From assembly GCA_963719515.1 (NCBI GenBank), contig CAVRCJ010000007.1, forward strand, positions 32,001-96,000: a stretch of DNA of 64,000 nt. The letters run 5' to 3'. A program made the position numbers and the translations under genes. Below are positions 1 through 64,000 of the stretch, one piece after another (the stretch's first letter is position 1; every line of letters starts with the position of its first letter). This DNA is from an uncultured cyanobacterium. GTDB lineage: Bacteria; Cyanobacteriota; Cyanobacteriia; CAKZMO01. Below the pieces are notes generated by a model. The model saw nothing but the letters and a program-made list of their open reading frames with translations. It did not search any database and was not told where the DNA came from.

Positions 1-555
1 AAAAAACTGCTGCTTTATCTCTGGAGGCACCCCTCTGAAAGACCAGGGGCGGTAAATTCCGGCCTGAGCTTTTTCAACTGCGGCTGAGTTAATATCAATG
101 CCGATGACGGTAATATTCCACTGCTGAATGTCAGGCAGAATGTCGCTCAGCAGCATCGCAATAGAGTAGGGCTCCTCCCCGGTAGAGCATCCCGCGCTAC
201 AGATGCGCAGCGTCTTTCCCCGCTGGTTTTGCTGAATTAGGTCTGGAAGAATGTCATTTCTCAGCAGCTTAAACTGCCCTTTATCCCGAAAGAAGAAGCT
301 TTCGGAATTTGTAATTTCAGCAATAAAGTCTTTCCACTCTTCGCGGCTAGATTCGCTGTCGGCCTCTAGAAGTTCATAATAATTTTCGGAGAAAGGCAGG
401 CCGACAGCCTGACGCCGACCGGCGACGAGGCGCTCAAAGGTTTCCTGATCGTTTTCTCTAATTTTTATACCGGTACGCGCAGCAATTAGTTGAGCAAACG
501 CCTGCTTTAGCCCTGGGCTCAGCGGTTCCACCCGCGATACGTTACGCTTCACCAT
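1..555 (-). CDS. cheR: CheR-type protein-glutamate methyltransferase (partial, runs off window start)
   Basis: Manual translation from ATG at 555: MVKRNVSRVE...ITNSESFFFRDKGQF...LRICSAGCSTGEEPYSIAM...IGIDIN; classic CheR motifs; directly downstream of cheB. Confidence 0.92.
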   Translation of the reverse strand, partial: MVKRNVSRVEPLSPGLKQAFAQLIAARTGIKIRENDQETFERLVAGRRQAVGLPFSENYYELLEADSESSREEWKDFIAEITNSESFFFRDKGQFKLLRNDILPDLIQQNQRGKTLRICSAGCSTGEEPYSIAMLLSDILPDIQQWNITVIGIDINSAAVEKAQAGIYRPWSFRGVPPEIKQQFF

Positions 556-576
556 AATGACAAAATATATAAACGA

Positions 577-1653
577 TTAGATTGAGCGGAGTGCCGGACG
601 CTCAACCGCCTTTAGCAAGGTCGGCGCGATTTTTTGGATGGGCAAAATGTGCTGGGCCGCGCCTGAGGCGATCGCCTCCTTGGGCATGCCAAACACCACC
701 GAAGTCGCCTCGTCTTGAGCGATCGTCAGCCCCCCGGCCTCAGCAATCTTCTTCAGCCCATCAGCGCCATCGCGCCCCATGCCGGTGAGCAAAATTCCCA
801 CCGACCGACGACCATAAAACTGAGCCACGGCGGAAAATGTGGCCGTCACCGAGGGCCGATGGCCGTCGACGGGCGGCAGCAGGGAATAGGTCAATCGACC
901 CCGCGAGTCGATCTCAAGGTGCTGACGCTCTGGGGGAAAGTAGATGTGGCCGGGCGCCGGCCTTTCCCCGTCTTGAGCAATTTTTATCGGCAGGGCGCAG
1001 GTGGCGGAGAGCCAGTCGATGAGACCCTGAAGAAAGCCTAAGCTAATGTGCTGGACACAAACAATCGGCAGGGGGAAATCGGCGGGCAGGGGCGAAAACA
1101 GCTCTTGCAGGGCGATAGGACCGCCCGTAGACGCCCCAACAGCAACGATTTTGGGGTTGCGGCGGACCACCGAGGTCGCTACGCTCGCTGGGGCAGCGGT
1201 CAGGCGCGATGACCGCTTTGGGAGCGCTGGGCGCGATCGCTTTTTAAACACCCGCACGCCAGACAAAATTTTGACTTTATCGATCAGCGCTTGCCTGAGC
1301 TGTAAATCCTCAAGGTCTAGGCCCACCCTGGGCTTGGGCAGGATGTCTACGGCCCCTGCTTCTAGCAGCCGAAAGATGCGGTGGGTATCTTCCTCCTGCA
1401 CGGAGGCGCTGATCACCAAAATGGGAAGCGGGCAGTTCGCCATCACCTGCGACGTCAGCTGTAGGCCATCCATCTCGGGCATAAAGAAGTCAGTGCAAAG
1501 CACGTCGGGCTGCGCTGTCGGAATCAGCGCTAAGGCTTCGACCCCGGTTGAAGCCGTTCCGACGATTTCAATCTCGGGGGATGAGTCCAGTATTCTTTTG
1601 AGAACGGTGAGCGCGATGGGTGAATCTTCAACGAGAAGGACGCGAATCGACAT
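577..1653 (-). CDS. cheB: Chemotaxis methylesterase CheB (REC + methylesterase)
   Basis: N-terminal REC domain (LLVEDS); GASTGGP, VQHIS, HRPSV, LTGMGRDGA and VFGMP motifs. Confidence 0.96.
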   Translation of the reverse strand: MSIRVLLVEDSPIALTVLKRILDSSPEIEIVGTASTGVEALALIPTAQPDVLCTDFFMPEMDGLQLTSQVMANCPLPILVISASVQEEDTHRIFRLLEAGAVDILPKPRVGLDLEDLQLRQALIDKVKILSGVRVFKKRSRPALPKRSSRLTAAPASVATSVVRRNPKIVAVGASTGGPIALQELFSPLPADFPLPIVCVQHISLGFLQGLIDWLSATCALPIKIAQDGERPAPGHIYFPPERQHLEIDSRGRLTYSLLPPVDGHRPSVTATFSAVAQFYGRRSVGILLTGMGRDGADGLKKIAEAGGLTIAQDEATSVVFGMPKEAIASGAAQHILPIQKIAPTLLKAVERPALRSI

Positions 1654-1708
1654 GGGCTATCCAAGGTTAGGGTTTGACGAGCTAAGGCCAGCGCTATACG
1701 ATCAAGCG

Positions 1709-4700
1709 CTATATGATCAGCCGCTCTAGGGTTTCTAAAAGCGCCTCCTGATTAAACCGGCCCTTGATGATGTAGCCGTTTGCCCCCGCGTCCGCGCCTC
1801 GCCTGCGGTCCTCATCAGAATCCAGCGTCGTCACCAGCACAATGGGAATGTTGTCATACTCCCGATGCTGACGAATGCGAGCCACCAAAGAGAAGCCATC
1901 TAGATGGGGCATTTCCACGTCGGAGACCACCGCATCGAACTCGCGCATTCTGAGCTTTTCGTAGCCCTCTAGGCCGTGGACTGCGGTAACCACCTCGTAC
2001 CCGGCCCCCTCGAACAGGCGCTTTTCCTGAATCCTCACGGGCGGTGAGTCTTCTACGAGCAAAATCGTGGGTTTGGCTCGCGGAACCGGCCGTGGCGCAG
2101 TCGTCAAGAACGGGCGCTGCCGCTGCAGCGATTTGACCAAATCTGAGGGATTGAGGATCATGCACACCTCCCCAGTTCCCAAGAGGGTCGAGCCGCTGAC
2201 GTTGCGCACCCGCTTGAGCACCGAGCCTGAGGGTTTAACCACGACCTCCTGCTGGGTAATGAGCCGGTCTACAAAGAATCCGGCCTGCGCTTCCCCGAGC
2301 TTAAGCAAGACGCAGGGACGGCGATCGCTTGGGGCGGGCGGCTGGGCCACCTGAGCGTAGAGGGGAGAGCGGGAGAGCTCTAGGACGTCCCCTAAGTCTG
2401 CAACGGGTACAGTCTCCTCCCCCACGACGATGGTGTCTCGGCCATCGACCGATACCACCTGATCCGCAGAGACCAGCAGCGACATCTGCAGAAACTCGAT
2501 GGGTAGGGCAAACGTAATCCCCTGGACCTCCACGAAAATGACGTTGGCCGTACTCAGGGCCGTACTCAGCTGCAGCCGGAAGGTGCAGCCTTCACCGGGG
2601 GTAGAGTCGATCTGAATGCCCCCTTTCAGTCGCTCCACCTGGGTGCGCAGGACATCTAACCCCACGCCCCTGCCGGAGACTTCGGTGATAAAGGTGCGCG
2701 TCGAGAATCCCGGCGCTAGGACAAGCTGCTGAATTTGACTGGTGGTCATCTGCTCTAGATCTTCTCCGGTGTGGAGCCCCCGCTTGATGGCGGTGCGCTT
2801 GATGCGCTCCATATCCAGCCCTCGACCGTCGTCCGTGATTTCGAGGGTGAGGCTGATGGCGGTTTGGTAAGCCTTAACCCGCAGGGTCGCGGTGGCAGGC
2901 TTACCGGCAGCTATCCGCTCATCTGGCGTCTCAATGCCGTGGTCTACCGCATTTCGCACGAGGTGCATCAGAGAGTCCCTGATGCCCTCCAGCAGGCGTT
3001 TATCAGCGGTAACTCCCTCCCCCTCCAGCACCAGCTCCACGTCCTTAGACTGCTGCTTAGCCAGGTCGCGCACCAGTCGGGGCAGCGGCTGAAATAGGGT
3101 CGAGATGGGCAGCAGCTGCAGCTGGCGAACGCGATCGCGGATGTCCTCTGCAACGACGTTCAGCTTGCTGCTGTTCTCCTGCACCGTCAGCCGCAGCGAT
3201 CGCAGCAGGGTTTCCATCTGCTCTTCGTAGGAGGGGGCTGAGGCATCGAGAGGCTTTTGGCCCGTCTGCCACTCGTCCCAGAGGGCAATCAGCTGCTGGG
3301 CTTGGGTAGAGGACTGGGCTAGCTGAATCCGGGTGACGGCTAGCTCCTCCGCCTGGGAGGTCAGGGCGTCTAGGTCCTTCGTTTTGACCCGGATAGAGTC
3401 GACTTGAGGACTGTCCTCTCGGGGAGCCGGCGTCTCCTGCGGCCCAGGCTCAACCGGCGACCGCACTAGAGCGTCCTGCAGCACGGGAGAGGGCGGCACT
3501 AGCGCCCTGAGGGCCCCAGCCAGCTGGTCGATATCGACCCCAGCCGCAGTCCCCGCCACGGCTTCTTGAACCAACAGCCCAACGGCGTCTAGGCTCCGGT
3601 AAAGGGCATCGCTGACCGACCGTGTCGAGGGCGATCGCCTGCTGCTGAATCCCCACCAGCACGTCCTCCACGGCGTGAGCGATCGCCTCTACCGAATCCA
3701 CCCCAGTGCTTCTGGAATCCCCTTTCAGGCTGTGAGCTTCCCGCATGAGGACGGCCAGGGTGGCCTCGTCCTGAGGATTCTTTTCGAGGTAGAGCAGCTG
3801 GGCTTCTAGGGTCTGCAGCCGCTCTTCACTGGTGGTGCGGTAAATTTCCCGCAGCTCTGCATCTTCGATGGTGACGGGCTGCGCAGGCAGATTGGCGGCG
3901 GGAAGCAGGGCCGCTTCATCTTTTGCCGGAGCGATCGCTTCGATATCGGCCGCTGTTTCCGTCTCGGCATCAGTCGCTAGCTCTGCAGCAGCCATCTCCT
4001 GCAGCGTTTCATGCACCAGCAAGAGATCGACCCCGCTGGGCTCACCCGATACAGCCTCATCAACCAGCTGGCCAATCGCGGCCAAACCGTAGCTCAGCCC
4101 CTCCCCCATCAAAGGGGTAAACAGGGTCGGCTGCAGCTGCACCAGTTTGACCGTGTCTTCAATGCTCTGAACCAGGTCCGCCAAGTCGTCTAAGCCCACC
4201 ATCCTAGAATCGCCTTTGAGGCTGTGGGTTTCCCGCCGCAGCGTCTCTAGGACATCGGCGTCGACAGTTCCCAGCATCAGCACGCCCAAACTCACCGAGA
4301 GAGACCGCAGTCGGCCTTCGCTGGTGCTGCGGTAGATTTCCCGCAGCTCTTCGTCGTCAATGTAGAGATCGGATGTCGGGCGGGGGCGGGCGCGGGCTGT
4401 CCCGACAGCGGGCTGCTGAGCAAAGCCAGCATAGCGTCAATATCGACGTCCCCCACTTCTCCCGTCGCCGCCTCGTGGAGCAGTTCGCCGGTGGCCTGGA
4501 GACCCTGATAGAGGCGATCGCCCACGGCTTCCGTGAAGGTTGCCTCACCCTGCTGCAGGGCTCTGACAATGTCCTCGATCTGCTGAGTGAGGCGGGCGAT
4601 CGCCTCTAGCCCCATCACTTTAGAATCGCCTTTGAGGCTGTGGATCTCTCGCCGCAATTCCTCAAGAACGGCCTGATCGCCGGGCCACTGCTCTAGGTGC

Positions 4701-4783
4701 AAGAGCCCCATCTGGAGATTTTGAAGTCGCTCTAGGCCTGTGGTCTGGTAGAGATCACGCAGCTCTTCATCTTGAATCATCAT
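1709..4783 (-). pseudogene. cheA: Hybrid CheA (3 Hpt - dimerisation - HATPase - CheW - REC) broken by two frameshifts, near 4385 and 3620; real lesions or sequencing errors
   Basis: ORFs 4292-4783, 3450-4295 and 1709-3574 together carry three HSLKGDS Hpt motifs, HLVRNAVDHGIE, SGRGVGLDV, a CheW domain and a REC domain. Homology switches frame at ...PTSDLYIDDEELREIY and at ...VSDALYRSLDAVGLLVQEAV. Confidence 0.88.
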
Positions 4784-4854
4784 GGTGGGGGTCGCTGTTT
4801 ACGCCGGTCAGAAATGCGGTGTGGCCAGGCCTCAGAATGGGCGCAGCGTCGGGG

Positions 4855-6753
4855 CTAAACCATCTGCTGTAGCACTAGGGCCGCGTCGTTGAGCTGCTCG
4901 GTGCCCACTTTGGACTGGTTTAGACCGGTGGCCGTTTCCTTCGCGCCTCGGTCGATTACTTCCATCGCGTCCACCACCTGCTGAATGGCGTCCACCTGCT
5001 GCTTCAGGTTCAAAGACACCTGCTGGTTGTTTAAGACCACCTGGTTGACCGATTCCTTAATCTCACCGAAGGCCGTCTCCGTCTGCTTAGCAATTTCGAC
5101 GCCCGCTTTCACGGTTTTGGTTCCCTCTTCCGTCACCATCACCGTTTCGTTGATGGCCTTTTGGATGTTAGACACCAAGGCGTTGATCTTGTCGGCAGAC
5201 TGCTGGCTTTGGTCTGCAAGCTTGCGAATTTCGTTAGCGACTACCGCAAAGCCTTTGCCGTGCTCTCCTGCCCGCACCGCCTCTACGGAAGAGTTGAGGG
5301 CCAACATGTTAGTTTGGTTGGCAAAGTCAATTACCAGCTGAGAAATATTGCCGATTTGACTCGCTTGACTGCTGAGATCCACCACCTGCTCAGCAATCAC
5401 TTCCACATTCTTCTGCAGCGCCTGCATGCGCTCTAGGCTTTGGTTTACGGCCAGTGAGCCTTGGTCGGAGGCGGCAAACGCCCGCTTGGCGGCTTCCACG
5501 GCGGCAGCGGCCTGTTCTGACGCATGGCGAGAGGAGGCCTCTAGCTCGTCCATGGTGGTGGTGGTCTCACTCACCGAAGCAGCCTGCTGGCTAGCCACGC
5601 GCTCTTGCTCGGCGATGGTGGTGGCCATCTCCTGGCTAGAGGTGGAGATGTTAGTGGCCAGGTTTTCCATCAGAGCCACCAGCTGTCGCCCCCGCAAAAC
5701 GGCGATGGGGATACCGACCGCGAGGCACAAAAACACCGCTAACCCAGACAGCAGCTCGAATTTCTTTACCGAAGAATACACCACGCCTTTGGGCACTTCG
5801 GCGATCGCCACCAGTGAGCTAGGGTGCTCTGGGTCAGGCACAAACTTGTGGTGGGAGAGCAGGTGACTGCCAGTGTCGACCACGCCGACTTCGGTTGTCA
5901 AGATTTCGTCCACAACCTCCGGGGAGAAGTCATTCGCGAGGGTTTCTTCTTTACCCAGCTCGAAGCCCCAGGTTTTTTCGAGGTCGGGGTGATAGATGTA
6001 GTACCCATCCTGGTTAACAAGAATCAAATCCTCGTTGCTGTGCAAGTCATCGGTCTCGCGAATTTGAGAGAACTGGTCTATCAACGGCTGAGCAAATACG
6101 TTGGCGATAACAATCCCCCGCTTTTGACCGGAAGAGTCTGTAACGGTGGTGGCGTAGCGGATCACTGGCGTGGGGGGATCTTGAATTTCATCTTCCATGC
6201 GATTCAGCTCTACGGGCGAGATGTAGACATTTCCAACCTCCATCTTCATCGTCTCGATAAAATACTCAGAATTGGACTTATTTTCCAACTGAGAACCAGA
6301 GTCGACGTTAATTTCACTCCCGTTCGAGGTTACCCGCACCAGCTCTTGGCCTGATGCATCGATGTAGCGCAGCTGCATATAGACGGGCTTTTCAACCATC
6401 ATCTCTTTAAACAGAAGCTCTAGCTGACTGCCCCACTGCTCAGAAGATAAATTACCCTCAGGGTCTGCGCCGCCACTATTCTCTGCCCGAATAATGCCTC
6501 GAACCTCAGGCAGCTTGCTCAAAAACAGCACGTCGCTGCTGACGCCATCTAGAAAACTGTCGAATTCTTCAACCTTGTCGTCTACTTCTTCTTGAAGCGT
6601 AGCGGTTGCGATATTTGATAGGGAGCTTGACGCAGAGAATACGCCAGCCAAGCCGACTAAAGCGGCAGGAATAGCGGCGCTGAGCACAACCAGCAGCAAA
6701 AACTGCTGCTGAATTCTTAGGGTCTTGAGACCGTTAGTAAGCTTAGATAACAT
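4855..6753 (-). CDS. Methyl-accepting chemotaxis protein with periplasmic Cache-like sensor
   Basis: Two TM segments flanking a periplasmic domain (YMQLRYID...YF...YISPVELN); signalling hairpin QTNMLALNSSVEAVRAGEHGKGFAVVANEIRKLA. Confidence 0.93.
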   Translation of the reverse strand: MLSKLTNGLKTLRIQQQFLLLVVLSAAIPAALVGLAGVFSASSSLSNIATATLQEEVDDKVEEFDSFLDGVSSDVLFLSKLPEVRGIIRAENSGGADPEGNLSSEQWGSQLELLFKEMMVEKPVYMQLRYIDASGQELVRVTSNGSEINVDSGSQLENKSNSEYFIETMKMEVGNVYISPVELNRMEDEIQDPPTPVIRYATTVTDSSGQKRGIVIANVFAQPLIDQFSQIRETDDLHSNEDLILVNQDGYYIYHPDLEKTWGFELGKEETLANDFSPEVVDEILTTEVGVVDTGSHLLSHHKFVPDPEHPSSLVAIAEVPKGVVYSSVKKFELLSGLAVFLCLAVGIPIAVLRGRQLVALMENLATNISTSSQEMATTIAEQERVASQQAASVSETTTTMDELEASSRHASEQAAAAVEAAKRAFAASDQGSLAVNQSLERMQALQKNVEVIAEQVVDLSSQASQIGNISQLVIDFANQTNMLALNSSVEAVRAGEHGKGFAVVANEIRKLADQSQQSADKINALVSNIQKAINETVMVTEEGTKTVKAGVEIAKQTETAFGEIKESVNQVVLNNQQVSLNLKQQVDAIQQVVDAMEVIDRGAKETATGLNQSKVGTEQLNDAALVLQQMV

Positions 6754-7174
6754 TGCAATAACCTGTAATAGCTAGTGAATTTATTGGATTTGAAGAACGC
6801 GTTCGTTCAGCTCTGAAAAGCGCTATGCGCAAATCCATTTGCGGTAAGAATCAAAGCTCTACTCTTGAGTACAAGCCGCGGCCCACAGCTTGTTTACGCA
6901 GATCGACGTCAGGCCTTAGGCGATAGAGAGTCAATCGAGAGTCACCATACAAAAATCAAAAAAAGCGCAGGACGAAAGCAAGTTGACTAAACAAGTTTTC
7001 TTATTCGTCATTGGTAAACAGAACTAGTTTACAAACCTTAACAGTGCTTTGCCGCAATTTTCTAGGCGCTGAATTAGAGCATTAATCTGGAACAATGCTG
7101 CAGAATAGTAAAGCGCTTTTCTCTATACTGCTCGCAGCTTACCGGTCGCGGTAGCCGATTGAACTAATCTTTAA

Positions 7175-7237
7175 AATTGCAATACTTGCAAATATTATAA
7201 AGAACAACAGTCCTTGGATAATTGCAATACTTGCAAA
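7175..7237. promoter_or_regulatory. Two identical 18-bp boxes AATTGCAATACTTGCAAA (7175-7192, 7220-7237); candidate operator pair
   Basis: Exact direct repeat with 45-bp period, each copy containing the dyad TTGCAA-N3-TTGCAA, in the divergent MCP/PatA intergenic region. Confidence 0.55.
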
Positions 7238-7765
7238 CGTTAAGGAAAGGCAAACTATTAGGAACTTGTTTGTCTTTTCAAGATGATCAGTGTTAGGTTG
7301 TGGGTCAATAGACAACCCTCCAGCATCACCGTTTAAGTTGGGCGTCTCTTTAAAAGTTTTGATGGTGACGCTACCGTTAGATCAGACTCCAGCTCGCTCA
7401 CCGCTGTGCTGCATCGCCAACGCCCTGACGCAAGCTTTTTTGAACCGATACCTTTCGAACGTCTACAAACCTCAGGCGCTTTGAACCATCTTCAGGGCCC
7501 GTCTCTCTACAGCGATTCCCAATTGCGTGAGGTACGGATTTAGCCTCCGTACCTCACCAGCATTAGAAATGCTGTACAGCTGTAGTCCAATGCCGGGCTA
7601 GCTTCAAGAAGCTCAAGCTCGGTATGCGCTTCTAAACGAGTCTTCTACAAGCGCTAGGTTTGCTTTGGCTAGGGACTAAAGCTTTGGCGAGCGCTACCTA
7701 ACAAGTTTTCTGGGAAATACGCTACAAACTGCAGCTACGTTAAAGCCATTTAACATTTAATTCAA

Positions 7766-8989
7766 ATGAAACTTACTGAGCTAGTTCAGCTTCTCGAGCC
7801 GCCCAACAAGCACTTCAGCGGGTACTTATTCTTAAGCAATCAAAAGGTTGCTTGGGGTCTTATCTTCATTCAAGGCCAGCTTCTCTATGCGGAGGATAAG
7901 CGGCATGCGGTTCGTCGCTGGAGCCGCAATATAGAGCAGTATTTCCCAAACTATGACTGGCGAGCGGACCTTACCCAACCCGCAGACTGCTTTTCTTGGC
8001 AGGTTCGCATCCTTGACAACGGCATTCACTGCCAGAGATTGAGCTTAGTCCGCGCTAAGCTTATGCTGCGAAACCTGCTTCAGGAATGCCTATTCGAACT
8101 CAGTCTTTGCGATCGCCTCGACATAAACTGGCAGCCGACTTCGCTACCAGTATCGCGATCTTGCCAGAGCATTGCCCTTTCTTCTTGGGAAAGCAAAATG
8201 ATTTTTGGCAAGGTCGACATCATGCACAAGCAGTGGCAGGAGATTGGACTCATGCAGTGGGAGCCAACATTGTCGCCAACGCTTAAGAAGGACGTTCAAG
8301 CGTCGCAGCTCTCTACGAATCTGCCGGTTGATCATGCCTACCTCAGGGGCGACTTTACCCTTTGGGAAATTGCGGGACAGCTCAACAAGCAGCCCGGAGA
8401 AGTCGCGGAGACTTTGCTACCGTTCATCCATGAGGAAACGTTAGACTTCCTGGCGATCGCTGATTTTCCGATACCGAATGCCCAGGCTACGGCCCCCAAC
8501 ACGGCACCGCAGCAGATCTCGGTCGCAGCCCAGATTGCTCAATCGAGTACCGCGCTTGAAGTAGGCCACACCAGACCACAGGCAGGTCCATCAGACTGCG
8601 TTCAGCCGTTGATTGCCTGCATTGACGATAGCCCTGTTCTGACCCACAGTCTAAAGAAAATGCTGGGTTCAGTGGGCTACCGGACACTCATTATTCAAGA
8701 GCCAATGCGGGGTTTTTCGCAGCTTATAGATCATAGACCGGCCTTGATTCTGCTCGATTTGATGCTGCCCAACGCTGACGGCTACAGCGTCTGTAAGTTC
8801 TTGCGAAATACGCCGGTGTTTGAAAAAACGCCCATTATTATTCTGACTGGGCAGAGTAAGCCTATCGATCGCGCTCGGGCCAGCTTGGCGGGGGCAACGG
8901 AGTTTTTGGTAAAGCCTCCAAAGCGCGCCCAGCTGCTGGAGATGATTGGTCGGTATGCAGGCCTCGAGGCCTGTATTAACCACGCCTGA
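7766..8989 (+). CDS. PatA-family response regulator (PATAN/DUF4388-like N-terminus + C-terminal REC)
   Basis: N-terminal W-x-L-x-F-x-x-G-x-L-x-Y-A...RRW pattern; C-terminal IACIDDS...LILLDLMLP...PIIILTG...FLVKP; divergent from the chemosensory cluster. Confidence 0.85.
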   Translation: MKLTELVQLLEPPNKHFSGYLFLSNQKVAWGLIFIQGQLLYAEDKRHAVRRWSRNIEQYFPNYDWRADLTQPADCFSWQVRILDNGIHCQRLSLVRAKLMLRNLLQECLFELSLCDRLDINWQPTSLPVSRSCQSIALSSWESKMIFGKVDIMHKQWQEIGLMQWEPTLSPTLKKDVQASQLSTNLPVDHAYLRGDFTLWEIAGQLNKQPGEVAETLLPFIHEETLDFLAIADFPIPNAQATAPNTAPQQISVAAQIAQSSTALEVGHTRPQAGPSDCVQPLIACIDDSPVLTHSLKKMLGSVGYRTLIIQEPMRGFSQLIDHRPALILLDLMLPNADGYSVCKFLRNTPVFEKTPIIILTGQSKPIDRARASLAGATEFLVKPPKRAQLLEMIGRYAGLEACINHA

Positions 8990-9047
8990 TGCCCTTTGCC
9001 GCAGGCTTCTCTCCCTACCGGTCGTAGAGCAGTCACGATTCGGCTTA

Positions 9048-10133
9048 TCAAAATATATCCGGGTCAAAATGTACCTTCACCCCCAGCATCTCCTCCATCG
9101 CCGCAATCATCTCCTCCGGCGATGGCGGGCTAGGGCCCTCGACAAACTCCTGAATCGTTATCTTGCGATCGCGAAAATCCCGCACAAAGTCTCGGATTTC
9201 CTCCATCGCCTTGATCTCTACCGCCGCTTCCTCCACCAGCTCGCCCACTAGGTCAACCCCTTCCTTAGCCGCCTTACGGTAGGTCTTCACCATCACCCCT
9301 TCCTGGGTATTGTTCCGCAGCTCCCGAAGCTCATGCTTGATGCTCTCATACTGCTCCTGCAGCTGAACGTTCTCCCGAGCTAGCCGCTGGCACTCGCGCT
9401 CAACGTCGCTCTCCGCCGAGCTAACGGTCTCCGCCAGCTCGGCGTCTTGCTGCTCTAGCTCCAACAGCCGCGCAAAATCCCCCGACTTATAGGCCCGGTT
9501 GATCTCTTTCATGATTTCCGTATTGCGGGCTTGGGCCGTCTCGTCCTCAGCCCGATCGGGGTGGTAGACGGAGGCTAGCCGCAAAAAAGTTTGCCGAAAG
9601 GCGCGATCGCGCCCTGCTGAGGCGTCGGATGCTGCTGCACTGTCGTCGGCTGCACCATCATCGGGTTCTGGCCCTGAGGACTCCCCGTCCTGCGGCCCAA
9701 ATCCAGCTGAGAAGGGATCTGCCTCTGCAGGGTCAAAATCGGATTCATCCTCGCGAAAAAAGTTATCGCCATTAGAGTTGAAGCTGATGATACCCTGCAT
9801 CTGCAGCGAACGATAGACCTGCTCCACCTGGCGGCGCGATCGCTTCCCGAGCTTGCGCTTTTTAAAAATTTCGTCAAATAGAGCGTGAATTTCGGCATCC
9901 AGGACTCTCATCTCACTTAGACTCCCAGAACTGCGCTGAAACAGCTCGCTCGCCAAGTCGCGCATCTGGGTGATGAAATTATCGAGTTCACTGCGCTTGC
10001 GGCGAATCTGCTTCAGCAGCCAGCGGCGCTCTTGCTCTAGCCCCAGCAGCGTTTCGTGGGGAATGACCTCAGCTAAACCAGACTTACTGCTTGCAGCCGG
10101 CGATTTTTGCTTTACCACTAGGGCCTCCCGCAA
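9048..10133 (-). CDS. Coiled-coil protein with internal J (DnaJ) domain
   Basis: FRQTFLRLASVYHPDR...MKEINRAY contains the HPD motif; flanking coiled coils. Confidence 0.8.
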   Translation of the reverse strand: MREALVVKQKSPAASSKSGLAEVIPHETLLGLEQERRWLLKQIRRKRSELDNFITQMRDLASELFQRSSGSLSEMRVLDAEIHALFDEIFKKRKLGKRSRRQVEQVYRSLQMQGIISFNSNGDNFFREDESDFDPAEADPFSAGFGPQDGESSGPEPDDGAADDSAAASDASAGRDRAFRQTFLRLASVYHPDRAEDETAQARNTEIMKEINRAYKSGDFARLLELEQQDAELAETVSSAESDVERECQRLARENVQLQEQYESIKHELRELRNNTQEGVMVKTYRKAAKEGVDLVGELVEEAAVEIKAMEEIRDFVRDFRDRKITIQEFVEGPSPPSPEEMIAAMEEMLGVKVHFDPDIF

Positions 10134-10217
10134 CGCTCTTCAAAGATGGCAGCTAGAGTATTATTACCACAGCGACTCGCCAACGCGCTGTTGCGTCAGA
10201 GAAAGTTTTGGGTCCGG

Positions 10218-10736
10218 CTAAATTACCACTGACCGATTGCCGTAGAAAAGCTGGGATAAGCAGGTGGCAAACGGAGCGTCAAACATCACGTCTTGGCGAT
10301 CGCGGATCGTTCCATCGGGAAGCACCGCGTTAGTAATCAGCGCGTAGCGGAGCTGCTCCCAGTTGACCTTAGCCCCCGCCAAATTAGCACCCCGAAGATC
10401 TGCGCCAATCAAGTTCGCCCCCAGCAGGTTCGCCTGACGCAGGTCTGCTCCCCGCAGGCAAGAGACAATCAGCACCGCATTGCTTAGGTTAGCTCGCCTG
10501 AGGACAGCGCTTTCCAAATTTGCGTTTTGCAAATTAGCCCCGCACAGCGTTGCCTCCGTCAAGATTGTGTTGCGCAGGTCAGCGCCGCTCAGGTCCGTTC
10601 TGGCGAAACTCGCCCTGTTGAGCTTAGCGCTATGCATCGTAATTCGGCTCAGATCGCGATCGCTCAGGTCCGCACCCGCAAGGGAAGCGGCTACCAAATC
10701 AGAGGTCGAGTAGACGCTCGACGCTATATCTTCCAT
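10218..10736 (-). CDS. Pentapeptide repeat protein
   Basis: Tandem A(D/N)Lxx repeats ending in LPDG. Confidence 0.9.
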   Translation of the reverse strand: MEDIASSVYSTSDLVAASLAGADLSDRDLSRITMHSAKLNRASFARTDLSGADLRNTILTEATLCGANLQNANLESAVLRRANLSNAVLIVSCLRGADLRQANLLGANLIGADLRGANLAGAKVNWEQLRYALITNAVLPDGTIRDRQDVMFDAPFATCLSQLFYGNRSVVI

Positions 10737-11119
10737 AAGTTGTTTACCGTAAATGGGTCTCGCTGGCCCCTGCTGGCACCTGCTGGTCCCTGTGGAGCCA
10801 GATCATCGCCTCTAGACATTTCCTCAGTAGAGTACCCACACCCCCCAATGGAAGCCATGTCGAACGCCCCTCTTCTCCGTTATAGGAGCAAACGGCCTCA
10901 ACGCCGTTAAGGCACTGTAAAAAAACGCGATTGAGTGTATTTTTAAGCACATTGGCCTCCGTACGGAGGAGCATTTTACAGTTGAGCACGTCCGCAGATT
11001 TGGCCCAATCACAGTGTTGTTTTCCTTCACCCCCTCGTCGAGACCGCGCCCAACCGCCGCGATCGCCAGCAGGCCTAATCGCTAAGAAAAGTTACAAGTT
11101 TATGGGTGGATCAAGCTTT

Positions 11120-11370
11120 GAGGCTGTGGAAAAGCTCTAAAAGACTGTGGAAAACTGGGGGGAAATATTGTTGAAAACAGGGGCCTTCAATGAGGAAAAC
11201 TCAGTAGTACAGGTAAACTGTGGGAATCTCGCCGTTTTCCCCACAGGTTTTCCACAGGACTTGTTCAGACGGAAAATCCTTGTATGCCGTTAGTTCACAG
11301 ATTTTCCACAGTTTCCACAGGTCCTACTACTGATCCGGTTTAAAAACTTTCTTTTAAAGAAGTAGAACTC
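11120..11370. other. oriC: Probable replication origin oriC (DnaA-box cluster plus AT-rich segment) upstream of dnaN
   Basis: TGTGGAAAA at 11125 and 11146, TTTTCCACA at 11248 and 11302, near-matches at 11169, 11191, 11237 and 11311, then an AT-rich tract at about 11339-11370. TTTTCCACA is the cyanobacterial DnaA box. Confidence 0.82.
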
Positions 11371-11536
11371 TTTAGACGCGAGCAATTCAATAATTGAACC
11401 CGCAAGACAGGAGTGCTAGAATCTCGTTCTCAGGATGCTTAACTTTTTGATACCGAGCACTTGCGCCGAGCGCTTGCACAGCAGGCTCTCGGCTTACACC
11501 GCGCTTCTCAGCCCCAAATTCAGTTGCTGGTACCCC

Positions 11537-12670
11537 ATGAAACTCATCTGCTCCCAAAACGAACTCAACACACAGCTGTCTTTGGTTAACCGAGTGGTAC
11601 CTTCTCGGCCTAGCCATCCCGTTTTGGCAAATGTGCTGTTTCAGGCGGACGCTGAGCGACAGCAAGTCAAGATGACCGGTTTCGATTTGAGCATTGGCGT
11701 GCAAACCAGCTTTGGAGCTCAAATCGAGTCAGGGGGGACCATCACGCTGCCCGCCAAGCTGCTGAGCGATATTGTCTCCCGACTTCCCGATGGAGACATC
11801 ACGCTAGATGACGATGAGGGAGAAGAGCTGATTACAATCACGGCGGCATCGGGGCGATACCAGGTTCGGGGGTTAAGCGCTGCTGACTACCCAGAGTTGC
11901 CCACCGTCAGTGAGGGTGATGTGGCGACGCTGCCGGTCGATACGCTGACGGAAGGGCTGCAGGGGGCCCTGTTTGCCTCTAGCTCCGACGAAGCAAAGCA
12001 GGTGCTTACTGGCGTTCACCTGACCTCTGCAGCTGATGGCCTCGAATTTGCCGCCACGGACGGACACCGGCTTGCCGTCGTAAAAACCGTTGAAGGAAAC
12101 GCGCCGGAAAGTGCGGCTGAGTTTGATGTGACTGTGCCGGGCAAAGCGCTACGAGAATTGGAGCGGATGCTGCAGTCGAATCCAGCGACTGAGGCGATCG
12201 CGCTTCAATTCGACCAAGGACAGCTGGTCGTCGAGTGGGAGGGCAAGCGTCTTACGAGCCGCCTACTAGAAGGGCAGTATCCCAACTACCGGCAGCTGAT
12301 TCCAAAACAGTTTGGCAGACAGATGACGGTGGAGCGCCGGCTGCTAGTGGCGGCGCTAGAGCGAATCTCGGTGCTGGCGGATCAAAAAAACGGTATTGTG
12401 AAGCTAGAGGTGAGCAACGCCGATCGCGAAGTGATTTTGACGGTAGACGCGCCAGATGTGGGCAGCGGCAAAGAAGCCGTGCCGGCTCAAGTTACCGGGG
12501 AAGATTTAGAAATTGCGTTTAACGTGCGCTATCTACTGGAGGGGCTGAAAGCCATCAGCTCGGCGGAGGTGCAGATGCAGTTTAACAACCCCACTAGTCC
12601 GGCTATTGTGACACCCTTGGGCGGTATCAAGATGACCTACCTCGTGATGCCGGTGCAAATTAGGTCATAG
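11537..12670 (+). CDS. dnaN: DNA polymerase III beta sliding clamp
   Basis: MKLICSQNEL...HPVLANVL...ATDGHRL...EGQYPNYRQLIP...YLVMPVQIR; true ATG at 11537. Confidence 0.97.
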   Translation: MKLICSQNELNTQLSLVNRVVPSRPSHPVLANVLFQADAERQQVKMTGFDLSIGVQTSFGAQIESGGTITLPAKLLSDIVSRLPDGDITLDDDEGEELITITAASGRYQVRGLSAADYPELPTVSEGDVATLPVDTLTEGLQGALFASSSDEAKQVLTGVHLTSAADGLEFAATDGHRLAVVKTVEGNAPESAAEFDVTVPGKALRELERMLQSNPATEAIALQFDQGQLVVEWEGKRLTSRLLEGQYPNYRQLIPKQFGRQMTVERRLLVAALERISVLADQKNGIVKLEVSNADREVILTVDAPDVGSGKEAVPAQVTGEDLEIAFNVRYLLEGLKAISSAEVQMQFNNPTSPAIVTPLGGIKMTYLVMPVQIRS

Positions 12671-12756
12671 CCCCCTTGGATAGTAAATCTTGGATAGTTA
12701 AAGTAGCGCCTCGGTTAGGCAGAAAACTTCACCGCTCAAAACGATTTTAACTTTTA

Positions 12757-13174
12757 GGCGGGAAGTCCCGCGCTTTAATCTTTGATTAAGCGTCGGGATG
12801 AGAGCCGCGTGAGCCGGAGGTGAACAGTACTTGTGCATGCTAGAATGTATACATATCAATTGTTTAGCAAGGTTTTCCACCCCTCCAAGGTGTTCGTCGA
12901 GAAAAGTATCACCCATAGAAAACGTAACGGTGACGCGACACAGTTTTTGGAAGAAAGGAAGCTCAAAAAAGCAATCTGTCTGGGGTTGGTCATTGCCCGG
13001 ACGTAAAACAAATTTCCTATGGATGGGATCTAATCGGGGCCAGTACAGCTTGCTGTATGGCTAGACAGGACCAGATGAAGTAGGAAACCTTCTTGTGCGG
13101 TACCCATTCGTTTGCGGTGCGTGAGCCAAGAAGCCCGTGCTGTATGCGCAGCATCAGCGTCGGGAGTATGTCAC
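12757..13174 (+). mobile_element. Non-autonomous IS200/IS605-type element (both subterminal hairpins, no tnpA/tnpB)
   Basis: Left end GAAGTCCCGCGCTT-TAATCTTTGATT-AAGCGTCGGGA follows TTTA; right end GAAGCCCGTGCTG-TATGCGCAGCAT-CAGCGTCGGGAG...TCAC. The two ends are related imperfect palindromes in direct orientation, with no TIR or TSD. Confidence 0.7.
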
Positions 13175-13348
13175 TGAGCTCTGGCTTTGGTAACTTTTGT
13201 TGCTGATTGTGAGAACGCGATCGCGGCTAATTATCGCCACAGTGCGTTTTTGTGAGAAAAGGTCGATTCCCCTGTTTCAACAAAGGTAGATTAGGCGTTA
13301 TCGTATTGCTTGACTGCATCTGTTGGAACCGGTTGTGAGCCTTTTGCT

Positions 13349-14374
13349 ATGCCTGAGCTGTTGACCCGAATTCTGCTACTCGCCATTTTCGTTTGGCTCT
13401 TTTGGTATATCGTTCGAGAGCTAATCCCCGGCAACTATTTGACCATTTTGGGAGGCATAGCGCTGGTTGCCTTAGCAGTTGTTGCTTTTCAAGATCCCAA
13501 CGATCGCCTGGTCGGGCCTATTTGGACGGTGCTTTCCTTTCCGTTCAAGCCTTTAGGGCTATCGATCTTGCTGCTGACGATCGCCCTGCGTAAAGGCCTC
13601 AAAGCAATGGATTCAAATCTTGTTGCTTGGGCCTTAGCGGTTTTATGGATTTTCAGCACGCCCCTAGTCGCCTATTGGCTGGTGGGGCGTACCCAGGAAA
13701 CCGCTGAGCAGCTCGCTGCCCTCAACGATCAGGGCCGAGCGGCGGATGTCATTGTAGTGCTGGGAGATGGCCTCAACCCCGCTGACCCGGCCTATCGCGG
13801 GGGCACTCAGCTCAATAACCCAGACAACGGGTTTGGCAATAGCTTTGTTAGCCGTTTGCAGTATGCCGGACAGCTCTATCAAGAGCAGCAGTTTCTGGGC
13901 GGGGCTCCGCCGCTAGTCATTGTCAGCCCAGGGCCTCAAGTCATTGAAGATACCGATGAGGTGGAAGATAGCGTCTTACGTATTCTGGGCGCCTTTGGGG
14001 TGCCCTCAGACCAGGTCGTGGTAGAAGAATTCGGAGTCGACATGCGCACCAGCGCTGATGGCGTGGCCTTTATTCTCGAAGGCCGAGACTATTCAGAGAC
14101 GGGGTATACCCTGCTGCTGGTTGCGCCTGCGAATAAGGTCCGCCGGGGGCGCTCCACCTTTGCCGATGCCCTAGGCATTCTCAACGATAATGTTGTGCCT
14201 GCCCCCACCGATTTCTATGGGTTTCAGACCGCCAACAGCGATCTGATCATGCGGCTAGGCGACCTGCTCCCGACGGCTGAGGCCCTAAATTTATCGAGCG
14301 ACGTCGTTGAGGAGTATCTTGCTATGATCTACTACTTCTTAAGAGGGTGGCTGTACGACCCAATCGACGCATAG
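13349..14374 (+). CDS. YdcF/ElyC-like (DUF218) membrane protein
   Basis: N-terminal TM helices, then DVIVVLG...SRLQYAGQLY...IVS.G...LGAFGVP...PAPTDF...EYLAMIYYFLRGW. Confidence 0.75.
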   Translation: MPELLTRILLLAIFVWLFWYIVRELIPGNYLTILGGIALVALAVVAFQDPNDRLVGPIWTVLSFPFKPLGLSILLLTIALRKGLKAMDSNLVAWALAVLWIFSTPLVAYWLVGRTQETAEQLAALNDQGRAADVIVVLGDGLNPADPAYRGGTQLNNPDNGFGNSFVSRLQYAGQLYQEQQFLGGAPPLVIVSPGPQVIEDTDEVEDSVLRILGAFGVPSDQVVVEEFGVDMRTSADGVAFILEGRDYSETGYTLLLVAPANKVRRGRSTFADALGILNDNVVPAPTDFYGFQTANSDLIMRLGDLLPTAEALNLSSDVVEEYLAMIYYFLRGWLYDPIDA

Positions 14375-14499
14375 GCCCAATCGACGCATAGGGTATCTCG
14401 CCTCAAGGCAGGAGGCATCTCATCAAGAGGCAGTAGCATGGATGGGTACGTGCTGTATTGTGCGCTACGATTCGATCTCCCCTTTGCCTGTTGCCAACG

Positions 14500-16248
14500 A
14501 TGACTCAATCTACCCCCGCCACCCTCCGCTCTTACGTTCGCCCTTATTGGCATAAAACAGCGTTAGGCATCGCTGCACTGCTAGTGGTCAACGGCATCGG
14601 AGCCTACATTCCTCAGCTGATCCGCAGCGGCATCGACCGCTTAGAGGTTGCTTTTGACTTTGACCAGATTTTGCAGGCTGCCGTCACGGCGATTCTCCTG
14701 GCTTCCGTGATGTGGGTCATGCGCATGGTGTCGCGCATTTTGATTTTTGGGGTGGGGCGTCAGGTTGAGTTTGATCTCAAGCAGCGGATTTTTCAGCATT
14801 TGCTCAAGTTGGAGCCTGCGTACTTTGAGCAAGTGAAGCCAGGGGAAATTATCAGCCGCGCCACCAGTGACGTCGACAATATTCGTCGCCTGGTCGGGTT
14901 TGCGGTGCTGAGCCTGGCCAACACCCTGTTTGCCTATGTGATTACGCTTCCCTTCATGCTCGCCATCAACGTCCGGCTGACCCTGGCCTCGCTGGTGGTC
15001 TATCCCATCATGCTGTTTATGGTGAGTCTATTTAGCGAGCGCCTGCGGGATGAGCAGCAGGTGGTGCAGGAGAAAAATGCCAATATCAGCGACCTCATTC
15101 AGGAAGACATGAGCGGTATGGCGCTGATCAAAATCTATAGCCAGGAGGACAACGAGCGGCAGGCTTTCCGTCAGCTTAACCATCAGCTCCTCACCGCTAA
15201 CCTCCAGTTAGGCCGCACCCGCAATACCCTGTTTCCGCTCTTGAGCGGCTTGGCCAGCGTCAGCTTACTGGTGATTTTGGCCTTAGGGGCCGGGGCGATC
15301 GCCGATGGCTCCTTAAGCGTCGGCGATTTTGTGGCCCTGCTGCTCTACGTGGAACGGCTAGTGTTTCCGACGGCGCTGCTGGGCTTCACCATCACGGCCT
15401 ACCAGCGCGGCGAGGTCAGTATTAACCGGGTGGAAGGCATTCTGTCGGTAAAGCCGAGCATCTACAGTGGGTCCCAGGCTGAGCCCCTGCCTCAAGCTGA
15501 GGTGAAGGGCCATATTGAAGCCCAGCAGCTCAGCTATAGCTACCCTGGCGCAGCGCAACCGGCCCTGGAGGACGTGACTTTCGCGATCGCCCCCGGAGAA
15601 ACCGTGGCTGTGGTGGGGCCAATCGGCTCTGGTAAGTCGACCTTGGCCAATGCGGTTCCCTACCTGTTGGACCTGCCGCCAGGACAGCTGTTTGTCGACG
15701 GTCACGATATTACGACCCTACTGCTGCCCGATCTGCGAGAGGCGATCGCCTACGTGCCTCAAGACAGCTTCTTGTTTAGCACTAGCATCCGCAATAATAT
15801 TCGCTATGGCGCTCCCCTAGCCGAGCAGCCTGCGGTAGAGCAGGCCGCCAAGCAGGCGCAGATTCACGGCGAGATTCTTAACTTTCCGAAGCAGTACGAT
15901 ACTTTGGTGGGGGAGCGAGGGATCACCTTGTCGGGAGGCCAGCGCCAGCGGACTGCCCTGGCCCGAGCGCTGCTGGTAGACGCCCCCATTTTGATTTTGG
16001 ATGACGCGCTCTCCAGCGTTGATAGCCGTACGGCAAGCGCTATTCTGGAAAACCTGTCGGGGGGAACGGCCCAAAAGACGGTGATCTTCATTTCCCATCA
16101 AATGGCGGCGGCGGCCACCGCCGATCGGATTTTTGTGATGGATAAGGGTAGGATTGTGCAATCAGGCACCCATAGTCTTTTGCTTCGGCAGGCCGGACTT
16201 TACCGTCAGCTTTGGGAGCAGCATCAGCTAGAAGAAGTCCTTCGCTAG
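14500..16248 (+). CDS. ABC exporter, fused permease/ATPase (MsbA/MdlA-like)
   Basis: TM domain plus Walker A GPIGSGKST, signature LSGGQRQR and Walker B ILILDD. Confidence 0.93.
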   Translation: MTQSTPATLRSYVRPYWHKTALGIAALLVVNGIGAYIPQLIRSGIDRLEVAFDFDQILQAAVTAILLASVMWVMRMVSRILIFGVGRQVEFDLKQRIFQHLLKLEPAYFEQVKPGEIISRATSDVDNIRRLVGFAVLSLANTLFAYVITLPFMLAINVRLTLASLVVYPIMLFMVSLFSERLRDEQQVVQEKNANISDLIQEDMSGMALIKIYSQEDNERQAFRQLNHQLLTANLQLGRTRNTLFPLLSGLASVSLLVILALGAGAIADGSLSVGDFVALLLYVERLVFPTALLGFTITAYQRGEVSINRVEGILSVKPSIYSGSQAEPLPQAEVKGHIEAQQLSYSYPGAAQPALEDVTFAIAPGETVAVVGPIGSGKSTLANAVPYLLDLPPGQLFVDGHDITTLLLPDLREAIAYVPQDSFLFSTSIRNNIRYGAPLAEQPAVEQAAKQAQIHGEILNFPKQYDTLVGERGITLSGGQRQRTALARALLVDAPILILDDALSSVDSRTASAILENLSGGTAQKTVIFISHQMAAAATADRIFVMDKGRIVQSGTHSLLLRQAGLYRQLWEQHQLEEVLR

Positions 16249-16276
16249 GGCCCAATCAGAGTTATCCGCTAGGTTA

Positions 16277-17752
16277 ATGCCAAATATTATTACCCGCTCT
16301 AAACCGAACCTGGAGTTTATTCCCCCTCGGTACGCTGCTGCTGTGAGGTGGGCTGGCGCCCACGTGATCCCGTTTTGGCTGCGGCATCAGCTGCGGGTGA
16401 CCGAAGTCGAGCTAGTTGGCAGTAAAGAGCTTGCTGAGCTGTATCAGTTCTTTGAGTCCGGAAAGGTAAAATTTTTGCTGGCGTTTCGCCATCCCACAAC
16501 GGATGACCCGCTCTGCATTGCCCATGCCCTCTGGAATAAGCTGCCTCAGGCGGTCCCTGAAGCTCGCGCCCTCGGCAAAGCGACCCACGCCCACTTTGTC
16601 TACGAGCGCGGTATTCCCCTCTGGGCCGGACGGTGGACGGGGTGGCTCTTCTCTCGCTTAGGTGGGACACCCATCCGCCGTGGGGTTCTCGATACCCAAG
16701 GGCTGCGCTCTATTCGCGACCTGCTGGCTTCGGGAGAGTTCCCGGTGGCGATCGCTCCCGAGGGGGCGACTAATGGCCATAACGAGCTTGTGAGCCCTAT
16801 CGAGCCCGGTATTGCCCAGTTTGGGTTTTGGTGCCTAGATGACCTGCACAAGGCTGGGCGAGGGGAGGACGTCTTGATCGTGCCCTTAGGTGTGCAGTAC
16901 CACTTTGTGAACCCGCCCTGGGGAGCGCTGGTAGACCGTCTAGCCCAGCTTGAAGCTGACACCGGCCTCGAGCCACCAGATGAGTCGCTGATGCTGCAGG
17001 ACGGACAGCCGCCCTCCCCTGAGGAGGACGAGCTGCTCTACCGGCGGCTGCTGCGTCTTGGGGAGCATTTGCTCTCTCAGGTCGAGACGTTCTACCAGAC
17101 CTATTACGGCTACCAAGCGACCTCAGAGGCCTTCGATACTCAAAGGCCTGACGCACGTGATGTAAGGTCTACCGCCGCTGGTTCCCCTACAACGGGTTCC
17201 CCCACAGCTGGTCCTGCCGCAGCGGTTCCTGCCGCAAACCGCGACTTCGCCACCCGCCTCAGAAACCTACTCAACGTGGCGCTATCGGTGGCAGAGGAAA
17301 CCTTTGACATTAAGGCTAAGGGCAGTTTGAGCGATCGCTGTCGGCGGGTGGAGCAAATGGGATGGGACCGCATCTACCGGGATGACTCTGCCCCAGAAAT
17401 TTCTCCTCTGAAGCGCGGGCTTAACGAGCTGGTGGCGGAGGAGGCAGACCTGCGCATTTGGCACATGCGGCTGGTGGAGAGTTTGGTGAGCGTCACGGGA
17501 AAATACGTGGCCGAGGCGCGAACCATTGACCGCTACGCTGATACCACCTTGTTAATGTGGAAAATCGTCAACCAGATCTGCGGCAAGCGGTCGGCCCGTC
17601 GCCAGTACTTAGGCGATCGCACGGTGCAGGTGACCGTGGGTGAGCCCATATCGGTGGGCGATCGCCGGTCTGAGTACAAAGAAAATCGACGACAGGCTGT
17701 AGCGGACCTCACCCAAAAGCTACAGACGGCAATGGAATCCTTGGTTGTTTAA
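16277..17752 (+). CDS. Phospholipid/glycerol acyltransferase family protein
   Basis: HxxxxD motif (RHPTTDD), GGTPIRRG, APEG. Confidence 0.8.
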   Translation: MPNIITRSKPNLEFIPPRYAAAVRWAGAHVIPFWLRHQLRVTEVELVGSKELAELYQFFESGKVKFLLAFRHPTTDDPLCIAHALWNKLPQAVPEARALGKATHAHFVYERGIPLWAGRWTGWLFSRLGGTPIRRGVLDTQGLRSIRDLLASGEFPVAIAPEGATNGHNELVSPIEPGIAQFGFWCLDDLHKAGRGEDVLIVPLGVQYHFVNPPWGALVDRLAQLEADTGLEPPDESLMLQDGQPPSPEEDELLYRRLLRLGEHLLSQVETFYQTYYGYQATSEAFDTQRPDARDVRSTAAGSPTTGSPTAGPAAAVPAANRDFATRLRNLLNVALSVAEETFDIKAKGSLSDRCRRVEQMGWDRIYRDDSAPEISPLKRGLNELVAEEADLRIWHMRLVESLVSVTGKYVAEARTIDRYADTTLLMWKIVNQICGKRSARRQYLGDRTVQVTVGEPISVGDRRSEYKENRRQAVADLTQKLQTAMESLVV

Positions 17753-17862
17753 CGCGCCCGTTCAAAGGGCCACACAGCCAATCCCCACGTTATCCTCAGG
17801 TCCGCTTCAGCTTTAGATGGCGTAATAGGCACAAGACCAGGTTGTCGCAGTAGAGCCGTCCT

Positions 17863-18738
17863 ATGCTTCTTCCCTCATTTCTCCTCAGTCGTTCCAGCCG
17901 CTTGATTCAGCTTTCAGTCCTGCTAATTCCCTTGGCGCTGCTCGGGTGCTCAGCCCTTCCTGGGCAGCAGTCTCGTTCTACGGTTAGCCTATCGGGTACT
18001 ACCGAACCCTATCAGCTTGACCAGTACCAACAGGTGCTCAGTCGCTACGTCGGCGAGCAGGGGCTGGTCGACTACGACGGGCTGCAGGCCGACCGAGAGA
18101 CGCTAGACCAGGTGGTGGCCTCTTTTGGCGCGGTGACTCCTGAAGCCTACGGCTCCTGGAGCGAAGACGAGCAGATTGCCTTTTTGATCAACGCCTACAA
18201 CGTTTTCACGCTGCAGTCCATTATTGACCAAGAACCGCTGAAATCGAGCATTCGCGATATTCCTGGCGTTTGGCGATTGCGCCAGTTTGCCATCGCTGGG
18301 GATACTAAGACCCTCGACAATATTGAGCACGACACGCTGCGAAAGAACTTCAACGAACCCCGCATCCACTCTGCCCTTGTGTGTGCGGCCATCAGCTGCC
18401 CTCCTCTGAGGTCTGAGCCCTATCGCGGTGACCAGCTTGACGCTCAGCTCGATGAGCAGGTGAACCAGTGGCTCGCTGGCGACCACGGCCTTATGGTGGA
18501 TCAGCAGAGCGATCGCGTTGCCATCTCGTCAATTTTTGAGTGGTTTGGAGAAGACTGGGTGCCCACGTACGGCAGCAGCTCAGCCCAGAACGAGCAGCTC
18601 CCCGGCAGCGATCAGGAAAAGGCGGTGCTGAACTTCATCAGCAACTACGTTAGCCCTGAGCTAAAGACCTACCTTGAGTCGGGCGGCTACGAGCTGACTT
18701 ACCTTGATTACGACTGGTCCCTAAATCGGCAAGGCTGA
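17863..18738 (+). CDS. DUF547 domain putative lipoprotein
   Basis: Lipobox LLGC; AFLINAYN, IEHDTLR, EPRIHSALVCAAISCPPL, YDWSLN. Confidence 0.85.
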   Translation: MLLPSFLLSRSSRLIQLSVLLIPLALLGCSALPGQQSRSTVSLSGTTEPYQLDQYQQVLSRYVGEQGLVDYDGLQADRETLDQVVASFGAVTPEAYGSWSEDEQIAFLINAYNVFTLQSIIDQEPLKSSIRDIPGVWRLRQFAIAGDTKTLDNIEHDTLRKNFNEPRIHSALVCAAISCPPLRSEPYRGDQLDAQLDEQVNQWLAGDHGLMVDQQSDRVAISSIFEWFGEDWVPTYGSSSAQNEQLPGSDQEKAVLNFISNYVSPELKTYLESGGYELTYLDYDWSLNRQG

Positions 18739-18899
18739 TCTGAGATTTTTTCAGATAATAGCTTCCGATGTAGCGGCTATACGTCAGAGGACATATTTTC
18801 GCAGGTTCAACTTCTTCCGGCAAGTCGATGCGGGTCTTAACAAAAATTTGCTTTCATGATGACTGAACTATGTCAAATCAGCAAAGTAGAAGAGTAATT

Positions 18900-19430
18900 A
18901 TGCGACCCATCAATATTGGCTTAACGGATGAGCAGCGGAAAGGCGTCATCGATATGCTGAACCAGGACTTGGCCGATCAGTATCTCTTGAACATCAAAAC
19001 GAAGAAGTATCACTGGGATGTGGTTGGTCCTTCATTCCGCAGCCTGCATGAGCTGTGGCAAGAGCACTACGAAGCAATCACGCTGAACATTGACGCGACC
19101 GCAGAGCGGGTCCGCGCTCTGGGCGGCTACCCCGTCGGCACAGCAGAGGGGTTCCTAAAGCTAACCACCATTAAAGAGCACACGGGTGACCTGCCCAACT
19201 CCACTGAGATGGTCTCTCGCCTAGTGGAAAACCACGAGCAAATTATCCAGAACCTGCGGTCTCACGTGGATGACTGCGGAGAGAAGTACGGCGACGAAGG
19301 TACGGCCGACTTCTTGACGGGGCTCATGGAGCAGCACGAAGAGATGGCCTGGATGCTGCGCTCCTTCATCGAAGGTCAGGCGCTATCGCCGTCTGGTCAG
19401 CGTGAAGGCGACGCGTCTGTCGCGGTGTAG
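18900..19430 (+). CDS. dps: Dps family DNA-protection ferritin-like protein
   Basis: KKYHWDVVGPSFRSLHELW...D.TAERVRALGG...HEEMAWMLRS; alternative start at 18870. Confidence 0.92.
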   Translation: MRPINIGLTDEQRKGVIDMLNQDLADQYLLNIKTKKYHWDVVGPSFRSLHELWQEHYEAITLNIDATAERVRALGGYPVGTAEGFLKLTTIKEHTGDLPNSTEMVSRLVENHEQIIQNLRSHVDDCGEKYGDEGTADFLTGLMEQHEEMAWMLRSFIEGQALSPSGQREGDASVAV

Positions 19431-19479
19431 CCACACGATATAACCCCCTGTATCTACGTAAAAGAGAAGATTTTGCATC

Positions 19480-20250
19480 ATGGTAGCCGAAACCTATAAA
19501 GCTGAGAAAACTGTATCTGCAGTGTTCGAATCTCAGCAAAAAGTCAACGACGTGATTCAACGCTTGCTCGATCGCGGTGTGACGCAGGAGCATATTTCTG
19601 CCCTAGGCCGCAACTTTGAGACAGAGACCCGCATCACGGGATTCATCTCCAAAAAGGATGTGATTCTTGGCGGCCTTAGAACCGGCGCCATTTTCGGGTC
19701 TCTGTTTGGGTCTTTGCTCAGCCTATTGACCGGCGTTGGGGTCTTGTTCATCCCCTTTATAGGCTCAGTCGTGGCGGCGGGCCCGATTGGGGCGGTGCTT
19801 CTAGGGGCGGCGAGTGGCGCTTTAGCCGGTAGCGCGGGCGCGGGTATCGCCTCTGCCCTGGCCACCCTAGGCATGCCTCAGGAAAAAGCAGCCATCTACG
19901 AGACGCGCCTGAAAGCGGGCGAGTTTATTGTGATGGCTGAGGTGCCCGCCGACCGGACGGGAGAGTATCAGCTGCTGATGGAGAGCGCCGGTGGTGAAGA
20001 GATTCACACTCTAGAAACCGCGCTGCCTCGCGCCTGTCCGGGCCGGTGCAGCGGGCCTGAGAGCTTATCTCCTGAGGTGCGCTCGCATCTCTCCGAGGAA
20101 GCGCAGCCCCTGTTCATCGATCGCTACAACGAGGTGTTCGACGAAACTCAGGACGAGTCGAAAGCTGAGCATGAGGCTTGGTCCGTCGTCCGCGATCGCT
20201 TTGACGAAGATGAAAACGGCGTTTACTCGAAACCTAAGGTGAACGCCTAG
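19480..20250 (+). CDS. General-stress (YflT/17M-like) membrane protein fused to C-terminal ChaB domain
   Basis: Gly-rich TM hairpin ([14 protein letters not shown]), then [16 protein letters not shown]...AWSVV ChaB-like motif. Confidence 0.7.
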
Positions 20251-20512
20251 CGACGGGTAGACGGCCAGGCCGCTAGACTGGGGCGTGCAGCGTACTGCGT
20301 GCCCCATTTTCATGCGATGGGGGACATATCCGCTCTGCCGATAGAGGCCTCGCGATATATAGCTTTAGCCCCATTGCTTGAGACAATATCGCGGGCTCAA
20401 ACCCTCACATGGCATAGACAATGTGGCGCGCAAATGTCCTAAGCCTTGGAACATTTCTATAACAGCAAAGACAAGCTTCAGCCTTTGCCCTTTGCCCTAA
20501 CCTTGAGCATTT

Positions 20513-21754
20513 ATGCCGCTGTTTAAAGGCCTGCGGGCCAAGTTCGATCTGCCGGTGCAGTTTTGGGTTGTCGCGCTGATTGCGTTTATCAACTCGGTCA
20601 GCTTCACCATCATTATCCCGATTCTCTATCCCTACGCTAAAGAATTTGGGCTGAGTGACTTTCAAGCGAGCTTGCTCACAACGGCATACGCTGTTTCGCA
20701 GTTTGTTGCCACACCGCTGCTGGGGCGGCTTTCCGATGTCATGGGCCGTAAGCCGCTGTTGGTGGTCAGCCTTGTGGGGACGGTCATCGCCAACTTGATC
20801 GCCAGCTGGGCCTCGTTTGCCTGGCTGCTGTTTAGCGCTCGCGTTCTGGACGGCGTCACCGGGGGCAATAACTCCATTGCCCGCGCTGTCATCAGCGACA
20901 CCACCTCCCCTGAAGATCGCCCCAGAGCCTTTGGCCTATTTGACGCGGCCTTTCGCATGGGGTTTGTTACTGGCCCTGCCATCAGCTTTTTTGCCCAGGG
21001 TTTGCCGACCATACCCGGCGTCTCGCCTTTGGGAATGAGCTTTTTTGCGGGCGCGGTGATGGCGGCAATCGCCACCGGCCTGACGATGCTGCTGCTTAAG
21101 GAGACGCTCCCTCAAGATGATTGCGCAGATTCTTTGAAGCTGAGCTGGAAAATGTTTGGCTTTGGGAAAATCATCAGCTCCATTCGCCGCCCTTGCCTGG
21201 GGCAGGTGTTTTTGCTCACCTTTTTGAGCGGCTTTACCTTCACCATTTTCACGTTTGCCTTCCAGCCCTTTTTCCTCAACGTGCTGGGACAGGATGCCCA
21301 AACCCTGGCAATTCTGTTTACCATGATTGGCGTTGTTGGCGTGCTGACGCAGATTTTTGCGGTGGAGCCGCTGACGAAGCGGTTTAACCTAGCGGATATC
21401 ATGTTTGTGGCGATCGCGGTGCGGGGGCTGCTCTTTTTGCTGATGCCGGCGTTCCCCACGGTAGCGGTGTTTGTGGGACTGCTGGCGCTCCTAGGAGTAG
21501 TGAACTCTTTTCCCATGCCGCTGATCAGCTCTATCTTGAGCAACAACAGCGGCGATCGCGAGCAGGGAGAGGTGATGGGCATCAATGCCTCCTACTTGAG
21601 CATCTCGAATGCGATCGGTCCGGCCACGGCAGGGCTGCTGGTGAGCTTTGGCTACGGGACGCCGTTTTGGGTGACGGGGGTGCTGACGCTGCTGACGGCG
21701 GGGTTTGCACTACACCTGAAGCGGGTAGCGGACTGCGACAAGAAGGTGGCTTAG
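20513..21754 (+). CDS. MFS transporter (TetA/DHA1-like)
   Basis: Multiple TM helices; motif A GRLSDVMGRKP; RVLDGVTGG. Confidence 0.9.
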   Translation: MPLFKGLRAKFDLPVQFWVVALIAFINSVSFTIIIPILYPYAKEFGLSDFQASLLTTAYAVSQFVATPLLGRLSDVMGRKPLLVVSLVGTVIANLIASWASFAWLLFSARVLDGVTGGNNSIARAVISDTTSPEDRPRAFGLFDAAFRMGFVTGPAISFFAQGLPTIPGVSPLGMSFFAGAVMAAIATGLTMLLLKETLPQDDCADSLKLSWKMFGFGKIISSIRRPCLGQVFLLTFLSGFTFTIFTFAFQPFFLNVLGQDAQTLAILFTMIGVVGVLTQIFAVEPLTKRFNLADIMFVAIAVRGLLFLLMPAFPTVAVFVGLLALLGVVNSFPMPLISSILSNNSGDREQGEVMGINASYLSISNAIGPATAGLLVSFGYGTPFWVTGVLTLLTAGFALHLKRVADCDKKVA

Positions 21755-22459
21755 ACCCATACTAGTGGCGACAATACAATTGAGCCACCCCGCGAGCATG
21801 AACGGGGTGGCTCACTCAGTAAAACCATTCTCCAAGGTGAGAACGGCTGTACCGGAGCGCTCACAGTTGACGCGGCGATCGCGACGCGAAGGCAATGGCT
21901 CTATCGCCGTATTACAACATCGTTTTATAGCACGATGGTCAACCGCTACGCCGCTAGCTCACTCGCCACGGTGAAGCTGACGTCTGCTACCGCACCGCTT
22001 CCTGCCAGGAATACCTCCATACGGGCCACGATATCCCCTTCGCCCAGGGCAAAGGTAGCGTCAGCCTCTGCCTCTAGAGGCAGACCTAAAGCGACCAAAC
22101 CAGCGGTGTCCAAATCGCCTGCGATCGCGTCAACAGCGCCGCTCACGTCGGTGAGTTCGATGTCAGCCGTGTCCAAGAATTCCTCGTCAAAGAAGAGGCT
22201 GGTGACGCTAGAGGAATCGCTGCCCCCCACAACCACAAACTGACTTGCTCAATGTGTAGCCTAGAGCACAAACGATATAATCAATTTATGCAGGTTTCTG
22301 AGCAACTTCCCATCAGCTTCTTATGGTCTGCTCAGAGTTCAGTCAGGAGCGGCTCAGATAGCTCCGGCACTATAGAAACTGTAGACAACAGGCAAATCGC
22401 TTCATTCAGCTTCGACCGCTGCCTGCAATGCGCCCCCAATTTTTAAGGAGATTTCTGTT

Positions 22460-22819
22460 ATGAAACGTATCTTTACCGCCGTTCTATCCATCGCCGCGAT
22501 CGCCGCCTTTACTGCCCCCGCTGCTGCGCTCTCTGGCCGCCACGCTGAAGAGTTCCACGAAGGCCTAGGCAATAAGCTCTCGGGTCGCTTTGAAGAAGAG
22601 TTTCGTGAAGGTCTGGGCAACAAGCTCTCGGGTCGCTTTGAAGAAGAGTTTCGTGAAGGTCTGGGCAACAAGCTCTCGGGTCGCTTTGAAGAAGAGTTTC
22701 GTGAAGGTCTGGGCAACAAGCTCTCTGGCCGCTTCGAAGAAGAGTTCCGTGAGGGTCTGGGCAATAAACTCTCGGGTCGCTTTGAAGAAGAGTTTCGCGA
22801 AGGTCTAGGCAACAAATAG
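22460..22819 (+). CDS. Secreted tandem-repeat peptide (23-aa signal peptide + 6 x 16-aa LSGRFEEEFREGLGNK-type units)
   Basis: SD AAGGAG upstream; signal peptide ends APAAA; variation among units 2-6 is synonymous only; downstream terminator. Confidence 0.85.
   Translation: MKRIFTAVLSIAAIAAFTAPAAALSGRHAEEFHEGLGNKLSGRFEEEFREGLGNKLSGRFEEEFREGLGNKLSGRFEEEFREGLGNKLSGRFEEEFREGLGNKLSGRFEEEFREGLGNK
22529..22816 (+). repeat. Six tandem 48-bp coding repeats
   Basis: Units 2-4 are identical (ctctcgggtcgctttgaagaagagtttcgtgaaggtctgggcaacaag); no spacers. Confidence 0.95.
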
Positions 22820-22871
22820 AGGTTTTACCTGAGGTAAAAAGTTCGAGCTACCACACAGACATAGACACAAT

Positions 22872-22901
22872 TCCAGGGCCTCAAAACCCTGGGATTTTTT
22901 T
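22872..22901 (+). terminator. Rho-independent terminator
   Basis: CCAGGG-cctcaaaa-CCCTGG followed by a T-tract. Confidence 0.8.
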
Positions 22902-22906
22902 GCGGG

Positions 22907-23288
22907 TTAGCGCGTCGGGCGCTGCTGCACCAGATAGCTCAACACTTGCCCCTGAGCCGGTGTGATTCTAATGCCCTGCTCCCGGATCGCAATCAGCGGG
23001 GTCCACAGTCGTCTTTCGACGTACTGCAGCAGGTGCAGTCGGGCGTTCGCACTAGCGAAGGCTTTGCCTTATCGCATCCTGGACGTCTGCGGGGGAGCCG
23101 ATGATGATGTGCCTCAGGTGTGAGTCTCCGCCTGATTCTGAAGGATCGACACAGCTGGGGGCTGGGGACGGCTCGATTAACACTGGCGCGATGGGTGCTG
23201 TGTCTGGCGCGGAGCCGGGTACATCGCTGGGCAGCGCGGGCTGTGCCGCCTCTTCGGTGGAGGGCGACAGATAAGTTTTAGGTAACAT
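22907..23288 (-). pseudogene. Small conserved hypothetical protein (118 aa when repaired), paralog of 54760-55074, disrupted by a 25-nt insertion
   Basis: Removing 23046-23070 restores GCGATCGC and the frame: ...LRHIIIGSPADVQDAIARLHLLQYVERRLWTPLIAIREQGIRITPAQGQVLSYLVQQRPTR*. Confidence 0.82.
23046..23070. mobile_element. 25-nt insertion into a HIP1 site (SDR5-like very small repeat)
   Basis: GCG[ttcgcactagcgaaggctttgcctt]ATCGC; contains an internal hairpin AAGGC-ttt-GCCTT. Confidence 0.7.
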
Positions 23289-23539
23289 GAGGGACTCCTG
23301 TTTACGTTGGGTTAGGAGTCCCCCAAAAACCGGTCATCACCAAACGTTTACGCGGTTCGAGATGACACAGGTAAAATTACCTCAGTTCTTCCCGACAGCT
23401 GTAACCTGTCGTGTGGGATTAGGGGCCGCATGTTGTCTGCATCAACATGCGGCTCCGCCCGACCGAATTCTTGGGAGACTAAGCCATGGAGACCACGGCT
23501 ACAGCAACTGAGGATAATACATTTGGTCTTTGGAGGCAA
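23289..23539 (-). promoter_or_regulatory. Promoter plus structured RNA leader, copy A
   Basis: Minus strand: TTGCCT (23539-23534)-N17-TATCCT (23516-23511); serial hairpins; CCCAAGAATTCGGTC complementary to GACCGGTTTTTGGG; hairpin GGGACTCCT/AGGAGTCCC covering the SD. Confidence 0.65.
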
Positions 23540-23623
23540 GGTGTCTGATGGTGGCGATCGCGTCTAAGCGTTAGGCAATTCCCGACGGGTTGAAGTGGAG
23601 CCGATGATGGCAAAGGGCAGAGC

Positions 23624-23863
23624 GTGAAAGCGGCTGAACTACTGCGACTCTATGAGGCGGGGCGGCGGGCCTGGATTCGCGCTACTTCTGTCGCGTTTGC
23701 GGCAACGGGTGGCACGAGCTTTTACCGCGCTAATCTGACGGATGCTAGTTTTGCGGGGGCTCAGCTTCGGGGTACGGATTTTCAGCAGGCGACATTGACT
23801 GGTGTAATTTGGCGAGAGGCTGAGGGGCTAGCCTGGGTGCGATTGGATGAACGGCTTGAATAG
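23624..23863 (+). pseudogene. Internally deleted pentapeptide-repeat gene fragment
   Basis: Typical N-terminus MKAAELLRLYEAGRR joined abruptly to GGTSFYRANLTDASFAGAQLRGTDF. Confidence 0.55.
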
Positions 23864-23995
23864 CTGTAAAAGCTAAACTTACTGATTTGTGGTCAACAAG
23901 AGGAAGGCGATCGCGGTTTTTGGTTGGCGATCGCTTCGATGCTCCGAAGGACCTTCGAGGGCGTAGTCTATTGCGAACGAACGTCCTTCGCTGTT

Positions 23996-25750
23996 CTAGA
24001 TGAAGTCTGCGCGATTAAGATCACCGACGTTCACGTTTTCTAACAGAAGTATGCTGCGTCCGCGAAATTGCACCAGCACATCATCTCGCCGCTGATCTAG
24101 AGTAATCTGACCCAAGCCAATACCAATCAAATTAACTCTGTCACGCCTGTCTTGAAAGTCGGTAACGCGGTCGAATCCTTTACCGCGAATAATGATTTGG
24201 TCGCGTCCGGAGCCAGTCTTTATGACGTCGCTGCCGCCGCCGCCATCAATACGATCATTTCCCGCGCTACCAATCATAACGTCGTTGCCGCCGCCGCCGC
24301 CCAAGCGATCGTTGCCGGCCCCACCAATCAATCGGTCCTTGCCGCCGCCGCCCTCTAAGCGGTCGTTGCCGGCTCCGCCAATCAAGACGTCTCTACCGCC
24401 GCCGCCAAGGAGCGTATCCCTGTCAATACCGCCAACGAGTCGGTCGTTACCGCCCTGGCCTATAAGACGATCGTTGCCGGAACCGCCTATGAGACGATCG
24501 TTGCCAGAACCGCCTATGAGCTGGTCGTTACCGATGCCACCATTGAAGCGATCGTTTCCAGGGGTACCGACTATAACATCATCGTTGGGCGGTGGCAGTA
24601 TTGGTTGTGGCGATGGCAATATCGGCTGCGGCGATGTTGGCTGTGACGGTGCTCCGGTTGGAACTTGGGTAATGTCTATGTTGTAAGTAGTTGAGGCCCC
24701 TCCTATCCGAATAAAGTAGGTTCCAGCCGATAGATTTGTAGATAGTCTGTCACGCCCACTGAATCTCCGAGCAACACGCTCACTAGATTCAGCAACGTTG
24801 TTACCATTTCTATCAGCAAAGATATCAAAAAATATTCTATTGGTTTCTCCACTAAAAACTACACCTAAGTTACTATTTTGGGCCAGTGTAAACTTATAGA
24901 AATCGAACTCATCTAAAGTACCTACGTAATCGCGGATACTGCGCCCTCTAGGTAGTACGCCTAAATCGAGCGCCTGGGCAATATTATTTCCGGGGTCTAC
25001 AGGAATATTGCTTGGCTTTAAAGTTGGTGATAGTCGAAGATCATAGTTTGTTGTTGCTCCATCTACCTCAATGAAGTAGTCTCCGGCTGGTAAGTCTGTA
25101 GAAAGAACATCGCGTACATTTGATCTTCTTACGATGTCTTCACCGCGATCAAAAATTCTATTGTTGTTTCGATCGGAAATAATTCTGATAGTGTTAATTC
25201 TATCATTACCTTCTTCATCAACGACTACTGCAAGATTTCCATTCTCGGGTAGCGTAAGCTTGTAAAAATCGGAGTCGTCCAATTCTCCTATATAGTCTTT
25301 TAAGCTAAGTTCTGCAGAGACTATTCCCAGATCAAATGCTTGATCGATGCTATTTCCAGGGTCTGAAACAAGATTACTTCGTCTTTCGGTTGCTGCTAGC
25401 TGAACGCTATAGTCGACTGTGTTGCTTATGAATGAAGGCACAGATAGCTGAATAAAATAAGCTCCAGCTGTTAAAGGTCTAAAAAATCTTCCTGATGTTG
25501 GAAAGGAGCTTCCCCTAATACGCTCGGTATCTTGAACAATTCCATCTTTATTTATATCAGTAAGTAGAGTGAATGAGGGTGTTCTCGTTATACTACTTAT
25601 GTTTGCTGAAAAATCGCTGTTTTGATTAAGGGTGAATTGATAATACGCAGTCTGGTCTGTGTCATCAAAGGTATCAATGATAGTACGCAGGCTAGACAGA
25701 ACGCCGAGATCATTTGCGGTTGCGAGGGTATTGTCGGACAGTGAAACCAT
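23996..25750 (-). CDS. RTX-type Ca-binding secreted protein with repeated PPC-like domains
   Basis: Three repeats of D..DFYKF/L-TL...GxYFI, a Pro-rich linker and many GGxGxDxLx nonapeptides. Confidence 0.88.
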   Translation of the reverse strand: MVSLSDNTLATANDLGVLSSLRTIIDTFDDTDQTAYYQFTLNQNSDFSANISSITRTPSFTLLTDINKDGIVQDTERIRGSSFPTSGRFFRPLTAGAYFIQLSVPSFISNTVDYSVQLAATERRSNLVSDPGNSIDQAFDLGIVSAELSLKDYIGELDDSDFYKLTLPENGNLAVVVDEEGNDRINTIRIISDRNNNRIFDRGEDIVRRSNVRDVLSTDLPAGDYFIEVDGATTNYDLRLSPTLKPSNIPVDPGNNIAQALDLGVLPRGRSIRDYVGTLDEFDFYKFTLAQNSNLGVVFSGETNRIFFDIFADRNGNNVAESSERVARRFSGRDRLSTNLSAGTYFIRIGGASTTYNIDITQVPTGAPSQPTSPQPILPSPQPILPPPNDDVIVGTPGNDRFNGGIGNDQLIGGSGNDRLIGGSGNDRLIGQGGNDRLVGGIDRDTLLGGGGRDVLIGGAGNDRLEGGGGKDRLIGGAGNDRLGGGGGNDVMIGSAGNDRIDGGGGSDVIKTGSGRDQIIIRGKGFDRVTDFQDRRDRVNLIGIGLGQITLDQRRDDVLVQFRGRSILLLENVNVGDLNRADFI

Positions 25751-26351
25751 GTGAATCTATAGTGACAAGTGTGGCTATCAATCAAGACGAACATGTATAA
25801 TTTATCACTAGAAAATCGAAGTACATCTAATATTGCGCGATGGTAACAATTCCGCAAAGAGATTAACATTTTGGTAAGAATTTTAAAATTTAATCAAATG
25901 ATCATTGCGCAGGCTCTACAAGCAGTTGTGGCATGTTTACAACTACTACAATCGTGAGCGATAAATACGCACAGGTTGAAGTATCTCTGTCGTAGCGTTA
26001 TTTTTAGGCCGGAGTAATCCTGATTTTGTTTTCCGGAACGGTGATCAAGGCTATCCATTGTTCCTACTCTACGTACTGCAGCAGATCCAATGCCGCCGCC
26101 GTCGGCAACATCACCAGCGGAGCCGTCACCTTCTCCGGCGACCTTAACAGCTTCGCCAATAACCTCACCGAGCTAACCCAGACCCTAGGTATTCCCGTCG
26201 AGCAGGTGCAAACGCCTCAGCCGTAGGCACACACCATTGTCATACAGACTGCATCTCGATTAACCTAAAGCGACAAATTGACAATATTTTGTGCTGGGAC
26301 AGCTACCATAGCTCTGTAATTATATGTATTGCGCAATATTTCAATCGACCT

Positions 26352-27206
26352 ATGACCCTAAAATTACTCATAACCCTAGCGGCCCTGCTCACCCTGCCCC
26401 TCCCTGCTGTCGCCCAAAATATTCAAAGCGTTGACGACGCCCCCAACGACACCTTCAGCGATCGCGTCTCCATCGCTCCTGACGTCACGCGAATCTTTGG
26501 ACAGCTTGAGCCACCGGAAATCCCTGACACAGACTATCGCACTCGCGAAGCGATGAGTCGGGGCGAAGCCAACACCGTGACGATTACCGGCCTGCCCGCC
26601 TCCGAGCCCTTCTTCGCCTGGGTGGAGTCTGACGACTCAATGGACCTCGTCATGGCGCAGTTCGACGGTGCCGGAAACATGATCCTATTCGACGACGACA
26701 GCAGTCCGTTTGGAAGCCTTGCGCCAGCGATTCGAGGCATCGTACCCAGTAATGGGACGGTAGAACTCAAGGTATCGGGGCTTGGGGATGACGATTTCGA
26801 CGGATTTCAGGATTACTACAACCCCGAGGGTGTGGTGTCGTCGCGCGACCCACACGGCCAAGCAGGAGACTATACCCTATCGGTACTCACGGGTGAAGAG
26901 AGCATCACCGGTGACCTCGACTTCTTCACGCTGAGTGGACTGACGCCGGGAGATGTTTTTTCGGTAGCCGTCAGCCTCGCAGAAGCTGGGGCTTCCGTAG
27001 GCTGGCTAGCGGGCGATGGCAGCCTAATTGGCCGCAGCATTTACTCTGAGGTGGATAGTCGTGAGCAGGTCAGCGGCCTAGTTCCGGCCAGCGGCGAGAT
27101 TCATCTTGTGGTGAGTGGGTATGAAGACTTCAGATTTGAAGGACGTCACGGAACCTCTGGAGAATACGTTATAGCTGTCGAGACCCGAGCTGTTGAGTCA
27201 CCATAG
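26352..27206 (+). CDS. Secreted acidic protein with PPC-like beta domains
   Basis: Signal peptide MTLKLLITLAALLTLPLPAVA; DDDSS, GDLDFFTLSGL and GEY motifs. Confidence 0.65.
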   Translation: MTLKLLITLAALLTLPLPAVAQNIQSVDDAPNDTFSDRVSIAPDVTRIFGQLEPPEIPDTDYRTREAMSRGEANTVTITGLPASEPFFAWVESDDSMDLVMAQFDGAGNMILFDDDSSPFGSLAPAIRGIVPSNGTVELKVSGLGDDDFDGFQDYYNPEGVVSSRDPHGQAGDYTLSVLTGEESITGDLDFFTLSGLTPGDVFSVAVSLAEAGASVGWLAGDGSLIGRSIYSEVDSREQVSGLVPASGEIHLVVSGYEDFRFEGRHGTSGEYVIAVETRAVESP

Positions 27207-27278
27207 GATACAGGATTAGAGTTGGTGCTGTCGGAGAGCGCTTCTTGATGAGAGTCTCTCCAGCAGCTCAGAGCCCCC

Positions 27279-28016
27279 ATGTCTGAATCAAGGCGCTACC
27301 TACAGGATATGTATCTTTCAAAAGGACTTATCTCCTCCATTGCTGCGGTTTCTCCCAATGCCGTTTTCTTCAAGCCGACGACAGAAAAAGTTATTGGCCT
27401 GACCATTGATGATGTGCCAACGGCGGGTGAAGCGGGCTACCCCTCGACCCAGCTTATCTTGGAGGCGATCGCCCGCCATAACCAAACCCTTGACGAGCGG
27501 GACCACGCCCACGCCACCTTTTTCGTCATCGGTAGCCAGCTTACCCACGGCACCGATATCCTGCACCAAATTCTGGAGCAGGGCCATGAGCTGGGAAATC
27601 ACGGCATGATGGACTGCTTTCACGTCAGCCAATCGCCTCAGGAATTTGAGGCCGAAATTTGGCGATCGCACGGTTTGCTCACCGAAGGCACTGCTGCCCG
27701 CGTGCAGTGGTTTCGTCCGGGGCGGGCTTTCTTTAACCCCACCATGGTCACCACGCTGAAAGCGCTACAGCCCCAAGGCTATCGCCCGCAGATGGCGCTA
27801 GCTTCGATGATGCCTCTCGACACCCGCGACGAATTCAAGAATCCAGCGTTTACGCTTCAGTACGCCCTGCGGTTTGTGTTCCCCGGAGCAATTCTAGTGC
27901 TGCACGGTGGCAGCGAGGAGCGGGATAGAAATACGGCGATGGTGCTCAAATTGCTGCTGCCTCGCCTTCGCGCCATGGGATACCGGGTGGTGACGCTGTC
28001 TCGGCTGTTTTCTTAG
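27279..28016 (+). CDS. Polysaccharide deacetylase (NodB/CE4)
   Basis: LTIDD, ATFFVIG, GHELGNHG, WFRPG and ILVLH motifs. Confidence 0.88.
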   Translation: MSESRRYLQDMYLSKGLISSIAAVSPNAVFFKPTTEKVIGLTIDDVPTAGEAGYPSTQLILEAIARHNQTLDERDHAHATFFVIGSQLTHGTDILHQILEQGHELGNHGMMDCFHVSQSPQEFEAEIWRSHGLLTEGTAARVQWFRPGRAFFNPTMVTTLKALQPQGYRPQMALASMMPLDTRDEFKNPAFTLQYALRFVFPGAILVLHGGSEERDRNTAMVLKLLLPRLRAMGYRVVTLSRLFS

Positions 28017-28192
28017 CGGAGGTAGTAGTTGCCGCGATAGCGCAGGGCGAGGGCGGAATCTATTGACCGAGCGACACCCTGACGGAAGGCCGTTCCGCTG
28101 CCGCGATAGGTCCCCGACAGGCCAAGTTCGGCTGTCTTGATGGAAGTGGTCTTGACAACGAATTCAGCGCCACGGTAGGTAAGATTTTTCAT
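28013..28192 (-). CDS. DUF4278-like small protein
   Basis: MKNLTYRG...GTYRG...LRYRGNYY: three YRG motifs. Confidence 0.75.
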   Translation of the reverse strand: MKNLTYRGAEFVVKTTSIKTAELGLSGTYRGSGTAFRQGVARSIDSALALRYRGNYYLR

Positions 28193-28639
28193 GGGGTCAA
28201 AGGGGTAGAGACATCGAAAGCACTGCCTGTGCGCTGCCCTCGATGAGTCTAGTATGACAAAATTTTTCAGCAAGAAAATACTGAAGAGTTGAGATTTGTT
28301 CAGGACTGACCTCAGGTTTATTCAAAGCTTTCTTTCTCCACTCAGGCGATTCAAGCTCACCGAAGCAATAAAAAACGTTAAATGGTCTGCAGTAGAATGT
28401 AGACCGTTGCTATAACCCTGGGCAACAAATTTTACGTCAGAACGTCCAGGTTCTGTAGCAATTATCCTGATGCATTGGGATAATTATGTGTGTTAGCGCT
28501 GATGCGGTGCAGTAGCTTGAGCCGGTCAAATTGTCCTCGCTGGGGCCAATGCAACAGGGGGCAGCGCGGTTTGTCCCTCTAGGGGTAAAAAGGGCGCTTC
28601 GCCCAAAACTTTGCTTGCATAGTCGTCAGGATTGAGCGC

Positions 28640-29950
28640 ATGAATCCTCATCTCAAAACCTTGGGCCGCTTGTCCCTAATCTTAGCTGCCACCATCGGCC
28701 TAGCCTCAGCTATAGACGCAGATCGAAACCGCTTGGGCCTTGTTGTGACCAATTGCCGCACCGCGCTGCCGGATTGCCCAGCGCAAACGCCCACGGCCAC
28801 GATGAACCTGTCTCCCGCTCAGCAGCGGCAGCTCGACGAGCAGGGGGCCGACTATTTGCAGAACGCCAACTCTTACGAGGTGCTGCGGGCCTCTGCCCCT
28901 CCAGCAGAGCGCGGCGATCGCTCCTCTGAAGGTGCGAGTGAACTCGGCGGGGAAAATTCGGGCGACATTACGGGCCGGGTTTACTACTTTCCAGCTCGGG
29001 CCTGGGTGCCCTACGCTGGCCTAACGCTGTTTGGTTTGACGGCTTGGACGACTGCGGAGGTGTTGCTAAGGCAGCGGCGATCGCAGCAGCGGCAGCTCCA
29101 CACCCTCAAGAGTAGCCTGCAGCTCACTCAAAAAAGACTAGCCCAGGCCAAAGCGCTTGGCCGTAGGGAGCAAGAGACAAAGCTTAGAGCAGAGCTAGCC
29201 GCTTGGCAGCAGCAGACTGATACCGCCAATCAAACCGTCGAGCAGCTCAGAGCTGACCTTGAAGGTCTGCAGCATGGTCAGGATGAGGCGGCTGCAGAAA
29301 TCCGCAGGCTGCAGCGTAGCCTGCGGCGCGCGCAGTCAGCGGCGGACCAGGTCGGCCCGCTGGAGCAGGAGCTAATCAATACCCAGGGGACTGAATCGCT
29401 TGCGGTGGCGGAGAATGAGGAATTAAGGCGCGAAAACGAGGGCCTAAAGCGCGATGCAGAAGGCCTAAAGCGCGAGATTTTGGGGCTGCAGAACCGGCTT
29501 GAGACCAGACGTAGCGCTCACACGCTGGCTCAATCTATTAGCTTGAGCCAGGAAGATTACGCGATCGCCCTAAAAGCAACTGAAGCCGACCTCTACCTCG
29601 ACGAAAAGCGCGATATTTTGCTCGACCTGCTGCGTGAGGCGCTGTCCACGGTTCCGGGGAAAAGCCGCAGATTTCATCTCCTGTGCGACCTTATCGACTG
29701 CAACCCTGCGTCGGGGCGTCGGGGCGAGCTGCATGCGCAGGTCCACCAAACCTTGAAGGCGTATCGGTCGATGGATTCTCAAATTGAAAAATCTCTCAGG
29801 CAAATGGGATTCGACCTGAGGAAGACGGGTAAGCACCACAAGATCATATTTTGCGGCGACCCGCGATACGTGGTGACGATGTCCAAAACCGGCAGCGATC
29901 GCCGAGGAGGTCTCAACTTGGTGAGCCAAATCCGCAGGCATTGCCTTTAG
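28640..29950 (+). CDS. Membrane-anchored coiled-coil protein with possible HicA-like C-terminal domain
   Basis: N-terminal hydrophobic segment, second TM, long coiled coil; C-terminus LRQMGFDLRKTGKHHKIIF...VVTMSKTGSD. Confidence 0.55.
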   Translation: MNPHLKTLGRLSLILAATIGLASAIDADRNRLGLVVTNCRTALPDCPAQTPTATMNLSPAQQRQLDEQGADYLQNANSYEVLRASAPPAERGDRSSEGASELGGENSGDITGRVYYFPARAWVPYAGLTLFGLTAWTTAEVLLRQRRSQQRQLHTLKSSLQLTQKRLAQAKALGRREQETKLRAELAAWQQQTDTANQTVEQLRADLEGLQHGQDEAAAEIRRLQRSLRRAQSAADQVGPLEQELINTQGTESLAVAENEELRRENEGLKRDAEGLKREILGLQNRLETRRSAHTLAQSISLSQEDYAIALKATEADLYLDEKRDILLDLLREALSTVPGKSRRFHLLCDLIDCNPASGRRGELHAQVHQTLKAYRSMDSQIEKSLRQMGFDLRKTGKHHKIIFCGDPRYVVTMSKTGSDRRGGLNLVSQIRRHCL

Positions 29951-31494
29951 TCGTCGTAGTCCGCTCCCGCCCCGTACCGCCAGGCCTCTATCCGCCGGTT
30001 TAGGCTGTATCGCTGCCGCAAGGGCAGGTCTCCCAGCAGCGGCCCAGCTGCCTCCCCCAGGGCGCTCAGCCCTGCGTAGGCCCCCAGGCTGCCGTAGTGC
30101 CCCAGCCACCGCAGCAGCGACAAGGGGCCGACCTGAGGGAGCACTCTCAGCGGCATATTGGGGTGGCGCAGTGAGGTTTGAATTAGGGTGCGCGTCAGCG
30201 CCGGGAACTGCACCACGTCCTGCAAAAAGGGCTTAAGCACCGGGTCCCCCAGCCGCTCCATCTCTACAAACACGTCCGACAGCAGCTGGTTGATTTGATT
30301 GGGCGATGCCATCTCACCCACCCCAACGCTCATAGTTTGCTGAAATAGCCAGGTGACCGACAGGCTAGGCTGATAGGGCTGCAGCAGAGCGATCGCTTTT
30401 TGCCCCAGGGCATCGGCCTCCAGCGCTTCTGAGACGCCAGTGGTCAGCCGCGCTAGGTGACGCAGCATTGCCCCGAAGCCGCCAAAGCTCAAAGGAGACT
30501 GATTGCCGCTGCTATCGCCAATAGCCAGTAGGCGATCGACGGGAAACCGCAGCGGGCTATCGCGATAGCAGGGAAAGAGGCCAAACAGGGCGCGCTTGAC
30601 GTCGAGCTGGTCTAAGCTGACGTTTTGATACTGGGGCAGCAGCGTAAAGTAGTCCTCAAACAGATCTTCGAGGTCGGGGCGCTGGGGGTGGGCGTCGAGA
30701 TAGGTAAAAAGGTAGGTGGTGCGCCCGTCGCGGGCGGGGAAGGCTTCCCAAAAGTACTGGCACTGGTTGCGGATGGGGGTAAAGGAAGCCAGCAGGTCCC
30801 CGGTATCGTTTTGGGGATAGCCCGTAGCGCAGGTGCCCACCACCAAGCAGACGGCGTCGGGCTTGCCTCCCCCTCGGGCCTGCAGCGCCAGCGGTGAAGC
30901 GTGGCCCATAGCATCTATGAGCAGGCGGGTCGTCAGAGCGTTCTCTGGCGTTTCCACCCGTACGCCATCCGGATGTACCGTGGCGGATTTGAAGGGCGCT
31001 TGTTCAAAGAGCTCCCCACCTGCCGCTAAAAACTTAGCCTTCAACCGCTCTAGCAGGTACACCGGATCCACACCGATGTTGAGCACATCTTTGACCCAGA
31101 GCTCCGTTCCCTCATGAAAGGCAACGCGGGCCGGGTTGTACTCGGTGGCGATCGCTTCTTTAATTTCCTCGGCGCTCAGCAGCCCTAAGCGCTGAAACAC
31201 CTGGAGCTCTGAGCGGGAAGTATTCCACTCTTGGGCGCGGCCCCGCAGCTGGCCTCGCTCTAGCACCGCCACCCGCCAGCCCTGCGCCGCGAGGGCTGCC
31301 CCCAAGAAAATGCCCAGGGTCCCCCCGGAGATAACCACATCCCAATCCGCTGGGCCCAGCTCGCTGTCATCAGTGCTGTAGGCCTGAGGCACCGAAATTT
31401 GACCCTTTCGCAGCGATCGCCAGCGCTCGTCAGCCTGACGCAGAGCCTGGAGCTGACCCGGCAGGGCCTCCAAAATTTGCTCGGTAATCATCAA
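29947..31494 (-). CDS. cruP: CruA/CruP-family FAD-dependent protein (lycopene cyclase paralog)
   Basis: DVVISGGTLG, RGRAQEWNTSRSEL, GDSSGNQSPLSFGGFG; 515-aa size fits CruP rather than CruA. Confidence 0.78.
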   Translation of the reverse strand: MMITEQILEALPGQLQALRQADERWRSLRKGQISVPQAYSTDDSELGPADWDVVISGGTLGIFLGAALAAQGWRVAVLERGQLRGRAQEWNTSRSELQVFQRLGLLSAEEIKEAIATEYNPARVAFHEGTELWVKDVLNIGVDPVYLLERLKAKFLAAGGELFEQAPFKSATVHPDGVRVETPENALTTRLLIDAMGHASPLALQARGGGKPDAVCLVVGTCATGYPQNDTGDLLASFTPIRNQCQYFWEAFPARDGRTTYLFTYLDAHPQRPDLEDLFEDYFTLLPQYQNVSLDQLDVKRALFGLFPCYRDSPLRFPVDRLLAIGDSSGNQSPLSFGGFGAMLRHLARLTTGVSEALEADALGQKAIALLQPYQPSLSVTWLFQQTMSVGVGEMASPNQINQLLSDVFVEMERLGDPVLKPFLQDVVQFPALTRTLIQTSLRHPNMPLRVLPQVGPLSLLRWLGHYGSLGAYAGLSALGEAAGPLLGDLPLRQRYSLNRRIEAWRYGAGADYDD

Positions 31495-31524
31495 TCGCGA
31501 CCTGGCTGATCGCGGTCTAGTCCA

Positions 31525-32277
31525 TTACTCTCCACCGCCGCGCTCCAGATTTTCTAGCCCAGAGACCACCCGCGCCGTCTCAATGCGATCGCCCTGTTGA
31601 ATGTCGTCGACAATGGCCATATCTTCCTCCTCAACGGAGCCAAACACCGCATACTCGCCGTCTAAAAAGCTGAGGTCTGACAAAGCAACGTAGAACTGGG
31701 ACGAGGCAGAATCTGGGAACTGAGAGCGAGCCATAGCGACTGCCCCGCGAACGTGGCGAAGCCGAGGCGGGTCAGTGATACCGGCGGCGGAAAAGGGCTG
31801 GCTGTAGGTCGGCTCGTCGGCCCCTTGAGGCACAATTTCTAGAGGGATATAGCGGGGAGCTCCCGTATCCGGATCGTTAAAGCTGCCGGTGCCCAGGCGC
31901 TCCTGGGGGAAGTCGGGGTCTTTACTTTGAGGATCGCCCGCCTGAACGACGAAGGGTTCGGGCTCCCGGACGACGCGATGAAACGAAACGCCGTCGTATA
32001 CGCCCCGCTCGACCAAATCCACGAAGTTACCGCCGGTTACCGGCGCGTACTCACCGTTGACTTCAACGGTAACCGGCGCGCCGTTAATGACCAGCTCGAC
32101 CACTGCGGTGCCGTTGAGTCTGGGCAAGGACGACATGCTGGGCATATCGCTCACGACGTCGCCGTCGCTAGACGGGGAGCAGCCGCTAAGAGTTAGGGCG
32201 GCGATCGCCACTAGCACAAAGAGCCGGTGAAGCGTACGGCGGGACGCGGAATTCCCTAGCAGATTGAATCCATTCAT
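31525..32277 (-). CDS. Cyclophilin-type peptidyl-prolyl isomerase (putative lipoprotein)
   Basis: APVTGGNFVDLV, FHRVV, GAVAMARS...SASSQFY, YAVFG. Confidence 0.92.
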   Translation of the reverse strand: MNGFNLLGNSASRRTLHRLFVLVAIAALTLSGCSPSSDGDVVSDMPSMSSLPRLNGTAVVELVINGAPVTVEVNGEYAPVTGGNFVDLVERGVYDGVSFHRVVREPEPFVVQAGDPQSKDPDFPQERLGTGSFNDPDTGAPRYIPLEIVPQGADEPTYSQPFSAAGITDPPRLRHVRGAVAMARSQFPDSASSQFYVALSDLSFLDGEYAVFGSVEEEDMAIVDDIQQGDRIETARVVSGLENLERGGGE

Positions 32278-32453
32278 GCTAAATCAATGTTCTAAACTAA
32301 ATTTTGAATTAACCGTATCAAAAGCGAAGACCTGCAAAGGCTAAAACGTTGCCCAGCCAATGCTTCGATGACGGCAGCCTGATGCCCCCCTTGGCGGAAG
32401 CTATCGCCGTGAGCCGGTCGCGCCTCGGCCTATCCCTCACCCTTAGCCCCAAG

Positions 32454-33044
32454 CTATAGGCCTTCCAGCGGCACCGAGAGGAAGCGGGCCAGCTCAGCGC
32501 CCTGGTCTTCCAGCTCAGAGAGGCCCAGGGGCTGGCCGACTCGGGTCAAGGGAATGTCTCGCTTCCCCCTCACTTTTAGGTAGAGCGCTCGCTTAGGATT
32601 GATGCCTTCTCTGAGGTCTACAAAGATAGACTGGATATCGTCGAGGGGATGAGTGACCTCAATTTGGCGATTTTTACCTGGAAATCCCCAGCGAAAGATG
32701 CACACCTTGCCCGTGTCCTTATTGAACTCGTTGTATCCACCGCCGACGTTCCAAACGATAACGAGCCATAGATACGTTGCGAGCAGCAGCGCGGCAACCC
32801 CGTAGAACCCCATAGCGATGCCCTGGGGGATGAAAACGAGCCGGGTTGGGTTTGAAATGGGGAGTAGATTGACGCCCAAGTAGCTGGAAAGGCCCGACAG
32901 GAAAAAACCTACACCACCAATTGAAATGATTGTGGCCCACCAGTAATTGCTCAAGCGGCGAGAGCCCAGAATGGTTCGGCGCAGCACGGTCTGGCTTTGA
33001 GGGTTTTGATTTTGAGAATCTACAGATGCAGTCGATGTCGACAT
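32454..33044 (-). CDS. ycf4: Photosystem I assembly protein Ycf4
   Basis: [44 protein letters not shown]. Confidence 0.96.
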
Positions 33045-33513
33045 GGGCCTAGTATCCACGAAATCAATGGACAGATAATGGATTCAGCAGGCAGTGCGGG
33101 AATGCCCTGTCAGAGTCTTCTGGCAAATCACCACGCCGTGCCGTACCCATCATAGCGAGTCGCTCCCCCCTCTGATGACCCAACCCTCTTCCTTTCACAG
33201 AGCAGACTCAAGGGCTCAGCCGGATCGAGCGCTACCGCACTGATTTCCCGCACCGAATACCTATGAGAGCCAACGTATCAGATTGTAAAATTTTGAGTAT
33301 ATCTCTATCATGTAAAGGACTTGTATGATTTCTGGCGACGCGGCTACACCGAAAGGTGGAGCTAAACCTGAGAAGGGACCGGCGGAGTGGCATCCCCTGA
33401 TTTCCGCGTCGAGGTATGCTTATATTCAACCTCTCATTTGCAGAGCACGTTCTATATAAGCAGCCTTGCCTTAGGGTCGCCTTGAACTAAATACTGATTA
33501 ATGAGGATTTGAT

Positions 33514-34572
33514 ATGACCGTAGCAATGGGACGGGCGCAAGCCAGTCGAGGATGGTTTGACGTCCTTGATGACTGGCTAAAGCGCGACCGATTCGTCTTT
33601 ATTGGCTGGTCTGGTCTATTGCTGTTCCCCTGCGCCTACATGGCGGTGGGGGGCTGGCTGACTGGGACCACCTTCGTCACCTCGTGGTACACCCACGGAC
33701 TGGCATCGTCTTACTTAGAGGGCTGCAACTTTCTGACGGTTGCGGTCTCGACTCCTGCAGACAGCATGGGACACTCCATCTTGTTTTTGTGGGGACCGGA
33801 AGCGAACTGGAACCTGGTTCGCTGGTTTCAGGTTGGCGGGCTGTGGAGCTTTGTTGCACTGCACGGCGCGTTTGGTCTGATTGGCTTTATGCTGCGGCAG
33901 TTTGAGATTGCGCGGCTGGTGGGGATTCGTCCTTACAACGCGATCGCCTTTTCTGGGCCGATTGCGGTGTTTGTGTCGGTATTCTTCATGTATCCGCTAG
34001 GTCAGTCGTCCTGGTTCTTTGCGCCGAGCTTCGGGGTAGCGGCAATCTTCCGCTTCCTGCTGTTTTTGCAGGGTTTCCACAACTGGACGCTGAACCCGTT
34101 CCACATGATGGGCGTGGCGGGCATTCTGGGCGGCGCTTTGCTGTGCGCGATTCACGGTGCGACGGTAGAGAACACGCTGTTCCAGGACGGCGAGCAGTCG
34201 AGCACGTTCCGTGCGTTCAACCCGACGCAGGCAGAAGAGACGTATTCGATGGTGACGGCGAACCGATTCTGGTCACAGATTTTCGGAATTGCGTTTTCGA
34301 ACAAGCGGTGGCTGCACTTCTTCATGCTGTTTGTGCCGGTAACGGGACTGTGGATGTCGAGCATCGGGATTGTGGGTCTAGCGCTGAACCTGCGGGCGTA
34401 TGACTTCACGTCACAGGAGATTCGGGCAGCCGAGGACCCTGAGTTTGAGACGTTCTACACGAAGAACATTTTGTTGAACGAAGGTATTCGCTCCTGGATG
34501 GCAGTTCAGGACCAGCCTCACGAGCAGTTTGTATTCCCTGAGGAGGTACTACCCCGTGGTAACGCTCTCTAA
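33514..34572 (+). CDS. psbD: Photosystem II D2 protein
   Basis: [16 protein letters not shown]...[10 protein letters not shown]. Confidence 0.99.
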
Positions 34573-35938
34573 TAACGATTTCATTGGCGGTCGCGATCTA
34601 GAATCCACCGGCTTTGCCTGGTGGTCTGGAAACGCTCGATTGATTAATTTGTCCGGTAAGCTGCTGGGCGCTCACGTCGCTCACGCAGGTCTGATCGTCT
34701 TCTGGGCGGGTGCAATGACCTTGTTTGAGGTCGCTCACTTCGTTCCTGAAAAGCCCATGTATGAGCAGGGTCTGATCCTGCTGCCTCACCTGGCGACGCA
34801 AGGCTGGGGCGTTGGCGCCGGCGGTGAAGTCATCAACACCTTCCCCTACTTCGTAGTGGGTGTGCTTCACCTGATTTCCTCCGCCGTTCTCGGCCTTGGT
34901 GGTATCTACCACGCCGTTCGCGGCCCCGAGACGCTAGAGGAATACTCTTCGTTCTTCGGCTACGACTGGAAAGACAAGAACAAGATGACTACCATCATCG
35001 GCATTCACCTGCTGCTTCTGGGCGGTGGTGCCTTCCTGCTGGTGCTCAAGGCAATGTTCTTTGGCGGTGTCTATGACACCTGGGCTCCCGGCGGCGGTGA
35101 CGTCCGCGTGATTACCAACCCCACCCTTAATCCGGCCATTATCTTTGGCTACTTAACTAAGGCTCCCTTCGGTGGAGAGGGTTGGCTGATTGGTGTCGAC
35201 AACATGGAAGACATCATCGGTGGCCACATTTGGGTCGGTCTGCTCTGCATTACCGGCGGCATTTGGCACATTCTCACCAAGCCGTTTGCTTGGGCGCGTC
35301 GTGCCTTTGTCTGGTCTGGTGAGGCATACCTCTCTTACAGCCTAGGTGCGCTTTCTCTGATGGGCTTCCTCGCTGCGATGTACGTGTGGTTTAACAACAC
35401 GGCATACCCCAGTGAGTTCTATGGTCCTACGAGTTCCGAGGCGTCTCAGGCTCAGGCATTCACCTTCATGGTGCGTGACCAGCGTCTGGGTGCGAACGTC
35501 GGTTCTGCTCAAGGCCCGACCGGCCTAGGTAAGTACCTGATGCGCTCTCCCACGGGTGAGATCATCTTCGGTGGTGAGACCATGCGTTTTTGGGACTTCC
35601 GCGGTCCTTGGCTGGAGCCCCTACGGGGACCCAACGGCCTTGACCTCGATAAGATCCGTAACGACATTCAGCCCTGGCAGATTCGCCGCGCGGCTGAGTA
35701 TATGACCCACGCTCCGCTGGCGTCCATCAACTCTGTGGGTGGCGTCATCACCGAGCCGAACTCCTTCAACTATGTGAACCTGCGTCAGTGGTTGGCTGGA
35801 GCTCACTTTATTCTCGGCTTCTTCTTCTTGATTGGTCACCTCTGGCATGCGGGCCGCGCTCGCGCCGCTGTGGCTGGCTTTGAGAGGGGCATTGTGCGTG
35901 AGACTGAGCCGGTTCTCTCGATGCCGGATCTCGACTAG
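34556..35938 (+). CDS. psbC: Photosystem II CP43 protein
   Basis: GTG start overlapping the psbD end; [31 protein letters not shown]. Confidence 0.99.
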
Positions 35939-35952
35939 AGTTTGCTTGATCG

Positions 35953-35974
35953 GTAGGGTGGGCGCTGCCTACCC
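35953..35974. repeat. GTAG-type REP-like palindrome
   Basis: GTAGGGTGGGCGCTGCCTACCC; near-identical copy at 55084. Confidence 0.65.
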
Positions 35975-35982
35975 TTACTTCT

Positions 35983-36014
35983 ATCCCCTGCCCTGTTGTG
36001 GTGGGGGATTTTTT
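35983..36014 (+). terminator. Terminator after psbDC
   Basis: ATCCCCTGCC...GGTGGGGGAT followed by a T-tract. Confidence 0.7.
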
Positions 36015-37320
36015 GCTTTAACACGCCTGGCGTAGCCTTTGACTTTGATATAAGCTGCTGTGAAAGCAGGGGGCCGCATGACTGAAGCGTTTATTTCGTA
36101 CTCGCGTAGAGACAAAGCCTTTGTTAATCGGCTCTACGAAGCGCTAAGCCAAGACAATCGCGACGTTTGGATCGATTGGGAAAGCATTCCCTTTACGGCG
36201 GACTGGCGTAAAGAAATATACGAAGGAATTGAGGCGGCCAACAACTTTGTTTTTATTATCAGCCCTAGCTCGGCAGCGTCTAAAGTTTGTAGTGAGGAAG
36301 TTGAGCATGCTATTCGATGTAACAAGCGGCTAGTGCCAGTTGTGCATCAGTTTTCCGGTGACGTTCACCCAGAGCTGACAAAAATCAACTACATTTTTTT
36401 CGATGCGGAGCACAGCTTTAAGGCGAGCTTTCGGGCCTTGCTTGATGCCATCGATACTGACCTTGCCCATGTCAAAGCGCATACTTATCTGCTGACCAAC
36501 GCCCTGAAGTGGGATAAGAAGCAGAGCGACAGCTGCTTGCTGCGGGGTAGCGAGCTGGAGGCTGCAGAGGAGTGGTTAACCTGTGGCGCAGACAAACAGC
36601 CTTACCCAACGCCGCTGCAGCGGCAGTATATCAACGCTAGCCGTAGAGCGGAAAAGGTCAGCCAGCGAAATCGGCTGGCGGCGGTGACTGCTGGCTTTGT
36701 CGTGGCCTCTGGACTGGCGGTATTTGCGGCGCTGCAGTGGCGAGAGGCTCAGCTAGGCCAAGTTCTTGCCCTGACCCAAACCTCAGAGGCCCGTTTTGCC
36801 CTCAACCGGGATTCGCTGGATGCATTGGTTCCTGCTTTGGAGGCGGGGATACGATTGCAGCGATCGCCCTTTCTTTTTCCAAGTGCTGCCATTGAGCAGG
36901 ATGTAGTGCGATCGCTGCGGCAGGCGCTGGACTGGGTTAGGGAGCGCGATCGCTTGGAAGGACACAGCAACTACGTGCAGCATGTGAGCTTTAGCCCCGA
37001 TGGACAAATGATTGCGACCGCAGGCCATGATAATACGGTCAAACTGTGGACCCGCGATGGGGAGCTACTGTGGACCCGTGATGAGCATACAGGGACGGTA
37101 ATGGGGGTAAGCTTTAGCTCTGATAGCAATACCCTTGCGACGGCTAGCCTTGACGGTGTCGTCAAGCTTTGGAGCCAAGATGGAGAGGAGCTCCAGACTC
37201 TTACTGGTCACGAGGGTGGCGTATACAGCGTTAGCTTCAGCCCTGATAGCCTGTAATGGACCCGGAAAACTGGACAGGGGGCTAAGCTCTGAACCACTCA
37301 ACAAATGATAGGAGTAGTTC

Positions 37321-37641
37321 ATGGGCAACAAACGAAAACAATACAGCGCGCAGTTCAAGGCCAAAGTGGCACTCGATGCCAATCGGGCTGAGAAGACGAT
37401 CGCCGAGCTAGCGAGTCAGCATCAGCTGCATCCGACGGTGATCAACGGCTGGAAGCGACGCCTATTGGAAGGAGCAAGCAGTCTGTTCGAGAAGGGCAGC
37501 GCGGCATCGAAAGCTGATGCCACGGCCCAGGCGCAGATTGACGAGCTGTACCGGCAGATAGGGCAGCTGAAGGTAGAGCGAGATTTTTTAGCGAGCAAGT
37601 CCAAAGAGCTGGGCCTGCGGAGCGAAAATCCATGGTCGTAG
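37321..37641 (+). CDS. IS3 transposase OrfA (HTH)
   Basis: RKQYSAQFKAKVAL...LYRQIGQLKVERDFL; slippery T TTT TTA at 37584-37590. Confidence 0.92.
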   Translation: MGNKRKQYSAQFKAKVALDANRAEKTIAELASQHQLHPTVINGWKRRLLEGASSLFEKGSAASKADATAQAQIDELYRQIGQLKVERDFLASKSKELGLRSENPWS

Positions 37642-38441
37642 CAGAGCACCCACAGCTAAGTATCGCCCGGCAGTGCGAACTGCTCAGGGTTGCTCGCTCT
37701 AGCTACTACTATCAGCCACAAGCGCCGCAAGAAGAGGAGTTGACGCTGCTGCTGCTCTTGGATAAGCAGTACATGGAGACGCCATTCTACGGGGCAAGGC
37801 GGATGGCGGTCGTGCTGCGGCAGAAGGGCTACCCAGTGGGCCGCAAGCGGGTGCAGCGGTTGATGCGGCAGCTAGGCATCGAGGCCATCTACCCCAAGCC
37901 CAGACTCAGCAGGGCGAACCCGGAGCACCGGGTGTATCCCTACCTGTTGCGGGGACTGGAAGTTGCCAAAGCAAATCAGGTTTGGTGCACTGACATCACC
38001 TACCTGCCGGTGCTCAAGGGGCATTTCTACCTGGTCGCTGTGATGGACTGGTATAGCCGCAAAGTGCTCAGCTGGCGCATCTCCAACACCCTTGAGGTGG
38101 GCTTTTGTCTAGAGGCGCTTGAGGAAGCCATTGCCCGCTACGCTACCCCTGACATCTTTAATTCGGACCAGGGGAGTCAGTTTACTTCAAACCAATTCAC
38201 TGAGCGCCTTACAGCAGCAGGGATTGCCATCAGCATGGATGGACGGGGTCGCTGCCACGACAACATCTTCATTGAGCGGCTGTGGCGTTCTATCAAGTAC
38301 GAGCTGATCTACTTGAAGGCGTTTGAGGATGGACATCACTTAAATCAGGAGGTCACAAGATGGTTTGACTGGTACAATCGGGAGCGACCGCATCAAGCGT
38401 TAGGCTACCTCACTCCAGAGGAGGTCTACTGGGAAGAGTGA
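37632..38441 (+). CDS. IS3 transposase OrfB (DDE/rve), -1 frame relative to OrfA
   Basis: WCTDITY, NSDQGSQF, DNIFIERLWRSIKYE. Confidence 0.95.
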   Translation: MVVAEHPQLSIARQCELLRVARSSYYYQPQAPQEEELTLLLLLDKQYMETPFYGARRMAVVLRQKGYPVGRKRVQRLMRQLGIEAIYPKPRLSRANPEHRVYPYLLRGLEVAKANQVWCTDITYLPVLKGHFYLVAVMDWYSRKVLSWRISNTLEVGFCLEALEEAIARYATPDIFNSDQGSQFTSNQFTERLTAAGIAISMDGRGRCHDNIFIERLWRSIKYELIYLKAFEDGHHLNQEVTRWFDWYNRERPHQALGYLTPEEVYWEE

Positions 38442-40139
38442 AGCTTCTCTAGAATGCTTGAAGAGGATATAGCGATCTCATCTTTTCAGAGCTTAGAGAT
38501 CCCTCGAAGTTGTCCAAAGGACTGGGTCCACTTCAGCCAAACGCTTGCTACCGCTGGTGAAGATGGCACAGCTAGGCTGTGGACTCGTGACGGAGCGCTC
38601 CTACAAATTCTGAAAGGACACAGCCGACCCCTGCGTCGCATAGCCTTTAGCCCTGATGGTCAGACGCTTGCGACCGCTAGTGAAGATGGTACAGCTAGGC
38701 TATGGACTCGCAATGGAGACCTGCTACAAACCCTTGATGGGCATCAAAGCACCGTTAATAGCGTCAGCTTTGGCCCTGATGGTCAAACGCTTGCTACTGC
38801 CAGCAACGACAATACTATAATCCTTTGGAGCGTTGCGGGGAAAAAGCTCCAAACTTTGAAAGAACATCGCGAGGAGGTTGTTGATGTGGGCTTTTCACCA
38901 GATGGTGAAACTATCGCAAGCTCTAGCGAAGACAACACGATCAAACTCTGGAACCAAAATGGTGAATTACTAAAAACCCTGCAGGGGCATAGCGGACGCA
39001 TCAGCAGTGTTAGCTTTGACCCTAGCGGACAGACGTTAGCTAGTGCAAGTAGCGACAAGACCGTTAGGCTATGGAGCGTTGAACCTGAACGGTTTACGGT
39101 TTTATTAGGGCATGATGATGTAGTCTACAGCGTGAGTTTTGCTCCCGATGGTGAGGCAGTTGCCACTGCAAGTTTCGATAAGACGGTAAGGCTTTGGAGT
39201 CCGCAGGGAGAACCTTTTCGCTCGCTTCCTCATACAGGCTGGATTAGCCGAGTTAGTTTTAGCGTCGATGGCGCTACCTTTGCTACGGTTGGGCAAGACC
39301 TAATGGTGAGGCTTTGGGACAGAGATGGTATGTTACAAAATACTTTTAAGGGTCACGACGATTGGGTTCATAGCGTGAGCTTTGGCCCAGATGATAACGC
39401 TATTGCCACGGCTAGTGAGGATGGCACCGCAAAGCTTTGGAACCGAAACGGTGAACTCCTGAATACGCTCGCAGGGCATGATGGCCCAGTTTACGGCGTT
39501 GACGTGAGCTCTGATGGCCAAATCATAGCGACTGCCAGTAAGGATGGCACCGCAAAGCTTTGGAACCGAAACGGTGAACTCTTGAACACGCTCATAGGTC
39601 ATGGCGGCCCGGTTTATGGCGTTGCCCTCAGCCCTGACAGCCAAATGATAGTGACTGTCAGCGAGGACAATACGGCACAGCTTTGGAGCCAAGATGGTGA
39701 GAGGCTGAAGCTGTTAAAGGGGCACAGCGCTGCAGTCTTGGCCGCGGCATTTAGTCCCGACAGTCGAATGATCGCGACTGTAAGTCGGGACAGAACTGCA
39801 AAACTTTGGAGTCAAGATGGGGAGTTGGTTACTAGTTTTGTTGGGCATAGCGATACCGTTAATCAAGCTAGCTTCAGTCCTGACGGTCAGGTTTTAGCAA
39901 CTGCCAGCGATGATAGGACGGTAATTCTATGGGAGCTTGACGAGAATAGCTTAGATAGCCTTGCAAATAAAGGATGTAACTGGTTGCGGAATTATCTAGA
40001 AAGTACCACGGAGGAAGGGTTGGAACGGCTATGTAGATATTAGTCTGAACCACTATCAAATATTGTTTAACATGATTGCTGTATTTTCCGTAATGTATGT
40101 TCGAACCCCTGTAGATCAGGGTAGTGTTAAAGGTGCATT

Positions 40140-40334
40140 ATGACTGACAAACCAGAAGCTAACTCTGTGCCAGACTCAACTAGTGCAGAAAAAGTGCCCC
40201 TCCCAGAAAAATCGCAGAATTCTGATATACCATTGGGTCCTGGCTGGCCTATTACAGAGGGGCACGGAGAAAAGCAGGAAGAGCAAGAACAGCCTCAACA
40301 GCCTCAAATTGGTACGCCCTCAAGCGATGAGTAG
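40140..40334 (+). CDS. Small acidic low-complexity hypothetical protein
   Basis: ATG ORF following the WD40 gene; no recognised motif. Confidence 0.35.
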   Translation: MTDKPEANSVPDSTSAEKVPLPEKSQNSDIPLGPGWPITEGHGEKQEEQEQPQQPQIGTPSSDE

Positions 40335-40480
40335 TCAACGTTCTAGACCTAATGATTTATCTACTTCGAGCCATTGGCCGCTAATTGGGATGTGAGGGAC
40401 TCGTTCTCCTGCTGCAATTCTCGGATTCGCTGCTCTAAGGCGGTGATGCGCGATGCAGGAGAACGCTCTGTAGCTGAATT

Positions 40481-40779
40481 AAAGAGCGCTGCCGACTGTT
40501 CAAGCTAGGCTGTAAATCCCAAACCTTCACCCACCAAGCCCTAGATGCCGCAGAACAGCACCCGGAGCTGATCTCCGCTTCTTCGACATCGAAGCCGCCC
40601 GCCGCGATATGGATCTGTTTGTCGCCCTCAACCTCGTTCTGCAGGCCGTCAGTGAACTCCAAACCCTCGTCAAAGATACCCAAACTTTAGCCGGTATCGA
40701 AGCCTACGCCGCCGCCCGCATGGCCTACTCAGCGGCAAAGACCATGGCCGCCAGCGCCCTGGCCCTTATTGTGCGGTAG
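40481..40779 (+). pseudogene. Frameshifted fragment of a conserved hypothetical protein
   Basis: KERCRLFKLGCKSQTFTHQALDAAEQHPELI / FDIEAARRDMDLF...DTQTLAGIEAYAAARMAY, read across a frameshift near 40580; no start codon. Confidence 0.5.
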
Positions 40780-40974
40780 CGCAACTCTCACGGCGCGAAC
40801 CGGGTCATCTCCACCCGAGCAGCAGTAAAGATTAGCCGTCCAGAGGCCGACCTATAGACCAATGCCCAATCCATCAGACCGTTAGTCTGTAGGTTGCATA
40901 TTATAGAAATAGGGCCAACAGTCTCCCCAAACAGACCCAAAGGCCCGCCGTGTTGTTTCATTAGAGGGCAGGTC

Positions 40975-41157
40975 ATGGAATCTTTCGATTCAGATACTGT
41001 ACAGTGGTCCGCTGAAGCGCAGCAGCGGCTCAAGCAAATTCCTTTTTTCGCGCGGCCTCAAGCGCGGCAGCAGGTAGAGCGCCGGGCCGCAGAGTGCGGC
41101 ATCGATCTCATCACGCCTGATGTATTAGAGCGGGTGCGGCGAGAGCTAGGGCAGTAG
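40975..41157 (+). CDS. PCP_red-domain small protein (ChlB C-terminal-like)
   Basis: WSAEAQQRLKQIPFFARPQARQQVE. Confidence 0.8.
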   Translation: MESFDSDTVQWSAEAQQRLKQIPFFARPQARQQVERRAAECGIDLITPDVLERVRRELGQ

Positions 41158-41161
41158 CGCG

Positions 41162-42391
41162 TCATCGGGGTACCGTGAGGCCCTGCGGCAGCGGAGCAGT
41201 ATCAGGAAGCTCTTTCCCTTGAATCAGCACCCCAAAGTTTCCCAAGCCCATGGGGTTGATTAGGGCATGGAGGGCATCTCGCCGCTGAATAATGTCGTTA
41301 ATGGAGCGATCGCCATTTTGCGACAGCTCATTGAGGCGATCGCCTAGCCCCAGCGCCATGAGGAACAGTCCCTGCTGCGTGAAGCCAACGGTGCTGAGGC
41401 CGCAGCGCTCTCCCGCCTGCTGCAGCGTCGTGAAGTCGACGTGGGCGGTGATGTCTTGGTGGCCGACGTTGCGGTAGGGGTCGGCATGATGGGCGTGGCG
41501 ATAGTAGCACTGCAGCGTGCCAGGCCGAGTTGGCTGGTAGTAGCGGGCAGCGGTGTGGCCGTAGTCTATGGTGAGCAGGTAGCCCGTTTTGAGGCGAGTT
41601 GAGACAGCGTGAAGCCAGTCTAGGGCCGCCAGGTTGACCTCCGTGGTGTAGCCGTCGGGGTAGTCCTCGAAGCTAATGCTGAGTTGCTCAAAATACTGCT
41701 GGAGAGCGGGGGTGGAGAGGTCGCCCGTCGTTTCAGTAAACTGTTCGGCGCTATCTGCGAGGGTCACGTAAACCTCCTGCAGCTCACCCGCCACTACTCT
41801 GACGCGGTGCACTGGAAAAGCGTCCACAAGCTCGTTAGAAAAGACGCAGCCTACAATAGAATTCTCTGGGATGTCGGACCAGCGGCACCACTGAAGACCA
41901 CTCCAGGAAGATTCATCCACCGCTGCCAGCGCCGCCGCGAGCCGCCGCTGCTGGTCTGCCGCAAGCCGGGGCGATCGCTCGATGACCCGGTAGGCGATCG
42001 CCGCGAAAAAAGAGGGGTGGTTTCGCTTGAGAGCCAGCAGAATATCAGCAGCAAGCAGACCCTGCCCTGCACCCTGCTCTACCAGCGTGAACGGTCGTGG
42101 TTTACCCAACGCGCCCCAAAGCTGAACAAACTGCTCCGCCAGCAGTTCACCAAAATCTGATCCAAAGCTGGAAGAAGTGACGTAGTCGCCCCGCTCACCG
42201 ACGGGAATGCGGCTGGTGTAGTAGCCCTGCTGAGGGTGATAAAGTGCCCACTCCATGTACTCGGCAAAGGAGATGCGGCGCTGGGGCTGCTGAAGAATAT
42301 GGTCTACGATCTGCCTGAGCAATGCCGGGTTGGCATTGTTTGACTCGATGGGGTTGCCTGGGGGGCGGTGAGGAGACTGGGAATATGCCAT
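41162..42391 (-). CDS. SAM-dependent methyltransferase, MidA/NDUFAF7 family
   Basis: ISFAEYMEWALYHPQQGYY, EQGAGQG, SNELVDAFPVH, IDYG, QDITAHVDF. Confidence 0.92.
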   Translation of the reverse strand: MAYSQSPHRPPGNPIESNNANPALLRQIVDHILQQPQRRISFAEYMEWALYHPQQGYYTSRIPVGERGDYVTSSSFGSDFGELLAEQFVQLWGALGKPRPFTLVEQGAGQGLLAADILLALKRNHPSFFAAIAYRVIERSPRLAADQQRRLAAALAAVDESSWSGLQWCRWSDIPENSIVGCVFSNELVDAFPVHRVRVVAGELQEVYVTLADSAEQFTETTGDLSTPALQQYFEQLSISFEDYPDGYTTEVNLAALDWLHAVSTRLKTGYLLTIDYGHTAARYYQPTRPGTLQCYYRHAHHADPYRNVGHQDITAHVDFTTLQQAGERCGLSTVGFTQQGLFLMALGLGDRLNELSQNGDRSINDIIQRRDALHALINPMGLGNFGVLIQGKELPDTAPLPQGLTVPR

Positions 42392-42441
42392 AAAAAATAG
42401 GGCCAACGCTGGCCCCATTGTAAAACTTACGCACAGGCTGC

Positions 42442-42645
42442 CTACAGCGCGCTGCTGCCAAACGAAACGGGACGATTGACGCCGTTGGCGGAAAAGGCTA
42501 CAGCGAATTCAATGTTGGGATGCTGAGCCTGCAGAACGCTACGATAAGATTCGGCGTCGACAGGTCGCCTGAAGCGAGCCCATACTTGCTGAGATTCGGA
42601 CTGCTGCTGGACAACCCAAGGGTTTAGGCGCTCTTGATAACTCAT
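42442..42645 (-). CDS. Small cyanobacterial hypothetical protein
   Basis: MSYQERLNPW...ARFRR..DAE.Y...L; SD-like GAGG upstream. Confidence 0.65.
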   Translation of the reverse strand: MSYQERLNPWVVQQQSESQQVWARFRRPVDAESYRSVLQAQHPNIEFAVAFSANGVNRPVSFGSSAL

Positions 42646-43255
42646 AGATTTAATACCTCACCGTCAGTAATTTTGACACGTAGCTGTGATACAACCTGTA
42701 TCTCAAGGGCTAGCGCTAGAAGAGCTAACGGCCTTGAACAGCGTCAGATTGATTGCATGGAGAGACAGGCCCGCGCACTCCAGGCGGAGCCTTCCGATGA
42801 TAAGAACTGCTTGTAGCGTAAGAGCTTGAACACCCTAGGATCGAAGCCTAATGACCCTCTCAAGGCACGAATAAACCCAAGCAACGATTAAGTTTTTGGT
42901 TCTGATGGGGAACCTGATTAAAAACTTTATGCGGCACGGTAAATAGGATTTACCCAAACATTAGGCAAATGTCTTGTGCCAACACCTGCATCTAGAGCAA
43001 TTATATCTGCTTAGACTCTGCATCTAGAGTTTTTTTGCCAAAAAGCTCAACTTGTATTAAAAGTACACACATAGAAGACCTGGTATGTAGCGTTTTTCCC
43101 GCCCAGGCTTGTTCGATTTTAGCAGGGGTGGAGTTTCCGTGAGCAGACGCTTTTGAGCGGAAAATCAATGCCGTGACTCTAGCGGCGATCGCCCCAGTCC
43201 TAAAGAATGACTCAACTGGCGGGGGCGATCGCTAAACATTAGGGGCGATGTCAAA

Positions 43256-45823
43256 ATGAGACAGAATAATCACCCCGACTGCCTAGTGTCTCGCCCCACC
43301 GTCCGCTCCCCCTGGGTTTATGCCGCTGCCCTCTCCCTTCTCTGGCTATTGAGCCTGGGGATAGACGGCCTGTGGCTGTGGCTAGACCATGCCGTGCCCT
43401 CCTGGGACCCCGCCGACCACCACATCGGGGCGCTCAACTACTGGTGGACGCTGCGGCAGATGCAGGGCACCCCCGAGTGGTGGCAGGGCTTTTGGACGCT
43501 GTCCTCCAAATACCCGCCGCTGCTGTATGTCTCCACCGCGCCGCTGATTGAGCTACTGGGGCGATCGCCCGACGCGGCGGTGCTCGTCAACGCTCTGTAC
43601 ACCCTGGTGTTGCTGGTGGCGGTGTTTCAGCTGGGTCGGCAGTTCTCCCCTGCGGTAGGCCTGTGGGCCGCTAGCCTAGCGCTGCTGCTGCCCCAGCTCT
43701 ATGTCACCCGCACCGAATACTATATGGACTACCCGCTGACGGCGCTGGTGGCCCTGAGCCTACTGGCGCTGACCCGGTGGCGCGACGCTAAATTTGGCGG
43801 GGCGCAGTGGGGCTGGGCGATCGCCTTTGGGGGCTGTCTGGGACTGGCGTTTTTGGCCAAGCAGACGGCGCTGCTGTTTTTGGCCGTGCCGGTGCTGTGG
43901 CTGGGGGCCTCTCGGCTATGGCGACGCCAGTGGGGGCGTTTAGGTCAGCTTGTTTTGAGCGGGGGCATTGCGCTATTGCTGATATGGCCTTGGGCGCGCA
44001 CCAACTGGTTTTTTCAGGTGAGCGCCGCCTTTAGCGCCAACATCCGCTCCGCCGCTATCGAGGGCGATCCGTCGGCTGCTAGCCTGGCCGGGTGGCTCTA
44101 CTACTGGCAGCAGCTCCCCCGGCTAGCGTCGTTTCCGCTACTGCTGCTGGCCGTGGCGGGTCTGGTGCTCGGGGTGGCGAGGCGGCGGGTAGCGCTTCGG
44201 GATCGCCAGGCCCTGGGGTGGCTGGGCCTGTTTCTGGGGGGCAGCTACGTCATTTGGTCGGCGATCGCCAATAAGGATGCCCGCTACATCATGCCGCTGC
44301 TGCCGGTGCTGGGGATTGTTCTAGCCTACGGGCTGACCCAGCTTCCCCGCTGGCTGCGCTGGGGGACGGTAGCGGTGGCGGCGGGGCTGATGCTGGTAAA
44401 TTTGTTTGGCGGCAGTGCGGCGCAGGGGGGGGTATCGCCTTTGACCCCAGGAGCCGCCCACAGCCCCTATCGGGGCGAACCCTATCCCCACGCTGAAGTG
44501 ATTGACGAGATCGTTCAGGCCCAGCCTCACCAGCTGGTAAACCTGGGAGTGCTGCCCTCCACTCCTGAAGTCAATCAGCACAACGTCACCTACTACGGTA
44601 ACCGAGACGACTTTCACGTCTATTCCCGCCGCGCCGGCAAGAGTAGGGGGCACCTAGAGCAGGACGTGGGCGCGTTTGACTGGTTCCTCAGCGTCACCAA
44701 GCCGCAGATCCACTACCACGATGCCAAATCTCGCCGCCGTCAGGCCGAGATGGTGAGGCTCCTGCGGCCTGGGTTCCGGCGGCAGCGAAACTGGACCCTG
44801 CCCGACGGCAGTCAGCTCAACCTATTCCGGCGGCGTCAGCTTCCTGTTGAAGTGCGCCCTTTGCCTGATGGCGACGCTGAGGCTGTGCAGCTGGCGGGGG
44901 TTGAGGTTGCCGGTCAGGCGATCGCAGGCGAGCCGGTGCCCATAACCTATCGGTGGCGAGGACCTTGGCGCGAGCTGCACGACGGCATCGTCATATTGAG
45001 CTGGGAGCAGGACGGGACGCTGGGCTGGCTGCACGACCACAGCATTGGCTTGGGGCGGCTCCATCCCCAGCCTATTCAGGCAAACCAGACGGTGCTCGCC
45101 CCCTCCAATGTCGATCCTGATGAGGCGTTCGAGGTGGTAGAGCATACGGCCATGCTGCCGCCCGATGGGTCTGCAGGGCGCTACCGACTGACCGCGACGT
45201 ACCTCAACCGCTCCACTGGAAAAACTTACAGCCTAGCGACGCCGCCCCAAACCCTAGAGATTGCCGCGCCCGTCGCTGCGGTCGGGCCTGCGGCTGACGC
45301 GGAAACTGAGCCCGAAACCGTCCCGTCTTTAGTTACGCCCCCCGACGCGGGAACTCAGCTGCGGCAGCTCGCCCAAGCCCTCCCCCTCGGCCCCGATGCC
45401 CTAGAGCCCGTCTTCGATCAGCTGGGTCGCCTCAGCCTCTATGACCCCATCCAGCAATATCTCCGGGACGCCGAAGTCAGCTTGTCCTATCGCCTCGCCA
45501 AAGCACCGGACGACCTCACGTTGCTCTATCCCCTGGTGCTAGCCCAGGTGCTGCAGCGGGATGCACCGGGGGCGATCGCCACTCTAAACCGAGTCACCCA
45601 GCTCGATGCCCAAAACCCCTACGCCTACGGCTATCTCGGCTTCGTGCAGCTCTACGCCCTGCGCCCTGCCGCTGCCGAGCGATCGCTGCGGTCTGCCGTG
45701 GCTTTAGCGCCAGAGTCGACCGAGCTGCGATCGCTCCACGCCGTCGCCTCCCTACTGCGGGGTAACCTTTGGGGGGCATGGCGGGAAGGCCGCGGGGTGA
45801 TAAACTCTCAAAACGTTGAGTAG
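43256..45823 (+). CDS. GT-C (ArnT/PMT, GT39-like) glycosyltransferase with C-terminal TPR-like region
   Basis: PSWDPADH, KYPPL, multiple TM helices, NKDARY; helical TPR-like tail. Confidence 0.8.
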   Translation: MRQNNHPDCLVSRPTVRSPWVYAAALSLLWLLSLGIDGLWLWLDHAVPSWDPADHHIGALNYWWTLRQMQGTPEWWQGFWTLSSKYPPLLYVSTAPLIELLGRSPDAAVLVNALYTLVLLVAVFQLGRQFSPAVGLWAASLALLLPQLYVTRTEYYMDYPLTALVALSLLALTRWRDAKFGGAQWGWAIAFGGCLGLAFLAKQTALLFLAVPVLWLGASRLWRRQWGRLGQLVLSGGIALLLIWPWARTNWFFQVSAAFSANIRSAAIEGDPSAASLAGWLYYWQQLPRLASFPLLLLAVAGLVLGVARRRVALRDRQALGWLGLFLGGSYVIWSAIANKDARYIMPLLPVLGIVLAYGLTQLPRWLRWGTVAVAAGLMLVNLFGGSAAQGGVSPLTPGAAHSPYRGEPYPHAEVIDEIVQAQPHQLVNLGVLPSTPEVNQHNVTYYGNRDDFHVYSRRAGKSRGHLEQDVGAFDWFLSVTKPQIHYHDAKSRRRQAEMVRLLRPGFRRQRNWTLPDGSQLNLFRRRQLPVEVRPLPDGDAEAVQLAGVEVAGQAIAGEPVPITYRWRGPWRELHDGIVILSWEQDGTLGWLHDHSIGLGRLHPQPIQANQTVLAPSNVDPDEAFEVVEHTAMLPPDGSAGRYRLTATYLNRSTGKTYSLATPPQTLEIAAPVAAVGPAADAETEPETVPSLVTPPDAGTQLRQLAQALPLGPDALEPVFDQLGRLSLYDPIQQYLRDAEVSLSYRLAKAPDDLTLLYPLVLAQVLQRDAPGAIATLNRVTQLDAQNPYAYGYLGFVQLYALRPAAAERSLRSAVALAPESTELRSLHAVASLLRGNLWGAWREGRGVINSQNVE

Positions 45824-45832
45824 GTGAACGCT

Positions 45833-46342
45833 ATGGTGAATCGCTGGGTAAGGGCTGCGGGAACGGCTGTTTTGGGCGTGGTGCTGGTGGTGGGCTTTTG
45901 GCTCTACGCGCCTCAATTTGCCAATGCCCAGGATAACCAGGTCAACTACACCCTCAGCGACCTAAAGGGGAAAGACTTTTCCTACAAGAATTTGGAAGGG
46001 ACGTCTTTGGCCGGGGCGGAGATTCGAGGGGCGAATTTTGAGGGAACGAACCTGACCGCCACAATTTTGACGAAGGCATCCTTTATCGGGGCGAATCTTG
46101 CAGGCGCTGACTTCACTCAGGCGTTCGCCGACCGCGTCAATTTTGATGAGGCTGATTTGACAAACGCGGTGTTCGCGGGCGCGATGCTGAGCAGCAGCAC
46201 CTTCAATGGCGTCAAGGCAGACGGCGCTGATTTTTCAGATGCAATTTTGGATCGCTATTGGACCAAAGTGCTGTGCGAGATGGCGACGGGGACGAATGCG
46301 ACGACGGGGGTGGCAACGCGGGATAGCCTGGGCTGTCGGTAG
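45833..46342 (+). CDS. Exported/lumenal pentapeptide repeat protein
   Basis: Signal peptide, pentapeptide repeats, C-terminal LC..A.GTN..TGV.TR.SLGC. Confidence 0.88.
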   Translation: MVNRWVRAAGTAVLGVVLVVGFWLYAPQFANAQDNQVNYTLSDLKGKDFSYKNLEGTSLAGAEIRGANFEGTNLTATILTKASFIGANLAGADFTQAFADRVNFDEADLTNAVFAGAMLSSSTFNGVKADGADFSDAILDRYWTKVLCEMATGTNATTGVATRDSLGCR

Positions 46343-46465
46343 TCGATTTACCTGGGATTGCCATAGAACGCCCTTAGACTGTAGCGAGGATAGCTACGGA
46401 CGCTCGCTCCGACCTGCTATTAAACGTAGGTCGATGCTATCCCCGGTAGAGGGATTGGAGTAGGT

Positions 46466-47770
46466 GTGAGGAACGGGAAGCTGCGCTGGTTGGGGTTGGC
46501 CCTGTCTGTGATGTTGGTCTTTGCGGGGGCGACTGCTGTCCGCAGTCAGACCCCAGAACCCTTAGTCTTAGAGCGAACGGGGGAGTTTTGCGCCGACGAT
46601 CCGGCCTGCTTTAACCGCTACCATCCCGAGATTCCGGCTGCGGCAACGGCAGAGCCGGGCCAGACGATCGTACTTGGCACCCGCGATGCGTTTGACGGCG
46701 CGTTTGGGCCAGAGGCGACCCCAGAAGACGTGGTTGCCGCTGATTTGGCCTTGGTCCACCCCCTGACCGGCCCGGTGTTTGTTGAGGGGGCCCAGCGGGG
46801 GGACGTGCTGGCGGTTACTGTCCAAGATATTGAACCCGACCCCTATGGCTACACCGTCATTGCTCCGGGGTTTGGCTTTCTGCGAGACCTGTTCCCCGAT
46901 CCCTACATTGCCAACTGGAGCCTCGATCGCACTGCGGCGGTGTCAGCAGAGATTCCCCAGGTGCAAATTCCCTTTGCCCCCTTTACTGGGTCGATGGGGG
47001 TGCTGCCCGGCGAGCCTGAGCTAGAGACCTTCTTGAGCCGAGAGGCAGAGCTGGCTGAAGTCGGCGGCATTGCCCTGACGCCTCTCCCCACGGGGGCGCT
47101 GCCCGCAGCGCTGTGTGGCCCAGACGGCACCGACAGCGATCGCTGTATCCGCACTATTCCGCCGCGAGAAAACGGCGGCAATATGGACGTGAAGCAGATG
47201 CAGGTGGGGACGACGGTTCTCTTTCCCTGCTTTGTGGACGGCTGTGGCCTATTTATTGGCGATGTGCACTACGCCCAAGGGGACGGCGAAGTGTCGGGCA
47301 CTGCCATTGAGATGGGGGCGACGGTCACGGTATCGACTGAGATTCGGGCTGGGTTGGGCGCACAGATCAAAGCGCCGCAGTTTGAGGGGGGCGATCAGCT
47401 CAAGGCGCTAGCGCCGGAGGCGTTCTATGCCACAACGGGGATTCCGATTAAGCAAGCGGGAGAAATTCCGCCCTACCACACCTATTTGAATAGCGAGGTG
47501 CTGGAGCCCCTGAGTAATCTGTCGGAAGATCTGACGCTGGCGGCCCGAAACGCGCTCATTGACATGGTGGACTACCTGGTGGAAAACCACGGGCTCACCC
47601 GTGAACAGGCCTACGTGGTGTCTAGCGTGGCGGTAGATTTGCGCATTGGCCAGCTCGTGGACGTGCCGAACTATATGGTGTCGGCAATCCTGCCGCTGAC
47701 TATCTTTACGGAGCCCGCATCAGCGGCCTCGCAACCCAACGCAGAGGGGGCGGCCCGTGAAGCGTCGTGA
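46466..47770 (+). CDS. Acetamidase/formamidase family protein with signal peptide
   Basis: HPLTGPV, PPRENGGNMD, GDVHYAQGDGEVSGTAIE, VDVPN. Confidence 0.9.
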   Translation: MRNGKLRWLGLALSVMLVFAGATAVRSQTPEPLVLERTGEFCADDPACFNRYHPEIPAAATAEPGQTIVLGTRDAFDGAFGPEATPEDVVAADLALVHPLTGPVFVEGAQRGDVLAVTVQDIEPDPYGYTVIAPGFGFLRDLFPDPYIANWSLDRTAAVSAEIPQVQIPFAPFTGSMGVLPGEPELETFLSREAELAEVGGIALTPLPTGALPAALCGPDGTDSDRCIRTIPPRENGGNMDVKQMQVGTTVLFPCFVDGCGLFIGDVHYAQGDGEVSGTAIEMGATVTVSTEIRAGLGAQIKAPQFEGGDQLKALAPEAFYATTGIPIKQAGEIPPYHTYLNSEVLEPLSNLSEDLTLAARNALIDMVDYLVENHGLTREQAYVVSSVAVDLRIGQLVDVPNYMVSAILPLTIFTEPASAASQPNAEGAAREAS

Positions 47771-48287
47771 TTGTCTGCGGGGGCTGGGCGCGATCGCGCT
47801 GTCACCGATCGCGCTCTCACCAATTATCGCGCCGCCGCTGGCCCACACCCCATTCCCCCAGTGGAAGGTATACCGCAGGCTACACCTGTTTATTGTGGTC
47901 AACCGGGAGGATGCTGCGGCCTATGACCTTGGGCAGGCGATCGCCCATACCCTGGCCGAAGACCTTCCCGAATCCCGCGCCAGGGTCACCCGCGCCCGCG
48001 ATGCGCTGCGATTGGCCAGCTTGATTAGCACCCATCAGCTTGATGTGGCGCTGATATCCCGCTCGGAGCTGGCGGCCTGGCAGCATAATCAAAGCCCCTA
48101 CGACCAGCTGCAGCCCACACCCCTAAAGGAGCTATTCACGACAGAGGACTATGTCTTGATCTGCCGCGACGACTTTCTGGCGGGCCACGCTGCTGTGGTG
48201 ACAAAGACGCTGCAGTCTCATCTGCGCTCTGGCCCACGATCTGGCCATCATGCTCTAACAAACAATCCGAATCGCCGCCTGGTCTAG
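47757..48287 (+). CDS. Hypothetical exported protein with Tat-like signal
   Basis: MKRRDCLRGLG... twin-arginine leader; overlaps the formamidase stop. Confidence 0.6.
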   Translation: MKRRDCLRGLGAIALSPIALSPIIAPPLAHTPFPQWKVYRRLHLFIVVNREDAAAYDLGQAIAHTLAEDLPESRARVTRARDALRLASLISTHQLDVALISRSELAAWQHNQSPYDQLQPTPLKELFTTEDYVLICRDDFLAGHAAVVTKTLQSHLRSGPRSGHHALTNNPNRRLV

Positions 48288-49235
48288 ATAAGGGATATGC
48301 TGCTGAAGCTGAGCCTGCACTGCTTCAGCGATCGCCTGCCCGTCTTTCACGGAGCATTGCTCAGCCACCACCACATCCGCTTCCACATACAGCCGGTGCC
48401 CCAGCCACCGGGCCCGCACGCGGCCCAAAGACGCTACCCCGTCTACAGGGTCGGCGCTATGGCGGACGGTATCGATCACCTCAGGGTCTACGCCGTCGAG
48501 CAGGCGCGTGAAGATGGTCTGCCCCGATTCCCAAACAATTTTCAGCAACAGGACGGTAATCACCAGGCCAATGAGCGGGTCAAGCCAGGAGTAGCCCAGC
48601 CCAACTCCAACCGCGCTCACTAACACGGCTAAACTCACCAAGCCATCGGCTAAGGCATGCTGTCCATCGGCAATCAGGGCCGCGCTGTTGATTTCGCGTC
48701 CGACTTTCATGCGAAAGAGGGCGACAGTTTCGTTGCCGATGAAGCCAATGATGGCGGCGATGGCGAGCGCGCCTAGATGATAAATCGGCTGAGGGTGGTA
48801 AAAGCGATCGATGGATTCGTAGGCGGTGATGAGGGCGCTCAGCAAAATGATGGCCACCACGGCAACGCCCGCTAGGTCTTCAGCCCGGCCATAGCCATAG
48901 GCAAAGCGCTCTGTCGGCTTGCGTCGCCCCAAGAGGAATGCCACCCCGAGGGGGAGAGCGGTCATGGCGTCGCCGACGTTGTGAATTAAGTCGGCTAGGA
49001 GGGCTACGCTGCCCGACAGCCAGAAGACGATCGCCTGCGCCGTTGCCGTAATGATGAGGCCCACCAGTGACCATTTCACGGCCCAAAGCCCCCGTTCTGA
49101 GGTGGCGATCGCGGGGTCGATGGCTCCGTGGGTGTGGGCTTCATCGTGGTGGTGGTGGGTGTGAGCCTCATCACGATGAGGGTGGGTGTGATGGGCGGTA
49201 GATTGGGTGGGGGCGGGGGGCGTTGTGAGGGCCAT
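48255..49235 (-). CDS. Cation diffusion facilitator (CDF) metal transporter
   Basis: His-rich N-terminus, SVALLADLIHNVGD, ADGQHALAD, C-terminal dimerisation domain. Confidence 0.92.
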   Translation of the reverse strand: MALTTPPAPTQSTAHHTHPHRDEAHTHHHHDEAHTHGAIDPAIATSERGLWAVKWSLVGLIITATAQAIVFWLSGSVALLADLIHNVGDAMTALPLGVAFLLGRRKPTERFAYGYGRAEDLAGVAVVAIILLSALITAYESIDRFYHPQPIYHLGALAIAAIIGFIGNETVALFRMKVGREINSAALIADGQHALADGLVSLAVLVSAVGVGLGYSWLDPLIGLVITVLLLKIVWESGQTIFTRLLDGVDPEVIDTVRHSADPVDGVASLGRVRARWLGHRLYVEADVVVAEQCSVKDGQAIAEAVQAQLQQHIPYLDQAAIRIVC

Positions 49236-49779
49236 GGGCGATAGGAAAGGGAATTTATGATTTGAGGGTAGAAGCAAATATAGCTTTACCCGGTGCGCCA
49301 TAAAAGCTCGTTACAGACTAAATGCTGCTGTGGTGATGGTTTTGGATGAAAGCGAGCCGTTGGATCTCTAGATTCGATTTGCTTGGGTGCTAGCGATTGC
49401 GCTGGGGATTTGAGGGGACGGCAAGAGCTGCACCTGAACTTGTCTGAGTGGTAGCGGATATCGTTGCCACTGGACACTCCGTCCGTCATCTCACTGCTGT
49501 GCTCTATGCTGTCGTTTCGACTCGCAGCTCTCAGAAAGGGTTCTGGGGCAGTAAGCCCCTTGTATCTCAAGTGGTAGATGCTCAAGTAGACAATCTAGAG
49601 TGGCTTTCAAGGTCTTATCATCAATCAAGGCTGGTGTAGGCGATACTGAAGAAGGGGATTGAAGCACGGCTAAAGTCCGATTTTAGGCAGCCTGACTCTA
49701 CCCCCTCTCCTCTCCTTTCTTAATCTCGCTCAGAGTGTTTTGTGGAGTACATGAGTATTATTCACGGCTCAAATTCTCG

Positions 49780-50073
49780 ATAGCTCAGCGGCTAAGGCTT
49801 GATCCCAAGCAACATGATAACCAAAGGTTCCTCAAGCGCTTTCGTGCTATTGAGGTCAACTTGTTGTTCCTGGACGATGAGCCAGTGCCGACCACAAACA
49901 ATAGCAGCGAGCAGGCGCTGCGGTGGAGTGTGGTATTTCGCAAGGTAACCCACCGCTTTCGTTCAGATTGGGGCAGGGATTTATTTGCTCTAGTCTGTTC
50001 CATGATCAACACCGGAAAGCATAACGGTTTATCTGCCTTCGATGCCATATTCCACGCTCTTATCTCTCCTTAA
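49780..50073 (+). pseudogene. IS66-family transposase C-terminal remnant
   Basis: LLFLDD..VPTTNNSSEQALR.SVVFRKVT..FRS.WG. Confidence 0.78.
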
Positions 50074-50180
50074 ATATTGATGTTATCTTTTTCCCTGCTC
50101 ACAGTGACGCTGATCATAGGAAATTAAGCTCTGGCAAGTATAATCTATCTACGCGGATTCACCTAAGCTCAGCGATTGCC

Positions 50181-51278
50181 ATGAAAAAGATTTTGTTTTT
50201 GGCTGCCAATCCTAGTGATACTGCGCATCTCCGGTTGGGTGAGGAGTTCAGAGATATTGAGAATGGTTTCCGTGGGGCGCGTCACCGAGATAATTTTGAA
50301 CTTGTTCACAAACCTGAAGTTCGTGTTAGGGATCTTCAGAAATCGCTGCTGAATGAGTCTCCACAGATTATTCATTTTTCCGGTCATGGGGAAGGAAAAG
50401 AGGGCTTAGTTTTTAAAGATGAGTCAGGTCAGACTAAACTCATTAGTACTGAAGCTTTAGCTGGGCTATTCAAGCTGTTTGCGAACAGCGTTGAATGTGT
50501 CTTGCTGAACGGGTGCTACTCTGAAGCTCAGGCAGAGAGTATCTTTGAGTATATCGATTGTGTGATTGGCATGAGACAAGCGATTAGAAATGGGGCTGCA
50601 ATTGAGTTTGCTGTTTCTTTCTACAATGCTTTGGGAGCGGGAAAGTCCTTTGAGTTTGCTTACCATTTAGCCTGTAATGCTATTCAACTAAGCGCCATAT
50701 CGCCAAGTCAAGAATCAAAGCGCAAATTGATATCGGATGACGCAGCAGATAAAGAATTTCCTGCTGCGTCATCCGGAGAGCATTTGATTCCTAAATTATT
50801 CATACGCACGGATCAAGCGCCAGCTAGCTCTGATGAAACGCCAATTCAAATATTTCTTTCCTCTGCAGAGGAAGACAAAAAATTACGAGAGAAGCTCAAA
50901 GGGCATCTAAAAGTGCTTCAACGTACGCGAAATATTGATGTTAAAGATAGAAGAGATGTTCGCTTTGGCGTCAATCTTAAAGACGAGATCAAACGACTAG
51001 TGGAAGCAGCAAATATTATTCTAATATTAGTCAGCGACAACTATATATTTTCAGACTTTTGCTTTGAATACGAGTTGCCGTTAGTGATGAGCCAGTCAAA
51101 GAATCAAGCCGCTGTTGTAATTCCCATTATTCTTGAGCCCGGAGATTGGGAAGAGTTGCCGTTTGAAGAATTAAGCCCCTTGCCTTCAAATCGCGTACCA
51201 GTCACACTATGGAACAATCAAAATGAAGCATTTAGAGAGATTGTTAAGGGAGTACGTGGAGCTACTATACTCTCTTAG
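50181..51278 (+). CDS. CHAT (caspase-like) + TIR domain protein
   Basis: KKILFLAANP...LRLGEEFR.I, IIHFSGHG (His), LLNGCYS (Cys); C-terminal IFLSSAEED...ILILVSDNY..SDFCFEYEL...VIPIIL. Confidence 0.85.
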   Translation: MKKILFLAANPSDTAHLRLGEEFRDIENGFRGARHRDNFELVHKPEVRVRDLQKSLLNESPQIIHFSGHGEGKEGLVFKDESGQTKLISTEALAGLFKLFANSVECVLLNGCYSEAQAESIFEYIDCVIGMRQAIRNGAAIEFAVSFYNALGAGKSFEFAYHLACNAIQLSAISPSQESKRKLISDDAADKEFPAASSGEHLIPKLFIRTDQAPASSDETPIQIFLSSAEEDKKLREKLKGHLKVLQRTRNIDVKDRRDVRFGVNLKDEIKRLVEAANIILILVSDNYIFSDFCFEYELPLVMSQSKNQAAVVIPIILEPGDWEELPFEELSPLPSNRVPVTLWNNQNEAFREIVKGVRGATILS

Positions 51279-51352
51279 AAAGCAAGTGTAATTCTCTTGT
51301 TAAGAACACCTAATATTAGCTTTAATGCATCTTACCAAAACCCTTAAGGAAA

Positions 51353-53590
51353 ATGAAAATCTTTATATCTTGCGATCAAACTATTCTCAGGGATAAGGAA
51401 ATTTGTGAGGAGTTAAGCACTAGACTTTCCTCAAAATGGTTTGTAGGCAAACTGAACCCTATAAAACTAACAGTTTGGCATGAGGGTATGGCGACGGGGT
51501 TCCTTGAAAAGGAAATTGAGCATAATATAGCAATATCAAATATTGCTATATTAATTATCAGTCCTAGATTTCTTGGAACTAAAAATAGCGAAATCATCAA
51601 ATTGGAAACACGTTCGACAAAAGATCGCTTGATATTAGTCCCCGTATTGTCCGAAAGCATAGAATCTTGGGGTGTTGCCGAAAATGATGCTGCTGCTGCC
51701 ATCTCAATTGATAAACTATCATATTTCCCTTCAGATAGAACTATTTCTATTGAGGATCAATGGTCTTCAGAAAATCGAAGCAAGACATTTAAACATATAA
51801 TGTCAGATCTCAAAAAATTCATAAAGGAAGAGCATGAGCTTTATTATAAAAGAAGTCAGTATAGAAGTCGACTAGACTTAGAGTCTGCAGATTATCCAAT
51901 TGACAACGAAGCTTTTGAGAAACATCGAAAAGCATTGGAATTAAAAATAGACGAAGTCGATGATATCGAAAATACTTTCCAGGAAGAGTATCTTTCCCTA
52001 AAAGAAAAGTATAACGAAGCTCTTAAATCGATAGATTTCAACGAGCTAAGCTATCGGGAATCAAAAGAAAAAATTGGCCTTGTGCGTGATGAATTTCAGC
52101 TGAAGAGAGATGGAAAGATAGCTTCTAGGGAAGAAGAAGCAATATTGTCTCAGAAAGCAGCTGAGCATGAGAAATCGTTTAAGGAGTATGCGCACTTATA
52201 CAAGCAGTCTCTTCAAGAAATAGACAGTTTGCTAGACGGCGTTGAGCCAGTTGGAAATAGGCTTGAGAGATTACGTAAAGAGAGAGAGAGATTAAGGCTT
52301 TGCGAAGAAGAGGTCAGGGAAAAAGAAAGGCATTTACAGAAGGAGCGAGAGCAGCAGCTTTATGTGCAGGGAAGGCGAGATTTTCTAAAAGAATATAGTG
52401 AGAAGATACCCCAAGAGTATCCTGATTTCAGACACACTTTTAGAAGATTGAGAAATAAACACGGTCTAAATAGACAAGAATGGAACGACGATCTCAAATC
52501 CGAGGTGGATAGAATTGTTAAACAGCATAAAAGCTACTTGAAAGAGTATGAAGAGGCCTTAAATGACGTTAAAGATCAAATCAACTCATCTAGGCTATCA
52601 ATTTTTGAAATTGACGAACGTCTCGATCAGGAACTAAGCAATCTCAGGCTAGTGCGGAATGATATAATCCAGGAATGCGAGAAAGGTGTAAGAGAGCTTC
52701 AGAGGCAAGGCAATGGAAGGAAATCAGAATACGAAGTAGAACTTCGTCGGCTTAACGAGAAGTCTTCCAGAACCAAATTGACTGCTGAAACCAGTAGCGA
52801 TTTGAAACAATTAGCTAAAAATCTCAAGCTTCATGATCGAGACGTGAAAGACTGCGAAACCAGGGTGAATCGCCCTTTACAAGCTTCTTTGCAGCCACTG
52901 TTGAGAAACAATCTAGATAGACTCAATAACAGTCGTACAAGAAAGCGCTTAAGTATTTTTGGCGTGATCTCTATTGGTCTGCTCGTTTTACTTTTTGCTG
53001 TAAGAGCTTTTAGAAAAGAAGAGGCGCCGACTGTCGCTCCGTCTGAAGAGATGCCTCCAATTTCAGATGAGTCTTTAATCATTGACAGAGAATCCGCAAT
53101 TACCATCGTTGAAAATTGGTACAAAGTCAAATCAGTTGTGTACAACATAAACAGAATCAACGAGCTTGATATAAATGATCCTATTAAATATTTAGAGGAA
53201 AGCAAAGTTGTAACTGGAAGATTCTTAGAAACAGCGGAGAAATATGTAAGAGGAGTTCGAGCAGAAGAACACAACTTCCCTTTGTATTCATTTAATATTG
53301 AACACTCCACAGATACTAACTTTCGCATCTGTCCGCCTCATCAAACTAACAGCAGCGTATATCGAGGACATTCTGGGAAGGCAGAAATTCACCTAGATGT
53401 GCGGCAAAACGATGACAACAGTTCAAGCTGGGCGTTTGGACTGCTCTACGATAACTTCAGTCAAGCATGGAAGATTGAGTATGCAGAGCGTGGTGCCAAT
53501 ACTAACAAAATCTTAACTGAATTCAGAAGAAATTTTTGGGGCATTGAAAATAAAGATGACCCTATTGATTGCCCTTCAAACCAAGCATGA
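51353..53590 (+). CDS. Divergent TIR-like - long coiled coil - TM - extracytoplasmic domain protein
   Basis: MKIFISC...VWH...IAILIISPRFL...LVPVL; E/K/R-rich coiled coil; TM IFGVISIGLLVLLFAV; C-terminal AITIVENWYKVK...WKI resembles ARC6/IMS-type domains. Confidence 0.62.
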   Translation: MKIFISCDQTILRDKEICEELSTRLSSKWFVGKLNPIKLTVWHEGMATGFLEKEIEHNIAISNIAILIISPRFLGTKNSEIIKLETRSTKDRLILVPVLSESIESWGVAENDAAAAISIDKLSYFPSDRTISIEDQWSSENRSKTFKHIMSDLKKFIKEEHELYYKRSQYRSRLDLESADYPIDNEAFEKHRKALELKIDEVDDIENTFQEEYLSLKEKYNEALKSIDFNELSYRESKEKIGLVRDEFQLKRDGKIASREEEAILSQKAAEHEKSFKEYAHLYKQSLQEIDSLLDGVEPVGNRLERLRKERERLRLCEEEVREKERHLQKEREQQLYVQGRRDFLKEYSEKIPQEYPDFRHTFRRLRNKHGLNRQEWNDDLKSEVDRIVKQHKSYLKEYEEALNDVKDQINSSRLSIFEIDERLDQELSNLRLVRNDIIQECEKGVRELQRQGNGRKSEYEVELRRLNEKSSRTKLTAETSSDLKQLAKNLKLHDRDVKDCETRVNRPLQASLQPLLRNNLDRLNNSRTRKRLSIFGVISIGLLVLLFAVRAFRKEEAPTVAPSEEMPPISDESLIIDRESAITIVENWYKVKSVVYNINRINELDINDPIKYLEESKVVTGRFLETAEKYVRGVRAEEHNFPLYSFNIEHSTDTNFRICPPHQTNSSVYRGHSGKAEIHLDVRQNDDNSSSWAFGLLYDNFSQAWKIEYAERGANTNKILTEFRRNFWGIENKDDPIDCPSNQA

Positions 53591-53896
53591 CAAGCATGAG
53601 GTATAGGTCATGAAACCTTAGCACCTGAGTGGTGCAGAGAACTCTTGAAAATTCCATTAATTAATTAATGGATTGTTGCAAAACTAGCGATTTCTGAGAT
53701 CGCGAGTAGATTGAGACCAAACTTTACATATTTACGTGGTTTGAAGGCACATATTTAGGACTTATCCGGCCTGAACTAAGAAGAAAATATCCTCTCCCCG
53801 GCTTTTTTATATCACTAATCTCTAGCACAGTCGGCTATTTAGAAATACATTGCTTAACCAACTCATTTCTTAACCTCCTAATCCTCAATATATGAT

Positions 53897-54271
53897 TTAC
53901 CAACGCACTAAAAACTTTCGCGTATTGCGGGTTGCCAAAGTTAAATTATTCGCCAAAGCGATCGCGGCAATTTTCAAATTGTATGAACCGATTGGAGTAC
54001 CTGAACTTGCTAACCCTGCTCGAATCTGACCCGCTAGCAGCGCCGCCTCATCCTCAAAGGGCAGCGAGATAAACCGTGTCAGAAACGCTTGCTGCCAATC
54101 CAGCGTACGGGCCGGGTTATTACTGCGAAATGACCCGTAAAACAACTCAGCCTTGACCACAGAACACACCGCCATGTCCTCAATCGGGGTAGACAGTAGG
54201 CGATCGCGCACCGATGGCGAACGACCATTCAAATACACCACACACACATTCGTATCCAGCAGATAGCGCAT
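53897..54271 (-). pseudogene. vapC: VapC PIN-domain toxin, probably degraded at the C-terminus
   Basis: YLLDTN, VVKAELFYG; the usual D in IG.YD reads N; the terminal THN.REF motif reads TRNTRKF and the ORF stops shortly after. Confidence 0.75.
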
Positions 54272-54274
54272 TCC

Positions 54275-54480
54275 CTACTCAAACGCTCCCGCCAAGTCTT
54301 CGTCCAGCGCATCCGAAACTCCTGCTTCATCGACGTGAATCGGGTCGCCTGCGCAGATGCTATATAGATTTTCCAAAGGCTCCACAACTAGAGTAGCCGC
54401 TTGCACCGGCTGATAAATCACCATTACCTCTATCTCTCGGCCCGTCAGCCCTACCGGAATATCAAGATGCAGCAAGCAGC
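54275..54480 (-). pseudogene. Putative antitoxin lacking its N-terminus
   Basis: LHLDIPVGLTGREIEVMVIYQPV...; directly upstream of vapC; the 5' end abuts the promoter of the leader cassette. Confidence 0.55.
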
Positions 54481-54498
54481 CCTGCCAAAAACTCACCC

Positions 54499-54759
54499 TT
54501 GCCTCTTCGCCGCAGATGCGATAGATTACCTTGCTAGAAGCTGTAATCCGATGCAGCTTGACGACAACCCCAAAAATTTGGTCAAGACGGGTACGATCGC
54601 CATCACCAGTGACGATCGCACCCTGACCCTTAGACAGGAAATCGAGCTGTCTTCGAGCTAGAGAGTATTGTATTTCAATACTTCTGGCCATCCTAGACGC
54701 CCAAGACAAGGGATGACCGATTTTTGGGTTTTCTTACCCACACAACTCAAAGAAAACCC
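54499..54759 (+). promoter_or_regulatory. Promoter plus structured RNA leader, copy B
   Basis: TTGCCT (54499)-N17-TAGATT (54522); serial hairpins; CCCAAAAATTTGGTCA (54569-54584) complementary to TGACCGATTTTTGGG (54714-54728); hairpin TGGGTTTTCTT/AAGAAAACCCA reaching the ATG. Confidence 0.65.
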
Positions 54760-55074
54760 ATGACATTTCTATATCCTGAGCTGCCCTCCCATGGCGAGGC
54801 AGCACTCAGCTTGCCGTCCACCGAGCAAGCACCAAACCTGCTGACCACCCCCGACCCCGGCCCCAGCGGTGAATATATCCGCCATATTCTCGTCGGCTCC
54901 CCCGAAGGCGTCCGCGAAACCATCTACCGGCTGCACCTGCGCCGCTACGTCGAGCAGGCCCAGTGGACCGGCCCCATCAAAATCGGCCCCAACGGCATCC
55001 ACATCACCCCCAGCCAAGGGCAGATCCTCTTCTACCTGATGCGGCTGCGATCTCTAGACATGCCTACCGGCTAG
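54760..55074 (+). CDS. Small conserved hypothetical protein (104 aa), paralog of 22907-23288
   Basis: IRHILVGSPEGVRETIYRLHLRRYVEQAQWT...GIHITPSQGQILFYL aligns without gaps to copy A. Confidence 0.8.
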   Translation: MTFLYPELPSHGEAALSLPSTEQAPNLLTTPDPGPSGEYIRHILVGSPEGVRETIYRLHLRRYVEQAQWTGPIKIGPNGIHITPSQGQILFYLMRLRSLDMPTG

Positions 55075-55083
55075 CAGCACAGA

Positions 55084-55104
55084 GTAGGGTGGGCACTGCC
55101 CACC
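55084..55104. repeat. GTAG-type REP-like palindrome
   Basis: GTAGGGTGGGCACTGCCCACC between convergent genes. Confidence 0.65.
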
Positions 55105-55124
55105 TTACCAACTGGTGTGTAGAT

Positions 55125-55961
55125 CTAACGCACCAGGCGAGGATAGAGCCGACCACACAGGGCCACCAGCCCCGCCGTCACCCCAACCAAAACGGCAAAA
55201 TCCACAGCTAGGCCATAGCTCCCCGCCTGGCCCACAAGCATCAAATCCCGCAGGGCATCCACAAGGTAGGTCAAAGGATTGATTCGCGATAAAACCTGCA
55301 GCCACGGCGGCATGATAGAAATCGGATAGATGGCATTGCTGGCAAAAAACAGCGGCATCATCATCAGCTGCCCCACCCCCATCACCCGCTCATTGGTCTT
55401 CACCCAGCAGGCCACCGTGAGCGAAAACGTCGAGAACAGGGCCGCCCCCAGCACCGCAGCGATCGCCACCCCCAGCAGCGCCAGTGGATTCCAGTCTAGG
55501 TTGACCCGCAGGCAGGCCGCCACAACGTAGATCACCAGCAGCTGAGACAAACAGCGCACCCCAGCGCCAATCGCCTTTCCCAGCACCAGGGCCGAACGCG
55601 GCGCTGGGCTGACCATCAGCTTATGCAAAATCCCCAGGTCCTTCTCCCAAATCACCAGCAGCCCGGTAAAAATCGACATGAACAGGATGCTCTGCGCCAA
55701 AATGCCCGGCGTCATAAAGTCGATGTAGCTCAGGTCCCCAGTGGGGATGCCGCGCACCTGGGTAAACACCTGGCCAAAAATCGTCAGCCACAGCACCGGC
55801 TGCACCGCGCGGGTAAATAGCTGAATCGGGTCGTGCCGCAGCTTGCGAATCTCCAGCTCTGCCGCCACCAGAGATTTTTGGGCAAACTCCCCCACCGTCA
55901 CCCCGCCGGGGTCCGGCTTACCCCAGGCGTTGGGCGGTGCGTCGGGTGCTTGATGTGTCAC
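55125..55961 (-). CDS. ABC-2 type permease (DrrB-like)
   Basis: GTG at 55961 preceded by AGGAG; WEKDLGILHKLMVSP, INPLTYLVDALR. Confidence 0.88.
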   Translation of the reverse strand: MTHQAPDAPPNAWGKPDPGGVTVGEFAQKSLVAAELEIRKLRHDPIQLFTRAVQPVLWLTIFGQVFTQVRGIPTGDLSYIDFMTPGILAQSILFMSIFTGLLVIWEKDLGILHKLMVSPAPRSALVLGKAIGAGVRCLSQLLVIYVVAACLRVNLDWNPLALLGVAIAAVLGAALFSTFSLTVACWVKTNERVMGVGQLMMMPLFFASNAIYPISIMPPWLQVLSRINPLTYLVDALRDLMLVGQAGSYGLAVDFAVLVGVTAGLVALCGRLYPRLVR

Positions 55962-56718
55962 GATAGGCTCCTGCTTCAGTGGTGAGGTAGTCTCCGGTGT
56001 AGTGGATGAAGACATCATCCATCGTGGCCGCAGGCGTCGGCAGGCCCGCTTTGAGGCTAGCGGGCGTCCCCGCTGCCACCTGCTGCCCGCCGTAGAGAAT
56101 AGAGAGGCGATCGCACAGGGCGTCGGCTTCATCCATAAAGTGGGTGGTCAAAAAGACGGTGGTGTTGTGGTCGCGCCGCAGCTGCAAAATCAGCTCCCAC
56201 ATGGCTTTGCGGGCCACGGGGTCTAGGCCCACTGTGGGCTCATCGAGGAAGAGCAGGGGCGGCTGGTGCAGGGTGGCCTGGGCAATTTCTAAGCGGCGAA
56301 TCATGCCGCCCGAGTAGGTCTTCACCAAACGGTGGCCTACCGGCTCTAGTCCCACGTAGTGAAGGGCGGCGCGAATCCGCTCTAGCCGCTGCCGCCGGGG
56401 CACGCCGTAGAGCTTGGCCAAAATCAGCATGTTCTCATAGCCCGTCAGCGTCCCGTCGACGGATAGCGCCTGGGGGACGTAGCCAATGCGGCGCTGCACC
56501 GCCATAGCCTGACGGGTGATGTCGTAGCCCGCCACCGTGGCCCGCCCAGCGCTGGCGGGCAGCAGGGTAATCAGCATTTTGATTAGCGTACTTTTGCCCG
56601 CCCCGTTGGGGCCCAGCAGCCCGAAAACCTCACCCGGCTCAACCGAGAGGCTGACGGCGTCGACGGCGGTTTTGTCGCCAAACTGTTTGGTGAGCTGGTG
56701 GAGAGCAATGATGGTCAT
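55918..56718 (-). CDS. ABC transporter ATP-binding protein (DrrA-like)
   Basis: GPNGAGKST, YSGGMIRRL, LFLDEPTVGLDP. Confidence 0.93.
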   Translation of the reverse strand: MTIIALHQLTKQFGDKTAVDAVSLSVEPGEVFGLLGPNGAGKSTLIKMLITLLPASAGRATVAGYDITRQAMAVQRRIGYVPQALSVDGTLTGYENMLILAKLYGVPRRQRLERIRAALHYVGLEPVGHRLVKTYSGGMIRRLEIAQATLHQPPLLFLDEPTVGLDPVARKAMWELILQLRRDHNTTVFLTTHFMDEADALCDRLSILYGGQQVAAGTPASLKAGLPTPAATMDDVFIHYTGDYLTTEAGAYRDTSSTRRTAQRLG

Positions 56719-57035
56719 AGTCCTAATTTTACTGCTGCACGAGCGTAGGTCTCATTGTGATACTCCCCGCGTGAGCCGGATTCGCGCTTCCGCTAAAAGG
56801 AGCACTTCTTCTAGCGCAGGTGACTGTTCACGACCGACACAGTGCTCTTGCCTCCCCGCATCAAACAGGCCAAGTAATTACCATGGTTATTAAGTAGAAG
56901 GCCATAACTAAACGACGCTAACAGGGGGTTCGCCCCCCGCCGGGGGGCGAACCTCCAACACCGTTCATTTGTGGCTAGCCACTTAATACCCTCTGCCCTG
57001 TCCAGCAAATGCCCATTTAACAGACGCCCGAAAAT

Positions 57036-59678
57036 ATGCCGAACGTATCATCAGATGTTCTCTGGGACGTAGCCGTAGCCCAGTGCTGCCAGGAACCGGT
57101 TCACATCCTGGGCTACATTCAGCCGTTCGGAGGGCTGCTGGCAACGGATGAAAACTTAGAGCTAATCACCCACGGGTCCGCTAACCTAGCGGGTTTGTTG
57201 GGCCTTTCGGCCATCCAAGGGGATGGGGCCAGTCTCCTGGGGCAAGACCTACAGACGCTGCTGCCTGAGCAGCTCGTCCATGACCTACGCAATGCCTGCG
57301 GACTGCCTTGGATTCAAGCGCAGCGGGAGCGCGTCGGTACTTACGACATCCAGGGGCGAAGCTTTGACATCAGCGTTCATTTTAATGGGCATCGCATGCT
57401 GATTGAGTTAGAGCCGCTGCCCACCGTTCTAGAACATCCAGCGGCCCTAGCGGCCCGCATGAAGGCCCTGCTTCAAAACGTGAGCAATTCAGAGATGCTC
57501 ATAAGGGCCGTAACCGAGGAGCTGCGGAATGCGACGGGCTTCGATCGGGTCATGGCCTATCGGTTTTTACAGGATGGGTCTGGGGAGGTGGTGGCAGAAG
57601 CTCGCTCTACCGATATGGCGTCCTTACTGGGGTTACGGTTTCCCGCGACGGATATTCCGGAGCTGGCCCGGCTGCTTTTTCGTAAAACGTCGCTTCGGGT
57701 TATTCCCCATATTGATGCGGCCCCAGTCCCCCTTTTAGCCTGGAATCCTGAGGAAGATCCATTGGATCTTTCCTTGGCCCAGGTGCGCGGCGCTTCCACT
57801 GGCCATACCCAGCGGTACCTGAGCAATATGGGCGTTCAGGGCAGTATGACCCTGGCCATCATTGTCGAAGGGCAGCTATGGGGCCTGTTTGCGCTACACC
57901 ACAGCCAGCCGAAGCTGCTCTCCCCAGAGTTTCGGACGACGCTTGAGTTGTGCGGCACGTTGCTTTCCATGCATTTGCAGCAGACGATTACCGCAGAGCA
58001 CTTTTATGCCCGCAAGCAAGCGGCTACGGTCCTCGCTCAAACCTTTGCCCAGGCAGAACCTTCACCGACCACCAGCGATAAGCGAGAGCAAGTTCTGAAT
58101 CAAAGCTGGGAAATGCTCGTGGTTGAGGCTCAGCCGCAGCTGTGCAAGCTGCTCAACGCGGATGGTTTGGCCTTTGTGGTGGACCAAAAAGTTTTGGCAT
58201 CCCACGGCCAGGTCCCCCCAGAGCGCTCCATTTTAGCCCTTATTGACCATGGGCCGCTCAACGAGCAAGTCCAGTCTGAGACCGGCGTTGTGGCTGTGGG
58301 CAGCTTTGAAGCCCTCTCGGAATCGTCCCCAGAAGTGGCGATCGCTACGGACTGGGGCGACAGTGCGGGGGGCGGATTTTTCTCAGTGAAATACTACGAG
58401 AACCATTATTTTTCCTTTTTTAGAAACGAGCTGAGTTCTGAGGTGCGGTGGGCCGGCAACCCCCACCAGCAGGACGTCGTGCCAACGGACGATACTGAGT
58501 TTCCGTTTTCTCCCGAGCGATCGTTCGACATGTATAAAGAGATCGTTGGTGGGCAATGCCGCCCCTGGAGCCGTGATGATTTGGCCATTATTCTAGAGGT
58601 CAAGTCAGAGCTGCAAAATCAGGTCGGTTTGTTTCTGCAGCAGCAGCAAAACTTACTGATTGCGGAGTTGAAGCACCGGGTCAAAAATATTTTGGCTCTG
58701 ATCCGCTCAGTTGCTCGGCAGACCAGTCGATCTAAATTGTCTGTCGCCGAGTATACCGACGTTCTAGAGCAGCGCATTGCGGCGCTAGGGCTGGCCCACG
58801 ATTTGATTAGCCATACAGGGACAGAATGGCCCAGTCTTCGAGAAATTTTTGCGATTGAACTGCGCCCTTACTTGGCTAATGAGTCTGAACGCCATCAGCA
58901 GGCCCAGCTCCTCGGGCCGAATGTCAAACTGAGTAGCCTCTTTGTCCCGACCTTTGTTTTGGTTATCCATGAATTGGTCTCCAATGCGGTAAAGTATGGC
59001 GCTCTGTCAGTTCCGGAGGGTAGGGTTGAGGTAAGCTGGCACCCGGTGAACGGTGGAGCTAGCCTGCACTGGCGAGAGTCCAGCGGTCCTAGGGTACAGC
59101 CGCCTCAAGAGCGGGGCTTTGGCTGTGAACTCATCGAACGCGCAATTCCCTACGAGTTTGACGGGGAAGTGACGCTACGCTTCCCCGCTACGGGCGTTGA
59201 AGCAGATTTCTGGATACCCCAAGATTTACTGGAGTGGATCTCTCCGGCCCAAACGCCACGGCGGCAAGAGCCGGCGCGACAGCTTGCGCAGGCTGTTCCC
59301 CCCCCTGGAAGTAAGGGACGAGTGCTAATTGTTGAGGACAGCATGCTGATTGCGATCGAGCTGGAAAATACGCTAAAGGCGCTCGGCTTTGACCCAGTTG
59401 ACTCTGCCCCTAAAGTTTCCCGGGCGCTGAAGCTGCTAAACCGAGAGAGATACCGCGTCTGCTTGTTGGACATCGATCTCAAGCACGAAACCAGCTTTGC
59501 GCTTGCCTATAAACTTCAAAAAGAGCAAATTCCCTTTCTGTTTACAACAGGCTATGACTCCAAGTACTCTATTCCGGACGACCTAAGATCTGTAGTTCTC
59601 CTTAAGAAGCCCCTGAACCCCAAAAAACTGCAGTACAATCTCGATGAGTTGCTGCGAACCTCAGCTCAGATAATTTAA
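57036..59678 (+). CDS. Bacteriophytochrome-like PAS-GAF-PHY - HWE histidine kinase - REC
   Basis: CCQEPVHILGYIQPFG, GFDRVMAYRF, DIP, WGLFALHH; ELKHRVKN, HELVSNAVKYGALS, WRESSGP; C-terminal REC. Confidence 0.88.
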   Translation: MPNVSSDVLWDVAVAQCCQEPVHILGYIQPFGGLLATDENLELITHGSANLAGLLGLSAIQGDGASLLGQDLQTLLPEQLVHDLRNACGLPWIQAQRERVGTYDIQGRSFDISVHFNGHRMLIELEPLPTVLEHPAALAARMKALLQNVSNSEMLIRAVTEELRNATGFDRVMAYRFLQDGSGEVVAEARSTDMASLLGLRFPATDIPELARLLFRKTSLRVIPHIDAAPVPLLAWNPEEDPLDLSLAQVRGASTGHTQRYLSNMGVQGSMTLAIIVEGQLWGLFALHHSQPKLLSPEFRTTLELCGTLLSMHLQQTITAEHFYARKQAATVLAQTFAQAEPSPTTSDKREQVLNQSWEMLVVEAQPQLCKLLNADGLAFVVDQKVLASHGQVPPERSILALIDHGPLNEQVQSETGVVAVGSFEALSESSPEVAIATDWGDSAGGGFFSVKYYENHYFSFFRNELSSEVRWAGNPHQQDVVPTDDTEFPFSPERSFDMYKEIVGGQCRPWSRDDLAIILEVKSELQNQVGLFLQQQQNLLIAELKHRVKNILALIRSVARQTSRSKLSVAEYTDVLEQRIAALGLAHDLISHTGTEWPSLREIFAIELRPYLANESERHQQAQLLGPNVKLSSLFVPTFVLVIHELVSNAVKYGALSVPEGRVEVSWHPVNGGASLHWRESSGPRVQPPQERGFGCELIERAIPYEFDGEVTLRFPATGVEADFWIPQDLLEWISPAQTPRRQEPARQLAQAVPPPGSKGRVLIVEDSMLIAIELENTLKALGFDPVDSAPKVSRALKLLNRERYRVCLLDIDLKHETSFALAYKLQKEQIPFLFTTGYDSKYSIPDDLRSVVLLKKPLNPKKLQYNLDELLRTSAQII

Positions 59679-59727
59679 CTAATCTTAATCAGTTTGCACA
59701 GAATAGATATACCTTAACGACCTTTCA

Positions 59728-60153
59728 ATGGCAACTATTCTAATTTGCGAAGACGACATTTCTTTAGCGGCCTACTGGCGACAGCTGCTTGAGGCTGAGC
59801 GTCATACCGTTTACTGTAGCGAAACGGCTGCGGAAGCCTTAGCATTAACCGAAAAGATCTCGCCTGACTTGATCATTACTGACATGATGTTCAAGAAAAA
59901 TGGAAACTTTTTTCCTAAAGGTGGGTTAACGCTACTATCGGGATTGCGCAATAGAATGCAGCTCTCCACTCCAGTGATTTGCGTTAGTGGCTACAGGCCC
60001 AGCCGCTATAATCCTATGCCTGCAATAGAGTTTGCCAAAGTAATGGGAAGTGACTTAGCGCTCTACAAGCCGATCTCCCCAAGAAAGCTCATCAATACAG
60101 TTCACGAGCTGCTGCACGGCTATGATTTTCGCAGCGAACGTTTGGCAATGTAA
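59728..60153 (+). CDS. Single-domain response regulator
   Basis: ILICEDD, LIITDMM, VSG, YKP. Confidence 0.88.
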   Translation: MATILICEDDISLAAYWRQLLEAERHTVYCSETAAEALALTEKISPDLIITDMMFKKNGNFFPKGGLTLLSGLRNRMQLSTPVICVSGYRPSRYNPMPAIEFAKVMGSDLALYKPISPRKLINTVHELLHGYDFRSERLAM

Positions 60154-60182
60154 GTAATATCTTCCCTGGTTCGTTGGCTTAA

Positions 60183-60385
60183 GAGGGCGTTTGAAAAGTA
60201 GCAAGCGTTCTGCATTACCCCCTCTAGCTCCCCTACGCCCTGCGGGCAGGCTAACGCCAAAGCTCAAGGGGGAGAACCAGGATTTCCCCCCTTGGCTTTC
60301 GCGCAGCGCGTCCTACGGACGCAGGAGGATTAAGGGGGGTGAAGCAGTGGCGTAAAGCTTTAACCAACACTTTTCAAACATCCTC
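60183..60385. mobile_element. MITE with 17-bp TIRs and TAA duplication
   Basis: GAGGGCGTTTGAAAAGT ... ACTTTTCAAACATCCTC (15/17 match), flanked by TAA on both sides; non-coding interior. Confidence 0.8.
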
Positions 60386-60421
60386 TAAGGCCCCAAAACT
60401 GCCTCAAGAGGCGATCGCACT

Positions 60422-62089
60422 CTACTCTTGGAGCGTGACCGGCAGCCTCACCTCAAAGCACGTCTGATTCGCTTGGCTCTCAACCTGAATCGAGCCTCCC
60501 AGACAGTGAGTCAATCGCTTTGTCAACGCCAGCCCTAGTCCTGTGCCGCCGTGCTTCCAGCGATCGGCCCCTAGCACCCGATAAAAGGCGTCAAAAACGC
60601 AGGGCAGTTCGTCGCTTGGGATCTCAATGCCTGTATTGCGCAGGCGAACGCACAGGATTCGGGAGGGTTGAGTAGAACCAGACAACTCGACAGGGTCTGC
60701 CTCTGTCGCCGGTGCCTCTGCTGGCATATCTGTCGTTGCGGCCGCCTGGTGGAGCGCTACGGTTATCTCAATCGTTTCTCCTTCTGGCGTGTACTTGCAG
60801 GCGTTGCTCAACAGTTCAGCGATGATTCGCCGCAAAGCGCTGTGATCCGAGATTAGCGTTGGCAATTGAGCTGGCACATTCACCTGAAATAGCCGCTCGC
60901 GTTGACGTACTCGGCCTTCAAAGGCCGCTAAAATTTGGGACAGCCAGCTCGGTAAATCAAGAGGCTGTAGGTCCAGCTGATAGCCCTCTGTATTAAGTCG
61001 CTGAAGATCTAATAAGTCATTGATTAAATCTATTTCTTGACTACACTGACTGCGCAGAATCTTGAGATAATGCGCTGCTGAATTTTGCGCTTGAGGTTCT
61101 TGTGCTAAAAAGCCTTGCTTGTCCATCGCAATTTCGAGCATCTCAACCGCCATTTTAATATTGGTTAGGGGAGAGCGGAGCTCGTGGGAAACGGTAGACA
61201 CAAAATCATCTTTGAGTCGGTTGAGGCGTTCGAGTTCAGCATTGCGGCGTTCGAGCTGCTGGGCTTGCTCAATTGCCCGCTGCCGCTTCTGGGCTTGCTT
61301 GAAGACGGTGATGTCGCGAAAGATAGCCACGGCCCCCGTAACGGTGCCTGACTCATTGACGAGAGGCGCTACGCTATCGGCGACTGGGCGCTCATTGCCT
61401 GCTTTGTCAATCAGTAAAACGCCATCGACCAGGTGTACAACAGCGCTTTTCCGTAGGGCAATGGTCACGGGGTTCTCAACGGGCTCCCGGGTGCTTTCAT
61501 AAATCAGCGGAAACACCTCTTCTACTGAGCGGTCGTAGGCGTCCTGCCGGGCCCAGCCGGTGAGAGCTTCGGCAGCAGGATTAAAAAACCGAACGCGATG
61601 CTGAGTGTCAAAGACGATAACGGCATCGCCCATACTTTGCAGAACGATGGTCAGCCATTGCTCGTGCTGGTGAAGCTGCTTCTCTAGCTCGTAGCGGTTG
61701 AGGGCGGTTTCAATCGCCACCATCAAATCTTGTTCTCGAAAGGGTTTTATCAGATAGCCAAAGGGTGCAGTCGCCTTGACCCGGTCTAATGTTTCGGCAT
61801 CGGAGTAGACGGTGCTGTACACCACCGGAATTCTCAGCTCTGACCAGATAGTTTGGGCGGCGGCTATGCCGTCTAGTTCTCCCTCTAGCCCAATATCCAT
61901 TAAAACCAAACTCGGGCGAAGTCGTCTCGCCTGAGCGATCGCCTCTTCGCCGGAGATGGAAATGCCTAAGACCTCATAGCCAAAGCTTTCAGCAATCTCT
62001 TTTATATCTCTGGCAATCAGCCTCTCATCCTCCACGATTAAAACGCGAACCACCGCCGTATTGCGCGAGCTAGAGGACAGGTCGATCAT
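60422..62089 (-). CDS. Hybrid sensor kinase REC-PAS-HisKA-HATPase
   Basis: VLIVEDE; PAS NPAAEALTGW; SHELRSPL, NACKYT, GGTGLGL. Confidence 0.92.
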   Translation of the reverse strand: MIDLSSSSRNTAVVRVLIVEDERLIARDIKEIAESFGYEVLGISISGEEAIAQARRLRPSLVLMDIGLEGELDGIAAAQTIWSELRIPVVYSTVYSDAETLDRVKATAPFGYLIKPFREQDLMVAIETALNRYELEKQLHQHEQWLTIVLQSMGDAVIVFDTQHRVRFFNPAAEALTGWARQDAYDRSVEEVFPLIYESTREPVENPVTIALRKSAVVHLVDGVLLIDKAGNERPVADSVAPLVNESGTVTGAVAIFRDITVFKQAQKRQRAIEQAQQLERRNAELERLNRLKDDFVSTVSHELRSPLTNIKMAVEMLEIAMDKQGFLAQEPQAQNSAAHYLKILRSQCSQEIDLINDLLDLQRLNTEGYQLDLQPLDLPSWLSQILAAFEGRVRQRERLFQVNVPAQLPTLISDHSALRRIIAELLSNACKYTPEGETIEITVALHQAAATTDMPAEAPATEADPVELSGSTQPSRILCVRLRNTGIEIPSDELPCVFDAFYRVLGADRWKHGGTGLGLALTKRLTHCLGGSIQVESQANQTCFEVRLPVTLQE

Positions 62090-63624
62090 GATATGTGCCT
62101 CCGTGAGAAGGCAATCTGAAATTCGGTATTTGGATGATGACGAAGCAGGATTTCTCCTCTCAGCTGCTGGGTAAAATCTTGAACAAGCTCTAGGCCTAGG
62201 GTCTGGGCCTGGGCTAAATCAAACCCCTCTGGAAATCCGATACCGTTGTCTTTTACAAAGAGATAAACCATTTCATTTGAATCAACTCGTAGCTCAATTT
62301 CGACATCTCCCGATCGCTGATTGGGAAAAGCATAGCTAATCGCATTGGTTATCAATTCCGTAATGATCAGGCCACAGTAAATGGCCTGGCGGATATCGAT
62401 CTTTACCGGGTCAATCTGAAAGCGTAAGCGAATTAACTGCGGATTTACTTTATAGGCTTTGAATAGGTTCTCGACTAAGTTGGTAATGTACTGGTATAAA
62501 TCAACAGAAGCCAGCTGCTTTGTGCTGTAAAGATTCTCGTGAACTAGAGCGATCGCCAGGATGCGATTTTGGCTCTCCTGCAGAACTCTAATCAACTCTG
62601 GATGCTTGACCCGGCGGCTTTGCAGCCTCAATAAACTAAGAAACACTGCCAGATTGTTTTTGACGCGGTGATGGATCTCCCGCATCAGCGCTCGCTGTTC
62701 AACTAGCGCCTCATTGAGCTCCTGCTCAACTTGTTTTTGAGCGGTGATATGTTGATGAATCTCCTGCATCAACACTTGCTGTATGACTAGCGCCTCATTG
62801 AGGTCTTGCTCGACGTTTTGACTATCTTGATCAGCGTTTTGATCGGCAGCGTCTCGTCCGGCGGGCTGCTGGCTAATCTGATAGGCATTCAGGGTAAAAA
62901 GACTGAAGAGAACGAAACAGCTGCAGGTGACGCTAATAGCGACTGCATACTCTGAGCTATACCACTCGCGTAAATGTCCCTGCTGCGCCAAAAACGTAAT
63001 GGCCGGTACAGCCAAAACCAGCGGCAGCGTACGGCGCAGCAGCACACCGCCTAAGGTGTCGCTCAACAGGAGCGCTAGCCAGCCTTTGTGGACGTTAAAG
63101 CCAAGCACGCCAGCGCTTAGGCCAATGTAGCCCAGAGCCGTTTGGATTGCCATTTCCGGCCCTGACCCAAAGTTATAGAGTTCGGGTGCATTGAACAGGT
63201 AGCCCCAGAGCGCAACAAGTCCAAGCACGCCGGGCAACACCGCTAAGCTTTGCGTGATTGACCACGAGACGGGATAGTGCAGCGCGATCAATGCTCCCCC
63301 CAACGGCACAAACCCATACTCGGCTAGCGCTGTCCCTCCTAGCCCAGTCATCAGACTCGCCGCGAGAAGGCTGATCACCTGATACAGCCATCGACGTTTA
63401 AGCACGGCTATCGTGGTTGCCTGGGCAAAGGCTAAAGATATTCCTGCCATCAGGAAGCAAGATGCGGTATTGACCGTCACTGCTGGCAGACCCTGCACGA
63501 CGCTGTTGAGCACCTGATTGCCAGAAATCCACCCGACGATAATCAAGATTCCCATGCCAATCAGTCCCAGACTGACAAACCAGGGCAACGCCCTGAAGAC
63601 AAACCGATCATCCGCTTCGCCCAT
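62086..63624 (-). CDS. Membrane sensor histidine kinase, HisKA_2 type
   Basis: Multi-TM N-terminus; EIHHRVKNNL, ELITNAISYAF, DNGIG, TLGL.LV. Confidence 0.88.
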   Translation of the reverse strand: MGEADDRFVFRALPWFVSLGLIGMGILIIVGWISGNQVLNSVVQGLPAVTVNTASCFLMAGISLAFAQATTIAVLKRRWLYQVISLLAASLMTGLGGTALAEYGFVPLGGALIALHYPVSWSITQSLAVLPGVLGLVALWGYLFNAPELYNFGSGPEMAIQTALGYIGLSAGVLGFNVHKGWLALLLSDTLGGVLLRRTLPLVLAVPAITFLAQQGHLREWYSSEYAVAISVTCSCFVLFSLFTLNAYQISQQPAGRDAADQNADQDSQNVEQDLNEALVIQQVLMQEIHQHITAQKQVEQELNEALVEQRALMREIHHRVKNNLAVFLSLLRLQSRRVKHPELIRVLQESQNRILAIALVHENLYSTKQLASVDLYQYITNLVENLFKAYKVNPQLIRLRFQIDPVKIDIRQAIYCGLIITELITNAISYAFPNQRSGDVEIELRVDSNEMVYLFVKDNGIGFPEGFDLAQAQTLGLELVQDFTQQLRGEILLRHHPNTEFQIAFSRRHIS

Positions 63625-63811
63625 CTAACTCGTTCGTTCCCAGTAAAGGATCAAGATACCCCAACGCGACGCTGGACTAACCATGAGCCTCTTCAAAATG
63701 CCCAAGTCTTTCTCCTAAATCACCGGCAGCCCCGCAAAAATTGATATAAAGTAAGACGCTTTGAGTCAACGCTCCCAGCGTCATAGCGTTGATGGCGCTC
63801 AGGTTTCTGGT

Positions 63812-63896
63812 CAGCCGCCCGCCCGACAGCACGTCGACGCTGGCGGCGGCCTTGGCCACATGGGCCGGGTGTCGCAGCGGCAGAATGAGGCTGGCC
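63812..63896 (-). pseudogene. Short remnant of a luciferase-like (LLM) monooxygenase gene
   Basis: ASLILPLRHPAHVAKAAASVDVLSGGRL motif with no flanking homology. Confidence 0.55.
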
Positions 63897-64000
63897 CGCG
63901 ATCGCTTTCGATAGTTTATGTGCTGGGAGGCCATTGACCAGGGTATCCGCAATGGCCTCCATCAATGCGTAAGCCCTAATAGATATTCCGCTACGCCCAA

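Follow-up and report, generated by a model that had tools for sequence, protein, structure and literature searches.

It is rare for a structured leader of about 220 nt to contain seven covarying helices, and the known cases have mostly proved to be riboswitches, ribozymes or ribonucleoprotein scaffolds. Some translational riboswitches have an aptamer built on a multi-helix junction (e.g. the lysine riboswitch, with its five-helix junction), and the operons of ribosomal proteins and other RNA-binding proteins have autoregulatory leaders. Locked 5' UTRs are found in type I toxin mRNAs such as hok and aapA1, and some cyanobacteria carry many copies of a large structured RNA, HEARO / IscB omega-RNA.

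In the present study we analysed two related loci of a cyanobacterial genome, copy A (minus strand, 23289-23539) and copy B (plus strand, 54499-54759), at the positions given in the initial annotation of the window, i.e. the whole 64-kb stretch of DNA. Each represents one module, composed of a promoter-like motif, a leader of ~220 nt and an ORF of ~90-160 aa. The leader contains seven helices: P1, then P0, which closes a five-way junction with P2-P5, and P6, located directly 3' of P0. P6 pairs the Shine-Dalgarno (SD) sequence and adjoins the AUG.

This layout resembles that of lysine-type translational riboswitches, in which a covarying closing helix around hairpins is likewise followed by an SD-sequestering hairpin, and conserved junction nucleotides are common to both. 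Unlike those riboswitches, the leader has no Rfam match, precedes a single gene family and occurs in ~45 copies per genome, and our scan found no covarying alternative pairing. As in the autoregulatory leaders of ribosomal proteins, a gene encoding a small basic protein has a structured 5' leader at its ribosome-binding site, and P3 and P5, being conserved in sequence, are putative protein sites; however, the protein of the module has no Pfam, NCBIfam or PDB link to RNA binders, and the module is highly multicopy. With HEARO/IscB omega-RNA it shares a large structured RNA tied to one ORF and dozens of copies per cyanobacterial genome. In contrast to that system, the ORF (~100 aa) encodes no nuclease or transposase domain, the copies are divergent, and no Rfam family save IsrR reached the gathering score. 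The SD inside a stable hairpin of a highly folded leader and the many dispersed copies recall hok and aapA1, but the module protein (91-158 aa) combines an acidic tail with a basic soluble domain and has no long helix in its model, which distinguishes it from short hydrophobic peptides. On the strand opposite each leader, a scanner which also misses the sense promoters called no promoter-like site. Type III toxin-antitoxin systems differ in another respect, since the leader is a single non-repetitive unit and no terminator-like site was found in a scan between leader and ORF at both loci. Finally, an internal complementarity of 14-15 bp upstream of a small gene is also present in the phage P1 C4 and P4 CI RNAs; here, in contrast, there was no covariance-model match even at E<=10, the pairing forms a structural helix within one fold, and the context is not that of a phage. 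The leader can be placed among the structured cis-regulatory leaders, a known kind of RNA within which its size, copy number and tie to an unannotated protein family are unusual. We know of no cis-regulatory RNA with such a layout.

Database searches confirmed that the leader belongs to no named Rfam family, as had been proposed. When the window was scanned with Rfam 15 at gathering thresholds, the only match was IsrR, away from both loci (34967-35153), and cmscan of the two loci at E<=10 returned only snoRNA, miRNA and Rothia-sucC rows (E>=1), with no C4, c4 or isrK. Neither the motif nor the protein family was found described in full-text literature searches. A 2026 screen of 202 cyanobacterial genomes (PMC12873609) was anchored on 931 KEGG-annotated gene groups and therefore, by design, would not cover an unannotated family, although its supplementary tables could list an overlapping structure.

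The upstream regions of the paralogs align from CTTGCC-N17/18-TAnnnT through the entire leader. In copy A, the -35-like hexamer TTGCCT (23534..23539, minus strand) and the -10-like hexamer TATCCT (23511..23516, minus strand), both read from the sequence and from paralog conservation, are separated by a 17-nt spacer, and the TSS is predicted at ~23503-23505. The corresponding elements of copy B are TTGCCT (54499..54504, plus strand) and TAGATT (54522..54527, plus strand), again with a 17-nt spacer and with a predicted TSS at ~54533-54535. Thus, the hexamers of the promoter initially proposed are present, and the motif TTGnnn-N17/18-TAnnnT occurs at a fixed place in 41 of 45 copies, compared with 3% of random 90-nt genome windows; the end of the -10 element lies at a median of -223 from the ATG. 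A consensus promoter scanner nevertheless called neither site, since both have 8 matching positions out of 12, one fewer than the threshold of 9, so the promoter is predicted from conservation alone. In our reading, each module has a predicted sigma-70-like promoter, with a putative TSS at the start of the leader.

When each leader was folded alone, the result was a 5' hairpin, a long-range CCCAAGAAUUCGGUC/GACCGGUUUUUGGG-type helix enclosing four hairpins, and a last hairpin ending at the AUG. None of 200 dinucleotide shuffles folded as well, either for copy A (z -4.92) or for copy B (z -5.85). The structured leader RNA of copy A (23289..23505, minus strand; ATG at 23288) scored 194 bits over 23286-23507 with R1, a covariance model built from a seed of 22 A-type-like leaders with a manual structure (52 pairs in 7 helices). 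Its elements, all on the minus strand, follow in this order: P1, a hairpin at the predicted 5' end (23481..23501; seen in the fold, with compensatory changes in 6/6 pairs of the helix), the 5' strand of P0, CCCAAGAAUUCGGU (23462..23475), the long hairpin P2 (23421..23459; fold and RNAalifold, 11/13 pairs compensatory), the GACAG/CUGUC hairpin P3 (23394..23410), the variable hairpin P4, of which the base alone was modelled (23365..23387), the CAUC../..GAUG hairpin P5 (23335..23364), the 3' strand of P0, ACCGGUUUUUGGG (23322..23334), and P6, GGACUCC/GGAGUCC (23292..23321), which contains the SD (GGAG) and stops 3 nt short of the AUG. P3, P4, P5 and the 3' strand of P0 were identified from fold and covariation. 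In P0, 10/13 pairs were compensatory, and RNAalifold recovered this helix from an independent MAFFT alignment.

In copy B the structured leader RNA (54534..54759, plus strand) reached 83.3 bits with R1 over 54531-54762, although no B-type copy was included in the seed; B-type copies of the genome score 64-107 bits. The likeness of the two loci thus goes well beyond what chance would give. RNAfold placed the elements, on the plus strand, as follows: P1 at 54538..54559, the 5' strand of P0, CCCAAAAAUUUGGU, at 54569..54582, P2 at 54586..54624, P3 at 54633..54651, P4 at 54657..54688, P5 at 54689..54715, and the 3' strand of P0, ACCGAUUUUUGGG, at 54716..54728. P6 (54726..54759) is formed by pairing of GGGUUUUCUU with AAGAAAACCC, with a GGG common to P0; in the covariance model it is confined to 54729-54734 / 54751-54756. 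All nine elements listed in the initial annotation are present at both loci, in the same order.

Covariation supports all seven helices. In an alignment of 70 leaders (from the same genome and its family), 92.5% of the cells form pairs, compared with 36.7-49.3% when the 3' partners were slid by 1-3 columns, and both-side changes were observed in 46 of 52 pairs. Double-change cells number 515 in these leaders, compared with a mean of 155 after shuffling; none of 500 shuffles reached the observed values, a count which, given the relatedness of the paralogs, is not a probability. A set of 20 leaders, representing several genera and families, gave 88.4% paired cells (33-50% when slid) and compensatory changes in 41/52 pairs. 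Since both alignments were fitted to R1, these pair counts lean towards the structure. An independent check was provided by RNAalifold on a plain MAFFT alignment of 42 leaders, which recovered the long-range helix together with P2, P3 and the basal part of P4; compensatory double changes occurred, at least once, in 19 of its 28 predicted pairs. Covariation, which the initial annotation had named as a check on the homologous leaders, was detected in all three alignments and is strong.

The last hairpin holds the SD, as had been suggested from the sequence of the two loci. In both the 70-leader and the 20-leader alignments, 7/7 pairs of P6 covary. P6 directly abuts the 3' strand of P0, which would permit stacking of the two helices, and in B-type copies GGG is common to both. 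Comparison of the modules with 150 control ORFs revealed that the local structure around the start codon (-45..+6) is about twice as stable (mean MFE -16.5 versus -8.0 kcal/mol), with 49% of the modules below the control 5th percentile. The unpaired probability of the region -15..+3, however, was only moderately lower (0.34 in modules versus 0.44 in controls), with no more than 4% of the modules below the control 5th percentile. These results demonstrate a conserved, covarying structure of the sense strand which sequesters the SD.

Sequence conservation was observed in addition to the covariation. CCCAA, CGG, CCU and CC, found where helices end and in the strands that join them, vary little or not at all among 42 paralogs, and in P3 and P5 the sequence is conserved on both strands. 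A pseudoknot between the P2/P3 joining strand (ANCCC) and the G-run was considered and rejected, since covariation with the G-run context was absent both for A-type copies bearing GCCACC and for the AGCCC types.

The pairing of the two elements that form P0 (elements 3 and 8 of the initial annotation) was confirmed by the helix and its covariation in cis, but its supposed competition with neighbouring hairpins was not: P0 coexists with P5 (hairpin 7) and abuts P6 (hairpin 9). The antisense/target reading of these elements is not supported by either MFE fold or by the covariance model, all of which make them the closing helix. A scan of all column pairs in a 69-row alignment gave, apart from the modelled helices, only short GGG:CCC or G-U matches with little variation of pair type, which does not support the defined conformational switch that had been postulated.

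To determine how often the module occurs, the 5.28-Mb genome (21 contigs) was searched. Using the 104-aa product as a query, tblastn gave 54 HSPs at E<=1e-3, and a start codon could be placed at 45 loci. R1 gave 49 matches at E<=0.01, of which 45 were full length (E<=4.6e-11). Every one of these 45 strong matches lies directly upstream of an ORF of the family or of its decayed remains, and a weaker one (C13:42303-42504) consists of the leader and the first codons only. The linkage of leader to ORF is thus strict, and the description of a structured leader in front of an uncharacterized small-protein family, made from two loci, applies to 45 full-length copies.

The homology between paralogs spans the region from ~-255 to the stop codon; downstream sequences and neighbouring genes are not common to the copies. 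Most copies have a G+C-rich hairpin after the stop codon, though the post-stop sequence differs. The paralogs are 45-90% identical; far from being near-identical, the copies are divergent and old. A repeat of ~400 nt splits one leader (C1:182044). The HIP1 palindrome GCGATCGC, of which the window contains 81 octamers, is frequently found in P2. Copies other than copy A are broken by 1-nt indels or an in-frame stop, and truncated copies are also present.

Pfam analysis of 79 ORFs flanking 44 copies revealed no constant partner gene. Housekeeping genes (PsaL, PsbA, chorismate synthase, CobN) were found, together with many genes of PIN, MNT, Uma2, Mrr, MmeI-methylase, XisH, TIR-COR, NYN and IS200 type. 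No phage structural, integrase or repressor domains were recognizable in this set. With nothing phage-like among the flanking genes and no match to C4 or isrK, the analogy initially drawn with the C4 and P4 CI RNAs of phages is not supported.

The intact ORF of copy B (54760..55074, plus strand) encodes 104 aa, which translation, structural models and pI divide into a basic domain of ~65 aa and, N-terminal to it, a tail that is acidic and disordered. The same division is seen across the family, in which the median pI is 10.2 for the conserved C-terminal domain and 4.2 for the N-terminal tail; there is little or no variation at several Arg, His, Tyr and Trp positions. Purifying selection acts on the ORF, as shown by the distribution of differences over the three codon positions (384/217/892) in 34 paralog pairs with 80-97% identity. 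Two AlphaFold models agreed with each other (pLDDT 66 with 40 sequences, 74 with 112 sequences) and comprised an N-terminal third of low confidence followed by a beta-alpha-...-beta domain (E37-46, H48-60, E89-98). Pfam found no family for the small proteins of the window and none for 28 of 29 distant representatives; in the remaining one, a C-terminal extension matches Trypco1 with 28 bits. There were likewise no matches in NCBIfam (0/10) or, at E<=0.1, in PADLOC-DB (0/40 paralogs), no significant match in PHROGs, nothing usable in a sequence-profile search of the PDB, and nothing at E<=0.001 when the AlphaFold models were compared with the PDB and BFVD using Foldseek. The rows returned by VIA-align wide (best Z 4.0; ferredoxin-like, PII-like, MinE, PilO, E2) were uninformative. 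The pattern of conservation and charge would fit a nucleic-acid binder.

Homologous small ORFs had been reported at both loci. The family relationship is correct, but the ORF of copy A (22907..23288, minus strand) is interrupted: a stop codon (23054-23052) ends frame 0 after 78 codons, and the sequence for the conserved C-terminal part (RLHLLQYVE...) lies in a different frame. The frame is shifted by a 25-nt insert (23048..23072, minus strand) that can form two perfect mini-hairpins; it is directly preceded by GCG, which also constitutes its last three bases. The ortholog in the congeneric genome L144 (~84-89% identical) has a different segment of 26 nt, also with two hairpins, located 3-6 nt further along, preceded by GCC and ending with GCC. 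In-silico removal of either segment restores a full ORF of 118 codons. Downstream of the insert, copy A and its L144 ortholog differ at 3/4/18 sites by codon position, which indicates that the downstream frame has been selected for most of the divergence of the orthologs. The interruptions in copy A and L144 are therefore either recent, or the insert is bypassed.

The protein family is widespread among cyanobacteria. A profile of 40 paralogs matched 283 cluster representatives (E<=1e-3) among 1.84 billion proteins, with lengths of 36-185 aa among the 150 matches listed, and among the 301 genomes sampled from the class, 95 gave a match, frequently in high copy number. All of the named homologs (from Nodosilinea, Leptolyngbya, Almyronema, Phormidium tenue and others) are annotated as 'hypothetical protein', and a search of the ESM Atlas gave only clusters of cyanobacterial hypothetical proteins. 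Named protein homologs also come from Elainellaceae MAGs, which, like the HIP1 octamers, marks the window as cyanobacterial. In one genus, stop codons that appeared to lie inside the ORF proved to be natural stop codons.

The distribution of the leader was assessed using R1, the seed of which is narrow for cross-family searches. R1 matched 9 of 17 genomes of the family to which the window belongs and 17 of 151 genomes of the class, the latter in four families. At loci of other families the leader was located directly upstream of the ORF in 16 of 23 cases; one of these 16 is cut short by the end of its contig, and seven loci had no R1 match at E<=1e-4. One genome gave an RNA match but no protein match, and its downstream DNA is masked as N. 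In fragmented relatives, many matches are situated close to where a contig ends, at a distance of no more than a few hundred bases. A search of genome contigs for related loci retrieved only close relatives among Elainellaceae MAGs, and in a synteny comparison with four congeners, aimed at insertion polymorphism, the flanks hardly aligned, with the exception of a 413-aa ORF (20513-21754) at the left end of the copy A query.

Since the SD is enclosed in the stable, covarying P6 and no covarying alternative fold was found, we read the leader as a default-off element that needs a partner. On balance, we are slightly inclined to regard each copy as an autonomous module with a cis-acting translational leader that is opened, or further locked, in trans. 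In each locus, a sigma-70-like promoter would then be followed by a structured 5' leader (~220 nt) and the gene for the small protein; pairing of the SD next to the AUG by P6 would keep the gene off by default, presumably through translational repression, until a trans-acting partner opened the leader, or would allow such a partner to lock it further. The partner that we would favour is the encoded protein or its paralogs. Its binding to the leader is suggested by its charge only, and the strongly basic C-terminal domain would in that case provide feedback across the whole family. Among the candidate partners, the module's own basic protein would rank first, followed by a small ligand and then by a toxin-antitoxin-like or trans-antisense role.

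The second of these candidates implies that the junction (P0 with P2-P5) is the aptamer of an undescribed riboswitch, in which a ligand or ion alters the sharing of the G-run between P0 and P6 and so gates all copies. Several features agree with this: a multi-helix junction whose covarying closing helix abuts the SD-sequestering hairpin, the nearly invariant CCCAA, CGG, CCU and CC nucleotides at helix ends and joining strands, the GGG that P0 and P6 can both claim in B-type copies, several CCC runs able to pair with the same G-run, and the maintenance of the motif across several families. The leader thus has a conserved aptamer-like core with covarying helices and conserved junction nucleotides, but an association with functionally coherent genes, which would point to a ligand, was not observed: behind the motif, in the 45 copies of the genome and the related loci examined, there is only one gene family of unassigned function, without metabolic logic. 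Furthermore, the overlap of P0 and P6 amounts to 1-3 nt and both helices coexist in the MFE folds, the column-pair scan gave no covarying helix that excludes another, and the conservation of both strands of P3 and P5 fits recognition by a protein as well as tertiary contacts. To our knowledge, ~45 copies per genome would be unprecedented for any riboswitch. We therefore consider a ligand-sensing role unlikely.

The copies are numerous, dispersed and autonomous and show birth-and-death decay through frameshifts, stops and truncations; they might instead reflect a selfish or conflict-related RNA-protein pair. In such a pair the structured RNA, perhaps a processing product of the leader, would neutralise the small protein or be acted upon by it, similar to type III toxin-antitoxin systems; alternatively, it would act in trans on sister copies via elements 3 and 8, in the manner of C4. 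The frequent PIN, MNT, Uma2, Mrr, MmeI-methylase, TIR-COR, NYN and IS200 neighbours and the proximity of many matches to contig ends in fragmented relatives are in line with this idea, and elements 3 and 8 are nearly alike in many copies, which would make pairing in trans possible. However, the covariation within copies shows that the two elements pair in cis, and many of the neighbours are housekeeping genes. PADLOC (0/40 members) and PHROGs gave no significant match, the RNA has neither tandem repeats nor a terminator in front of the ORF, no C4 or isrK match was obtained from Rfam, and no promoter-like site was called opposite either leader. Such a role seems quite doubtful to us.

It is very improbable that the inverted repeats act as DNA (e.g. 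as a site at which a dispersed repeat recombines or transposes, with the folded leader as a by-product), despite the high, dispersed copy number, the ~400-nt repeat in the C1:182044 leader and the frequent HIP1 palindrome in P2, since G-U cells outnumber A-C cells (285 versus 106) and the sense strand pairs better than the opposite one (92.4% versus 87.3%), which argues for strand-specific folding of RNA, since the copies of an active element would be near-identical, whereas the paralogs have diverged with compensatory changes that keep the helices, and since there are no terminal repeats, transposase or common flanks and the structure ends exactly at the SD and AUG.

Beyond what had been noted from the two loci, this study revealed that the ORF of copy A is broken, that ~45 copies are present and that the module occurs in several cyanobacterial families. 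A more far-reaching proposal we put forward only tentatively and consider rather unlikely: the leader may be the sensor of a new, cyanobacteria-specific class of riboswitch-like or RNP switches, up to ~45 copies of which each gate a small basic, probably nucleic-acid-binding, protein. If this is true, dozens of variant effectors would respond together to a single signal or to the protein pool of the family itself. Conserved in several cyanobacterial families and repeated dozens of times per genome, the leader is tied to a widespread, unannotated protein family. It thus constitutes a defined and testable candidate for a new class of regulatory RNA, and a first handle on the function of this protein family.

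The ORF of copy A (window positions 22907–23288) is interrupted by a 25-nt insert (23048–23072, minus strand), which comprises two perfect mini-hairpins and includes a TAG triplet. The orthologous locus of a congeneric genome (L144) carries a different two-hairpin insert of 26 nt, located 3–6 nt away from that of copy A. At each locus the last 3 nt of the insert are identical to the 3 nt directly preceding it (GCG in copy A, GCC in L144), and removal of the insert restores the full ORF. Comparison of the two orthologs 3′ of the insert revealed 3, 4 and 18 substitutions at the first, second and third codon positions, respectively. This third-position bias, together with the recovery of the full reading frame, points either to a recent parallel disruption or to some form of bypass. 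A near-copy of the copy A insert (26/28 nt) is present in non-coding DNA of the window's own genome (contig C14, 275701–275728).

Another type of interruption was observed in a paralog on contig C1 (ORF start at position 182044), whose leader is split by a segment of approximately 400 nt, placed about 148–546 nt upstream of the ORF. This segment shares 98.5–98.7% identity with sequences lying within 2 kb of two other module copies (C1:96064 and C3:786668), and is probably a small mobile repeat.

In four genomes of the same genus (G009–G012), assembled into many short contigs, many leader matches are situated no more than a few hundred bases from where a contig terminates. The module, or repeats in its vicinity, would thus seem to break short-read assemblies, and the 6–13 copies counted in these MAGs are therefore probably underestimates.

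Copy B has as its divergent neighbor a PIN-domain (VapC-like) gene (53897–54271, minus strand), directly upstream of which lies a short partner ORF (up to about position 54425). Several further module copies are flanked by PIN, MNT, Uma2, Mrr and similar genes. One metagenomic representative of the small-protein family (P0085, 87 aa) contains only a fragment of the domain, and the sequence after it matches the C-terminal part of Pfam Trypco1 (trypsin co-occurring domain 1) with 28 bits; this single case may reflect a chimeric gene call.

The Rfam scan of the window identified a full-length match to IsrR, the antisense RNA of isiA (34967–35153, minus strand; 164 bits vs a gathering score of 52), and no other family reached its gathering score. 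The window also contains a 119-aa ORF (22460–22819, plus strand) consisting of five tandem units that are nearly identical (…EEFREGLGNKLSGRF…), across which the opposite strand is also open, and a 584-aa ORF (23996–25750, minus strand) in whose C-terminal part GGxGNDxL nonapeptide-like repeats follow one another, resembling an RTX-type calcium-binding repeat region.

Decayed paralogs were detected at four sites of the window's own genome (C3:759140–759525, C11:453995–454400, C10:637700–637995 and C13:42303–42504): two with a 1-nt frameshift, one with an in-frame TAG, and one represented by a leader remnant without an ORF. These could reflect assembly indel errors or birth-and-death turnover of the family.
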